Source of the DNA: Gammaproteobacteria bacterium
GTDB lineage: Bacteria > Pseudomonadota > Gammaproteobacteria > SZUA-229
DNA length: 50,058 nt
Reading direction: 5' to 3'
NCBI GenBank assembly: GCA_003228405.1
Contig: QIDK01000044.1
Location: 1 to 50,058 of the forward strand
In this document: positions 1-50,058 of the stretch, piece after piece
Layout: each line of letters begins with the position of its first letter
Position numbering within the stretch: position 1 is the first letter of the stretch
Program-made: the position numbers and the translations under genes
The notes under the pieces: generated by a model
Told to the model about the DNA's origin: nothing
The model's input: only the letters and a program-made list of their open reading frames with translations
Databases searched by the model: none

Positions 1-85
1 GCTAATAGCGGGCTATTAGCTGCAATCTTCGTCTTGTATCTGAAATTTTTTGACAACAATCTCATCAACCAGACTTAATCAGAGG
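1..85. repeat. Intergenic repeat family A, copy 1. It begins at the window edge and may be truncated.
   Basis: Positions 2-85 align without gaps to 20316-20399, with 71 of 84 positions identical by hand count. It starts with a perfect 9-bp palindrome, GCTAATAGC-gg-GCTATTAGC. It ends in the AGAGG that serves as Shine-Dalgarno for the downstream GTG at 93. Confidence 0.75.
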
Positions 86-92
86 TTCCCTA

Positions 93-737
93 GTGGATAT
101 TGCAATAAAAATACTGATTTATGCGACACCTATTCTACTTGCGGTTAGTCTGCATGAAGCCGCGCATGGCTGGATAGCACATTTACTGGGTGACCCTACC
201 GCCAAACGTTTAGGTCGCTTAACCGCAAACCCGTTAAAGCACATAGACCCTGTCGGCACCATACTGGTGCCGATTATAATGGTGGTAGTACTGGGGTTTC
301 CTTTTGGCTGGGCCAAGCCTGTGCCGGTGGATGTGCGAAATTTTGTGCACCCGCAGAAAGATATGGCATTAGTTGCGCTGGCCGGTCCGGTGTCTAACTT
401 TTTAATGGCTATTTTCTGGACGCTGGTGTTATTTGCCTCAACCCGCTTATTACCCTATGGCACGCTTTTACTGGTCATGAAAGCCATGGCAGAAGTTGGG
501 GTGGTGATTAATCTTATATTGATGGTTTTAAACCTGTTACCCGTGCCACCACTGGACGGTGGCCGAATTGTAACCGGTATTTTGCCGTATAATTTAGCCG
601 TTTATTTTGTGCGGCTGGAAATGATCGGTATGTGGGTGGTTATTTTTCTTTTAGCCAGTGGAATTCTGGGTAAAATACTCATGCCCATGGTGCAGATGAT
701 CCAGAATAATTTATACGCCATTTTTGGCCTGGGATAG
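93..737 (+). CDS. Site-2 protease family (peptidase M50) integral-membrane zinc metalloprotease
   Basis: 214-aa ORF with a GTG start 7 nt after AGAGG. It has an HEAAH (HExxH) motif in the first hydrophobic helix, several further TM helices and the LNLLPVPPLDGG motif typical of M50/S2P. Confidence 0.8.
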   Translation: MDIAIKILIYATPILLAVSLHEAAHGWIAHLLGDPTAKRLGRLTANPLKHIDPVGTILVPIIMVVVLGFPFGWAKPVPVDVRNFVHPQKDMALVALAGPVSNFLMAIFWTLVLFASTRLLPYGTLLLVMKAMAEVGVVINLILMVLNLLPVPPLDGGRIVTGILPYNLAVYFVRLEMIGMWVVIFLLASGILGKILMPMVQMIQNNLYAIFGLG

Positions 738-787
738 TATCAGCTTCCCTGGCATTTACTTTAAGACAGCAGTCCTTAGGAGATATT

Positions 788-2002
788 TTGAGTTTAGTCC
801 CAACGCAACATCAGCGTGTATTATCAGGTATGCGCCCCACCGGCCCGCTGCATCTTGGTCATTACCACGGGGTGCTAAAAAACTGGGTTAAATTACAGCA
901 CGAGTACGAGTGCTTTTTCTTTGTGGCTGACTGGCATGCCCTTACCACCCATTATGAAGATCCACGTATTATCGCTGATAGCACTCAGGACATGGTGATT
1001 GACTGGCTTGCAACAGGGGTTAGCCCCGGGGCGTCGAAAATTTTTATCCAGAGCCGGGTGCCTGAACATGCGGAACTGCATCTGCTGTTATCCATGATTA
1101 CTCCACTGGGCTGGCTTGAGCGGGTGCCCACATACAAAGATCAGCAGGCAGAGCTTAAAGAAAAAGATTTAGCCACCTATGGCTTTCTCGGCTACCCCTT
1201 GCTGCAGTCGGCGGATATTCTGGTGTATAAAGCCGGTCAGGTGCCGGTGGGAGACGATCAGGTCGCCCACGTTGAACTGACTCGCGAAGTGGCTCGGCGC
1301 TTTAATCATATATATGGCCGTGAGCCGGGTTTTGAAGAAAAGGCAGAGGCCGCGGTTAAAAAAATGGGTAAGAAGGACGCCAAACTCTACCGGGATTTGC
1401 GTAAACGCTATACAGAGCAGGGTGATCAGCAGGCACTCGATGTCGCCCAGGCGCTGCTGGAAAATCAGCAGAATATCTCGCTGGGCGATCGTGAACGACT
1501 GTTTGGGTTTTTAGAAGGTTCAGGCAAAATTATTTTACCCGAACCTCAGGCACTGTTAACACCGGCCTCAAAAATGCCGGGGCTGGATGGGCGTAAAATG
1601 TCCAAATCTTATCGCAATGCAATTTCACTGCGCGAAGACCCGGATGAGATTGCAAAGAAATTACGTACCATGCCGACGGATACTAACCGGGTGCGACGTA
1701 CCGACCCGGGTGACCCGAAGCTTTGCCCTGTGTGGAAGCTGCATGAAGTTTATTCAGATGATGCAACGAAAAAGTGGGTGAAACAGGGTTGCACCACTGC
1801 CGGCATTGGCTGTGTTGATTGTAAACAGCCAATAATAGATGCGGTGATTGCAGAACTGAAACCGATTCGTGAGCGGGCAAAAGACTATATTGACGACCCA
1901 TCGGCGGTGCAGGCCATTATTGATGAAGGTTGTGAAGCCGCCAGGGATGTTGCCCGTGATACACTCGATGAAGTACGAAAAGTAATGTGCCTAAGCCGCT
2001 AA
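788..2002 (+). CDS. trpS: Tryptophan--tRNA ligase, long form with an insertion and a C-terminal 4-Cys motif
   Basis: TTG start. Class I signatures are present: HLGHYHG (HIGH-type) and KMSKS. The rest resembles TrpRS throughout (PVGDDQVAHVELTREVARRFN). Cys313/335/342/345 form C-x21-C-x6-C-x2-C. Confidence 0.93.
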   Translation: MSLVPTQHQRVLSGMRPTGPLHLGHYHGVLKNWVKLQHEYECFFFVADWHALTTHYEDPRIIADSTQDMVIDWLATGVSPGASKIFIQSRVPEHAELHLLLSMITPLGWLERVPTYKDQQAELKEKDLATYGFLGYPLLQSADILVYKAGQVPVGDDQVAHVELTREVARRFNHIYGREPGFEEKAEAAVKKMGKKDAKLYRDLRKRYTEQGDQQALDVAQALLENQQNISLGDRERLFGFLEGSGKIILPEPQALLTPASKMPGLDGRKMSKSYRNAISLREDPDEIAKKLRTMPTDTNRVRRTDPGDPKLCPVWKLHEVYSDDATKKWVKQGCTTAGIGCVDCKQPIIDAVIAELKPIRERAKDYIDDPSAVQAIIDEGCEAARDVARDTLDEVRKVMCLSR

Positions 2003-2006
2003 TTGC

Positions 2007-2111
2007 TCAGATCACCCCTGTATGGCCGTATGGCTTTGTTGGAAAATGGTTACCTACACTTGTAGGCGCACATTTTTCGCCTTGCCCTGCAGCCATACAG
2101 GGGTGATCTGA
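2007..2111. repeat. Palindromic MITE-like element E
   Basis: Perfect 20-bp terminal inverted repeats: TCAGATCACCCCTGTATGGC (2007-2026) and GCCATACAGGGGTGATCTGA (2092-2111), separated by 65 nt. It begins 5 nt after the trpS stop. Internally it carries TGTAGGCGCACATTTTT, a motif also seen in repeat families C and D. Confidence 0.8.
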
Positions 2112-2145
2112 ACAATTATTACTCCGTAAAAGAAACTATTTATTT

Positions 2146-2235
2146 CGTCATCCCCGAATGCCTGTGTCGGGGATCCAGTGACTTTGAATTACTTAAGGGC
2201 GCTGAATTCCGGCTCAAAAGCATACCGGGATGACG
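2146..2235. repeat. Palindromic element F (CGTCATCCC...GGGATGACG type)
   Basis: 9-bp inverted termini: CGTCATCCC (2146-2154) and GGGATGACG (2227-2235). There is an internal hairpin, CCCCGA-atgcctgtg-TCGGGG. Related GGGATGAC / CTGCGCAGGCATGACAG fragments occur near 4153-4175, 23490-23500 and 34711-34730. Confidence 0.6.
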
Positions 2236-2314
2236 ACGTTTTATTAATCCTTATTAAAATTGTGTGATACTTAGTGTTTGAAAGATGCACTTATAAATAA
2301 TAGAAAACTAACCA

Positions 2315-3232
2315 ATGAACCAGCCCGTTGACACAACAGAAAACAGCTCTCCCAAAGAGCCCCCCTCGCAATCTGAAATGCCGTTTGCGATTATTCAGGG
2401 TGAGCCACTGGCGATGCTGCCCGAGGACCTCTACATTCCACCGGATGCACTTGAAGTGTTTATGGAGGCATTTGAAGGGCCACTCGATTTATTGCTGTAT
2501 TTAATTAAACGACAGAATCTGGATGTGCTGGATATTCCCATTTCGCATATCACCACCCAATACATGCAGTACATCGATATGATGGACACCATAAAGTTTG
2601 AGCTGGCGGCAGAATATCTGTTAATGGCGGCGATGCTGGCGGAGATTAAATCGCGCATGTTATTGCCTCGCCCCGAGTCTGAAGATGATGAAAGTGATCC
2701 ACGGGCTGAACTGGTGCGTCGATTACAGGAGTATGAACGGTTTAAGAAAGCGGCAGAGGATATTGATGAAATCCCACGCCAGGAACGCGATAGCTGGGTG
2801 GCTAAGGCAGAGCCACCACCCCTTAACCTGACCCGACCCGAGCCGGAGGTTGAGCTGCGGGATTTACTGGCCGCATTTAAAGAAATTCTAAATCGGGCAG
2901 ATATTAATAGTCACCATATGATTCAGCGTGAAACTCTGTCTATACGAGAAAAAATGAGCCTAATACTGGCCGCAGTCAGCAGCGATGGTTTTACCGACTT
3001 CACCAGTCTGTTCAATTTTGAAGAAGGTCGGAAAGGCGTGGTCGTTACCTTTATGGCCGTATTAGAATTATTAAAAGGCGCAATGATTGATCTGGTTCAG
3101 TCAGAGGCATTTGCACCTATTTATGTAAAAGCAGCCAGTGGATCACAGCTGACTGCAGATTCAGGCCCTGATTTTGCTGCAGATTTAGACATGGATTCAG
3201 ACTCAGCCCAGAATTTAAAAACAGACGAGTAA
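2315..3232 (+). CDS. scpA: Segregation and condensation protein A (kleisin)
   Basis: FEGPLDLLLYLIKRQNLDVLDIPISHIT is the canonical ScpA N-terminal signature. It lies directly upstream of scpB with a 2-nt gap. Confidence 0.9.
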   Translation: MNQPVDTTENSSPKEPPSQSEMPFAIIQGEPLAMLPEDLYIPPDALEVFMEAFEGPLDLLLYLIKRQNLDVLDIPISHITTQYMQYIDMMDTIKFELAAEYLLMAAMLAEIKSRMLLPRPESEDDESDPRAELVRRLQEYERFKKAAEDIDEIPRQERDSWVAKAEPPPLNLTRPEPEVELRDLLAAFKEILNRADINSHHMIQRETLSIREKMSLILAAVSSDGFTDFTSLFNFEEGRKGVVVTFMAVLELLKGAMIDLVQSEAFAPIYVKAASGSQLTADSGPDFAADLDMDSDSAQNLKTDE

Positions 3233-3234
3233 TT

Positions 3235-4071
3235 ATGCAACAAGCACAGTTAAAAAACATTTTAGAAGCTATTTTGCTCACTGCCGACCAGCCAATGGAA
3301 ATACGCAAGCTGGAAGCCTTATTTGAGGCTGATGAGGAGCGTCCCACCAGTGATGGTATTTTGCAGGCACTACAAAGTCTGCAGGCAGACTACACTGGCA
3401 GAGGAGTTGAGTTAAAAGAAGTCGCCAGTGGTTATCGTATGCAGGTAATAGCAGATACGGCCACCTGGGTGTCGCGTATGTGGGAAGAAAAGCCGCCTCG
3501 ATATTCAAGAGCACTACTCGAAACACTGGTGCTTATAGCCTACCGTCAGCCGATTACCCGGGGTGAAATTGAAGAAATTCGTGGCGTAAGCGTGAGTAGT
3601 CATATTATGAAAACGCTGACAGAGCGTGAGTGGGTTAAGGTGCTGGGGCATAAAGATGTTCCGGGCAGGCCCTCTATGTTTGGCACAACCCGTGATTTTC
3701 TGGATTACTTTAATCTGAAAAACCTGGATGACCTGCCCAGCCTGGCGGATATTACGGATCTGGATAAATTGCATCCAGAGCTGGCACTGGAGCAGGAAGT
3801 GTCGGCTGATGAAGAGAACCCGGAAAATTCAGAAAACGCAGAGAGCCCAGACAGTTCAGACAGTTCAGACAGTTCAGACAGTTCAGACAGCTCAGACAGC
3901 TCAGACAGCTCAGACAGTTCAGACAGTTCAGACAGTTCAGACAGTTCAGACAGTTCAGAGAGTTCAGAGAGTTCAGAGAGTTCAGAGAGTTCAGAGAGTT
4001 CAGAGAGTTCAGATGCGTCTGCATTAGATACGGATACAGTTGAAAAGAAGCAGGAATCGATAATAGAATAA
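3235..4071 (+). CDS. scpB: Segregation and condensation protein B with an acidic Ser-rich repeat tail
   Basis: LEAILLTADQPM and IAYRQPITRGEIEEIRGV are canonical ScpB winged-helix motifs. The C-terminal roughly 80 aa are an extension containing (DSS)12(ESS)6. Confidence 0.9.
   Translation: MQQAQLKNILEAILLTADQPMEIRKLEALFEADEERPTSDGILQALQSLQADYTGRGVELKEVASGYRMQVIADTATWVSRMWEEKPPRYSRALLETLVLIAYRQPITRGEIEEIRGVSVSSHIMKTLTEREWVKVLGHKDVPGRPSMFGTTRDFLDYFNLKNLDDLPSLADITDLDKLHPELALEQEVSADEENPENSENAESPDSSDSSDSSDSSDSSDSSDSSDSSDSSDSSDSSDSSESSESSESSESSESSESSDASALDTDTVEKKQESIIE
3850..4011 (+). repeat. 18 tandem copies of a 9-bp in-frame repeat inside scpB
   Basis: Counted by hand: 4x GACAGTTCA, 3x GACAGCTCA, 5x GACAGTTCA, then 6x GAGAGTTCA. 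This encodes (DSS)12(ESS)6. Confidence 0.95.
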
Positions 4072-4425
4072 GCTAAAGGCATAATTTTGATTATTATCCT
4101 GTTCTTATAAGGACAGGAACCCACCGACTCTGAAAAGCGAAGACACTGGATACCTGCCTGCGCAGGCATGACAGCATAAATGAACCCCTCACAAACACCA
4201 TCTCCTTCTGCAGGTGCTGCTCCAGCAACACAATAAAGTAATACTCAATCACGCCCCTGAACCAGGGAAGATCTTAAGCTAAGAATATTGCCTGATTTCC
4301 TTCTAATGCCGCCATTCTCATGACATATATGCCGATTATCGCAATATTCGGCATCTTGAGCTGGCCAAATTGAAATTAACCGCTGTTTATGTTATATATT
4401 TAATAAGTATTTTTCCGTCTGGAGT

Positions 4426-4671
4426 ATGGTTATGGGCGTATTGTCAGTTCAAAGTGAAGCAGTGCAGGGCATTCAGCGGGGTCTGGACGGCCTGCGAAAA
4501 AATGCATCAGAAATAGCCTCTGCTGATCAGCTAAATAAAGCTGGAGAGGGTACAGACCTTGTGGGTGCCCTGGTGGATTTGCAGCAGAATAAGATACAGG
4601 TTCAGGCATCAGCCAAGGTGGTTTCTGCAGTTGATGAAGTAATCGGCACCATTATCGATATCCGAGCGTAA
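4426..4671 (+). CDS. Small protein with a flagellar basal-body rod/hook C-terminal-like segment
   Basis: 81 aa, with GGAG 5 nt upstream of the ATG. The C-terminal TDLVGALVDLQQNKIQVQASAKVVSAVDEVIGTIIDI follows the pattern of FlgB/C/G C-terminal domains (vdl.eemv.li.aqrayeanskvi.t.demlgtl.di). Confidence 0.5.
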   Translation: MVMGVLSVQSEAVQGIQRGLDGLRKNASEIASADQLNKAGEGTDLVGALVDLQQNKIQVQASAKVVSAVDEVIGTIIDIRA

Positions 4672-4722
4672 CGGCTCCAGTTACAGACTTCAGCACAGCA
4701 AGTACTCCACAAAAAGTACTTT

Positions 4723-5436
4723 ATGATAGTAAACAGCGCACAAAAAGTTCAAGTCAGCAATCCGCTGGATACCAGCTCACCCCGTCGAGTTGATGATAAT
4801 TCTCGTTCATCTAATGTAGATCCCCAAGATAAAGCCGCCGTGGCAAAACAGAAACAGCAGAGTGATGCTGTGGTGCGTGAGCTGCGGGCCAGAGACCGTG
4901 AGGTAAGGGCACATGAATCCGCACATGTGTCGGTGGGTGGAAGCCTGGTGCTGAGTGGCCCGACGTTTACGTTTCAGACGGGCCCGGATGGTCGCTCTTA
5001 TGCAATTGGTGGCGAAGTTAAGCTGGATGTCTCCCCGGTTGCCAATGATCCTGCTGCTACGGTAGACAAGGCAGGGCTAATTCGTGCTGCTGCTCTGGCA
5101 CCGGCCAAACCCTCACCACAGGACTTAAGCGTTGCTGCAAACGCAAATAAGCTGGCAGCCAGAGCACGGGTCGATTTAGCCATATTGCGCAGAGATGAAG
5201 CCGAGCTGGATCGAGAACAGGAACAGTTAAATAATGCGTCAGATACAAATGATGTATCAGATAGCAGTGCAAATAATGCGTCAACAGAATCACAAACAGA
5301 TATTCCCTTAGCCCCCGCATCAAGTGTCGATTCAGCAAATTTACAGAGTATCGAGCCCCCAGCAACTGCAATTAATGCCTTTAAATCAATCACTCAGCCT
5401 GAGTCTGCACCGGCTTTAGTCAACCAGTTCGTCTGA
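4723..5436 (+). CDS. SprA-related / CJM1_0395-family putative metalloprotease
   Basis: REVRAHESAHVSVGG...PTFTFQTGPDGRSYAIGGEVKLDVSP...AAALAPAKPSPQDLSVAA matches the remembered family signature (EVxAHExAH..GG...GPDGxxYAxGGEV.ID...AALAPAxPSxQD). Confidence 0.8.
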   Translation: MIVNSAQKVQVSNPLDTSSPRRVDDNSRSSNVDPQDKAAVAKQKQQSDAVVRELRARDREVRAHESAHVSVGGSLVLSGPTFTFQTGPDGRSYAIGGEVKLDVSPVANDPAATVDKAGLIRAAALAPAKPSPQDLSVAANANKLAARARVDLAILRRDEAELDREQEQLNNASDTNDVSDSSANNASTESQTDIPLAPASSVDSANLQSIEPPATAINAFKSITQPESAPALVNQFV

Positions 5437-5437
5437 A

Positions 5438-5483
5438 CCGGGCTTATTTGATTGTATTGCCCGGCAACAGGTATCTGTTTTTT
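5438..5483 (+). terminator. Candidate rho-independent terminator (two hairpins plus a T-run)
   Basis: Hairpin CCGGGC-15 nt-GCCCGG is followed by AACAG-gtat-CTGTT and TTTT. It starts immediately after the stop at 5436. Confidence 0.5.
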
Positions 5484-5569
5484 GAGGGAATTAAAGCTTA
5501 CTCCAGCTGCGAACCAGCTAGTAGAAATAGAAAATGCCCCGGCCAGATAATGGTTAACCGGCCAAGTGC

Positions 5570-5863
5570 CTATTGCCGGGTAATGCTGCCCGCCAGCAAA
5601 TAACAGTTGCCATCTTTTTCTTCACAGCGTAACACTTCCATTACAATTTCAAGCGGTGGGGTAACATTATTTTCAGGTTGTATTGATACACACACCTCAG
5701 TACCCGGCTCAACGGCCTGGTCTGCAACAATGGAGATGCCATCACCGCTTAAGTCACTGACGGTACCCGATTTTTGCTGAGCAGAGCCATTAATGGTGTA
5801 TTCAGCTATACATTCCAGGTTCATGCGGAAGAAGTTACGTTTTTCAGAGTAGTCTTTAGCCAT
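5570..5863 (-). CDS. PilZ domain protein (c-di-GMP receptor type)
   Basis: 97 aa. It has the RNFFR (RxxxR) and DLSGDG (D/NxSxxG) PilZ motifs at the expected spacing. Confidence 0.8.
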   Translation of the reverse strand: MAKDYSEKRNFFRMNLECIAEYTINGSAQQKSGTVSDLSGDGISIVADQAVEPGTEVCVSIQPENNVTPPLEIVMEVLRCEEKDGNCYLLAGSITRQ

Positions 5864-5986
5864 AGAATTCCCGTCTGTTGTCTTACTTGATTAATCCAGT
5901 ACTGCTACCAGCTGTTATCAGTGTAGAACTGAGAAAATCTAAAATCTACGCCATTTATCCGGTTTTGTGAAGAAAATCTACTATAT

Positions 5987-7114
5987 CTAGTGGAATTTTT
6001 TTGTCATAGACACAATATTGGCATTGGTTGAAGGCTGTTCGATTTCATAGGGCCAGTCACGAATGCCGCCTTCCAGCAACAGGGTCTCAAAATGGTGTTC
6101 ATGCAGCAATAGAGCCGCAACTGCACTCCTCGGGCCAGAATGGCAGTAGATAATATAGGGCTGTTTTTTACTTAATTCGGCAAGCTTGTCACTTAATTCA
6201 GAGAGTGGAATGAGCTTTGCACCGGGTATCCGACTTTCAGCATATTCCTCAGGAAAGCGTACATCCAGTAGCTTATAGCCATTGTCCAGCATGGTTTTTG
6301 CAACCTGTGCCTGTACGGTTTGCACCTCGGGGCGGCTAACGAGCTGCTGATAGTCGCTTTTGCCTAATATCAGAATTTCACTGTCTTCAAGCAGGGTGAT
6401 GGTTTCATCTGTATTTTTGCCTGATACCCGAACTTCATGACCAAAAATATCCCCCACACCCAGTTCGGTAACCTGTATAAAGCGCTGATTGACCGTGTCG
6501 AATGTCTGCACTTCGGCACGGCCACTTAATATAAGGTAGTAGGCATCACTTTGTTCAGCGGGAATGGTATCACCTTTACTGAAGTGGGATGACCTCATAC
6601 GAGAAAAGGCATTTTCAATATACTCAATCGGCAGACGCTGAAACAACAGGGTATTGCGAATCATATCAATATATTTAACCGTGTTTCGGGTTTTGCGCCC
6701 AATGTGATCCCAGGAGATGATGGTGTCTAAAATTTCACGATTGGCGTGGCTGATAATACAGTCGGTTTTGGCAATAATGCTACAGCTGCTTTTTTTATCA
6801 GGCAGTAAGACCGGGCTGCGCTGGGTTTCCTTTGGGTCACTGATGGTGCGGATGCTGCCTTCAAACACAATATCGATTTCACCTTCCATCAGATACAGGT
6901 AATCGTGGGAAATAGAGCCCCGCATCTGTAATATTTCATCCTGCTGCAATTCGATAATACGAATATGATTAACAATTTCCTGCAGGCGTTCAGGGCTTAA
7001 ATGGTTAAAAGGAAAATAGAGATTGCTCAGTTTAAACAGAACTTTTTTCAGTTTGGTACTTATAGTCATAACGGCAGATGCTTGATTGCGACGGCTTAAA
7101 ATTAAATTGATCAT
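5987..7114 (-). CDS. Cyclic-nucleotide-binding-domain (x2, degenerate) / rhodanese-domain protein
   Basis: Two cNMP-binding-like beta-barrel regions (GDIFGHE in the second). The C-terminal rhodanese domain has the active-site loop CHSGPRS and LLDVRFPEEY. The start could instead be Met16. Confidence 0.75.
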   Translation of the reverse strand: MINLILSRRNQASAVMTISTKLKKVLFKLSNLYFPFNHLSPERLQEIVNHIRIIELQQDEILQMRGSISHDYLYLMEGEIDIVFEGSIRTISDPKETQRSPVLLPDKKSSCSIIAKTDCIISHANREILDTIISWDHIGRKTRNTVKYIDMIRNTLLFQRLPIEYIENAFSRMRSSHFSKGDTIPAEQSDAYYLILSGRAEVQTFDTVNQRFIQVTELGVGDIFGHEVRVSGKNTDETITLLEDSEILILGKSDYQQLVSRPEVQTVQAQVAKTMLDNGYKLLDVRFPEEYAESRIPGAKLIPLSELSDKLAELSKKQPYIIYCHSGPRSAVAALLLHEHHFETLLLEGGIRDWPYEIEQPSTNANIVSMTKKFH

Positions 7115-7160
7115 TTAGTATAGACGAGAAAAATACAGGCTGCTGTTAAACAGTGCACGA

Positions 7161-7946
7161 TTATCTGGGCTCGAGCCTGAACTCAGATGGCGAAAGATCC
7201 TGAGTATCAACTGATTTTAATAGCAGGTGTTCGCTAATCTTTTTATCCTGATAATTAATACTTTCAATCACAACCCCCGGCATCTTTTGCTGGTCATAGT
7301 CTATTAGTCTGAACCGGGTGTTTCCCATGGCTAACATCAGTCGGCTTTGCATGCTGTAGTTAAAAGCATAAAAGCTGCGCAATGTGCGGTATTCTTCTGT
7401 GGTCATTTTCAGTGAGCTGGCATCGGCCAGGCAGAAATCCATTAATAATAGAGAATCTTGATATAGCTGGTAAACCTGGCAATTGATGGCATTAATTTCT
7501 TTTTGCTTCGCCGGTTTTTTTATTTTTAGCTGAGTATATTCCCCATACATTTCCGGGTATTTCAATAAATTAATCAGCGATTCTCCAACTTTCCTCTCCT
7601 CAGATTTCATCGTCTGTAATTTGTCTGCCAGCTGCTTTTCAACCTGGGCCAGCTTTTTCAGACGCTGAGCATTCAGCTGGCTAACCCGCTGATCTAAAAT
7701 GGACTCATTAAACATTGAGCTTTTGCCTGAATCAGGGTCGAAGCTAATGAATTGCTGTTTTTTCTGGTTGAACAGGTTAATTCGATTTTGGCCAGACACG
7801 GTGAATTTCAGCTGATCATCTTTTATGCGGTATGTAATAAGGTGTTTGCCCTGCTTGCTTGCCTGGTCTTTTAATATCAGAGTTATGTCTGCAGTCGCGT
7901 AATGGCTGCTAGAAAGTAGTACAATAGATAGTATTATTTTTTTCAT
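7161..7946 (-). CDS. Secreted hypothetical protein with a central coiled-coil
   Basis: Signal peptide MKKIILSIVLLSSSHYATA. AT-rich gene. I recognise no motif. Confidence 0.6.
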   Translation of the reverse strand: MKKIILSIVLLSSSHYATADITLILKDQASKQGKHLITYRIKDDQLKFTVSGQNRINLFNQKKQQFISFDPDSGKSSMFNESILDQRVSQLNAQRLKKLAQVEKQLADKLQTMKSEERKVGESLINLLKYPEMYGEYTQLKIKKPAKQKEINAINCQVYQLYQDSLLLMDFCLADASSLKMTTEEYRTLRSFYAFNYSMQSRLMLAMGNTRFRLIDYDQQKMPGVVIESINYQDKKISEHLLLKSVDTQDLSPSEFRLEPR

Positions 7947-7972
7947 TATGTTATCCAGAATAGATTTATCCT

Positions 7973-8881
7973 ATGAGTAGAGAACGCATACAGAAAGCTC
8001 TGGCCCGACAGGGGCTTGGTTCACGTCGCCAAATTGAGAGCTGGATTAAAGACGGCCTGATTAAGCTCAATGGTGAGCTTGTCGAGCTGGGGCAGCTGGT
8101 TGAAAGTGGCGACACGGTAATGTACAGCGGTCGTAAAATTATTATTCGTGATATACATAAGACTTTGCCACGGGTATTAATGTATCACAAGCCTGAAGGT
8201 GAAGTTTGTACACGAAATGACCCGGAAGGCCGACCAACGATCTTTGATAAGGCGCCGGGTTTAAAACATAGCCGGTGGATTGCGGTAGGCCGACTGGATA
8301 TCAATACATCCGGCTTAATTCTGCTGACTGATGATGGCGACCTGGCAAACAAACTGATGCATCCTTCGAGTCAGTTACAGCGAGAATATGCGGTACGGGT
8401 TATGGGCAGAGCCAGCCCTGAACAGCTTAAAAAGCTGACTCACGGGGTTGAGCTGGAAGATGGCACGGCACGTTTTGAAGATATTGTAGAAACCCGTGCT
8501 GAAGATGAGCATGGGGTAAAATCATCCAGCTTTAACCGTTGGTATCATGTGGTATTAATGGAAGGTCGTAACCGTGAGGTGCGACGCATGTGGGAAGCCG
8601 TCGATCTTAAAGTGAGCCGCTTGATGCGGGTACGCTATGGTTCGGTGATGATGACCAAAAGTAATCGGCCGGGTCGATATTATGAACTGGAGTCAAAAGA
8701 CATACGTGAACTGGCAGAACTGTCAGGTATTGTCTATGATAAATCTTTGAGGTCAGGAAAACCCATAAAGAAAGATTTTAGAATGTCGGGGCGTAAACCG
8801 ACAGGCCAGCGTGGGCGAGGGGGGGCTGTTAAAAAAGTATCGGTCAGTAAACGCAGGGTAAATCATGAAAAACGTCGTTAA
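7973..8881 (+). CDS. rluB: 23S rRNA pseudouridine synthase B
   Basis: N-terminal S4 domain (ERIQKALARQGLGSRRQIESWIKDG). The catalytic GRLDINTSGLILLTDDG motif is present, and there is a Lys/Arg-rich C-terminal tail as in RluB. Confidence 0.9.
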   Translation: MSRERIQKALARQGLGSRRQIESWIKDGLIKLNGELVELGQLVESGDTVMYSGRKIIIRDIHKTLPRVLMYHKPEGEVCTRNDPEGRPTIFDKAPGLKHSRWIAVGRLDINTSGLILLTDDGDLANKLMHPSSQLQREYAVRVMGRASPEQLKKLTHGVELEDGTARFEDIVETRAEDEHGVKSSSFNRWYHVVLMEGRNREVRRMWEAVDLKVSRLMRVRYGSVMMTKSNRPGRYYELESKDIRELAELSGIVYDKSLRSGKPIKKDFRMSGRKPTGQRGRGGAVKKVSVSKRRVNHEKRR

Positions 8882-9893
8882 TCTATTTATTTTACTGTTG
8901 TTATCTGTCAGTCTGCCTGCCGGTGCCAAATCTGAAGGCAGCCTGTCTGCAGGCATGGTTAATCCGGGACATGAAGAACAGCCTGCCTGGTTTAAAAACT
9001 CATTTCTTGATTTAGACGAAGATATAAAAGAAGCACAGGCGTCGGGTAAACGTCTGCTGGTGTTCTTTTATCAGGATGGCTGCCCCTATTGCAAGAAACT
9101 CTTACAGGATAATTTTGGACAAAGAGATATTGCTGATAAAACCAGAAATAATTTTGATGTGGTGGCGCTGAATATATGGGGGGATAGAGAGCTTAGTTTT
9201 GGTGATATTGAAACCACTGAAAAAGATTTTGCCGCCCGTTTAAAAGTGATGTACACACCAACACTTATTTTCTTTAATGAAGAAGGTAAGGCAGTATTAC
9301 GTACCAATGGCTATTATTATCCAGCTAAATTTAATGTGGCTTTAGATTATGTGCTGGAGCGGCATGATAAAAAGGAAAAATTCAGATCCTACTTATCCCG
9401 GCTGGCACCGGCTAAATCGCAGGGTAAAATTTATAAGGAAGTTGAAACCTTAACGGCGCCTTATGATTTTAGTCAGAGATCAGCTAAATATCGTCTAATT
9501 ATGTTTGAACAGAAACAGTGTGTCGAATGTGATGAACTACATAATGATATTCTCAAGCGCAAGGCCTCTATACAACAGTTAAAAAAATATGATGTTGCAG
9601 TGCTTGATATGTGGTCAGAAGATAAAATTACCCGCCCCAATGGTAAAAAAACGAGTATTAAAAAATGGGCACAGGAGTTAAATATTCAATATGCACCGAG
9701 TATGGTTTATTTTGATCCGGCAGGTAAAGAAGTGTTTAGAAGTGACGCCTATTTAAAAGCATTTCATATACAGTCAGTTATGGATTATATATCAAGTGAA
9801 GCCTATAAAACCGAGGCTAATTTCCAACGATATATCGAAGTCCGTGCTGACTATTTGCGTAAGCAGGGTGTAGAAATTGATTTAATGAAATAG
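8865..9893 (+). CDS. Periplasmic two-domain thioredoxin-fold protein
   Basis: Signal peptide, with CPYC in the first half and CVEC in the second half. It overlaps the rluB 3' end by 17 nt. Confidence 0.7.
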   Translation: MKNVVNLFILLLLSVSLPAGAKSEGSLSAGMVNPGHEEQPAWFKNSFLDLDEDIKEAQASGKRLLVFFYQDGCPYCKKLLQDNFGQRDIADKTRNNFDVVALNIWGDRELSFGDIETTEKDFAARLKVMYTPTLIFFNEEGKAVLRTNGYYYPAKFNVALDYVLERHDKKEKFRSYLSRLAPAKSQGKIYKEVETLTAPYDFSQRSAKYRLIMFEQKQCVECDELHNDILKRKASIQQLKKYDVAVLDMWSEDKITRPNGKKTSIKKWAQELNIQYAPSMVYFDPAGKEVFRSDAYLKAFHIQSVMDYISSEAYKTEANFQRYIEVRADYLRKQGVEIDLMK

Positions 9894-9924
9894 TATTTAA
9901 AATAGCCACAGTAACTCCATATAA

Positions 9925-10917
9925 ATGAATTCCTATTCCAATATCCCCACCAATATCATCTGCGGATTTCTCGGTGTCGGCAAAACTACAGCCATACAGC
10001 ATTTATTAAAATGCAAACCCGATAATGAACGCTGGGCCGTAATTGTTAATGAGTTTGGCCAAATCGGTATTGATGGTGCTTTGCTGCGATCTGACTCGGT
10101 TGAAATAAAAGAAATTGCAGGGGGCTGTCTGTGCTGTGTAGGCAGCCAGTCTTTAAGTGTCGGCTTAAATCAGATAATTCGCAATATCAAGCCGCATCGA
10201 ATTCTTATTGAACCGACAGGTCTGGGGCATCCGGCAAAATTAATCGATGCTTTAACGGCAGGGTTTTATAAAACGGTGCTTGATGTAAAGGCCATTATAA
10301 ATTTGTTAGATGCACGCCAGTTAACGGATAAGCGCTATACTGAGAATGAAATATTTATAGATCAGTCAGGCCTTGCTGATGTATTAATAGCAAATAAACT
10401 GGATGTCTATTCTGATACAGATAAGCAGAATTTCTATGCTTATGTCATGTCTTTTCAGCCGCCAAAAACTAAGGTCGCCATGGTAGATCAGGGGCAGTTG
10501 CAATTAGCGTGGTTAAATCTAAATCGACTGGATAACAGGCAGGCAGAATTTACTCAGTCACATCAGCACCACCATCATCAGCAACAGCATAAGGCTAATA
10601 ACAGTCAAAACTGGTTGATGGTTGAAGGTCGGGGGAGTGGTTATATGAGCACAGGCTGGAGAATAAATAAACAGTTTCAGTTTATAAAAAGTAACATACC
10701 AGACTGGTTAAAGTCTGTTTTTGAAGAGTCATCGGTAGAGCGTGTTAAAGGCCTTATGCATACTGATAAAGGCTGGCTATCAATAAATCATAGCCGCCAT
10801 GAGCAGCAAATTTTAAACACTGAGGCACATGATGCTTCTATTCTGGAAGTTATTTCATCGGGTCATTTAAATTCTAATTTGCTTAATGAGCAATTAAAAG
10901 CTCAGCTGGTTAAATGA
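9925..10917 (+). CDS. COG0523/CobW-family G3E GTPase (putative metal chaperone)
   Basis: Walker A GFLGVGKTT, the GGCLCCV (CxCC) metal motif, and a His/Gln-rich stretch HQHHHHQQQH between the GTPase and C-terminal domains. Confidence 0.85.
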   Translation: MNSYSNIPTNIICGFLGVGKTTAIQHLLKCKPDNERWAVIVNEFGQIGIDGALLRSDSVEIKEIAGGCLCCVGSQSLSVGLNQIIRNIKPHRILIEPTGLGHPAKLIDALTAGFYKTVLDVKAIINLLDARQLTDKRYTENEIFIDQSGLADVLIANKLDVYSDTDKQNFYAYVMSFQPPKTKVAMVDQGQLQLAWLNLNRLDNRQAEFTQSHQHHHHQQQHKANNSQNWLMVEGRGSGYMSTGWRINKQFQFIKSNIPDWLKSVFEESSVERVKGLMHTDKGWLSINHSRHEQQILNTEAHDASILEVISSGHLNSNLLNEQLKAQLVK

Positions 10918-11672
10918 TGCCAGAACAAACCTTAAAAATACTAACATATAATATTCATAAAGGGTTTAGCCCGGGTAATCGACGCTTTGTTTTGCATCAG
11001 ATAAAATCTGCTTTACAGGCAATTGATGCGGATGTGGTTTTTCTGCAGGAGATACAGGGAGACCACAAAGTTAAGTCATCTCAATATCAGAACTGGCCTG
11101 ATGAAAGTCAGTTTGAATTTCTGGCAGACCAAATCTGGCCGCATCACGCATATGGTAAAAACGCTATTTATAAATCCGGGCATCATGGTAATGCGATTTT
11201 GAGTAAATTTCCATTTATAGAATGGAATAATATTGATGTGTCTTATATGCAATCAGCTAGCCGTAGTCTTTTGCATGGTGTTATTGGCCTGTCTGGCCCG
11301 ATGCCGCCGATTCATGTTATCTGTGTGCACCTGGGTCTGTTTGCGGCTGAACGTCAGCAGCAGCTAAAGAAGCTGGTGCGCAGAATAAATGATCACATTC
11401 CGCTACATGAGCCACTTATTATTGCGGGTGACTTTAATGACTGGCAGGGTAGAACAGAAAACCATTTGTGCCGTGAACTGGAAATGTTTGAGGTGTTTAA
11501 ATCTGAGAAGGGAGGGCATGCAAGAACATTCCCTGCCTGGTTACCCATGCTGGCAATGGATAGAATTTACTGCCGGGGATTAAAAGTAAAGCATACCCAG
11601 CGCCTGCATGATAAACCCTGGAGAGGTTTATCTGATCATCTGCCACTACTGGCTGAGTTTGGTTTGTTATAG
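10914..11672 (+). CDS. Endonuclease/exonuclease/phosphatase (EEP) family protein
   Basis: LKILTYNIHKG at the N-terminus, an internal GDFND motif and a C-terminal SDHLPL motif. There is an ATGA start/stop overlap with the preceding gene. Confidence 0.8.
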   Translation: MMPEQTLKILTYNIHKGFSPGNRRFVLHQIKSALQAIDADVVFLQEIQGDHKVKSSQYQNWPDESQFEFLADQIWPHHAYGKNAIYKSGHHGNAILSKFPFIEWNNIDVSYMQSASRSLLHGVIGLSGPMPPIHVICVHLGLFAAERQQQLKKLVRRINDHIPLHEPLIIAGDFNDWQGRTENHLCRELEMFEVFKSEKGGHARTFPAWLPMLAMDRIYCRGLKVKHTQRLHDKPWRGLSDHLPLLAEFGLL

Positions 11673-12420
11673 GCAGCCTCTGATCAATTCGGCTTAATCA
11701 GAGATTTCCTGGGTAAAATGCATTACATCAACAGATCTGGGTCTGAGTTGAATGGCACTTAACTTAAGCCCAAGAAAAAGACAACGCAAAAATGCAAATA
11801 ACCGCGAATGAACGCAACAATATTAATTTATATGATGGCACAGTTGTTGGGCTTCGTGCCTCACAGCCCAACCTACAGGGAATCCTTTCACAGTCTCTTC
11901 AGCGTCAACTTACGAAAACCTGCTGTGTGGCTTATGTATTTATTAATCGGGCTTAAGAGTATGACAAATCTCGGGTCTTAATTCTTTTACTAGTAGGTTG
12001 GCGGTGAGTTTATGAACCCCAACAATAACGCTGAGATCTGAATGGCTTTTATATAAGTCAATAAAAAAAATCACAAATAACACTGTATTATTTCCAGAGA
12101 AACTGCAATTCTCTGTAGTCGATATCAGACGAATCCACAAAACTCAAATTCCCATTAAAGATAATACGCTGGTTTTAAAACAAAAGTACGCTTCGATATT
12201 AGCTTTTTTTAAGCCTGACGGGTCATATATAAGTAACTAAGGTGAATTAAGCTAGCACCAGGCGGCTTTAATAATATGTCCTGATCGGCACAATCTATTT
12301 TCTCTGTAGAGGTGATCTTTAAGATTGTGATATAAAGGCATTAATGAATTTAAAATAACTGGACACTCGGTCATTTATGTAATATAAATAACTGACCAAC
12401 TGGTAATATAAATTATAAAA

Positions 12421-13086
12421 ATGATATGCAATCACAAATCTAAGTCTGGCTGTCGCTGGAAGCGTCGCAAAGATGCCCGTCCAGAGGAGATTCTGGATGC
12501 AGCACTGCAGCTTTTTACCGAAAAAGGCTTCAGCTCAACCCGAATGATAGATGTGGCCAGGGCTGCAGGCATTTCCAAGGGAACTCTGTATCTGTACTTT
12601 GACAATAAGGAGTCGATTTTCAGGGATGTGGTGAAACAGCGTATCACCCCGCAGTTAGATAAGGTTGAATCGCTGGTTGATCATTTTGAAGGGTCTGAGG
12701 CGGAACTGCTGCGCAATCTTATCAATGGCTGGTGGATGAGTATTGCCTGTACCCCGCTTTCTGCAATTCCTAAAATTATTGTTTCTGAATCGGGTAATTT
12801 TCCCGAACTGGCCGAGTATTTTACCCAGAATGTGGTTATTCGGTCGCGCAATCTGTTTAGTAAAGTGATAAGCCGAGGCATGATAAGCGGTGAATTTAAA
12901 CGTTATGAAGCAGAAACCGTCGCCCGGCTTGTGGTTGCACCACTGGTGCAGGCAACCATCTGGATGCATTCATTGAAGCCCTATGATGATGACTCAGGGA
13001 CACAAAATTATTTGCAGCTGCATACGGAATTTATTCTCAATAATCTGCTCAAAAACCCAGCTGTTAAATTACCCGGCGATCATTAG
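12421..13086 (+). CDS. TetR/AcrR family transcriptional regulator
   Basis: HTH region FSSTRMIDVARAAGISKGTLYLYFDNKESIF. It lies directly upstream of the efflux genes. Confidence 0.85.
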   Translation: MICNHKSKSGCRWKRRKDARPEEILDAALQLFTEKGFSSTRMIDVARAAGISKGTLYLYFDNKESIFRDVVKQRITPQLDKVESLVDHFEGSEAELLRNLINGWWMSIACTPLSAIPKIIVSESGNFPELAEYFTQNVVIRSRNLFSKVISRGMISGEFKRYEAETVARLVVAPLVQATIWMHSLKPYDDDSGTQNYLQLHTEFILNNLLKNPAVKLPGDH

Positions 13087-13100
13087 AAAATGGAATCACT

Positions 13101-14561
13101 ATGATATATAAAAACCTGGAAAAATGTTTTATGTTTTTAATACTATGCGGGTCATTAAACGTGTCGGCAGAAAGCATGAGCTTAGAGCAGGTTTTACAGA
13201 GAGTTGTAGATCATTACCCTTCCATAAGGTCTGCTGCAATTCAGGTAGAAAAAGCCAGACAGGAAAACATAAAAGTCGAGAGTCAGTTATCGTGGATACT
13301 CGAGGGTAATGCGGCGTATAACCGCGAAACCAGTGTATTTGGAACCGCGACCGATCGTTATAATATGGGAGGCAGCGTTAATAGAAACCTTGCTAATGGT
13401 GGTTTACTAGGGATTAATGCAAATATTACACAGGATTTTGCCAGGGATATTTTTGTGCCGACTATACCTAACCCTCTTATTAAATCGCGTTTTGACGTTA
13501 ATTATCGACATAAATTTGAAAAAGGTGCGGGTAATCCAGAATATGCAGAAGGGCTGGAAGCGGCTGAAGTCGGTGAAAAGCTGGCATTAAGTGACAAGCT
13601 TGACCTGTATGACCAGCTGGCTTCTCAGGTTATTGAACTTTATCTTGCCGCAGCAACAACACAGGCACGCATTAAAAACATAAATAAAACAATCCAGCGA
13701 ACCGGGCGTTTAAAAAAATATATTGAAGATGAATTTAAACTGGGATTAAGAGAAGAAAAAGACGTGTTGCAGGTAATCGCGCGATTAAGTATTAATCATG
13801 CCGATAAAAAAAGTTTACGGGTCGTCATGAACAAACAGCTGATTTCACTGAATCGCTTAATGGGTAAGGCATGGCAGTATCAGTTAATTCCAGATGTACA
13901 CATTAATCGTTCACAATCTAAAATATTTGACAAGGTTTATCAACAATCACAGACTCATAGCCCGGGGCTTAAACGCATAGCGGCCAGAATACAGTTAGCA
14001 GATAGCACCATTCGTAGTAGTCGTGATAAACGTAAAGATGAACTGGATCTGGTGTTTTACATCGGTAATGAAGTTAACCAGGGCGATACCTCTACCGAAA
14101 CTGTAAATGAGTCTGAAATAGTTGGTGGCATTAGTCTTGAGTTTAATCGCGGTCTGGATAAAAGTGGTTTTGATGCGGAGCTGCGGCAGGCACATTATGA
14201 CAGAGGCCTGGCCCTGCAGGATAAAAAGCAGATACTGGAAGACCTGCAATATGACATTTCAAGTTTACTGATTGAAATTGATTCCAGTGAAGAAGCACTT
14301 GTTGCTTTTCAGACCAGTGTAAAAGCCGAACAGAAAAAACTTGATGAGGCGGTTAGCCGATATACGGACGGGCGTATAGAAACAGATCGTATAATAGATT
14401 TTGAATCTCAGCTGGCAACCGCTGAGTTATCCCTGGATTTACAGACAATTGAACTGATACGACGTTATCATCAGCTTGATTTAATTCGTGGTGGACTGTG
14501 GAAAAATATATTGTTACCACAGTTTACTTTTGATGAATTTAAGCTGGAGGTAACAGACTAA
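13101..14561 (+). CDS. TolC-family outer membrane efflux protein
   Basis: Signal peptide followed by LSLEQVLQRVVDHYPSIRSAAIQVEKA, a typical OMF start. Size (486 aa) and the repeated coiled-coil halves fit. Confidence 0.8.
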   Translation: MIYKNLEKCFMFLILCGSLNVSAESMSLEQVLQRVVDHYPSIRSAAIQVEKARQENIKVESQLSWILEGNAAYNRETSVFGTATDRYNMGGSVNRNLANGGLLGINANITQDFARDIFVPTIPNPLIKSRFDVNYRHKFEKGAGNPEYAEGLEAAEVGEKLALSDKLDLYDQLASQVIELYLAAATTQARIKNINKTIQRTGRLKKYIEDEFKLGLREEKDVLQVIARLSINHADKKSLRVVMNKQLISLNRLMGKAWQYQLIPDVHINRSQSKIFDKVYQQSQTHSPGLKRIAARIQLADSTIRSSRDKRKDELDLVFYIGNEVNQGDTSTETVNESEIVGGISLEFNRGLDKSGFDAELRQAHYDRGLALQDKKQILEDLQYDISSLLIEIDSSEEALVAFQTSVKAEQKKLDEAVSRYTDGRIETDRIIDFESQLATAELSLDLQTIELIRRYHQLDLIRGGLWKNILLPQFTFDEFKLEVTD

Positions 14562-17500
14562 TGCAGTCGATCATTCGCTATCTGGTCACCCGGGGCCTGG
14601 TTGTAAATTTAGTCTCTGTGTTTCTTCTGGCAGTCGGCATAGCCGTCTCCATTTCATATATACAGGTAGAAGCTTTTCCAAATGTTAACCTGGATCTTAT
14701 ACAAATCGATATTGTCTACCCGGGGGCATCTCCCGCTGAAGTTGAGCAATTAATCATTACGCCTATTGAGCAGGAATTAAGGGCCATCAATGGCATAGAT
14801 AAAATGATTTCTATGGCATTCCCCGGATCCGGGCGTATTTCTATGGAGGTTGATCCGAACGCCAGTAATCGAGACCGTCTCACATCTGATATATCTCTTG
14901 CGGTTGATCGCGCAAGCTTACCTACCGATTTAGCGGATGACCCATTTGTGACAGAAGTTGATGGTTCGGTCTTTCCAATACTGCGCATTGCTATATCTGC
15001 AGATCGCACTGAGCTGGAACTAAAAAGATTAGGCGATGAGATTAAAGAAGAGCTACTGGCGATTGAGGGTGTTGCAAAAGTACAGCTGCTTAGTGATCGA
15101 AAAGCAGAATACAGTATTGAGGTTGACCCTGAAAAATTACGTCAGACTCGAATATCGGTTGACCAGATTTCACAGGTACTGCGCGGCTGGAATTTAAATA
15201 CACCCGGGGGTGAAATAGATACTCCGGATGGGCAAAAAGCGGTGCGTATAGTTGGTGAGTTTTCCAGCATAGAGGATGCAGGAAATATTGTTATACGCGC
15301 TAATGCCAGAGGGGATTCCGTATTACTGGGTGATATTGCAGATATAAAAGAAGCACTGGAAAAACCGAGAACTTTGCATGATGTACAGGGAGAGTCGGCT
15401 GTCTCCATGTTGATTTTAAAAAGATCAGATGCGGATATTATTGACACTGTTGACCGGATAAAACCATACCTTGATACCATAAAAAATCGCTATGGAGATG
15501 ACATAACCATTAAACCATTCCAGGATTTTTCCCGATTTGCGCGTATGCGTTTAGCGGTCTTAACCAATAATGGTCTGGTAGGTGTGTTTTTAGTTTTTAT
15601 TTCATTGCTTATATTTCTGCGCTTTTCAGTTGCAATGACGACTACCTGGGGGCTGCCTATTATTTTCATGGCAGGAGTAACGGTAATTTACATTGCCGGC
15701 ATGACACTGAATCTGATATCTATGATGGGTTTTATTATGGTGTTAGGCATGCTGGTAGATGATGCAATTATTATAGGTGAAAATATTACCTATCATATGG
15801 AAAAAGGTTTAAATCCGGTAGAGGCTGCGGTAAAAGGTTCGGTTGAATTAATTGGGCCAGTAACAACAACCATCTTAACTACAATTGCCGCTTTTTTACC
15901 AATGATGTTTATGTCGGGAATCATTGGTAAATTTGTTGTAGCTATTCCCATTGTGGTTATAAGTTTGTTGATACTTTCCTGGCTGGAATCTTTCTTTATG
16001 TTGCCTAGCCATGTGGTTCATGTAACTAACCCGAATAAACATCCAAAAGAGCGTGCATGGTTACTTGCTCTGGAAAATTCGTATGGCTGGATGCTGGAAA
16101 AAGCCATCCATTTCCGTTGGACAACTGTATTTATTTCATTTCTTATACTTACAGGTGCATTGGTTCTGGCTAAACAAAGTCTGCAGTTTCAATTATTTCC
16201 TCCTGTGGGTGTGGAAGAATATATGATGCGAGTCACCGCTCATCCGGGAACATCAATAAAGGAAATGCGCCAAATTTTACGCCTTATTGATGAGGACATG
16301 CGTGACCAGACAAACCCGGATTATCTGGAAGCAACGGTGGCGCAAAGCGGAGACATATCAATGGATCAGGGTGATCCATTAACTCAGCGTGGAAGTCGTT
16401 ACGGACAGATTCGGGCAATTTACATACCCGCAGTGAGTCGCGTCGGACATGATGCGCGTGACGATATGAATAGACTTACAAAGTTTTTGAAAGATAAATA
16501 TTCGCAGCTGGATATTTCATCCACCCTGATATCGAGTGGGCCACCGCTCGGTCGGGCGCTGGAGGCGGAAATTAGTGGCTTTAACACAAAATCGAGTGAA
16601 CAGGCTGCACAACAACTTATGGATTTTCTGTTAACAGTTGAAGGAGTTACAACCATTGATAGTGGTTTAAAACCCGGTGATGCAGAATTGCATGTAGTGT
16701 TAGATCGAAAACTAGCCGCTTATGCCGGTATCGATCTGGCTATTGTTTCGCGACATATTCGAGCGGCAGCCGATGGCTTAATTGTATCTACCATTCGAAA
16801 AGGTACTGAAGAAATTAATGTGACTATTCGCTTTCCTTCTAAGGGGGCAGGTGAGCTTGAACAAATTCAGAATGTATTAATACCGAATGCCCGGGGTGGT
16901 TTAATCCCCCTGAATAAAATTGCTAAACTGGAAGAACATAATGGTTATACAACAATTCGCCATAAAGATGGTATTCGTATTGTTAATGTTGTTGCAGATG
17001 TTGATGCTGATATTTTATCCAGTTTAAAATTAAATAAAATTGTTCAGAATAATGAAGCAGTCTGGTTGAAAGGAATTAATGAAAATATTACTGTTAACTA
17101 TGGCGGTGAGCAGGAGAAAAGCTTTGAGTCATTTGTAAGTTTAGGCAAGGCATTTATAGTAGCAATCGTCGCTATATTTTTTATTCTGGCGATTCAGTTT
17201 AACAATATGATATATCCTGTACTGGTAATGCTGGCTATTCCATTTGGTGCAATAGGTGTAATTATTAGTTTTTATCTACACGATATTTTCTGGAAACCCA
17301 TGCCCCTGTCATTCTTTTCAACCATGGGCATGGTTGCCTTAACCGGAGTAGTGGTCAATAGTTCGCTGATACTTCTAGTGTTTATTCAACGTGCCCGTAA
17401 GCAGGGAATGATCATTAAAGACGCTATTTTACAGGCAGGTCGTCGACGTTTGCGAGCGGTGTTACTAACAGCGGCTACTACCGTTGTTGGTTTATTACCA

Positions 17501-17674
17501 ACAGCGTATGGCTGGGGAGGGCTGGATCCATTTGTATCGCCCATGGCACTTTCCTTATCATCGGGCTTAATGTTTGCTACGATTGTTACTTTATTTACCA
17601 TTCCAGCCGCACTTGCGGCAGGGCATGATGTGAGGGCTTTTGTAAGGCGTGTTGTTTTGCGTAGGCCGGAGTAA
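14561..17674 (+). CDS. RND (AcrB/AcrD/AcrF-type) efflux permease
   Basis: 1037 aa with 12-TM architecture and two large periplasmic loops. The N-terminus is typical of the RND family. There is a TAATG stop/start overlap with the TolC-like gene. Confidence 0.9.
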   Translation: MQSIIRYLVTRGLVVNLVSVFLLAVGIAVSISYIQVEAFPNVNLDLIQIDIVYPGASPAEVEQLIITPIEQELRAINGIDKMISMAFPGSGRISMEVDPNASNRDRLTSDISLAVDRASLPTDLADDPFVTEVDGSVFPILRIAISADRTELELKRLGDEIKEELLAIEGVAKVQLLSDRKAEYSIEVDPEKLRQTRISVDQISQVLRGWNLNTPGGEIDTPDGQKAVRIVGEFSSIEDAGNIVIRANARGDSVLLGDIADIKEALEKPRTLHDVQGESAVSMLILKRSDADIIDTVDRIKPYLDTIKNRYGDDITIKPFQDFSRFARMRLAVLTNNGLVGVFLVFISLLIFLRFSVAMTTTWGLPIIFMAGVTVIYIAGMTLNLISMMGFIMVLGMLVDDAIIIGENITYHMEKGLNPVEAAVKGSVELIGPVTTTILTTIAAFLPMMFMSGIIGKFVVAIPIVVISLLILSWLESFFMLPSHVVHVTNPNKHPKERAWLLALENSYGWMLEKAIHFRWTTVFISFLILTGALVLAKQSLQFQLFPPVGVEEYMMRVTAHPGTSIKEMRQILRLIDEDMRDQTNPDYLEATVAQSGDISMDQGDPLTQRGSRYGQIRAIYIPAVSRVGHDARDDMNRLTKFLKDKYSQLDISSTLISSGPPLGRALEAEISGFNTKSSEQAAQQLMDFLLTVEGVTTIDSGLKPGDAELHVVLDRKLAAYAGIDLAIVSRHIRAAADGLIVSTIRKGTEEINVTIRFPSKGAGELEQIQNVLIPNARGGLIPLNKIAKLEEHNGYTTIRHKDGIRIVNVVADVDADILSSLKLNKIVQNNEAVWLKGINENITVNYGGEQEKSFESFVSLGKAFIVAIVAIFFILAIQFNNMIYPVLVMLAIPFGAIGVIISFYLHDIFWKPMPLSFFSTMGMVALTGVVVNSSLILLVFIQRARKQGMIIKDAILQAGRRRLRAVLLTAATTVVGLLPTAYGWGGLDPFVSPMALSLSSGLMFATIVTLFTIPAALAAGHDVRAFVRRVVLRRPE

Positions 17675-17740
17675 ATATTTTATGCATACCCGGCAGTTAT
17701 AATGAAAAAGTGCCGGCTGTGTGAAAAACAGTGATTACAA

Positions 17741-20146
17741 TTACAGAATAATTTGCGAGTCTTTGCGGTTTTTAGCAAACTGGTGTAAGCATGCAACCAC
17801 GCGGCCATTAATGCTGTCTTTATCAAAGCTACCATCAGCGTGTTTTTCACCTGAGGGTATTTCAAATAATAATTCTAATGCCTGCTGGTAATGCTCAATC
17901 GGGTAAATATTGAATTTATTCTGCTCTATAGCATCAATCACATCTTTTCTTAAAGATAAATTTTTAACATTGACGGCTGGAATAATGCAACCCTGTTTGC
18001 CGTTTAATCCACGTTGATTACAAATATCAAAAAAGCCTTCAATTTTTTCATTTACACCGCCAATTGCCTGAACATAACCCTGCTGGTTCAAAGATCCGGT
18101 AATGGCCAGGCTCTGTTGTACAGGCAGGTTAATTAGTGCGGATATTAAAACACACAACTCAGCCACCGATGCACTGTCACCATCAATTAACCCATAGGAT
18201 TGTTCAAAAGTAATACTGGCAGAAAAAGATAAGGGAGTATCTCTGGTGTAACGGCTGGCGAGCAGGGCAGATAAAATTAATACACCTTTATCATGAATAG
18301 AGCCGCTTAAATCAACTTCACGTTCAATATTAATTATTTTACCATCACCTAAATGTACCGTCGCAGAAATTCTTGACGGTTGTCCAAACCCATATTTTCC
18401 CACTTCAAAAACAGACAGGCCATTAATTTCCCCTACCGCTTCACCATCCGTATTAATCATTAACGTGCCACGCTGGATATCGCTTTGAATTAAGCCCTGT
18501 ATTCTGCAGGTGCGATCAATCTGTGCATCGATAGCCTGCTGTACATGATCACTGTTAATTAAACTGCTAGCAGATTGCACCGCATAATACTGGGTTTCAA
18601 TTAACAGGTCATCGATGGTGCGTAAACGGGTCGATAGTTTTTCAGCATCATTTGCCAGACGAGAGCTAAATTCTATAATGCGGGCAATGGCTGTTGCATG
18701 CAGATCTTTTAATTCAAATTTACGTGCGCGAGAAGCAATGAGTCGGGCATATTTAAGGGTTGTTTCTTCATCACGGTCGAGTTCTTCTTCAAAATCTGCT
18801 TCTACTTTAAATAGTTCAGGAAAATCCGGGTCTATTTCATGCAGCGTATAATAGGTTGTGCGATCACCTAACAGAATTATTTTAATTTTCAGGGGAACAG
18901 GCTCAGGCTCAAGAGTCACTGAGTTATCACCACCCACCACCTGATCGAGATTTTCTATACGTGCTTTTTTCGCATACATACTTCGCTTAAGTGCATCCCA
19001 TGCATGGGGTGCGCTTAAAATTTTATGTGCATCGAGTACCAGATAGCCCCCATTAGCCTGTAATAAGGCACCGGGTTTTATCAGTGTAAAATTATTGCCG
19101 GGATTATTAGAGCGGCTTTCATATTCAATGCGCCCCACCAGATTTTGATAAGTGGGGTTATCCAGGTACACCACCGGCGCACCTTTTTGCTTGCCACCCT
19201 CTACGATCAGATTTACCTGATAACGTTGTAATGATTCATTTTTATTGATTTGCTGGTGAGAAGGTTCATTGCCCGGTTCTTCCTCTTCAACTTCAGTAAA
19301 TTCTTCCAGATGGTGTAGCACGTCTTCCTGCAGGCCTTTAAGGTAGTTGGCAACTTCAGGCAGGGATTTATATTTGCGCCTGGCATCTTTAATTAAATTG
19401 CTGGTGGCAAACAGGGCGACTTTGCGATTAAGCTTTTTGATTTTAATATTATGCTCACGTCGCTGACGTGACATTTCAGGTGCCAGGTATTCCAGCTGTT
19501 CCTGAAAACTTGCGATTTTTTCTTCGATTTCATCCTGAATATCATTGTCCAGCTGGTCGTATTCGTCTTCCGTTATATTGCGCCCATTGATAATCGGTGT
19601 GAGCATAAAGCCGGAGGGGGTGTGGCTGAGGTTAATCTCCTGTTGCCGTGCCTGCTCGGCATGTTTATCGAGTAGACCAGCCTGCTTTTGCTGGAATGAT
19701 TTTTCGATAATCTGAATTTGCTCCTGGTATTCACTGGCTTCAAAAGCAGCATTAATTGCTTTGCCCAGATCTTCGACCAGGTTTTTCATGTCCTTTTTAA
19801 AGGCCTTGCCCTGTCCTGCAGGCAGCTTTAGTGCTTTAGGCATGTAGTCCTGATCAAAATTATGTACATAACACCAGTCTGAAGGGGTATCTTTTGTCAG
19901 CGCGACTTTATTCAGGTATTTGCGTATCAGGCCATGTTTGCCGAGACCGGAAGAGCCCATAACAAACAGGTTAAAGCCCCGGTGATTTACATTAATGCCG
20001 AATTCAATTGCCTGAAATGCACGATCCTGACCCAGTATTTCAGGCAGGTCTGCTAGCTCAGCGCTAGTTTCAAAGGGCAGGGTGTCAGCAGTGCAAGCTG
20101 GGCGCAGCTGACAGGCTGTGAGTGCCTGGATAGTTTCTTTTGTCAT
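17741..20146 (-). CDS. Lon-like (AAA+ / Lon proteolytic domain) protease family protein
   Basis: Walker A GSSGLGKH near the N-terminus. The C-terminal Lon protease domain carries the catalytic-Ser context GDSASVAE. Confidence 0.85.
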   Translation of the reverse strand: MTKETIQALTACQLRPACTADTLPFETSAELADLPEILGQDRAFQAIEFGINVNHRGFNLFVMGSSGLGKHGLIRKYLNKVALTKDTPSDWCYVHNFDQDYMPKALKLPAGQGKAFKKDMKNLVEDLGKAINAAFEASEYQEQIQIIEKSFQQKQAGLLDKHAEQARQQEINLSHTPSGFMLTPIINGRNITEDEYDQLDNDIQDEIEEKIASFQEQLEYLAPEMSRQRREHNIKIKKLNRKVALFATSNLIKDARRKYKSLPEVANYLKGLQEDVLHHLEEFTEVEEEEPGNEPSHQQINKNESLQRYQVNLIVEGGKQKGAPVVYLDNPTYQNLVGRIEYESRSNNPGNNFTLIKPGALLQANGGYLVLDAHKILSAPHAWDALKRSMYAKKARIENLDQVVGGDNSVTLEPEPVPLKIKIILLGDRTTYYTLHEIDPDFPELFKVEADFEEELDRDEETTLKYARLIASRARKFELKDLHATAIARIIEFSSRLANDAEKLSTRLRTIDDLLIETQYYAVQSASSLINSDHVQQAIDAQIDRTCRIQGLIQSDIQRGTLMINTDGEAVGEINGLSVFEVGKYGFGQPSRISATVHLGDGKIINIEREVDLSGSIHDKGVLILSALLASRYTRDTPLSFSASITFEQSYGLIDGDSASVAELCVLISALINLPVQQSLAITGSLNQQGYVQAIGGVNEKIEGFFDICNQRGLNGKQGCIIPAVNVKNLSLRKDVIDAIEQNKFNIYPIEHYQQALELLFEIPSGEKHADGSFDKDSINGRVVACLHQFAKNRKDSQIIL

Positions 20147-20315
20147 TATTGTCTCTAATATATAGTGTTATTCTCGCATAAAATCTACTCCAGATCTAAA
20201 AGCAACTCAAAAAAATGGCCGTGAATATGGTTGTGCTACAGGCCAGGCCATCTCTGACCAGGTCATGATTGTGATCCTGCTGCTCAAAACTTCCAGCAAC
20301 TGTGTTAAAACCTTA

Positions 20316-20399
20316 CTAATAGCAGGTTATCAGCTGCGGTCTTCGCCCTGTATCTGAAACTTTTGAACAGCAATCGCATCAACCAGACTTAATCAGAAG
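20316..20399. repeat. Intergenic repeat family A, copy 2
   Basis: 71/84 identical to positions 2-85, in the same orientation. It lies 122 nt upstream of the M16 peptidase ATG. Confidence 0.75.
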
Positions 20400-20521
20400 C
20401 TCACGGGTATCAGTTGAGAATTATTATGGGCAAAAGTCTTTTAAAAGAATAAGTAAAGCGGTTTTGATAAAAGCCGTAACAGGTTACAATCCTTGTCTTA
20501 TAACTTAATGTGGAATTTTAT

Positions 20522-23455
20522 ATGTCATCCGATGATTTGAAGCCTGCTCAACTACACCCGGCATTTCAGTGGAAGCGATCAGAACGAATTGATTCACTCA
20601 ATATCACCATAGCAGAGTATGAACATATAAAAACCGGAGCAGTTCATTACCATCTGGCTGCAGAAAATAATGAGAATGTGTTTCTGGTGGCATTACGCAC
20701 CGTGCCCACCGATTCCACCGGTGTGGCCCATATGTTAGAACACACGGCCCTGTGCGGCAGCGAGCGCTACCCCGTACGAGACCCGTTCTTTATGATGATT
20801 CGTCGTTCACTCAATACCTTTATGAATGCCTTTACCAGCAGTGACTGGACAGCCTACCCATTTGCCAGCCAGAATCGCAAAGACTTTGATAACCTGATGG
20901 ATGTGTATTTAGATGCCGTGTTCTTCTCGCGCCTGCATGAGCTTGATTTCGCTCAGGAAGGTCACCGCTTCGAGTTTGAAACAGCCGATGACCCACAAAC
21001 ACCGCTGGTTTACAAAGGGGTCGTATTTAATGAAATGAAAGGCGCAATGAGTTCGCCGGTGAGCACCCTGTGGCAAACCGTGACGGAACATTTATTCCCG
21101 AGCACAACCTATCATTATAATTCAGGTGGCGAACCTGTAAATATTCCTGATCTGAGTTACCAGCAGTTAAAAGATTTTTATAAGGTTCATTATCACCCAT
21201 CGAATTCTGTGTTTATGACTTTTGGTGATATTCCCGCATATGAGCATCATCAGGTATTTGAAGCCAGAGTGCTCAGTCGATTTGATAAACTCGATATACA
21301 GATAAAGGTTGATGATGAAAAACGTTATACCGAGCCGCATAACTTTACAGGCAGCTATGCGCTGGATGAAGAAGATAGCAAAGCTAAAACCCATATTGTC
21401 ATTAGCTGGTTATTAGGTCGAAGTACCTCTTTGCAGGATATGCTGCAGGCACATTTAATGTCCAGTGTGTTGCTGGATAATTCCGCATCGCCGTTACAGC
21501 AGGCTTTAGAAACCACAGACCTGGGAGCCTCTCCATCACCCTTATGTGGTCTGGAAGATTCTAATCTCGAAATGAGTTTTATGTGTGGCCTGGAAGCCTC
21601 AGAAGCAAAACATGCAGAAGCCCTGGAAACACTGGTGTTAAATGTGCTTAACGATGTGGCAGAAAACGGCGTAGCTCAATCTCAGGTTGAAGCCGTATTG
21701 CATCAGTTAGAACTAAGCCAGCGTGAAATTGGGGGTGATGGTTACCCCTATGGTATGCAGTTAATTTTAGGTGGATTATCTGCGGCAATTCATCGCGGTG
21801 ATCCGATGGCGGTGATGAATATTGAGCCGGTTTTAAAACAGCTTCGTGAAGATATTAAAGACCCTGACTTTATTAAAAACCTGGTTAAGAAAAACCTGCT
21901 GAATAATCAACACCGCGTACGCCTGGTGATGACGCCGGATACAACTTTAAGCCAGGCAAAAGAAAAAGCAGAAGCGGATAAACTGGCAGCGATTAAAGCC
22001 AGCCTTAGCGATGAAGAGAAACAGCAAATTATTGATCAGGCTGCAGCACTGCAACAAAGACAGAATGAAGAAGATGATATTAGCATTTTGCCAAAAGTAG
22101 GGCTTGAAGATGTGCCTGAAAATATGAAAATAATTACCGGCACATCTACAGTGTTGGGTGAAATACAGAGCTCATTTTATGAGCAGGGCACCAATGGCCT
22201 TATTTATCAGCAAATAATTGTTGAGCTACCGAGTTTAGCGGATGAGCTGGTTAACTTACTGCCGATATACACATATTGTTTAACTGAACTGGGTTGTGGT
22301 GAAAAAGATTACCTGCAATCACAGGCCTGGCAGGACAGTGTGAGTGGAGGCGTAGGTGCTTACACCAGTGTGCGAGGTTTAATAGACAATGAACAGGATA
22401 TAAAAGCCCACTTTGTTTTTTCAGGTAAAGCACTGGCAAGAAATCATCAGCAGCTAAATGAACTAATGGCAGATATGCTGGAGAAAACACGCTTTGATGA
22501 ACTCGAGCGCATTCGTGAACTGGTTGCACAGAAACGTGCACGTAGCGAACAAAGTGTTACCGGACAGGGGCATAGTTTAGCAATGGTAGCGGCCAGTAGT
22601 GGCATGAGCCCAGCGGCTGAGTTAAGTCATCGTTTGTCCGGTTTACAGGGAATTAAACGGCTTAAAGATCTGGATGAATCCCTCGCCGATGAAAGCGCAT
22701 TAAGAGAACTGGCTGAAAAGTTTAAAGCAATACATCAAAAAATAATTAATGCACCCCGCCAATATCTAAACATTGCTGAAAAAGATGCACAAAATGAAAT
22801 TGAGAAAGATATTCAGACATTCTGGGCAGACAAAGGTAATAAGGAAAGCACTGAATTTAATCTGTCACAGATTAAACAACAGGTAAAACAGGCCTGGCTG
22901 ACCAGTACTCAGGTTAATTTTTGTGCAAAATCTTATGCTACGGTGAGTGTTAATCACAAAGATGCAGCCGCCTTATCTGTGCTGGGTGGCTTTTTACGCA
23001 ATGGTTTTTTACACCGGGTGATTCGAGAGCAGGGTGGTGCTTATGGTGGCGGAGCCAATCATGAACCGGGCAATGCCTGTTTTAGATTTTTTTCATATCG
23101 TGATCCACGCCTAAGCGAAACCCTGGATGATTTTGATAAATCAATCGAATGGTTACTTAATTCTGAACATACAGAACTTCAGGTAGAAGAAGCTATTTTA
23201 GGTGTGATTGGTAGCATGGACAAACCCGGCTCACCTGCAGGGGAAGCTAAACATGCGTTTCATAATGAGCTTTATGGGCGCACGCCAGAGCAGCGCCAGC
23301 GTTACAGAGAGCGTGTTTTAAAAGTGACCGTAGATGATTTAAAACGGGTTGGCGAAAAATACTTAAAACCGGAGCAGGCGAGTATTGCGGTGGTGACTAA
23401 TCCATCTAATGAAGAGCTTGTTAAGGGGCTTGAGCTTGAAATTTATCATTTATAA
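20522..23455 (+). CDS. M16C (PreP/insulinase-like) zinc metallopeptidase
   Basis: Inverted zinc motif HMLEH with a downstream E. At roughly 977 aa it has the four-domain size typical of presequence-protease-like M16C enzymes. I prefer the ATG at 20522 over the upstream in-frame GTG at 20510. Confidence 0.85.
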   Translation: MSSDDLKPAQLHPAFQWKRSERIDSLNITIAEYEHIKTGAVHYHLAAENNENVFLVALRTVPTDSTGVAHMLEHTALCGSERYPVRDPFFMMIRRSLNTFMNAFTSSDWTAYPFASQNRKDFDNLMDVYLDAVFFSRLHELDFAQEGHRFEFETADDPQTPLVYKGVVFNEMKGAMSSPVSTLWQTVTEHLFPSTTYHYNSGGEPVNIPDLSYQQLKDFYKVHYHPSNSVFMTFGDIPAYEHHQVFEARVLSRFDKLDIQIKVDDEKRYTEPHNFTGSYALDEEDSKAKTHIVISWLLGRSTSLQDMLQAHLMSSVLLDNSASPLQQALETTDLGASPSPLCGLEDSNLEMSFMCGLEASEAKHAEALETLVLNVLNDVAENGVAQSQVEAVLHQLELSQREIGGDGYPYGMQLILGGLSAAIHRGDPMAVMNIEPVLKQLREDIKDPDFIKNLVKKNLLNNQHRVRLVMTPDTTLSQAKEKAEADKLAAIKASLSDEEKQQIIDQAAALQQRQNEEDDISILPKVGLEDVPENMKIITGTSTVLGEIQSSFYEQGTNGLIYQQIIVELPSLADELVNLLPIYTYCLTELGCGEKDYLQSQAWQDSVSGGVGAYTSVRGLIDNEQDIKAHFVFSGKALARNHQQLNELMADMLEKTRFDELERIRELVAQKRARSEQSVTGQGHSLAMVAASSGMSPAAELSHRLSGLQGIKRLKDLDESLADESALRELAEKFKAIHQKIINAPRQYLNIAEKDAQNEIEKDIQTFWADKGNKESTEFNLSQIKQQVKQAWLTSTQVNFCAKSYATVSVNHKDAAALSVLGGFLRNGFLHRVIREQGGAYGGGANHEPGNACFRFFSYRDPRLSETLDDFDKSIEWLLNSEHTELQVEEAILGVIGSMDKPGSPAGEAKHAFHNELYGRTPEQRQRYRERVLKVTVDDLKRVGEKYLKPEQASIAVVTNPSNEELVKGLELEIYHL

Positions 23456-23568
23456 CTTGCAGGTCGTTATTTTCCTGCAGTAGCATAGCGGGATGACGGA
23501 GTTTTTTAATTTTAAAAATGTGGGGCTGCAATGCCTGTGCTCAGCAGCGCAACAAACAATCATACTTT

Positions 23569-23850
23569 ATGCATATTCTACTGATAAAATTAAACCTGCA
23601 GATCCCCAATGCCCATTCTTTGAAAGAAAAACGCCGTCAGATTAAAAGTTTGAAAGACCGATTAAGCAGTCGTTTTAATGCATCCATAGCAGAAGTGGAG
23701 CAGCTGGATAGCTGGCAGCAGTCCGTTATTGGCCTATGTCTGTTAAGCAATGATAAATCCTATCTGGACAGGCAGTACAGTTTAATAGAAACCGTTGTGC
23801 TGGAATATTCAGAGCTGGAACTTATTTCTGCTGATAGAGAATGGTTATAA
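23569..23850 (+). CDS. DUF503 (YlxP-like) family protein
   Basis: MHILLIKLNLQIPNAHSLKEKRRQIKSLKDRL is the typical DUF503 start. I chose the ATG at 23569, which gives the expected roughly 93 aa, rather than the 110-aa ORF start. Confidence 0.7.
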   Translation: MHILLIKLNLQIPNAHSLKEKRRQIKSLKDRLSSRFNASIAEVEQLDSWQQSVIGLCLLSNDKSYLDRQYSLIETVVLEYSELELISADREWL

Positions 23851-23902
23851 AAACAGGCTTATTTCGACTCGTTCTAACGGAGGAGTTGGGAACCAGGCCC
23901 TG

Positions 23903-25567
23903 TTAGAACCCAATGAGATTTTTAAATATTTCTATATGCTGAGGGTTTAAATAAATATCCGCAGCAAGAATAATGCTGTTTAGCAGTAATAATGCAGCAA
24001 TAATCAGCAGTGATTTTTTTAACCAGCCAGGTTTTTCTTTTGTATGTGTTCTGCTGGTTTTTTTAAGTTTGTTTAAGTCAGGCAATAACTGATCAAATGA
24101 CTGATAATGATTGGCTGAATCTTCTTCCATTAAATTGCGTATAATTTTCTGTAAACGGTTGCTTAATTCGTTGAACTCATCTGCTTCCTGTATACGTTTA
24201 TTAGAGAAGTTAACGGGCACTCCGGTCAGCAGCTGATAAAAGATGGCGCCGACACTGTACATGTCTCTAGTGGTTGCCGTGCAACCTCTGTCTTTCGGTT
24301 GATACCAGTCAGAATTATTTCCATTGCTGGCGTAGTGTTCTTCGAGTCCAAAATCAGAAATTTTAATATGATTTTTTTCATCATAAAGAATATTGCTGGG
24401 GCGTAAATTCCCGTGGAAAATATTTTTATTATGAGCGTATTGCAATGCTTTGCAAATCGATTCGGAAATTTGTAAAAATCGACTTAAACTAAATTTTCTG
24501 ACCAGCCTGTCCTGTAAACTTCCGCCAGCAAGATGTTCCATTACAATAATAAAGGCATTGCTGCTTTTCGATGTGCCATAAATTTTTATAATATTTTCAT
24601 GCTCAAGTTTAGTCAGGATTTTGGCTTCCTTGTAGCCAGCAATAGACTGAATGCGTTTTTTTATAACCAGCAGGTTATGTCGACTGCGATCTTCAAATAA
24701 ATAGACAGCGCCAAATTCAGTTTTTTTAATAATATCCAGTAATGAAAATTTATTTTCGGTATTGTTAATTGCGGTATTTGCTTCTAACTTCTGATTCTGG
24801 TTTAAATGAGAGCCCTGAGTAATCTTAAGTAAACTTAAACGGATCTCATCTGCTGAAACAGGGCGTTCTTCAGGGTTGGTTTTTAAACATTGTGTGATAA
24901 GTCGGCTCAAATTATCAGGCAGTCTGGCAAGACTATTTGCAAGTTGCTCCGCATTTCCTGGGGGCAGACTTCCCGTAAACATTTCACACATAATAATCCC
25001 CAGAGAATAAATATCAGTAAGATGGGTGACGGATTCTGGATGGGTGAACTGTTCCGGTGACATGTAATCTGGCGTGCCTGCAATATCTTCGGGTTTTCCA
25101 CTGGCAGCAAGCCAGGCTATGCCAAAGTCTAAAATAAGTAAGTGGTTTTCCAGATTAACCAACAGGTTAGTTGGCTTAATATCGCGATGTATTACGCCAT
25201 TTTTATGGGCTGTGGCCATGCCATTGCAAATTTGTATAAGCAGATTGATTTTGCTATTAAGGCTGAGATTTTCCTGCCTTATAACCTGTGATAAATCACT
25301 GCCCTGAATATAGTCCATTACAAAGTAGGGGCGCCCTTTTTCGGTTAAACCCCTGTCTATAATATGGATGATATTAGGGTGATTTAACTGGGCAATAACC
25401 AGTGATTCCTGATCGAACAGGGCTTTAGCTTCATCATCCCATAGATGTTCTGCTGCTAAAAATTTAATGGCGACAGTACGATTAAGGGAGAGCTGGCGAG
25501 CCTTATAGACCGTTGCCATGCCGCCGGCGGCGAATTTGCTTAGATTGGAATAGCCTTCGAGTTGCAT
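23903..25567 (-). CDS. Membrane-anchored tandem Ser/Thr protein kinase (active kinase, then predicted pseudokinase, then C-terminal TM helix)
   Basis: Domain 1 has VAIK, HRDIKPTN, DFG and GTPDYMSPE. Domain 2 has VIKK and DFG, but HGNLRPSN replaces HRD...N and the G-loop and APE are degenerate. The C-terminal LLIIAALLLLNSIILAADIYL is a TM helix. Confidence 0.85.
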   Translation of the reverse strand: MQLEGYSNLSKFAAGGMATVYKARQLSLNRTVAIKFLAAEHLWDDEAKALFDQESLVIAQLNHPNIIHIIDRGLTEKGRPYFVMDYIQGSDLSQVIRQENLSLNSKINLLIQICNGMATAHKNGVIHRDIKPTNLLVNLENHLLILDFGIAWLAASGKPEDIAGTPDYMSPEQFTHPESVTHLTDIYSLGIIMCEMFTGSLPPGNAEQLANSLARLPDNLSRLITQCLKTNPEERPVSADEIRLSLLKITQGSHLNQNQKLEANTAINNTENKFSLLDIIKKTEFGAVYLFEDRSRHNLLVIKKRIQSIAGYKEAKILTKLEHENIIKIYGTSKSSNAFIIVMEHLAGGSLQDRLVRKFSLSRFLQISESICKALQYAHNKNIFHGNLRPSNILYDEKNHIKISDFGLEEHYASNGNNSDWYQPKDRGCTATTRDMYSVGAIFYQLLTGVPVNFSNKRIQEADEFNELSNRLQKIIRNLMEEDSANHYQSFDQLLPDLNKLKKTSRTHTKEKPGWLKKSLLIIAALLLLNSIILAADIYLNPQHIEIFKNLIGF

Positions 25568-25657
25568 TTATGGATTATAGGTCAGGTTTTATTATATTGT
25601 GGGCAGGATGCAGGGGAATAATGCTTTATAATATGGTTTTTTTAATATGCTACAAAT

Positions 25658-26524
25658 ATGCCTCATTCTAAACAGGGTTTAAGTGTTTTATATATTGCAG
25701 TTATACTGCTCTCGTTAAACGGCCTGTTTTCCAAGTTAATACCCCTGGATGCGGTTTCGGTAACTCAATTACGCAGTGTCATCGCTGCATTTTCGCTTTT
25801 ACTATTCTTACTCTTTCGAAAAAGAGCTTACAGGATTAAAAGTCTCAGAGAATATATTGCGTTATATTTTATTGGCGTTATTTTGGGCCTGCACTGGGTC
25901 AGTTTCTTTCATTCTATGCAGGTATCCACCGTCGCCATAGGTATGTTATCGCTATTTACCTACCCTGTAATTACAGTTTTACTTGAGCCTTTATTTACTA
26001 AACAGCGGATTAAAACCGCCGATATTTTTGCAGGTATTTTTGTTCTGCTGGCTGTTTTAATTATGGTAGAAGACGATTTAAATCGGTTTGATAGTAACGC
26101 CATGCATGGCGTGTTCTGGGGCGTTGTGTCAGCATTTTTATTTTCAGTAAGAAATCTTCTGCAAAAACACAATCATTCTTCTGTGCCATCTGATGCACTT
26201 ATTTTTCATCAAACCATCGCTATTGCTATTATGTTACTGGTATTTATCGACACTTCTGCGGTTGCTTCACTTGCAATAAATGACTGGGTTTTACTCGTGC
26301 TACTCGGTGCCATTAGCACAGCGACAGCACATAGCCTTTTATCTTATGCACTTAAGCATTTGCCCGCCCGATCTATTGCTATGATCAGTTGTTTGCAGCC
26401 ATTGTTTGCGGCTGGCTTTGCCTGGATGTTGCTGGATGAGGTGCCGACTGCTGGCATAGTGATCGGTGGTTTGATTATTATCTCGGTGGCCTTTTATGAA
26501 TCAATAAAAAAGCTCAGGGCCTGA
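25658..26524 (+). CDS. EamA/DMT-superfamily transporter
   Basis: 288 aa with 10 predicted TM helices arranged as two EamA-like halves. Confidence 0.8.
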   Translation: MPHSKQGLSVLYIAVILLSLNGLFSKLIPLDAVSVTQLRSVIAAFSLLLFLLFRKRAYRIKSLREYIALYFIGVILGLHWVSFFHSMQVSTVAIGMLSLFTYPVITVLLEPLFTKQRIKTADIFAGIFVLLAVLIMVEDDLNRFDSNAMHGVFWGVVSAFLFSVRNLLQKHNHSSVPSDALIFHQTIAIAIMLLVFIDTSAVASLAINDWVLLVLLGAISTATAHSLLSYALKHLPARSIAMISCLQPLFAAGFAWMLLDEVPTAGIVIGGLIIISVAFYESIKKLRA

Positions 26525-26552
26525 GCTGTTCCTATGAAATTTTCTAAAAGCT

Positions 26553-26737
26553 AAAAGCATTTTTACCGCAAATGAACGCTAAATCACGCAAATAAAAGCA
26601 AAATCGTAAATTGCATGTTGTGTGCTGTGAAAAACAGTTTTTCTGAAATACCGGAAGAAGCATGCTTACCCTGCCTGAACTGGCGAACAACATTAAGAAT
26701 TAGCGTGTTTTGCGTTTATTTGCGGTAGTCTTTTGAC
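26553..26737. repeat. MITE-like repeat family B, copy 1
   Basis: Terminal inverted repeats AAAAGCATTTTTACCGCAAATGAACGC ... GCGTTTATTTGCGGTA. The internal sequence is shared with 45233-45466. It sits between the convergent EamA and fabV genes. Confidence 0.8.
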
Positions 26738-26751
26738 TTTCTGAAGAGAAC

Positions 26752-27948
26752 CTAAATACTCAGTGGTTCAAAATCCACCAGTGTATCCACTTCTGCTTCA
26801 TAATCTATACCCGCTATTCCAAAACCAAATAGTTTTAGAAATTCTTCTTTGTAACCCTGATAATCGGTTAATTCAAATAAATTTTCAGTGGTTACCTGGG
26901 GCCATACGTTTTTAACCTTGTCCTGAACATCATCACGCAGTTCCAGGTCATCCATGCGGATACGCGATGCTTCATCAAGATCAGCGGTTGCGGATTTGTA
27001 TAACTGGGTACGGAACATGCGATTGATCTGTTCAATGCAACCCTCATGAATATCCAGTTGTTTCATTACCTTAAAAGCCATAGCGATATACAGGGGCATA
27101 ACCGGAATAGCGGCGGAGGCCTGGGTGACTACACTTTTTAATACCGCCATATTGGCCGAGCCATTAATGTCGGCCAGAGTACCTCTAAGGTCTGCAGCTG
27201 CACGATCCATATCTTCCTTGGCTTTACCCAGAGCGCCATGCCAGTAAATAGGCCAGGTAATTTCGGTGCCAATATAGCTATACGAAACGGTTTTAACTCC
27301 ATCGGCTAATACGTCAGCTTGTTTTAGAGCATTGATCCATAGTTCCCAGTCTTCTCCACCCATAACCGTTATGGTGTTACTAATTTCTTCATCAGAAGCG
27401 GGTTCAATTTCGACGTCAGTAATCTGGTCTTTGCTGGTATCAATGGCAGTTGCTTTATAAGTTTCGCCAATGGGTTTTAAAACCGAGCGTATGGTTTCAC
27501 CTGTATCGGGCATCTTGCGCACGGGTGACGCCAGAGAATAAACCACCAGGTCAATTTTACCCATATCCTGCTTAATCGTTTCTATCGCTTTGTCGCGCAT
27601 TTCACTGGAGAAGGCATCACCATTAATGCTTTTAGCATACAGGCCCTGTGCATGAGCGGCTTTTTCAAAGGCGGCAGAGTTATACCAGCCAGCTGAGCCG
27701 GGCTTTTTCTCAGTGGCAGGTTTTTCGAGGAATACACCCAACGTTGCGGCCGCAGAACCAAATGCGGCGGTAATACGTGAGGCCAGGCCGTAACCGGTAG
27801 ATGCACCGATGACCAGCACATTTTTGGGGCCATTTTCTATCACGCCATCCGCTTTAACACGGGCGATTTGTTCATCCACATTAGCGGCACAGCCAGTAGG
27901 GTGTGCTGTTATGCAAATGAATCCACGGGTTTTAGGTTTTATGATCAC
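26752..27948 (-). CDS. fabV: Enoyl-[acyl-carrier-protein] reductase FabV (trans-2-enoyl-CoA reductase family)
   Basis: The N-terminal [20 protein letters not shown] and most of the length closely resemble Vibrio FabV as remembered ([28 protein letters not shown]). Confidence 0.92.
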
Positions 27949-27977
27949 GTTATGTTTTCCGCTTTGATTATTTCAGG

Positions 27978-28361
27978 TTAAAGGCTGGCTGCTACTTTTT
28001 TCATTTTGCCCTGAACGATGGGCGCAACTTCTGCAATCTGGGGATTATCGACCATACCCAGTACGGCGACAGGGTCCATAAAACCGACATTAACCTTACC
28101 ATTATCTTCTTCACGCAACAAAACATTGCAGGGCAGCAAAAGGCCAATATCTGGCTCGGCTTCAATTGCCTGATGAGCAAGGTCAGGGTTGCAGGCACCG
28201 AGAATTTTATAACCGCTGCGATCTATATCCAGTTTGGCTTTCATTACTTTCTGCACATCAATTTCTGTGAGTACGCCAAAACCTTCTTCAGCAAGGGCTG
28301 CACGTACTTTTTCTTCCGCTTCTTCCATTGTCGCATCAATTGTTACATTAAAACCGTACAT
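27978..28361 (-). CDS. DUF302 domain protein
   Basis: 127 aa. The pattern ...GFGVLTEIDVQKVMKAKL...YKILGACNP...LLPCNV... is typical of DUF302. Confidence 0.8.
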   Translation of the reverse strand: MYGFNVTIDATMEEAEEKVRAALAEEGFGVLTEIDVQKVMKAKLDIDRSGYKILGACNPDLAHQAIEAEPDIGLLLPCNVLLREEDNGKVNVGFMDPVAVLGMVDNPQIAEVAPIVQGKMKKVAASL

Positions 28362-28519
28362 GAGTATTCTCCAATTTAATTTTGTGAGCGAATTTTAGCA
28401 TATTCTAATTTATTTTAAATCACTGTGTAAACTGGGGGAGTCATGAACTTCAACAATAGTATTTAAGGGGATATAGCCGTTGGGGTTATTTCATCACCCC
28501 AGCTCAGGTGATAATATAT

Positions 28520-28831
28520 TTAAATATTGGTCAGTTGCCAGACATCATAAGCCGGTTCTTCGTAAGGGTGGGCCTGTTTCATGGCTGTAATTGCGGCTTT
28601 TACGAATTCATCTGCGACCACCAGTTCCAGCCTGACTTCATCGACCGTTTCTATTCTGTCTTTTTCACCAATAAACGGCTGGCTATTTTGCAGTGGCCGA
28701 AACTGCCCCTGCCCCAGAGTTTGCCAGCTACAGCAGTCATAATTGCCAATTTTGCCGGCACCCGCATTAAACAGGGCGGTTTTAACCTGTTCTATATGGC
28801 TCGGCGGGATAAATACGCAAATTTTATACAT
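28520..28831 (-). CDS. Small Nif3-associated/YqfO-like protein
   Basis: MYKICVFIPPSHIEQVKTALFNAGAGKIGNYDCCSWQTLGQGQFRP...AHPYEEPAYDVW matches remembered ~104-aa proteobacterial 'NIF3-like' proteins. The start is set at Met26 of the ORF. Confidence 0.75.
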   Translation of the reverse strand: MYKICVFIPPSHIEQVKTALFNAGAGKIGNYDCCSWQTLGQGQFRPLQNSQPFIGEKDRIETVDEVRLELVVADEFVKAAITAMKQAHPYEEPAYDVWQLTNI

Positions 28832-28926
28832 ATATAGAACTATTTCCTGACAATTTGGAATGAAATAAGAATAGTGGATCATGTAGAATATACCAGGATA
28901 TTTCAATCAATTTCAGGTAAAAATTA

Positions 28927-29211
28927 ATGAGTGATGACGGCATACAGCTTTCGCCCCAGTTAATGGATGATCTACGCGAAGCATTAAAAAAACAGGATCC
29001 ACGCACCAGTGATGAAACAATGGCAATGCAATATCTGGTGGCTTCCGCCGGCATGATGCTGTCAGATATGAATAACCCACAGATGAACAAAAAAGATGCA
29101 CTGAATGATCTGGCGGGGTTTATGACCCATGTGTTTGAGTATATGGAAGCTCAGAAACCACAGATGCCACCTCAGCAGGATGCATTTGGAGTATGGAAAC
29201 CTAAAAGCTGA
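28927..29211 (+). CDS. Hypothetical protein (94 aa, Met/Gln-rich)
   Basis: The ORF fills the intergenic space in a coding-like context. I recognise no motif. Confidence 0.45.
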   Translation: MSDDGIQLSPQLMDDLREALKKQDPRTSDETMAMQYLVASAGMMLSDMNNPQMNKKDALNDLAGFMTHVFEYMEAQKPQMPPQQDAFGVWKPKS

Positions 29212-29271
29212 TTTCGCTGCTCCTCATGAGATAGAATTAGCCGATAACACATACTTTAGTTGTATCTCATT

Positions 29272-30072
29272 ATGACAATACTTTCCCAACGAGTGGCCGA
29301 GTGTTTAGATGCCTGCGAGCCGGCTCAAAAAGTCGACCTGACCCAGGCCCTCTATAAAGACTGGTGTGCAGCCAGGGTCGAAATTGACCCTGCATTTCAT
29401 GCAGATGATATTGCTGAAGTCGGCAGGCCTGAAAGGCCTGAACTGGTGGCGCCAAAAAACCTGGCCAGGCGCAGTATGCATACTGAAGAGGGTAGAGTGG
29501 TGTTATGCCATGCCCTGGCGCATATTGAGTTTAATGCGATAAATCTGGCACTGGACGCGGCTTATCGTTTTAATGATATGCCATTACAGTTTTATACTGA
29601 CTGGTTAAAGGTCGCAGCTGAAGAGGCCAGCCATTTTAGATTGCTAGAATCCTATTTAAACCAGCACAACTGCCAGTATGGTGATTATAATGCGCATAAT
29701 GGTCTCTGGAAAATGGCACAGCTCACGGCACATGATGTGATGATTCGCATGGCACTGGTGCCCAGAGTGCTTGAGGCAAGGGGGCTTGATGTAACCCCGG
29801 GGATTATTAAAAAACTCGCGCAGGCAAAAGATGAAGCGTTTATCGCTCATCTTGAAATTATTCAGCGTGATGAAATTGGCCACGTCGCCATAGGTAACCA
29901 CTGGTTTAAATATCTGTGTGAACAGCGGAATCTGAATTATCGGCAGACATTTAAGGATTTAATTCATAAATATATGCAAGGAACATTGCGCGGGCCGTAT
30001 GATGTGGTGGCCAGAATGCAGGCCGGGTTTACAGCAGAAGATATTGCCGATTTAAATACCCTGGCAGATTAA
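29272..30072 (+). CDS. DUF455 ferritin-like di-iron protein
   Basis: Ferritin-like ExxH pairs (HIEFNAINLALDA, EEASHF, RDEIGHV). I prefer the ATG at 29272 over the TTG at 29260. Confidence 0.75.
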   Translation: MTILSQRVAECLDACEPAQKVDLTQALYKDWCAARVEIDPAFHADDIAEVGRPERPELVAPKNLARRSMHTEEGRVVLCHALAHIEFNAINLALDAAYRFNDMPLQFYTDWLKVAAEEASHFRLLESYLNQHNCQYGDYNAHNGLWKMAQLTAHDVMIRMALVPRVLEARGLDVTPGIIKKLAQAKDEAFIAHLEIIQRDEIGHVAIGNHWFKYLCEQRNLNYRQTFKDLIHKYMQGTLRGPYDVVARMQAGFTAEDIADLNTLAD

Positions 30073-30086
30073 TTAGAGATGATACA

Positions 30087-30785
30087 ATGCAAAATATAAA
30101 GCAAATTTTTATAGCCTGTTTACTGCTGTTATACAGTTTTTCAACGACAGCTGAAAATATAAAAAGCCTGGTGCTTTTTTATGATGAAGTAGAAGAAGGT
30201 GTTGGTGCGCAGAAAGCGCGTTACATTATAAATGATCAATACATGAGAATAGACGATGGTGATAATGAGGCAGATTATATTTTATTTGATGTGAATAAAA
30301 AATTTATTTACAGCATTAATCATGAAGATAAAACCATTCTTAATATAAAAAACAGGCAATGGAGCCTGCCTGAGTTTGATTTTAATGTTTCAATTCAGCA
30401 ATCAATTGTAAAAGATGCGCCCAGGGTGTTTGATAAACCGGTACATGTTTATTCGGTAAAAGTGGGCCAGAAAACATGTACAAAAGTATTTTTAATTAAG
30501 GATGCTTACCCGGAAGAAATGAAGGTATTGCATAAATACCAGCTGGTTTTATCCGGGCAACAGATATCCACATTAGCAAATACTCCGCAGGAATTGCATA
30601 ACCCCTGCTTTTTAGTAGACCAGGTTTACCATACAGGTGATTACTATAAATCAGGGCTGCCAATACAGATCAGTTATAGCCGGAATTATGCTAAATTTTT
30701 AAAAGATTTTAAGAAAATGGAAATTGATAAGAAATTATTTATGCTACCGCAAGGTTATCAGGAATATGGTGCATTTATAGAGTAG
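30087..30785 (+). CDS. Secreted hypothetical protein
   Basis: Signal peptide MQNIKQIFIACLLLLYSFSTTA. AT-rich. It shows faint similarity by eye to the 7161-7946 product. Confidence 0.6.
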   Translation: MQNIKQIFIACLLLLYSFSTTAENIKSLVLFYDEVEEGVGAQKARYIINDQYMRIDDGDNEADYILFDVNKKFIYSINHEDKTILNIKNRQWSLPEFDFNVSIQQSIVKDAPRVFDKPVHVYSVKVGQKTCTKVFLIKDAYPEEMKVLHKYQLVLSGQQISTLANTPQELHNPCFLVDQVYHTGDYYKSGLPIQISYSRNYAKFLKDFKKMEIDKKLFMLPQGYQEYGAFIE

Positions 30786-30855
30786 CCTGGTGCGTGCTTT
30801 TGTTGATGTGCAAATCTACTATCTATTATTGCAGCCTGATAGCAATCATCAAGTT

Positions 30856-30970
30856 TACTAATGAATCAGGTGAAAAGAATACCTGCCTTATATTAGAGAA
30901 ATAGTTTCTCCTGTAGGCGCTATTTTTCTAAAGCTTATTAGTAGTATCCTTTATTTCTGATTCAGTAATA
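30856..30970. repeat. MITE-like repeat family C, copy 1 (empty-site version)
   Basis: Roughly 27-bp imperfect terminal inverted repeats: TACTAATGAATCAGGTGAAAAGAATAC ... GTATCCTTTATTTCTGATTCAGTAATA. It is the same element as 34732-34965 but lacks the nested palindrome. Confidence 0.8.
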
Positions 30971-30975
30971 TGTAT

Positions 30976-31701
30976 TCAGCTAAAAGATTTTAATTCAAAA
31001 TCTGTCGGGCTATTAAATTCCAGCACACTGCCCTGTGAATACCAGTCGCCTAAAACAATGCGTTTAACCGGTTTAGAATTTATATCAAGTGTATGAATGG
31101 CCGGGCGATGTGTGTGCCCGTGAATCATTAAAGAAACGTTGTTTTCAATAAAGGCATTATTTACGGCTGCGGTATTTACATCCATAATATCTGCGTCTTT
31201 GTCCTGAATTTCCTGCTGACTTTGTTTGCGCAGCGCCATTGCCATTTGCTGGCGTTCGTCTAATGGCCTGCTTAAAAAATCCTCCTGCCAGGCAGGGTTT
31301 CTAAGCATTAGACGTAATTCCTGATAACGCAGATCATCGGTACATAAAATGTCCCCGTGCATGAGTAGCACGGGTGTGTTATTTAACTCGGCTATATAAG
31401 GCTCATGTATCAATTGGCAACCGACTCGTTGTGCGAGTGTTTCACCCATCAGGAAATCCCGGTTGCCGTGCATTAAATAAAGCTTTAAGCCCTTATCCGA
31501 TTGCTGTTTCATGGCGTCGAAGACTTCATTCAGGCCTTCTGCTGTATCATCATCACCTAACCAGTATTCGACCAGATCACCAAGGATATACAGTGATTCA
31601 GCCTGTGCAGCCTGATGCTGCATAAACTGTATAAACAGTTGAATAATATCTGGCCGTTCAGGTGCCAGATGCAGGTCAGAAATAAATAGATGTTTAGCCA
31701 T
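30976..31701 (-). CDS. lpxH: UDP-2,3-diacylglucosamine diphosphatase
   Basis: Calcineurin-like metallophosphoesterase motifs are present: FISDLHL, GDLVEYW, GNRDF and HGHTH. The 241-aa size and its position next to ppiB match many gammaproteobacteria. Confidence 0.9.
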   Translation of the reverse strand: MAKHLFISDLHLAPERPDIIQLFIQFMQHQAAQAESLYILGDLVEYWLGDDDTAEGLNEVFDAMKQQSDKGLKLYLMHGNRDFLMGETLAQRVGCQLIHEPYIAELNNTPVLLMHGDILCTDDLRYQELRLMLRNPAWQEDFLSRPLDERQQMAMALRKQSQQEIQDKDADIMDVNTAAVNNAFIENNVSLMIHGHTHRPAIHTLDINSKPVKRIVLGDWYSQGSVLEFNSPTDFELKSFS

Positions 31702-31712
31702 CTATGAGTAGG

Positions 31713-32213
31713 CTAGACCAGGCTTGCGCTATTGATAATAACCGTTTCTACAGGCACATCACCGTGTCCCATGTTACTACCCGTCGCAACCTGGGCTATG
31801 GCATCTACCACATCCATGCCTTCAACTACTTCAGCAAATACCGCATAGCCCCAGCCCTGTGAAGTGGGTGCAGAATAGTTTAGAAAGTCATTATCTTTAA
31901 GGTTAATAAAGAACTGAGAGCTGGCAGAGTCAGGGTCTGGCGTACGTGCCATGGCAAGTGTGCCGCGTTTATTTTGTAGACCGTTGTCGGCTTCATTTTT
32001 TATATTGGCATTGGTTTCTTTTTGTATCATGCCTTCTTTAAATCCACCACACTGAATCATAAATCCGGGGATGACACGGTGAAAAATAGTGTCGTTAAAA
32101 AAATCTTCTTTTACATAAGTTAAAAAGTTTTCAGCAGAGATGGGTGCTTTGTCGGCATTTAGCTCAATGGTGATTTTACCGTGGTTGGTATCAAGACATA
32201 CTTTATTTGACAT
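31713..32213 (-). CDS. ppiB: Peptidyl-prolyl cis-trans isomerase B (cyclophilin)
   Basis: Cyclophilin signatures [14 protein letters not shown] and [17 protein letters not shown]. 166 aa with no signal peptide. Confidence 0.92.
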
Positions 32214-32238
32214 AGTGTGTTTTCCAGTTTTAGAAAAA

Positions 32239-32315
32239 TGGCGTCCCCGAGACGATTCGAACGTCCGACCTACCGCTTAGGAGGCGGTGGCTCTATCCTG
32301 CTGAGCTACGGGGAC
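32239..32315 (-). tRNA. tRNA-Arg (anticodon CCT)
   Basis: Hand-folded cloverleaf on the minus strand: GTCCCCG/TA/GCTC-AGCAGGATA-GAGC/C/ACCGC-CTCCTAA-GCGGT/AGGTC/GGACG-TTCGAAT-CGTCT/CGGGGAC/G/CCA. It is 77 nt with an encoded CCA. Confidence 0.9.
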
Positions 32316-32327
32316 AAATTTGGTGGG

Positions 32328-32337
32328 ATTATACCAG
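32328..32337 (-). promoter_or_regulatory. Extended -10 promoter candidate for tRNA-Arg
   Basis: The minus strand reads CTGGTATAAT (TGnTATAAT). A GC-rich discriminator CCCACC follows, ending 6 nt before the tRNA 5' end. Confidence 0.45.
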
Positions 32338-32471
32338 TGCTTTCAACGTAATGAAATTACTGTTTACTGGTTGGGGATGCAGTATATAATTAATGGGTGG
32401 TTTCTATAAACCTGGTTCCAGGCCCGTTAAAATAGACCAGGTTTGCAATATCCTGGTTTTATAGTGCCGCC

Positions 32472-34238
32472 TTATTTTCTTAAGCCAGGGTTCCGCCTGG
32501 GGCGATTACGGCGCTCGCTGCGCTTCATATACTGATGTAATTTTCGCCAGACATAGGAATCCGGCGTGTCTTCATAGGTCATAATGTAATTCAGGCTGTG
32601 TAGATCGTTCTGTGACCATTGCATGCTGCGCAGAGCACCGGGTGTTCCACAAAATAGCAACTGATCGCCGGCTTTAATGGCAATATCATCCGTGGGCATT
32701 AGCAGGTGTTTCTGATTGCGCTTAAGCATTAACGGAACCGCGGCAATTTGAAGTTCACGCTGGCGGGGGTTTTGCAGTATATTGCCCACTCGAATCACCC
32801 GCCCTAAACGCAGCACCTGGCACAGGGCGCGGGCTTCTTTTTCGTTAATATGCAGCGTCCAGATACTGGGCACGGAGTCTCCCAGAACCCCCATGATCCG
32901 GCTAATTGTTACATTGGCCCAGGCGGGATCCTGATTTCTGGCTTTATTCAGAAATGAAATCATTAACGGTGAAACCAGCAGGGTGCGAATTTTGCGTGCA
33001 ATAATTTCGCTGGGTTGCATAATGATATTGGCCCGGGTGGCCGCAAATAGTTTCTGATTGGTTTTTTTATTGTGCCTGGCGACGATAAATAACTCAGGGT
33101 TGAGATCTCTGGCGGTCATGATAATGGATAAATTATTTGAATCATTATCCGTGCCTGAAACTAGACCCACCGCTTCGGAAACACCCGCCACAGTTAATGT
33201 GTGGGCATCAAACCCGGTGCCAATAATAAAGTCATTGTTTTTATTTTCTGGCCGGTTAAGAAATATTTCACGCTTTTCTTCAGAAGGGTCAATAACGGTT
33301 ACCTGAATATTTATTTTTAGCAACTGTTTATAAAGATTATGACCAAAGCGGCCAAAGCCACAGATAATCCAGTGCCCTTCTTTTACATAAATCGGGTTAC
33401 TTAAGTCGGTATCAGGCACACCGGTGAGCCAGTCATATAATAAATGTAGCGAAGGAGAATGCATCGCCATGGCGAAAATATTAGCAAAGGTTTCAAACGG
33501 ATTTACCACAAAATCTGTACCGAAAGAAAACATATTGCTTTCATAATCTTCAAGTTCTGAGCGACAGACCACGCAGATATCAGGGTGTAACAATTTACTG
33601 GTGACCGCAATTTTTAAATTGGTGTCATCTGAAGCGGTAACTGCAATAACCGCGGCGCATTTTTTATTCTGTAAGCCTGCAAGAATAAGTTGTTCCGGGT
33701 CGCGGGCATCACCCTTAAGCCCGGGAATAATAAGCGGAAAATTTTCCAGCGGAAGGGTCTGAATAATTCTATCGTTGTTTTCAATAACAACGGCATGAAT
33801 ATTACGCTCGGTGAGTGCCTTAGCCAGCTCATGGCCGGTTTCTCCAAAGCCACAAATTAAAATAAAATTATCGGGTATGCGTGAAAGCTGGTGTGCAAAC
33901 TGGTTCTTTTTCAATGCTTCACGAAACATTGGGTCCTGCACCAGAGATAAAATTTTACCTAAGGAAAAGAACCAGGCAATAACAGTTAAATAAATAGTAA
34001 TCAGTGCCCAGGTACGCTGCGCATTGGTTAAAGGGTATGGGATTTCACCAAAGCCAATGGTAGTCGCGGTGTAGCTAACAAAGTAAAAGGCATCGAAGAA
34101 ACTCATATGCCAGTGGTTGCCCTGAGCGTCTATGCCAGGTGTTATTACCATACCTAAAATAGATATGGAATAGCCTATTATAAGAGTAATAACAGGCACC
34201 CGCATCTGGCGCATAATGAGTGATGTCACAAGTGACAT
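32472..34238 (-). CDS. Potassium channel with two RCK/TrkA-N domains
   Basis: 2-TM pore module with selectivity-filter-like TATTIGFGE. It is followed by two Rossmann RCK domains (ICGFGETGHELAKAL and ICGFGRFGHNLYKQL). Confidence 0.8.
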   Translation of the reverse strand: MSLVTSLIMRQMRVPVITLIIGYSISILGMVITPGIDAQGNHWHMSFFDAFYFVSYTATTIGFGEIPYPLTNAQRTWALITIYLTVIAWFFSLGKILSLVQDPMFREALKKNQFAHQLSRIPDNFILICGFGETGHELAKALTERNIHAVVIENNDRIIQTLPLENFPLIIPGLKGDARDPEQLILAGLQNKKCAAVIAVTASDDTNLKIAVTSKLLHPDICVVCRSELEDYESNMFSFGTDFVVNPFETFANIFAMAMHSPSLHLLYDWLTGVPDTDLSNPIYVKEGHWIICGFGRFGHNLYKQLLKINIQVTVIDPSEEKREIFLNRPENKNNDFIIGTGFDAHTLTVAGVSEAVGLVSGTDNDSNNLSIIMTARDLNPELFIVARHNKKTNQKLFAATRANIIMQPSEIIARKIRTLLVSPLMISFLNKARNQDPAWANVTISRIMGVLGDSVPSIWTLHINEKEARALCQVLRLGRVIRVGNILQNPRQRELQIAAVPLMLKRNQKHLLMPTDDIAIKAGDQLLFCGTPGALRSMQWSQNDLHSLNYIMTYEDTPDSYVWRKLHQYMKRSERRNRPRRNPGLRK

Positions 34239-34255
34239 GGTTTTACCTGCGTAAC

Positions 34256-34639
34256 TTAGTGGCGCATCATTGATGTTTCAATGATCAGCAATATAACAGA
34301 AATAAAGTTGGCAATCATAGCGCCTCCACTTAGGGAAATAATGGTTGACATGGTGTCAGCCGTCATCACGTTGCCCTGAATATTAACCACATAAGCCCAT
34401 ACGATAGAAGCCGAAAATAACTGAACCAGAGCAACCAGGCTGGTAGCTAATAACATGGCACCCATTTGTGAGCGGTCGCCAAATTTGAGAACAGTGGCTA
34501 TGAGGTTAACCACCACCACGGCAAATAATTCATAAACATTGTGATGGTTGGGGTTATCAACCTCACCTGCATAAAAACCAAAGTTAAGGGTGAGTGCCAG
34601 AATCATAAAAAAACTAAAGACAACTTTTTCGCTGTTCAT
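34256..34639 (-). CDS. Small four-helix integral membrane protein of unknown function
   Basis: 127 aa and almost entirely hydrophobic. It lies 17 nt upstream of the K+ channel gene on the same strand. Confidence 0.6.
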   Translation of the reverse strand: MNSEKVVFSFFMILALTLNFGFYAGEVDNPNHHNVYELFAVVVVNLIATVLKFGDRSQMGAMLLATSLVALVQLFSASIVWAYVVNIQGNVMTADTMSTIISLSGGAMIANFISVILLIIETSMMRH

Positions 34640-34731
34640 TTTTATAGCCCTTCTTTAAGCATAAATATTTTTTCGATAAAAAATTAAATTTTATCCCATC
34701 AAGTTTATTCTGCCTTTGCAGGAATGACAGG

Positions 34732-34965
34732 TACTAATGAATCAGGTGAATAGAATACCTGTTTTTATATCACAGGGCATAACAATATTCGTTTTTCCTG
34801 TAGGCGTTAGCTTTAGCTGACGATGCACCTGGCAAAGCGAAGCGAGCCGATAAGCTTAACGGCTCGCTTCGCATCGCAACAATTATCGTCAGCTAAAGCT
34901 AACGCCTACAGATGCTATTTTTCTAAAGCTTATTAGCAGTATCTTTTATTTCTGATTCAGTAATA
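34732..34965. repeat. MITE-like repeat family C, copy 2 (carrying nested element D)
   Basis: It has the same termini and body as 30856-30970, interrupted after CCTGTAGGCG by about 108 nt. Confidence 0.8.
34798..34911. repeat. Nested double-hairpin palindromic element D
   Basis: Perfect 27-bp arms CTGTAGGCGTTAGCTTTAGCTGACGAT / ATCGTCAGCTAAAGCTAACGCCTACAG enclose a second perfect 12-bp hairpin, GCGAAGCGAGCC-gataagcttaac-GGCTCGCTTCGC. Confidence 0.85.
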
Positions 34966-35010
34966 AGTAGTACAGCAGTGCATTAATTCAGGAAATAGCT
35001 GCCATACTGT

Positions 35011-36180
<1,170 letters not shown>

Positions 36181-36249
36181 TTATAAGTTATCACGACTGT
36201 CTCGGTAACTAAAATATCCATCATTGTCGATAAATTTTTTGCAGAAAAT

Positions 36250-38283
36250 TTAATTCGTGGTATTTAATTTTGCCCATTCCTTATCCGCTTCAAATCTCTC
36301 TCCATATCTGTCCTTAAGCTGATTTAAGCGGCTACTTAAGTCAGCTGCTCCCTGCGCATAAATATAATGCAGGGGCCCGCCACGGAAAGGCGCAAAGCCG
36401 GTGCCAAATATAATGCCCGCATCAATTAAGTCATCACCTTCCACTACTTTTTCACGTTTACAGGCAGTGGTTTCATTTAGTAAGCGCATAATCATTCTGT
36501 CCTGCAGTTCCTGCATATTTCCATAACTGGCATTTTTATTTTTTATGGGCCGGCCTTTACTCCACTTATAAAAACCCTCGCCGGTTTTTTTACCCAGCTT
36601 TTTGTTTTCTACCATAGACTGCATTTTTTTCGGTAAGCTCAGGGTGTCACCCGCAGATAATATAGTCGCGACAGATTTACACACATCCAGACCGACTGTG
36701 TCTGCCAGTTCAATTGGCCCCATCGGCATGCCAAACTGTAAAGCGGCTTTATCAACCATTTCCGGTGCTATGCCTTCACTCACCATTTCTACCGCTTCCA
36801 TCAAATAGGGCATAAGTATGCGATTAACCAGGAAGCCAGGAGAACTTTTCACCGGCAGTGGAAGTTTGTCAATTTGCCTGCCGAAGGCCAGTGATTTTTT
36901 CATGGTGTCATCGCTGGTATTTTCACCACGCACAATTTCAACCAGTGGCATCAGCGCCACCGGGTTAAAGAAGTGTATGCCAACTAAGCGTTCGGGTTGT
37001 TCGAGGCAGGTGGATAATTCTTCCAGTGGAATGCTGGATGTATTGGTTGCCAGTATTGAGCCAGCTTTCATGTGCGGTTCAATTTCTTTATACAAAGACT
37101 GTTTTACATCTTTATCTTCAAATATGGCTTCGATAATTAAATCTGCGTGGGCAATGCCCATGCCTGTGGTGTCAGGAATTAAACGATCCATGGCTTCACG
37201 AATAGAACGCCTGTCTTTTTTGAATTTCTTTTTAAACATGTGCATGGAGCGCTTCATGGTGCCTGCCAGTGCTTCTGCTTTCTGATCCTGCACGGTGACA
37301 CGAAAGCCACGTAATGCACACCAGGCAGCAATGTCTCCCCCCATTACACCGCCACCAATAACATGTATATGGGCGGGTTTAAAATCTTTTTTATTTCCCT
37401 GGGTTTTTAATTCTTCCTGTAAGAAAAAAACCCGTACCAGATTTGTTGCGGTATCATCGGTGAATAAACTGGCGACCGATTCAATTTCTTTTTCAAGCAT
37501 ACGCCGCGGATTGTCCATATGGCTCTGCCATAAATCAATTAGCTTATAAGGTGCAGGGTAGTGTTGTCTGGCGGCTTTTTTAGCGACCTGTTTACGCATC
37601 TGTTTTGCAATAAACGGGCGCACCAGTCGGTGGTTCATTATTCTATCTTTTAGCGGCAGTTGCCTGTGCCTGGGTCGGTTGATAACAAAATATCGAGCAG
37701 CACGTTTTAACTGGCGTCTGGGTACCAGGTCATCTACCAGCCCCATTCTTTTTGCTGCACGGCCCTGTAATAAACGGCCGCTGAGCATGGCATTCATTGC
37801 TGCCATTGGGCCGGCTTTCTGTATGCTTCTCACGGTGCCGCCATAACCCGGATGAATGCCGAGTTTTACTTCGGGCAAACCGACTCGAGTTGATTTGTTA
37901 TCGCACATAACCCGGTATGTGCAGGCAAGGGCTAACTCCATACCACCACCCAAGCAATAGCCATCAATTGCCGCAACCGTAGTGCAGGGCAGGCTTTCAA
38001 TTTTATTCATTACCGTGTGGCCACGGTTTAACATTTCTATGGCCTGCTCATGGGTAGTGACTTTTGTGAACTCTTTTATATCTGCACCGGCGATAAAACC
38101 ATTGCTTTTATCACTAATAAAGATAATGCCCGCCGGTAAAGACTGGGCCAGATCATTTAAAACATCGTCAAGTTCGTCAAGTACATCAGAGCGTAAAATA
38201 TTGGTGCTGGAACCCGCAACATCTAAATGTAACCAGCAAATATCTTCATCGTCTTTTTCTATCTTCCAGTTTTTATATGACAT
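36250..38283 (-). CDS. fadJ: Fatty-acid oxidation complex alpha subunit (enoyl-CoA hydratase / 3-hydroxyacyl-CoA dehydrogenase), FadJ-like
   Basis: N-terminal crotonase fold (FIAGADIKEF) and a central NAD-binding VIGGGVMGGDIA. It lies downstream of a FadI-like thiolase, which is the fadI-fadJ gene order. Confidence 0.85.
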   Translation of the reverse strand: MSYKNWKIEKDDEDICWLHLDVAGSSTNILRSDVLDELDDVLNDLAQSLPAGIIFISDKSNGFIAGADIKEFTKVTTHEQAIEMLNRGHTVMNKIESLPCTTVAAIDGYCLGGGMELALACTYRVMCDNKSTRVGLPEVKLGIHPGYGGTVRSIQKAGPMAAMNAMLSGRLLQGRAAKRMGLVDDLVPRRQLKRAARYFVINRPRHRQLPLKDRIMNHRLVRPFIAKQMRKQVAKKAARQHYPAPYKLIDLWQSHMDNPRRMLEKEIESVASLFTDDTATNLVRVFFLQEELKTQGNKKDFKPAHIHVIGGGVMGGDIAAWCALRGFRVTVQDQKAEALAGTMKRSMHMFKKKFKKDRRSIREAMDRLIPDTTGMGIAHADLIIEAIFEDKDVKQSLYKEIEPHMKAGSILATNTSSIPLEELSTCLEQPERLVGIHFFNPVALMPLVEIVRGENTSDDTMKKSLAFGRQIDKLPLPVKSSPGFLVNRILMPYLMEAVEMVSEGIAPEMVDKAALQFGMPMGPIELADTVGLDVCKSVATILSAGDTLSLPKKMQSMVENKKLGKKTGEGFYKWSKGRPIKNKNASYGNMQELQDRMIMRLLNETTACKREKVVEGDDLIDAGIIFGTGFAPFRGGPLHYIYAQGAADLSSRLNQLKDRYGERFEADKEWAKLNTTN

Positions 38284-38357
38284 GTTCTGTTTTCCGTGTT
38301 CCAGGTTATTTATTGGTTTGGTGGATCAGACGCAGCAGACCCTCCGATATTTTTATA

Positions 38358-39656
38358 TTAAACGCTCTCAATCATCATAGCACCACCCTGACCACCGCCG
38401 ATGCATAAGCTGGCGATGCCTCGTTGGGTTTTATTGCGTTTTAAGGTGTTGGCCAAATGCAGAACAATTCGAGCGCCACTGGCACCCACCGGGTGTCCCA
38501 GGCTTACCCCGCCGCCATCAACATTTAGATGTTCATGGGGAATTTCACCGAGTGCGTCTTTAATGCCTAATTCTTTTTTACAGAAGTCTTTGTCTTTCCA
38601 GGCTTCAATGCAGCCTAATACCTGCCCGGCAAAAGCTTCATTAATTTCCCAGCTATCAATATCGGCAATACTGAGTTTATTGCGTTTCATAATAGGGGCC
38701 ATTGCATGAACCGGGCCCAGGCCCATCTGGCTCGGGTTTAATCCTGCCCATTGCGAATCGGTAAATTTTGCCAGCACGGGTAAGTTATGTTTAGTGACTG
38801 CTTTTTCAGAAGCCACCAGCAGCATGGCTGCACCATCGGTAATCTGTGCACTATTACCCGGTGTAACCAGGCCGTATTTTCTATCAAAATAAGGTTTAAG
38901 TTTTGCCAGGTTCGGCATAGACGAATCTCGACGAATGCCGTCATCAAAGTCAAAATAGGCTCCCGCATTATCATATATCGCTTCAATTTCATGTAAATGA
39001 CCGTTATCCGTAGCTGCGGCCAGGCGCTGATGGCTGGTGACAGAAAATTCATCCATCTGCTCCCGGCTAATGCCAAAACGGTAGGCAATTTCTTCTGTAG
39101 TCTGGCCCATGGATAAACCCACAATCGGGTCACTTAAACCACGCACCAGTGCAATAATGGGTGTTAAATGTGCAGGGCGTAATTGCGCAAAGGCGGCAAC
39201 TTTTTTACCCAGTGTTCTGGCGCCCATAAATACACTTAACCAGTTGACCATTAAATCATTAAATAAAACAGGTGCACGGCTCATTGCTTCCGTGCCGCCC
39301 GCAAGAATTAAATCGGCTTTGCCGTTTTTAATATTCTGATAGGCGCAATCCAAAGCCTGCATACCCGAGGCACAGTTTCGTTGCACTGTCCATGCGGGTA
39401 CATTTTGCGGAATGCCCAGGCGCAGGGCAATGACGCGTGCAATATTGGCTTCATCTGCGGTTGGCATGACACAACCTACAATCACTTCATCCAGCTTTGC
39501 CAGGTCAAATTCATTTTGTAGTAATAATGGTCGAGCGGCAGCTACTGCAAGGTCAGATGCAAGAAATGGCCCTGGTTTGCCTTTGGCCTTTAAAAAGGGA
39601 GTGCGCTTACCATCAACTATAAAAACATCACGTTGTTTGCTCATTGAGGTTTCCAT
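38358..39656 (-). CDS. fadI: 3-ketoacyl-CoA thiolase, FadI-like
   Basis: The thiolase active-site context is present (NCASGMQAL, GGGVSLGHPVGASGARI, CIGGGQGGAMMIE). The 432-aa length, with an internal insertion, resembles FadI rather than FadA. Confidence 0.85.
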   Translation of the reverse strand: METSMSKQRDVFIVDGKRTPFLKAKGKPGPFLASDLAVAAARPLLLQNEFDLAKLDEVIVGCVMPTADEANIARVIALRLGIPQNVPAWTVQRNCASGMQALDCAYQNIKNGKADLILAGGTEAMSRAPVLFNDLMVNWLSVFMGARTLGKKVAAFAQLRPAHLTPIIALVRGLSDPIVGLSMGQTTEEIAYRFGISREQMDEFSVTSHQRLAAATDNGHLHEIEAIYDNAGAYFDFDDGIRRDSSMPNLAKLKPYFDRKYGLVTPGNSAQITDGAAMLLVASEKAVTKHNLPVLAKFTDSQWAGLNPSQMGLGPVHAMAPIMKRNKLSIADIDSWEINEAFAGQVLGCIEAWKDKDFCKKELGIKDALGEIPHEHLNVDGGGVSLGHPVGASGARIVLHLANTLKRNKTQRGIASLCIGGGQGGAMMIESV

Positions 39657-42070
39657 CCTTTATTGCTAAATTCATCTACGCTGATTGCATTGAGTGTGGC
39701 TTTATGTGCAGCCAGAATTTTATCGGCTTCTGGCTGGTCAATAATACTTTGTGAAATAGCTTCTGCAACCGCCAGGTTATAATCCGGTGTTGTAATTAAA
39801 CCAATGCGAATGGCATCACGAAACTTACGTTCTGCGTCTTCTGCATCGAGTACTTTTTGCAGGGCAAATTCTAAACGGCCCATGGAGTCTGTTGCATCTT
39901 CAGTTAAATAAATACCCTTTGTTAAACGATCCCGGGTTGAAGAAGGGGCTAGTAGCAGGCGGGCTATTTTATGTCCGAGTTTATCACTGGCGCCGCCATA
40001 GGGTTTGGTCAGTGGGAAAATCACAATATTTAAAATACTGCCGACAATGGGAATGGGGAAGTTACGCATTACAGATTTCATTGCTTCCTGAATGTTATAT
40101 AAACAGTCTTCACAGGCCCATTGCAATAAAGGTAAGTCATCCTGTTTATAACCCTGATCTTCATAGTGCTTAAGCACGGCGGTTAATAAATACATATTAG
40201 ATAGTGCATCCGCCAGTCGCCCGGATATTTTTTCCTTACGTTTTAATTCACCGCCTAATATAAGCAGGCAGGCATCAGATAACAGGGCAAAGGCAGAACT
40301 CATGCGAGTGAGTTGCTGATAGTATTTTCTAACCTTGCCTTTACCCGGTGCAGAAACAAAACGGGCATAGCTTAAACCCAGCCAGAGTGAGCGGAAAAAA
40401 TTACTGATTATAAAACCAATGTGGCCGAACAGAGCATCATCGAACAGGCGAACAGATGTGTCATGGTCAGAATGGTTTACGGCTTCTACTTCTTTTAATA
40501 TAAATGGATGGGAGCGTAATGCACCCTGGCCAAATACAATCATGGTGCGGGTTAAAATATTAGCACCCTCAACCGTAATGCTAATCGGGATGCCCTGATA
40601 GCACCGGCCTAAAAAGTTTTTCGGGCCTAAACAAATACCATGTCCGCCATGTACATCCATGGCGTGGTTAACGACAATACGCATGCGTTCTGTCATCTGG
40701 TATTTAACAATGCCGGAAATCACCGACGGGCTTTCTCCTGTATCCAGGCCTAACAGGGTCAGTTCCCGTGCCGCATTCATAATGTAGGTATTGCCTGCAA
40801 TTGCGGCGAGGGGTTCTTCTACACCTTCAAAATAACCAATAGGAATTTTAAACTGTTTGCGAATACGTGAGTAGGCACCGGTATAACGGGACACGTATTT
40901 GCCCGCACCAGTGCTCATTGCCGGTAATGAAACTGCCCGGCCTTCAGACAGGCAGTTCATTAGCATCATCCAGCCTTTGCCCACATAATCCTGCCCGCCA
41001 ATTATCCAGTCCATGGGAATGAACACATCTTTACCCCGGGTCGGGCCATTCATAAACATGTGGTTGGCAGTGAAATGACGTTTGCCAATGTCGATACCGT
41101 CTACATCGGTTTTGATGAGTGCCAGGGTAATACCAATGTCGGTTTCTTCACCGATTAAATGATCCGGGTCATAGAGCTTAAAGGCCAGGCCTAATACGGT
41201 GGCTATCGGGGCCAGGGTAATATAACGTTTATCCCAGTTAAGGCGAATGCCTAAAACATTTTCTTCTTCATTAAACGTATCACGACAGATAATACCCGTG
41301 TCGGGCATGGCTCCGGCATCACTTCCATTCTCCGGGCCGGTTAAGGCAAAGCAGGGAATTTCATCACCACTGGATAAACGGGGCAGGTAAAAATCTTTCT
41401 GCTCTTCTGTGCCGTAGTGCATGAGTAATTCACCGGGGCCTAGCGAGTTAGGCACCATTATGGTAACGGCTGCGGTTATGCTTCGACCGGCAATTTTCAT
41501 GACCACACTGGAATGGCCCAACGCTGAAAATTCGAGCCCACCATAGGATTTGGGAATAATCATGGCAAAAAATTTATGTTTCTTTAAAAAATTCCATACC
41601 GATTTGGGTAAGTCACAGTCAACCTGATTAATTTTCCAGTCATCCAGCATGGCACAGAGTTCTTCTACCGGGCCATCAATAAATGCCTGCTCTTCTGTGC
41701 TTAGTTTCGACGGGGCCAGATCACGAATTTTTGAGTAGTCGGGGTCGCCGGAAAATAAATCAACTTCCCACCAGGTTTTTCCTGCATCCAGTGCTTCCTG
41801 CTCGGTTCTGGAAATGCTCGGCATGGCACTGCGCATAAAGTTAAGCATGGGTTCGGAAATATATTTCTGGCGGATCTGCGGCATATTGAGAGGCACGATC
41901 ACGGCCAGAAATAACCCCCATATAATCACCAGTGATGCCAGGCTTGCAGCACTGAAAAAAGTAAACAGTAATAAGACAATGCCTAGCACACCACTCCAGA
42001 TAACCTGGGGCAAACGTAAGTAGGCAGTTGCGCCTATGGTGACAATAAAAATTAATAGCCAGGTAAGCAT
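39641..42070 (-). CDS. fadE: Acyl-CoA dehydrogenase FadE (long, N-terminal membrane-anchored type)
   Basis: 809 aa. Hydrophobic N-terminus followed by PSISRTEQEALDAGKTWWE, as in E. coli FadE (PMSRTEKEAIDAGTTWWE). Its 3' end overlaps the thiolase start by 16 nt. Confidence 0.9.
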   Translation of the reverse strand: MLTWLLIFIVTIGATAYLRLPQVIWSGVLGIVLLLFTFFSAASLASLVIIWGLFLAVIVPLNMPQIRQKYISEPMLNFMRSAMPSISRTEQEALDAGKTWWEVDLFSGDPDYSKIRDLAPSKLSTEEQAFIDGPVEELCAMLDDWKINQVDCDLPKSVWNFLKKHKFFAMIIPKSYGGLEFSALGHSSVVMKIAGRSITAAVTIMVPNSLGPGELLMHYGTEEQKDFYLPRLSSGDEIPCFALTGPENGSDAGAMPDTGIICRDTFNEEENVLGIRLNWDKRYITLAPIATVLGLAFKLYDPDHLIGEETDIGITLALIKTDVDGIDIGKRHFTANHMFMNGPTRGKDVFIPMDWIIGGQDYVGKGWMMLMNCLSEGRAVSLPAMSTGAGKYVSRYTGAYSRIRKQFKIPIGYFEGVEEPLAAIAGNTYIMNAARELTLLGLDTGESPSVISGIVKYQMTERMRIVVNHAMDVHGGHGICLGPKNFLGRCYQGIPISITVEGANILTRTMIVFGQGALRSHPFILKEVEAVNHSDHDTSVRLFDDALFGHIGFIISNFFRSLWLGLSYARFVSAPGKGKVRKYYQQLTRMSSAFALLSDACLLILGGELKRKEKISGRLADALSNMYLLTAVLKHYEDQGYKQDDLPLLQWACEDCLYNIQEAMKSVMRNFPIPIVGSILNIVIFPLTKPYGGASDKLGHKIARLLLAPSSTRDRLTKGIYLTEDATDSMGRLEFALQKVLDAEDAERKFRDAIRIGLITTPDYNLAVAEAISQSIIDQPEADKILAAHKATLNAISVDEFSNKGWKPQ

Positions 42071-42364
42071 GATGTTCTCCTAATTAATACATGCGATTTA
42101 AATATGTTATTTCTTTATTGTTAAGAGCGCTAACAATTTATCGAGCTGCTCTTAAGTTAAATCGTCTGGAATACCGGGGAAATTAGAATATCTGCGTTTA
42201 ATTTCCTTCAGCTCCATTATCTGCTGGTTAAAACTTAATACTCTGTAGCGGTTGTCTGAGAAAAATAGCTTTTATTAATTCTCAGCTGTTTGCAACTCTT
42301 TAGAAAACGGCTGTGTAAAAAAGTTGCAATGCAATCATAAATTAATGTGTGTCTGCAGGTGCAC

Positions 42365-43195
42365 TTATACCTCTTTTGTTTCTGGAATTTCTATATCTTT
42401 TTCCACGGCATGTATTTTCTTTTCAACCGATTCTACAATTCTACTGGGTGCCGGCATGGTTAAATCCTGCTCATCATTTAACTCTACACCATCTTTACCC
42501 CAGGGCATTTTCCGGTAAACAGCCAGTTCATCAAAGTCCAGAATCGGATACTTAATGATATCGAAATAGGGTGAATAATCAAAATCTTTTGGGGTGATTA
42601 ACTGTGTATTACGTTTATACATAATTAACTGCCCATCATCGTTACGGTGCAACACGGGTAAAACAGGGTAGTGAACCGATGCAAAAGCTTCGGCCATCAT
42701 GGTTGAGCAAACTGTGTGCGTAGGGGTGCCTGCATTGTGTTCAAATAAACTGGAGCGCCAGCGTCTGGGGAGTACGGCATAGGGAAATAAAAAACGCGCC
42801 AGATCAAGAATCTGTCGCACATTATAATTAGTGCCCAGGCGATTAATGGAATAGGCGATAACTTTTTGTGAATCGGTGCGGGTGATGCTGGTGGGGCGAC
42901 AGATGCGCAGATGATCTTCCCGGTATTTGCCGATGCTATCAACGATAGTTCCTTCACCCAGCTCTGTTTCAATGATCAGCTGATCATCTGGTTCACCCTT
43001 ATAAAATTTCAGTATAAATTCACGTAATACCGGGTCATCAATATTATGCAGGCGACCAATATAAATAGCCGAGTGAGTCCAGTTGCTCAGGGTGATGGTT
43101 TTAATGATTTCACTCACCGGTGAGCGTCCTTCCACTAAAATCACATCACCTGGACGAATCTCATAACGCAGGCGATCAAAGTCTGACAGGGGCAT
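42365..43195 (-). CDS. YiiX-like permuted papain/NlpC-P60-superfamily protein
   Basis: PGDVILVEGRSPVSEIIKTITLSNWTHSAIYIG, with a later HTVCSTMMAEAF, parallels the YiiX pattern (PGDLIF..S..SKAIQLAT.S.YSH.G ... YCSEVVWKVY). Confidence 0.6.
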   Translation of the reverse strand: MPLSDFDRLRYEIRPGDVILVEGRSPVSEIIKTITLSNWTHSAIYIGRLHNIDDPVLREFILKFYKGEPDDQLIIETELGEGTIVDSIGKYREDHLRICRPTSITRTDSQKVIAYSINRLGTNYNVRQILDLARFLFPYAVLPRRWRSSLFEHNAGTPTHTVCSTMMAEAFASVHYPVLPVLHRNDDGQLIMYKRNTQLITPKDFDYSPYFDIIKYPILDFDELAVYRKMPWGKDGVELNDEQDLTMPAPSRIVESVEKKIHAVEKDIEIPETKEV

Positions 43196-43463
43196 TTGTG
43201 TGTTGTCATGGTTAGTGGTTAACCATTCGACAATTTTGTCCCAGATAGAATTTTGCAGTTTACTGAAAATATTCAGTGGCCTGTACTCCGTTTCGTTTTT
43301 ATTATAATTGAATAGACCGTATTTATACTTATGAGTTTAGTCAATTTTGCATTGTTTTACTGGTTAAATGTCAGCTTTTATACCCCGGTTGAGAGCTTAT
43401 GCCTGTATGCCAGGCTCGCACTAACAGCAATATTTACATTGTATGTGCGAATGAGTGAATATG

Positions 43464-44585
43464 CTAATAATCTTCAACCCATTCAGCCAGTTGACTAAAC
43501 TGAGTCCGGGGCGTGTAGTAATGGGGTGAAAATCGAATTCCACCCCCCCGAGGCGAGCAAACCACGCCTTTTTCAACGAGATGCTGATAAAGTTGCTGAT
43601 TATCCACTCCCTGTATATTAAAGGTAAAAATGCCCCCATGTCGCAGCGGGTCGGTGGGGCTTAATATATTGATGCCCGCTAAGGGTTTAAACAGGTAGAT
43701 TAAAGACTGAATATGATCAATAACGGTTTTTTCAATCGCTGGCATGCCCTGCTTAAGCAGTAACTGTATACTGGCATGTAATGCATGGCAGCAGAGCATA
43801 TTAGGGCTGCCACATTCAAATCGCCGTGCAGTGCTGGCGGGTTGCCAGTTTTGCATGGCACTGAAATCTGATAAATCATCTACCATATGCCAGCCAAATT
43901 GCTGCAATGTGAGCTCATGCATAGCCGACTGTTTGCAGTAAAACAGAGCCAGTCCCTCCGGGCCGAGCATCCACTTATGGCCATCGGCAATAGCAAAATC
44001 AGCATTAATGGCCTGCACATCAAATTGCAAGGCACCAATCTGCTGAATAGCATCGACACAGTAAAGTGTATTATATGATTTACAGGCCTCACCCAGCATG
44101 CCTAAATCCATACGCAAACCCGAGGCATATTGTACTGCACTAATACTTAACAGGCGCGTGTTATCATCCATTAACGCAATTAATGCCTGCTCCGGGCTAT
44201 CGCCAGCCGATATATTAGCGATGCGTAATTCGACCCCGCGTGCCCTTAATGCATCCCATACAATAAAGTTAGATGGAAACTCCTGGTCACTAATTACAAT
44301 ATTATCACCTGGCTGCCACGCAATGCCCTGAGCAATAATCGACAGGCCTTCTGAGGTGTTTTTTAACAGGGCGATTTCATCGGCAGAGCGGGCATTGATG
44401 AGACTGGCCAGTGACTGTTTAAGCGATTGCTCAATTTTTAACCAGCGGTCATAGTGGCGGGAGCCAAGTCGGCCGTTTTCCTCTGCAAACTGTTTAACCG
44501 CCTCAACCGTGCATTTAGGCCAGGGAGCCACGGCGGCATGATTGACGTAAATTAGCTCAGGGTTCAGATTAAAGTCATTATGCAT
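43464..44585 (-). CDS. Class V aminotransferase-fold PLP-dependent enzyme (cysteine desulfurase/epimerase-like)
   Basis: 373 aa. The PLP-lysine context is ADGHKWMLGPEG, and the N-terminal IYVNHAAVAP is typical of the family. Confidence 0.8.
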   Translation of the reverse strand: MHNDFNLNPELIYVNHAAVAPWPKCTVEAVKQFAEENGRLGSRHYDRWLKIEQSLKQSLASLINARSADEIALLKNTSEGLSIIAQGIAWQPGDNIVISDQEFPSNFIVWDALRARGVELRIANISAGDSPEQALIALMDDNTRLLSISAVQYASGLRMDLGMLGEACKSYNTLYCVDAIQQIGALQFDVQAINADFAIADGHKWMLGPEGLALFYCKQSAMHELTLQQFGWHMVDDLSDFSAMQNWQPASTARRFECGSPNMLCCHALHASIQLLLKQGMPAIEKTVIDHIQSLIYLFKPLAGINILSPTDPLRHGGIFTFNIQGVDNQQLYQHLVEKGVVCSPRGGGIRFSPHYYTPRTQFSQLAEWVEDY

Positions 44586-44714
44586 ACTGGGTTCATTTTT
44601 TAAGTTTATTCAACAATAACACTATTTATAGCCTGGCTGTAGCTGTGCCTGATAATCATGATATTCTTGTGTGTATTACCGAAAGGCTTATCTGCACACA
44701 CAATAAGGTTTGTT

Positions 44715-45182
44715 ATGCCCATAGAAATCGAACGAAAATTTTTATTAAAAAACAATGACTGGCGAGATGAGGTAAGCCGCTCTAGCCGAATTCGTCAGGC
44801 ATATATGGGAGAAATAGACAAGGCCTCGGTGAGAATACGGGTGCAGGGGCAGAAGGCAAATATCAATATTAAAAGTGCTAGCCTGGCGATGCGACGGCTG
44901 GAATATGAATATGAGATACCATTAGCTGAAGCCGAAGAAATGCTCGACCAGTTCTGCAATCAGCCACAGATAGATAAAACCCGGTTTATTGTAGAGCAGG
45001 GCAGGCATAAGTGGGAAATTGATGAGTTTTATGGTGATAACGAAGGCCTAATTGTGGCTGAAATAGAATTAAGCGATGAAGCCGAAGTATTTGAAAAACC
45101 GGCATGGATCGGCGAAGAAGTGACCGAAGACCCGAGATACTATAATGTGAATTTGATTAAGCATACATTTAAAAACTGGTAG
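44715..45182 (+). CDS. CYTH domain protein (CyaB/ThTPase-type triphosphate tunnel enzyme)
   Basis: It starts MPIEIERKFLL, which contains the ExExK signature. 155 aa. I chose the ATG at 44715 over the longer ORF start. Confidence 0.8.
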   Translation: MPIEIERKFLLKNNDWRDEVSRSSRIRQAYMGEIDKASVRIRVQGQKANINIKSASLAMRRLEYEYEIPLAEAEEMLDQFCNQPQIDKTRFIVEQGRHKWEIDEFYGDNEGLIVAEIELSDEAEVFEKPAWIGEEVTEDPRYYNVNLIKHTFKNW

Positions 45183-45232
45183 GGGTCTGATTCTGAGCTA
45201 TCTTCAGTAAATAGTCTTAAAATCAAAAAGAT

Positions 45233-45466
45233 AAAGGCATTTTGACCTCAAATGAACGCTAAAGCACGCAAATTTTTTTACTGTGTGTCTACACTCGCAA
45301 AATTAGTGTATCCCTGACACATCAAAGCAAAATCGTTAATTGGGTGTGGTGTGCTGTGAGAAATAGTCCTTTCATGAAATACCGGAAGCTTGCTTACCCT
45401 GCCAGGGACGGCGAGCAACATTACTAATTAGCGTGTTTTGCGTTCATTTGCGGTAAAAATGCTTTT
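45233..45466. repeat. MITE-like repeat family B, copy 2
   Basis: It shares TIRs (..CTCAAATGAACGC ... GCGTTCATTTGCGGTAAAAATGCTTTT) and an internal core with 26553-26737. It has about 45 extra nt near the left end. Confidence 0.8.
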
Positions 45467-45764
45467 GACTGTTAGTAAATTTCGTTGGGTAGCTCAGGGC
45501 CTCTCTCTAATGGTGCTTACTTAAGGTATTTCCTGTTGTCATGTGTTGCAGGTTGGTGCTGAGTTTACTAACCCCGGCAATAACGGTAGAACTGCCGGGC
45601 TTTGTGTATTGGTGCCAGGCTACGTAACATCAGTTATTGTGGTTATCGGGCTTAGAGTATTTGTCTGTTCTGGTTTATTTCCAGTTATCCATTTTCGAAA
45701 AGATATTCCCGTTAAAAGGCTATGCTATACTCGAAAAAATAAAAATGAAAAAGAGGGATTTATA

Positions 45765-46412
45765 GTGGCTAAAATTAAAGTCATGCTGGTAGATGACCAT
45801 GACTTAATTCGATATGGATTAAGGCGCCTGCTTGAAGATCAGCCGGGTATTGAAGTGGTGGATGAAGCGAACAGTGGTGAGCTGGCACTGGAAAAAGTGC
45901 GCAAGGTAAAACCGGATGTCATTTTAATGGATATCAATATGCCGGGTATTGGGGGCTTTGAAGCTACCAGCCGGCTCAGTAAAACCCACCCCGAATCTAA
46001 AGTTATTGTGCTCACTGTGCACAGCGAAGGGCCACTTCCAAAACGATTACTTGAAGCCGGTGCGGTTGGTTATTTAACCAAAGGTTGCCCGGTGGAAGAG
46101 ATGGTAGAAGCTATTCAAAAAGTGAATGCAGGTAAGCGCTATATTGCACCGACTATTGCCCAGCAATTAGCGCTTTCTATGCTGCCCGGAGAGGAGTCGC
46201 TGATTGATGTTCTGTCACAACGTGAGCTGCAGGTGCTAATCATGATTAGCCAGGGTATGCGCACCAATACCATTTCTGAAAAGCTTTCTCTGAGCCCGAA
46301 AACTATTAGTACCTACCGCAAACGCCTGCATGAAAAACTCGATGTATCAAATGATGTCGAAATGATGCACCTGGCCATTAAGCACGGTTTATTAGAAGAT
46401 GAAAACCAATAA
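45765..46412 (+). CDS. uvrY: Two-component response regulator UvrY/GacA (NarL/FixJ family)
   Basis: GTG start 7 nt after AAGAGGGA. KVMLVDDHDLIRYGLRRLLED...DINMPGIGG...LSQRELQVLIMISQG...LSPKTISTYRKR is collinear with E. coli UvrY. It lies immediately upstream of uvrC, as in enterobacteria. Confidence 0.88.
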   Translation: MAKIKVMLVDDHDLIRYGLRRLLEDQPGIEVVDEANSGELALEKVRKVKPDVILMDINMPGIGGFEATSRLSKTHPESKVIVLTVHSEGPLPKRLLEAGAVGYLTKGCPVEEMVEAIQKVNAGKRYIAPTIAQQLALSMLPGEESLIDVLSQRELQVLIMISQGMRTNTISEKLSLSPKTISTYRKRLHEKLDVSNDVEMMHLAIKHGLLEDENQ

Positions 46413-46487
46413 AAAACAATGACATAAGTTACTTATTAAAGGTGACCTATTATTCAAATGCTGGCTCAATCGATAAAATCTGCAGTA

Positions 46488-46520
46488 AAACACCCGTTTA
46501 TAGCGGGTGTTTATGGTTTT
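46488..46520 (+). terminator. Rho-independent terminator after uvrY
   Basis: Hairpin ACACCCG-tttatag-CGGGTGT followed by a T-rich tract, TTATGGTTTT. Confidence 0.65.
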
Positions 46521-46822
46521 GCGTAAATTAATCAGATTTCTTCAAACATAAATTATTATAAATCAATAAGATACAATATATATTTAAAGTAAAATATTTT
46601 TACACTGCATTGCTTTTTACGGCTGTTTTTAGCAATAATTAGAACCCGTGGAACACTTATCGCAGACGGCATAAAACCCAATAGATGAAGCACAGCAGGC
46701 CAGAAAAATAATGAAGCCCTGCCCTGAAAATAATTGTGCAGAAGCACCAGCCCATTAAAATTACAAAGCAAAAACACACAGCAAAAATACACAAGCAATG
46801 ACCACTATGGTTAAATACCTGA

Positions 46823-48676
46823 ATGCCAGAAACACCTGCTGAAATAGCCTTCGATGCTGAACACTTTTTAAAAAATACATCCACCCTGGCGGGTGTATAT
46901 CGTATGTATGATGCCCGGCAAAATTTGCTCTATGTGGGCAAGGCTAAAAACTTGAAAAAACGCCTTGCCAGCTATTTTAGAAAAACCGGTTTATCCATAA
47001 AAACCCAGGCACTGGTGAATAAAATTCAGCAGATTGAAGTCACTCTCACCCACACCGAAAGTGAAGCGCTGCTGCTGGAATCTAATTTAATAAAAGAACA
47101 CCAGCCGCCCTATAATATTTTGCTGCGGGATGATAAGTCTTACCCCTATATTTATGTGTCTGTTAAAGATGTCTATCCACAAATTATTATGCACCGGGGA
47201 GCCAGACGTAAAAAAGGCAAATATCTGGGGCCGTTTCCCAGTGCCGGTGCCGTGCGTGACAGCCTGCAGTTTATTCATAAGCTATTCAAAATTCGCACCT
47301 GTGAAGACAGTTACTTTAATAATCGTTCGCGCCCGTGTTTGCAATATCAGATCAAGCGTTGCACCGCACCCTGTGTGGGCTATATCAGTGAAAACCGTTA
47401 TCAGGCAGATATCAGCCATGCGCTGATGTTTCTGCAGGGCAAAAGCACCCAGTTGATTAAAGATCTGGTGGCACAGATGGAGACCGCATCTGAGAAGCAG
47501 AACTTTGAAAAAGCCGCATTGTATCGAGATCAGATTCGCATGCTGCAAAAGGTGGTAGAGAAACAGTATATCTCTGGAGATGAGCGGGATGTAGATATAG
47601 TCGCCTGTTATTGCAGCGGCTCGCAGGCCTGCGTGCAGGTGTTTTTTATTCGTGAAGGGCGTAATCTGGGTAACCGCAGTTATTTTCCCAAATTACCGGA
47701 GGCCTTAAGTGAGTCGCAGGTATTAGGCGGGTTTGTATCCCAGTATTATCTTCAGCAGCAGGGGGCACAGCAACAAACCACCGAAATCATATTAAGCCAT
47801 GAGCTGGAGAACATGCAGGCCCTGCAGCAGACCATTAGCGAGCATATAGGGCATAAGATTCGTCTCGGCTCTCAGGTCAGGTCTGAGCGGGCGCGGTGGG
47901 TGCAGATGGCGTTAAATAATGCAGAAACGGCCCTTAAAGCCAGGCTAAATTCCCGTGCGGGCATGCTAAAACGCTTTGAATCGCTGCAAAAAGTGTTGCA
48001 GTTAGACGAGCTGCCCAGCCGGCTGGAGTGCTTTGATATTAGTCACACCATGGGAGAAGCCACGGTTGCATCCTGCGTTGTATTCACTCTTGAGGGGGCA
48101 TATAAACAGGACTATCGCCGCTTCAATATAGAAGGCATAGAGCCGGGAGATGACTATGCGGCCATGCGACAGGCAATACAGCGACGTTATTCACGATTAA
48201 AGAAAGCCAGTGATGAAGATGCAAAAATGCCTGATATACTCTTTATAGATGGCGGCAAGGGGCAGCTGCGACAGGCGGTGGAAGTGATGGATCAGTTGCA
48301 GATTGATGAGGTACTATTAATCGGCGTTGCCAAAGGCGAGGGGCGTAAGGCAGGCCTTGAAAAACTGGTGTTTAGTGATGGCCGGCAGGAGCTGTATCTG
48401 GCAGAAGATTCCATCGCCTTTCACCTGATTCTCAATGTGCGTGATGAAGCGCATCGCTTCGCCATAAGCGGGCATAGAGCCAAACGAGAAAAAGCCCGGC
48501 GCACCTCATCACTTGAAGCCATACCGGGTTTAGGGCCGAAACGGCGGCAGAACCTGATTAAACACTTCGGCGGCTTACAGGGTGTAAAGCAGGCCGGGGT
48601 AGAAGATTTAGCAAAAGTGCCGGGTATCAGTAGAAGTTTAGCGCAAATCATTTATGATGTGCTGCGTTTAGAATAA
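46823..48676 (+). CDS. uvrC: Excinuclease ABC subunit C
   Basis: GIY-YIG motif (GVYRMYDARQNLLYVGKAKNLKKRLASYF), a UvrB-binding region, an endonuclease V-like domain and a C-terminal (HhH)2 (IPGLGPKRRQNLIKHFGG). Confidence 0.93.
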   Translation: MPETPAEIAFDAEHFLKNTSTLAGVYRMYDARQNLLYVGKAKNLKKRLASYFRKTGLSIKTQALVNKIQQIEVTLTHTESEALLLESNLIKEHQPPYNILLRDDKSYPYIYVSVKDVYPQIIMHRGARRKKGKYLGPFPSAGAVRDSLQFIHKLFKIRTCEDSYFNNRSRPCLQYQIKRCTAPCVGYISENRYQADISHALMFLQGKSTQLIKDLVAQMETASEKQNFEKAALYRDQIRMLQKVVEKQYISGDERDVDIVACYCSGSQACVQVFFIREGRNLGNRSYFPKLPEALSESQVLGGFVSQYYLQQQGAQQQTTEIILSHELENMQALQQTISEHIGHKIRLGSQVRSERARWVQMALNNAETALKARLNSRAGMLKRFESLQKVLQLDELPSRLECFDISHTMGEATVASCVVFTLEGAYKQDYRRFNIEGIEPGDDYAAMRQAIQRRYSRLKKASDEDAKMPDILFIDGGKGQLRQAVEVMDQLQIDEVLLIGVAKGEGRKAGLEKLVFSDGRQELYLAEDSIAFHLILNVRDEAHRFAISGHRAKREKARRTSSLEAIPGLGPKRRQNLIKHFGGLQGVKQAGVEDLAKVPGISRSLAQIIYDVLRLE

Positions 48677-48853
48677 ACAAAAATAATAGCCTTAGCCCGG
48701 GTGGCATTTACTTCCGGCGCCAGGGCAACGAGAATAGATATATGCACCCGTTATGTGCAGTGTTAATCGCTTTTCGAGAATAAATAAAGCTCATGAATTT
48801 TGCAGGCAGCACTTACCCAAAAACAAGCGGCAACTTAAACGAACAATATTTAC

Positions 48854-49414
48854 ATGATACTAAACATACCTAACAGCCTTACCCTGACTCGCATCGCGTT
48901 TATCCCGTTGATTATCGTCATGTTTTATCTGCCCTTTGAATGGGCAAGGCCTGCATCCGCCTGGATATATGGTCTGGCCTGCATCACCGACTGGTTAGAT
49001 GGTTATTTTGCGCGTAAATTAGGCCAGACTACAGACCTTGGTGCCTTCATGGACCCGGTAGCCGATAAGCTGATTGTATCGGTTGTTCTGATACTGCTGG
49101 CATCTGCCCACCCGGAAATCATCATAGTGCTCGGAGCCTGCATTATCATCGGTCGTGAAATAGTCATCTCTGCCCTCAGAGAATGGATGGCGGAGAAAGA
49201 TAAATCAGATGCGGTTAAGGTCTCCACGCTGGGTAAATACAAAACCTTCGTACAAATGTTTGCGCTGGGCTTTCTACTCTACCGAGATGAATGGTATGGC
49301 TTGCCTACTCACAGCATCGGCATAGTGCTACTGGTGATTGCCTCAATATTAACCATCGTGTCGATGGTCGACTATATGAAAGCTGGCTGGAACGAAATTG
49401 AAGGCGACACATAA
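48854..49414 (+). CDS. pgsA: CDP-diacylglycerol--glycerol-3-phosphate 3-phosphatidyltransferase
   Basis: CDP-alcohol phosphatidyltransferase motif DWLDGYFARKLGQTTDLGAFMDPVADK. It is collinear with E. coli PgsA and follows uvrC as in E. coli. Confidence 0.92.
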   Translation: MILNIPNSLTLTRIAFIPLIIVMFYLPFEWARPASAWIYGLACITDWLDGYFARKLGQTTDLGAFMDPVADKLIVSVVLILLASAHPEIIIVLGACIIIGREIVISALREWMAEKDKSDAVKVSTLGKYKTFVQMFALGFLLYRDEWYGLPTHSIGIVLLVIASILTIVSMVDYMKAGWNEIEGDT

Positions 49415-49537
49415 AAAGGCCTGCTTTATAAATATTGCTGCAGGCCCGGCATAACAGGCTTAATTGCGAGAAGCTTTTAACAGTGCGCTTATATTGGTAT
49501 GTTGTTGAATAATGTTACAATTAAACCAAATTACCAC

Positions 49538-49565
49538 TTGACCAAAAACCAGCTATCTCTATAAT
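49538..49565 (+). promoter_or_regulatory. Strong sigma70, stringent-type promoter for the tRNA cluster
   Basis: TTGACC (49538-49543), a 16-nt spacer, TATAAT (49560-49565), then the GC-rich discriminator AGCGCCCTC. This resembles rrn P1-type promoters. It lies 37 nt upstream of tRNA-Gly. Confidence 0.6.
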
Positions 49566-49602
49566 AGCGCCCTCTGTTAAGGCAATAGCCCAAACAGACT
49601 TT

Positions 49603-49677
49603 GCGGGTGTAGCTCAGCGGTAGAGCATCTCGTTGCCAACGAGAATGTCGTGAGTTCGATCCTCATCACCCGCTCCA
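49603..49677 (+). tRNA. tRNA-Gly (anticodon GCC)
   Basis: Hand-folded: GCGGGTG/TA/GCTC-AGCGGTA-GAGC/A/TCTCG-TTGCCAA-CGAGA/ATGTC/GTGAG-TTCGATC-CTCAT/CACCCGC/T/CCA. 75 nt. Confidence 0.92.
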
Positions 49678-49720
49678 GACATAAAATGTTCAGAAATGGC
49701 AGACTGAACAGTGCTATATT

Positions 49721-49747
49721 AAAACCTCGCCAGCCGAGGTTTTTTTA
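49721..49747 (+). terminator. Rho-independent (potentially bidirectional) terminator between tRNA-Gly and tRNA-Cys
   Basis: AAAACCTCG-ccagc-CGAGGTTTTTTT: a 5-bp GC-rich stem extended by an A/T tract, with a T7 run. Confidence 0.6.
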
Positions 49748-49762
49748 TTTATGACCCATCAG

Positions 49763-49836
49763 GGCGGGATAGCAAAGTGGCCATGCAGTTGATTGCAAAT
49801 CAATCTACCTCGGTTCGACTCCGGGTCCCGCCTCCA
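49763..49836 (+). tRNA. tRNA-Cys (anticodon GCA)
   Basis: The GGCGGGA acceptor pairs with TCCCGCC. The anticodon arm is CAGTTGATTGCAAATCAATCT (loop ATTGCAAAT context), the T-loop is GGTTCGACTCC, and a 3' CCA is encoded. 74 nt. Confidence 0.9.
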
Positions 49837-49850
49837 TTTTAAAACCGCCT

Positions 49851-50058
49851 GCCCGAGTGGCGTTGTGGTAGACGATCGTTGTCAAACGATCGCTATCAGC
49901 AATGCAAATAGGGTTTAAAAGTAGTAAGAAGTCATCTGCCCAGGTGGCGTTGTGGTAGACAATCGTTGAAAACGATAGGTATCAGCAATGCAAATAGGGT
50001 TTAAAAGTAGTAAGAAGTCATCTGCCCAGGTGGCGTTGTGGTAGACAATCGTTGTCAA
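49851..50058 (+). repeat. Tandem array of tRNA-Leu-derived pseudo-units (87, 86 and a 35-nt partial), truncated by the window end
   Basis: Units start at 49851, 49938 and 50024. Each begins GCCC(GA/AG)GTGGCGTTGTGGTAGAC, which matches a tRNA-Leu acceptor 5' strand plus D arm. A hairpin with an ATCGTT/AACGAT core follows, then TATCAGCAATGCAAATAGGGTTTAAAAGTAGTAAGAAGTCATCT. There is no complementary 3' acceptor strand and no T stem. Confidence 0.85.

Follow-up and report, generated by a model that had tools for sequence, protein, structure and literature searches.

The locus raises two questions: whether the tandem repeat at the end of the window (the whole 50,058-nucleotide stretch of DNA that was analysed) takes the place of the tRNA-Leu expected after tRNA-Cys, and what the repeat is. 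The genes upstream of the tRNAs encode a uvrY-like response regulator, uvrC and pgsA; here Pfam agrees with the uvrY-uvrC-pgsA order given in an earlier note on this DNA. The closest matches to the host's pgsA come from uncultured Thiotrichaceae and other gammaproteobacterial MAGs, at 70–79% identity. Judged by its sequence, the host is not an enteric. The features of the tRNA operon upstream of the repeat are as follows.

49538..49565, + strand: candidate sigma-70-like promoter, TTGACC-16-TATAAT, upstream of tRNA-Gly, with 11 of 12 consensus matches
49603..49677, + strand: tRNA-Gly(GCC), found by ARAGORN; Rfam tRNA model, 69.7 bits
49721..49743, + strand: intrinsic-terminator-like hairpin and T run between tRNA-Gly and tRNA-Cys
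49763..49836, + strand: tRNA-Cys(GCA), found by ARAGORN; Rfam tRNA model, 57.6 bits

The promoter-like site is a candidate for the start of the tRNA operon transcript. The array begins after a gap of 14 nucleotides from the CCA end of tRNA-Cys. Tandem Repeats Finder places a repeat at 49849-50055 with a period of 86, 2.4 copies, 93% matches, and a score of 365. The sequence bears out the earlier description of three directly abutting units with no spacer. They were also scored with a covariance model of the family (R1), and their parts are listed here.

49851..49937, + strand: unit 1, 87 nt (Tandem Repeats Finder; R1 47.2 bits)
49851-49873, + strand: unit 1 pseudo-5' segment, GCCCGAGTGGCGTTGTGGTAGAC
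49873..49892, + strand: unit 1 hairpin P2, CGATCGTT-GTCA-AACGATCG, with an 8-bp stem and a 4-nt loop (sequence, fold, and family covariation)
49893..49914, + strand: unit 1 post-hairpin strand (fold prediction; duplex z = -3.3)
49932..49937, + strand: unit 1 tail TCATCT, the complement (G.U included) of AGGTGG, nt 5-10 of unit 2
49938..50023, + strand: unit 2, 86 nt (Tandem Repeats Finder; R1 50.2 bits)
49938-49960, 49962-49976, 49997-50000 and 50018-50023: parts of unit 2, namely the pseudo-5' segment, P2 (ATCGTT-GAA-AACGAT), GGGT, and the tail TCATCT, respectively
50024..50058, + strand: unit 3, 35 nt up to the window end, with the pseudo-5' segment and the start of P2 (R1 41.5 bits, 3'-truncated)

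Two pairings are predicted within unit 1: CTATCAGCAATGC with GCGTTGTGGTAG (49860-49871), and GGGT (49911-49914) with GCCC (49851-49854). The last 50 or so nucleotides of units 1 and 2 had been called identical; the last 50 nucleotides differ at one base. The remaining differences between these units lie at nt 5-6 (GA versus AG), at nt 24, in the loop (GTCA versus GAA), and in the 2–3 nucleotides right after the hairpin. Unit 3 combines a 5' arm as in unit 2 with a loop as in unit 1. The window end is probably a contig break within the repeat, as had been suspected. An exact 48-mer of the unit, searched in the genome contigs for a continuation, gave no match, and a pgsA-based contig search returned only a 1-kb contig. 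A metagenome scan with the tail and the tRNA start as query recovered 16 relatives, and the source organism was not among them.

Related loci bear on the first question. The module was found in approximately 50 species-level genomes (MAGs) of uncultured Gammaproteobacteria, with 1 to at least 12 copies per locus. In all 45 informative loci (those with at least 140 nt of sequence after the last unit), tRNA-Leu(UAA) adjoins the last unit in register, and its 5' end lies 68–94 nt past the start of that unit. The closest array, L087, has four units followed by an intact tRNA-Leu. The proposal that the array replaces the tRNA-Leu is therefore contradicted by every informative relative. Because all of them carry this gene after the last module, the tRNA-Leu(UAA) of the source genome almost certainly lies just beyond the window end.

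Family matches with flanking tRNAs in the fetched stretch adjoin tRNA genes, nearly all of them between tRNA-Cys and tRNA-Leu. L153 has tRNA-Ala and tRNA-Glu upstream of the module instead. A single unit is present in 28 of the 50 loci, in Arenicellales, Thiotrichaceae, Pseudomonadales, and Lysobacterales. Arrays of 2–12 units occur inside long contigs with unique flanks on both sides (L100 in a 149-kb contig, L124 in a 348-kb contig, and L136), and the units within one array are nearly identical. Four relatives (L196, L198, L202, and L203) have the same tail and no unit, so the tRNA can manage without the module. Because most family members were recruited through an exact 17-mer match, nt 8-23 look more invariant than they would in an unselected sample. 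Of the 112 exact 17-mer matches, about 60 were discarded as chance: they lie in unrelated phyla, without the GCCCRGG prefix and without tRNA context.

The units form no cloverleaf, in agreement with the earlier note: ARAGORN is silent at 49851-50058, and Rfam RF00005 is silent even at E ≤ 10. No RNA family of Rfam matched the array at E ≤ 10, and Rfam 15 run on seven complete related loci returned tRNA and Intron_gpI only. The 3' acceptor strand CCTGGGC, T-arm sequence, and CCA are absent from the unit. Alignment against shuffles detected no similarity to tRNA-Leu past nt 23 (mean z = -0.4). Whole-unit homology to tRNA-Leu, with remnants of the T-arm and variable arm, was rejected because the alignment scores equal those of shuffles. 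The sequence GGGTTTAAAA is present as reported, and its reading as a T-arm remnant has no statistical support in this alignment. The unit has the length of a tRNA-Leu and is derived from it at the 5' end; nothing tRNA-like is detectable past nt 23.

Other known classes were also rejected. A promoter role was dropped since neither strand of the units has a sigma-70-like site in the window or L100, and the same units contain no intrinsic terminator. Two mechanical ORFs cross the array, at 49793-49918 (+) and 49915-50058 (-); a coding role was rejected because the period in relatives (68–94 nt) is mostly not a multiple of three. A CRISPR array does not fit, since the units abut directly, all 86 nt are repeated, and unique spacers are absent. 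A dispersed repeat (REP or MITE-like) was rejected because a search with R1, covering the 50-kb window together with 594 kb of control loci, found no further copy. R1 gives module units 33–70 bits and true tRNA-Leu genes at most 20 bits. A phage or viral origin was also rejected: 17-mer matches in IMG/VR were limited to four chance coding matches, and blastn against GenBank phages was empty. Literature searches on repeats upstream of tRNA-Leu, fragments of tRNA genes, and alternative acceptor stems turned up no account of the element. The module is an undescribed structured leader element whose motif is absent from Rfam.

Nucleotides 1-23 of the unit match the tRNA-Leu(UAA) of the relatives at nt 1-12 and at GGTAGAC. 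This match is far beyond chance, as the module is conserved in about 50 other genomes. Between the two matching parts, the D-loop reads GCG-UUGU-GGUAGAC in the unit and GCG-AAAUU-GGUAGAC in the tRNA, and the difference is present in all lineages. A14 of the tRNA D-loop core pairs with U8 and is important for the tRNA. A14 is lost in the UUGU swap, which rules the module out as a working tRNA. In a sample gathered without the 17-mer (about 10 usable units), identity between species is 91% for nt 1-23 and 63–64% for P2 and the linker. The linker is purine-rich and fast-evolving and often carries a GGGY patch, present by eye in roughly 60% of units and a candidate partner of GCCC in a closing pair.

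P2 follows nt 1-23 directly. Its stem is 7–8 bp, and its loops are mostly GNA triloops or GNRA-like tetraloops. The stem is 88.8% paired, while registers slid along the sequence reach at most 53%. Cells changed on both sides number 52, against 16.2 in shuffles, and none of 500 shuffles reached 52. The wobble pairs are asymmetric, with 16 U.G pairs and one C.A, which places the structure on the tRNA strand. The hairpin had been described as a mimic of the anticodon arm with a variable anticodon. That description does not survive the stem length, the loop types, and the covariation of the whole stem between species. GNA triloops are very stable in single-stranded DNA as well, and a DNA-level role for the P2 hairpin is possible.

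The tail of each unit (CCAYCY or UCAUCU) complements nt 5-10 (RGGUGG) of the element that follows, be it another module or the tRNA. A perfect 6-nt complement is present in 40 of 48 loci, against a shuffle mean of 9 of 48 and a maximum of 17. The tail variants are transitions only. Opposite a G/U-rich partner, transitions always preserve pairing, so this evidence is suggestive only. The tail could pair with the 5' segment of its own unit or with that of the following one; the few discordant units point both ways, and prefix (co-transcriptional) folding for the two partners was heterogeneous.

Compared with shuffled sequences, the array in the window has a much more stable predicted fold (z = -5.2). 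An extended stem, formed by nt 10-22 with the post-hairpin segment, is strong in the window, L087, L155, and L168. Its significance is limited to 7 of 48 loci, all in the GCCCAGG-type clade; it is for this reason regarded as clade-specific, and it was rejected as a universal feature. When the whole unit is added, the predicted probability of the real acceptor stem falls from 0.98 to 0.11 (31 of 32 loci). In the predicted minimum-energy fold, the partner of the tRNA 3' strand is the pseudo 5' strand, and nt 5-10 of the real tRNA are sequestered by the tail. This strand-swapped fold is predicted to lie only 2–4 kcal/mol below the separately folded state.

We favour, with a probability of roughly 55%, the explanation that the unit is an RNA-level module of the transcribed Cys-Leu spacer, which mimics and can pair around the 5' strand of the tRNA and has been amplified by unequal recombination. 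The modules would be transcribed within the Cys-Leu precursor and act as RNA, each forming its own stem-loop domain. Because the module has the 5' acceptor strand of the tRNA together with an anti-5' tail, it could, in the folding models, compete with the true 5' strand for the 3' acceptor strand. Such competition would alter the folding of pre-tRNA-Leu(UAA) and its processing by RNase P. The modules may also be cut free as small RNAs, each a hairpin of about 86 nt. Unequal recombination, with the repeated 5' segments as its sites, would change the copy number. The pay-off could be control of tRNA-Leu(UAA) supply, help in processing, or a spacer-derived small RNA.

Several other explanations were weighed against this one. 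The arrays could be a neutral or selfish by-product, in which a decaying partial tRNA-Leu duplicate without function is kept and expanded only through unequal crossing-over and gene conversion, which the repeated 5' segments promote. The wide range of copy number across related MAGs and the near-identity of units within arrays suit such a history. So do the relatives with a tail and no unit, the frequent decay of the unit at the 5' end of an array (unit 1 of L087, of L001, and of the window), and the first unit of L147, a visible progenitor that retains tRNA sequence to about nt 33. It is harder to reconcile with a hairpin that covaries across orders with strand-specific G.U pairs, or with nt 1-23 holding their identity while the linker drifts. 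Gene conversion from the tRNA would erase the UUGU difference that all lineages keep, and a single unit is retained in more than one order. We consider this explanation unlikely; that simple pseudogene decay does not describe the units had already been stated, and their conservation pattern agrees. A rather more doubtful case is that the modules encode trans-acting small RNAs, serving as sponges, regulators, or decoys, that are cut out of the tRNA precursor at a dosage set by the array. The processed small RNAs offered in the earlier note are possible. No partner RNA or protein is known, most carriers have one unit only, and the single-stranded linker is the least conserved part. The most conserved part (nt 8-23) is predicted to be buried in a stem in the clade of the window. 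On the other side are the Gly-Cys-Leu operon type shared with the precedent of 3'ETS-leuZ (PMC7154689), the tRNA strand, the separate stem-loop domain with a purine-rich single-stranded stretch behind it, and the higher dosage that arrays of identical units would give.

The earlier note had also listed repeated attachment-site scars, left by site-specific integration of integrative elements or phages at tRNA-Leu. This is very improbable. The copied part is the 5' end and not the 3' end, the copies lie about 63 nt apart with no kilobase-sized element between them, and the module is absent from IMG/VR viral contigs and GenBank phages apart from the chance coding matches. The stem covaries freely, with no fixed protein-binding sequence. 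Inserts of 0.5–2.9 kb do separate tRNA-Cys from the units in a few loci (L003 and L161), but the ORF listing of the 2.9-kb L003 insert holds short ORFs only and identifies no integrase. Two further points favour scars: L161, L172, and L099 have partial or pseudo copies of the UUGU type on the downstream side of the real gene, and tRNA genes are common integration targets with partial tRNA copies as the usual scar (PMC9897764). That the tandem structure is an assembly artefact, produced for example when a repeat at the end of a contig is wrongly joined or collapses, is hardly credible. The window does end inside the array, and short-read assemblies often break in repeats. The three window units, however, differ from each other at specific positions, and the arrays within long, uniquely flanked contigs come from many independent assemblies.

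The module can be compared with several known systems. Like the tRNA fragments of integrative elements, it is a tRNA piece present as a direct repeat beside an intact gene and missed by tRNA finders. Integration scars, however, usually carry the 3' part of the tRNA at the far end of a 9-23 kb element, and in an attachment-site fragment the partial copy and the complete gene stand at opposite ends of an integrase-encoding element (PMC9897764). In the module, the copied part is the first 23 nt, the next copy follows about 63 nt downstream, a covarying hairpin is present, and no integrase or viral counterpart was found. The tandem tRNA arrays and pseudogenes resemble it in a period close to the length of a tRNA-Leu plus a short spacer and in the head-to-tail arrangement on the tRNA strand. 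The module differs from them in being tRNA-like at nt 1-23 only, with no T arm, 3' acceptor strand, or CCA, and in the separation of R1 scores between units and real tRNA-Leu. ToxI repeats of type III toxin-antitoxin systems are 36 nt long and precede the toxN endoribonuclease gene. They too are abutting tandem RNA repeats, and the modules could likewise be cut to monomers, but the module array precedes a tRNA gene and has no associated toxin gene.

A precedent from the same operon type is 3'ETS-leuZ, a spacer-derived RNA of the E. coli glyW-cysT-leuZ operon (PMC7154689). Both are non-tRNA segments of a Gly-Cys-Leu operon, apparently under their own selection. Unlike 3'ETS-leuZ, the module is an internal spacer upstream of tRNA-Leu rather than a 3' trailer, is tRNA-derived and tandemly repeated, and has no known sRNA partner or Hfq binding. 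It occupies the Cys-Leu interval on the tRNA strand, and neither promoter nor terminator lies within its units in the window or L100. PMC8925977 describes engineered 5' leaders that control RNase P cleavage in E. coli, and RNA paired to a 3' acceptor-like guide, as with external guide sequences (EGS), becomes an RNase P substrate (PMC4693268). The module resembles such leader-controlled and EGS systems in that its natural tail complements nt 5-10 of the tRNA and folding predicts that its upstream copy of the 5' acceptor strand binds the 3' strand of the tRNA. Those systems are synthetic, whereas the behaviour of the module comes from thermodynamic folding only.

A further reading, bold and in our view unlikely, is that the unit is a natural strand-swap device in a tRNA precursor. 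The unit would supply an alternative 5' acceptor strand and an anti-5' tail, so that pre-tRNA-Leu(UAA) would toggle between a productive cloverleaf and decoy folds. The 3' half of the tRNA would serve as a built-in guide, with RNase P cutting at every unit boundary. The device would meter the supply of tRNA-Leu(UAA), the sole reader of UUA/UUG. It would also set free hairpin RNAs of about 86 nt, a new tRNA-derived class whose dosage would follow the length of the array.

The modules occur in uncultured Gammaproteobacteria, apparently mostly marine and sediment forms. They matter for annotation too: short-read assemblies break in the arrays, at the very place where tRNA-Leu(UAA) should follow, and a MAG can then be misread as lacking this tRNA. 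A hairpin preceded by GCCCRGGTGGCGTTGTGGTAGAC is a clean marker that makes the element easy to search for. If the favoured explanation is right and the modules act as RNA, a tRNA gene would here have a conserved cis element copied from its own 5' end, which is rare in nature. It would then bear on how pre-tRNAs avoid or exploit misfolding, on how RNase P chooses among competing acceptor helices, and on how transcribed spacers in tRNA operons gain functions.

The end of the window holds a tandem array of a unit of about 86 nucleotides, of which the first 23 copy the 5' end of tRNA-Leu. Tandem Repeats Finder places the array at 49849-50055 (period 86, 2.4 copies, 93% matches, score 365). Together with a reading of the sequence, this confirms the units at the starts reported in the earlier note. 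The features of the region are as follows:

49538-49565, sigma-70-like promoter before tRNA-Gly
49603-49677, tRNA-Gly(GCC), by ARAGORN
49721-49743, terminator-like hairpin with a T run, after tRNA-Gly and 19 nt before tRNA-Cys
49763-49836, tRNA-Cys(GCA), by ARAGORN
49851 (start), unit 1, 87 nt, by sequence reading
49938 (start), unit 2, 86 nt, by sequence reading
50024 (start), unit 3, truncated at the window end after 35 nt, by sequence reading

The units abut directly, and the unit has no second site within the 50-kb window. The last 50 or so nucleotides of units 1 and 2, first described as identical, are nearly so; one base differs across the 3' 50 nt. Other differences between units lie at nt 5-6 and nt 24 (counted from the GCCC start), in the hairpin loop, and just 3' of the hairpin. 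In the array, ARAGORN found no tRNA and Rfam no family match, even at E ≤ 10. The upstream genes, by Pfam, encode a uvrY-like response regulator, UvrC, and PgsA. The nearest pgsA genes are those of uncultured Thiotrichaceae and other Gammaproteobacteria MAGs (70-79% identity), and the source genome is not enteric.

Elsewhere in the window, a lone tRNA-Arg(CCT) gene lies at 32239-32315 on the minus strand. The 9-nucleotide sequence CAGACAGTT is repeated 18 times in tandem at 3848-4013, inside an ORF at 3235-4071 (+) for a 278-aa product, and encodes an acidic low-complexity (SDS)n/(SES)n tail close to that product's C terminus. This repeat looks ordinary.

The unit is composed of a 5' segment, a hairpin (P2), a linker, and a tail. 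The 5' segment (nt 1-23) is GCCCRGGUGGCG-UUGU-GGUAGAC. It matches tRNA-Leu(UAA) nt 1-12 and GGUAGAC, with the D-loop AAAUU changed to UUGU. This change removes A14, which a normal tRNA core needs. P2 starts 0-2 nt after nt 23, has 7-8 bp, and is closed mostly by GNA triloops (CGAAG ten times, UGAAA six times) or GNRA-like tetraloops. The linker is purine-rich, poorly alignable across species, and often contains GGGY. The tail is CCAUCU, UCAUCU, CCAUCC, CCACCU, or CCGCCU and lies 0-11 nt before the next GCCC. No tRNA similarity is detectable in the unit past nt 23, and because the likeness stops there, the proposed reading of GGGTTTAAAA as a T-arm is unsupported.

The 17-mer GTGGCGTTGTGGTAGAC, an exact search string from the 5' segment, is present in three of 80 pgsA-linked loci, and in all three it lies directly 5' of a genuine tRNA-Leu(UAA), in register. 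When one genome per GTDB species was scanned, the 17-mer returned 112 stretches. About 50 have the full prefix GCCCRGG and a hairpin, all of them from Gammaproteobacteria MAGs; the remainder come from unrelated phyla and were rejected as chance matches. Where the fetched stretch includes the flanking tRNAs, the gene order is nearly always tRNA-Gly(GCC), tRNA-Cys(GCA), one to at least nine units, and tRNA-Leu(UAA), on a single strand. L153 instead has tRNA-Ala and tRNA-Glu upstream of the units. The earlier note held that the array replaces the expected tRNA-Leu. This is not supported, as the tRNA-Leu 5' end follows 68-94 nt after the last unit's start in all 45 loci with at least 140 nt beyond that unit, and the array most like that of the window (L087) consists of four units followed by an intact tRNA-Leu(UAA). 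From this arrangement, a tRNA-Leu(UAA) is strongly predicted beyond the window end in the source genome. The original observation thus stands, and its interpretation is supported in part only.

Several tRNA-Leu(UAA) genes are missed by ARAGORN solely through a group I intron in the anticodon loop, which Rfam Intron_gpI confirms in L100 (58.5 bits) and L147 (54.5 bits). The introns are located at 3923-4135 in L100, 378-579 (minus strand) in L147, and about 5083-5320 in L001. Such introns are common among related gammaproteobacteria (further loci L083, L105, L125, L136, L141, L144, L150, L195, and L206), also occur in the unit-less loci L005, L037, and L063, and are independent of the units. Those of L136, L141, and L144 contain extra sequence resembling an opposite-strand ORF, possibly a homing endonuclease.

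One other exact 17-mer, in a Pseudomonadales MAG (L117, oriented, about 1585-1640), has the hairpin GGCGGATTTTAATCCGTC after it, with CCAC next, and lies about 60 nt 5' of an ORF that looks like a poly(A) polymerase or CCA-adding enzyme gene. This site may be either chance or a module relative.

Units are nearly identical within arrays and divergent between the arrays of different species. Copy number is one in 28 loci and reaches nine by pattern count, with about 12 units in L124 by model count. Decay often affects the units at the 5' edge (L087, L001, and window unit 1). Identity within arrays and decay at the edge form the pattern expected of unequal recombination between repeated 5' segments. 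The first unit of L147 retains tRNA sequence to about nt 33, and in L161, L172, and L099 the real gene has partial or nearly full pseudo-tRNA-Leu copies of the UUGU type on its 3' side. These sequences point to a longer paralog of tRNA-Leu(UAA), of the UUGU type, as the probable progenitor. In L198, all that is left in the spacer is the G-patch, the purine-rich stretch, and the tail, and L172 has the same linker-tail sequence both 5' and 3' of its unit. Both suggest that tail and linker are part of the tRNA-Leu leader and that what was duplicated is the leader plus the tRNA 5' end.

The downstream copy in L161 (oriented, 7698-7776) is a 3' partial one covering nt about 10-87, and that in L172 (oriented, about 2671-2800) is nearly full with T-arm insertions. 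L099 (about 4437-4830) has two 202-nt tandem copies with the anticodon loop CTGGACT and a T-loop insertion of about 96 nt. Three Porticoccaceae-like loci (L011, about 4960-5096; L015, about 5124-5291; L031, about 4843-4978) show another arrangement 5' of tRNA-Leu(UAA). It contains a pseudo 5' copy with an AAATT D-loop, then a conserved, structured-looking stretch of about 110 nt (GATGTGCAGGAKGCACAAGT ... AGGCAGGASGCCGATAGCG), and the breakpoint is likewise after GGTAGAC. This arrangement may be a diverged module relative.

When 38 distinct units are aligned without gaps, 88.8% of P2 cells are paired, and 52 are changed on both sides versus 16.2 in column shuffles; none of 500 shuffles reaches 52. 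Slid registers are at most 53% paired, and RNAalifold on full-length units recovers the same helix. The pairs include 16 U.G versus one C.A, which places the helix, whether RNA or single-stranded DNA, on the plus strand and not its complement. In 40 of 48 loci, the final 25 nt include six nucleotides perfectly complementary to nt 5-10 of the copy that follows (shuffles: mean 9, maximum 17). Tails end in U in GCCCAGG-type loci and mostly in C in GCCCGGG-type loci. All variants are transitions, always pairing-neutral versus the G/U-rich partner, and the complementarity is suggestive only.

Most loci were gathered by the exact 17-mer, and a metagenome scan with a pattern of tail and tRNA start only was chosen to counter this ascertainment. 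It yielded 16 loci. The exact 17-mer lies upstream in five, a 23-nt segment with one or two mismatches in four, and decayed units in two (L193 and L200); four have the tail without a unit, and L206 ends at the locus edge with only the unit's 3' part visible. Between-species identity in this sample is 91% for nt 1-23, 64% for P2, and 63% for the linker. Against a covariance model built from nt 1-46 (R1), units reach 33-70 bits, and real tRNA-Leu genes no more than 20 bits.

The window array is predicted to fold with −71.7 kcal/mol, much better than shuffles (z = −5.2). The predicted fold of the window-clade unit is a long hairpin with GCCC:GGGU and GCGUUGUGGUAG:CUAUCAGCAAUGC pairing, P2 at the tip, and the purine-rich tail left over; only 7 of 48 loci show this stem extension at a significant level. 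In the predicted fold of GCCCGGG-type units, nt 5-10 pair with the unit's own tail to close it. Across 32 loci, the seven pairs of the real tRNA acceptor stem have a mean predicted probability of 0.99 in the tRNA alone, 0.98 with linker and tail, and 0.11 with the whole unit added; 31 of 32 show the drop. The predicted fold of lowest energy pairs the unit's 5' acceptor-strand copy with the tRNA 3' strand and has the real nt 5-10 captured by the tail. This decoy fold is only 2-4 kcal/mol below the separately folded unit and cloverleaf, a gap suggesting that a pair of identical 5' strands sharing a single tail and a single 3' strand would be inherently bistable.

Bacterial RNase P recognises the acceptor/T-stem stack with a 3' RCCA, so the decoy fold would offer the unit boundary as a cleavage site. 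An EGS principle is described for RNase P substrates (PMC4693268), and in E. coli, cleavage by RNase P can be controlled through engineered leaders (PMC8925977). With moderate confidence, the module is regarded as an RNA-level cis element of the precursor, interacting with and mimicking the tRNA 5' strand.

Neutral duplication of part of tRNA-Leu accounts for the copy-number flux and the decayed edge units, but it leaves unexplained why the hairpin covaries, why nt 1-23 evolve slowly, and why UUGU has persisted despite possible conversion by the tRNA, and is unlikely. A spacer-derived small RNA acting in trans fits all observations and has a precedent in 3'ETS-leuZ, a spacer-derived RNA of the same tRNA-operon type (PMC7154689). 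It has no known partner, its single-stranded part is the least conserved, and this reading is quite doubtful. In classical attachment-site scars, an element of kilobase size has a partial copy at its far end (PMC9897764). Unlike these, the module copies the 5' end, has a spacing of about 63 nt, and carries a covarying stem; the one large insert inspected (L003) lists short ORFs only, and scars are very improbable. That insert (5126-7800, 2.9 kb; ORFs of 188, 105, 104, and 146 aa) lies between tRNA-Cys and the units, and shows that the Cys-Leu spacer can admit foreign DNA 5' of the units with the unit/tRNA junction undisturbed. An assembly artefact, an alternative raised in the earlier note, is scarcely credible, since arrays of 2-12 units occur inside long contigs of many independent assemblies.

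A generic dispersed repeat, also raised there, was likewise rejected; in the window and 594 kb of control loci, R1 finds no copy out of place, and copies whose flanking tRNAs fall within the fetched stretch sit at tRNA loci. Promoter or terminator function was rejected on the lack of any consensus site inside the units of the window and L100. No consensus promoter was found in the window 3' of the terminator-like hairpin. In L100, tRNA-Cys is preceded by a clear TTTACA-17-TATAAT promoter. A coding role was rejected on the unit period of 68-94 nt, and a phage-borne origin because the module was not found in IMG/VR viral contigs, chance coding matches aside, or in GenBank phages.

The element matches no Rfam family, and no description of it was found in the literature searched. 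Because its function rests on inference, the module is not a categorically new system and is best filed with tRNA gene fragments and functional tRNA-operon spacers.
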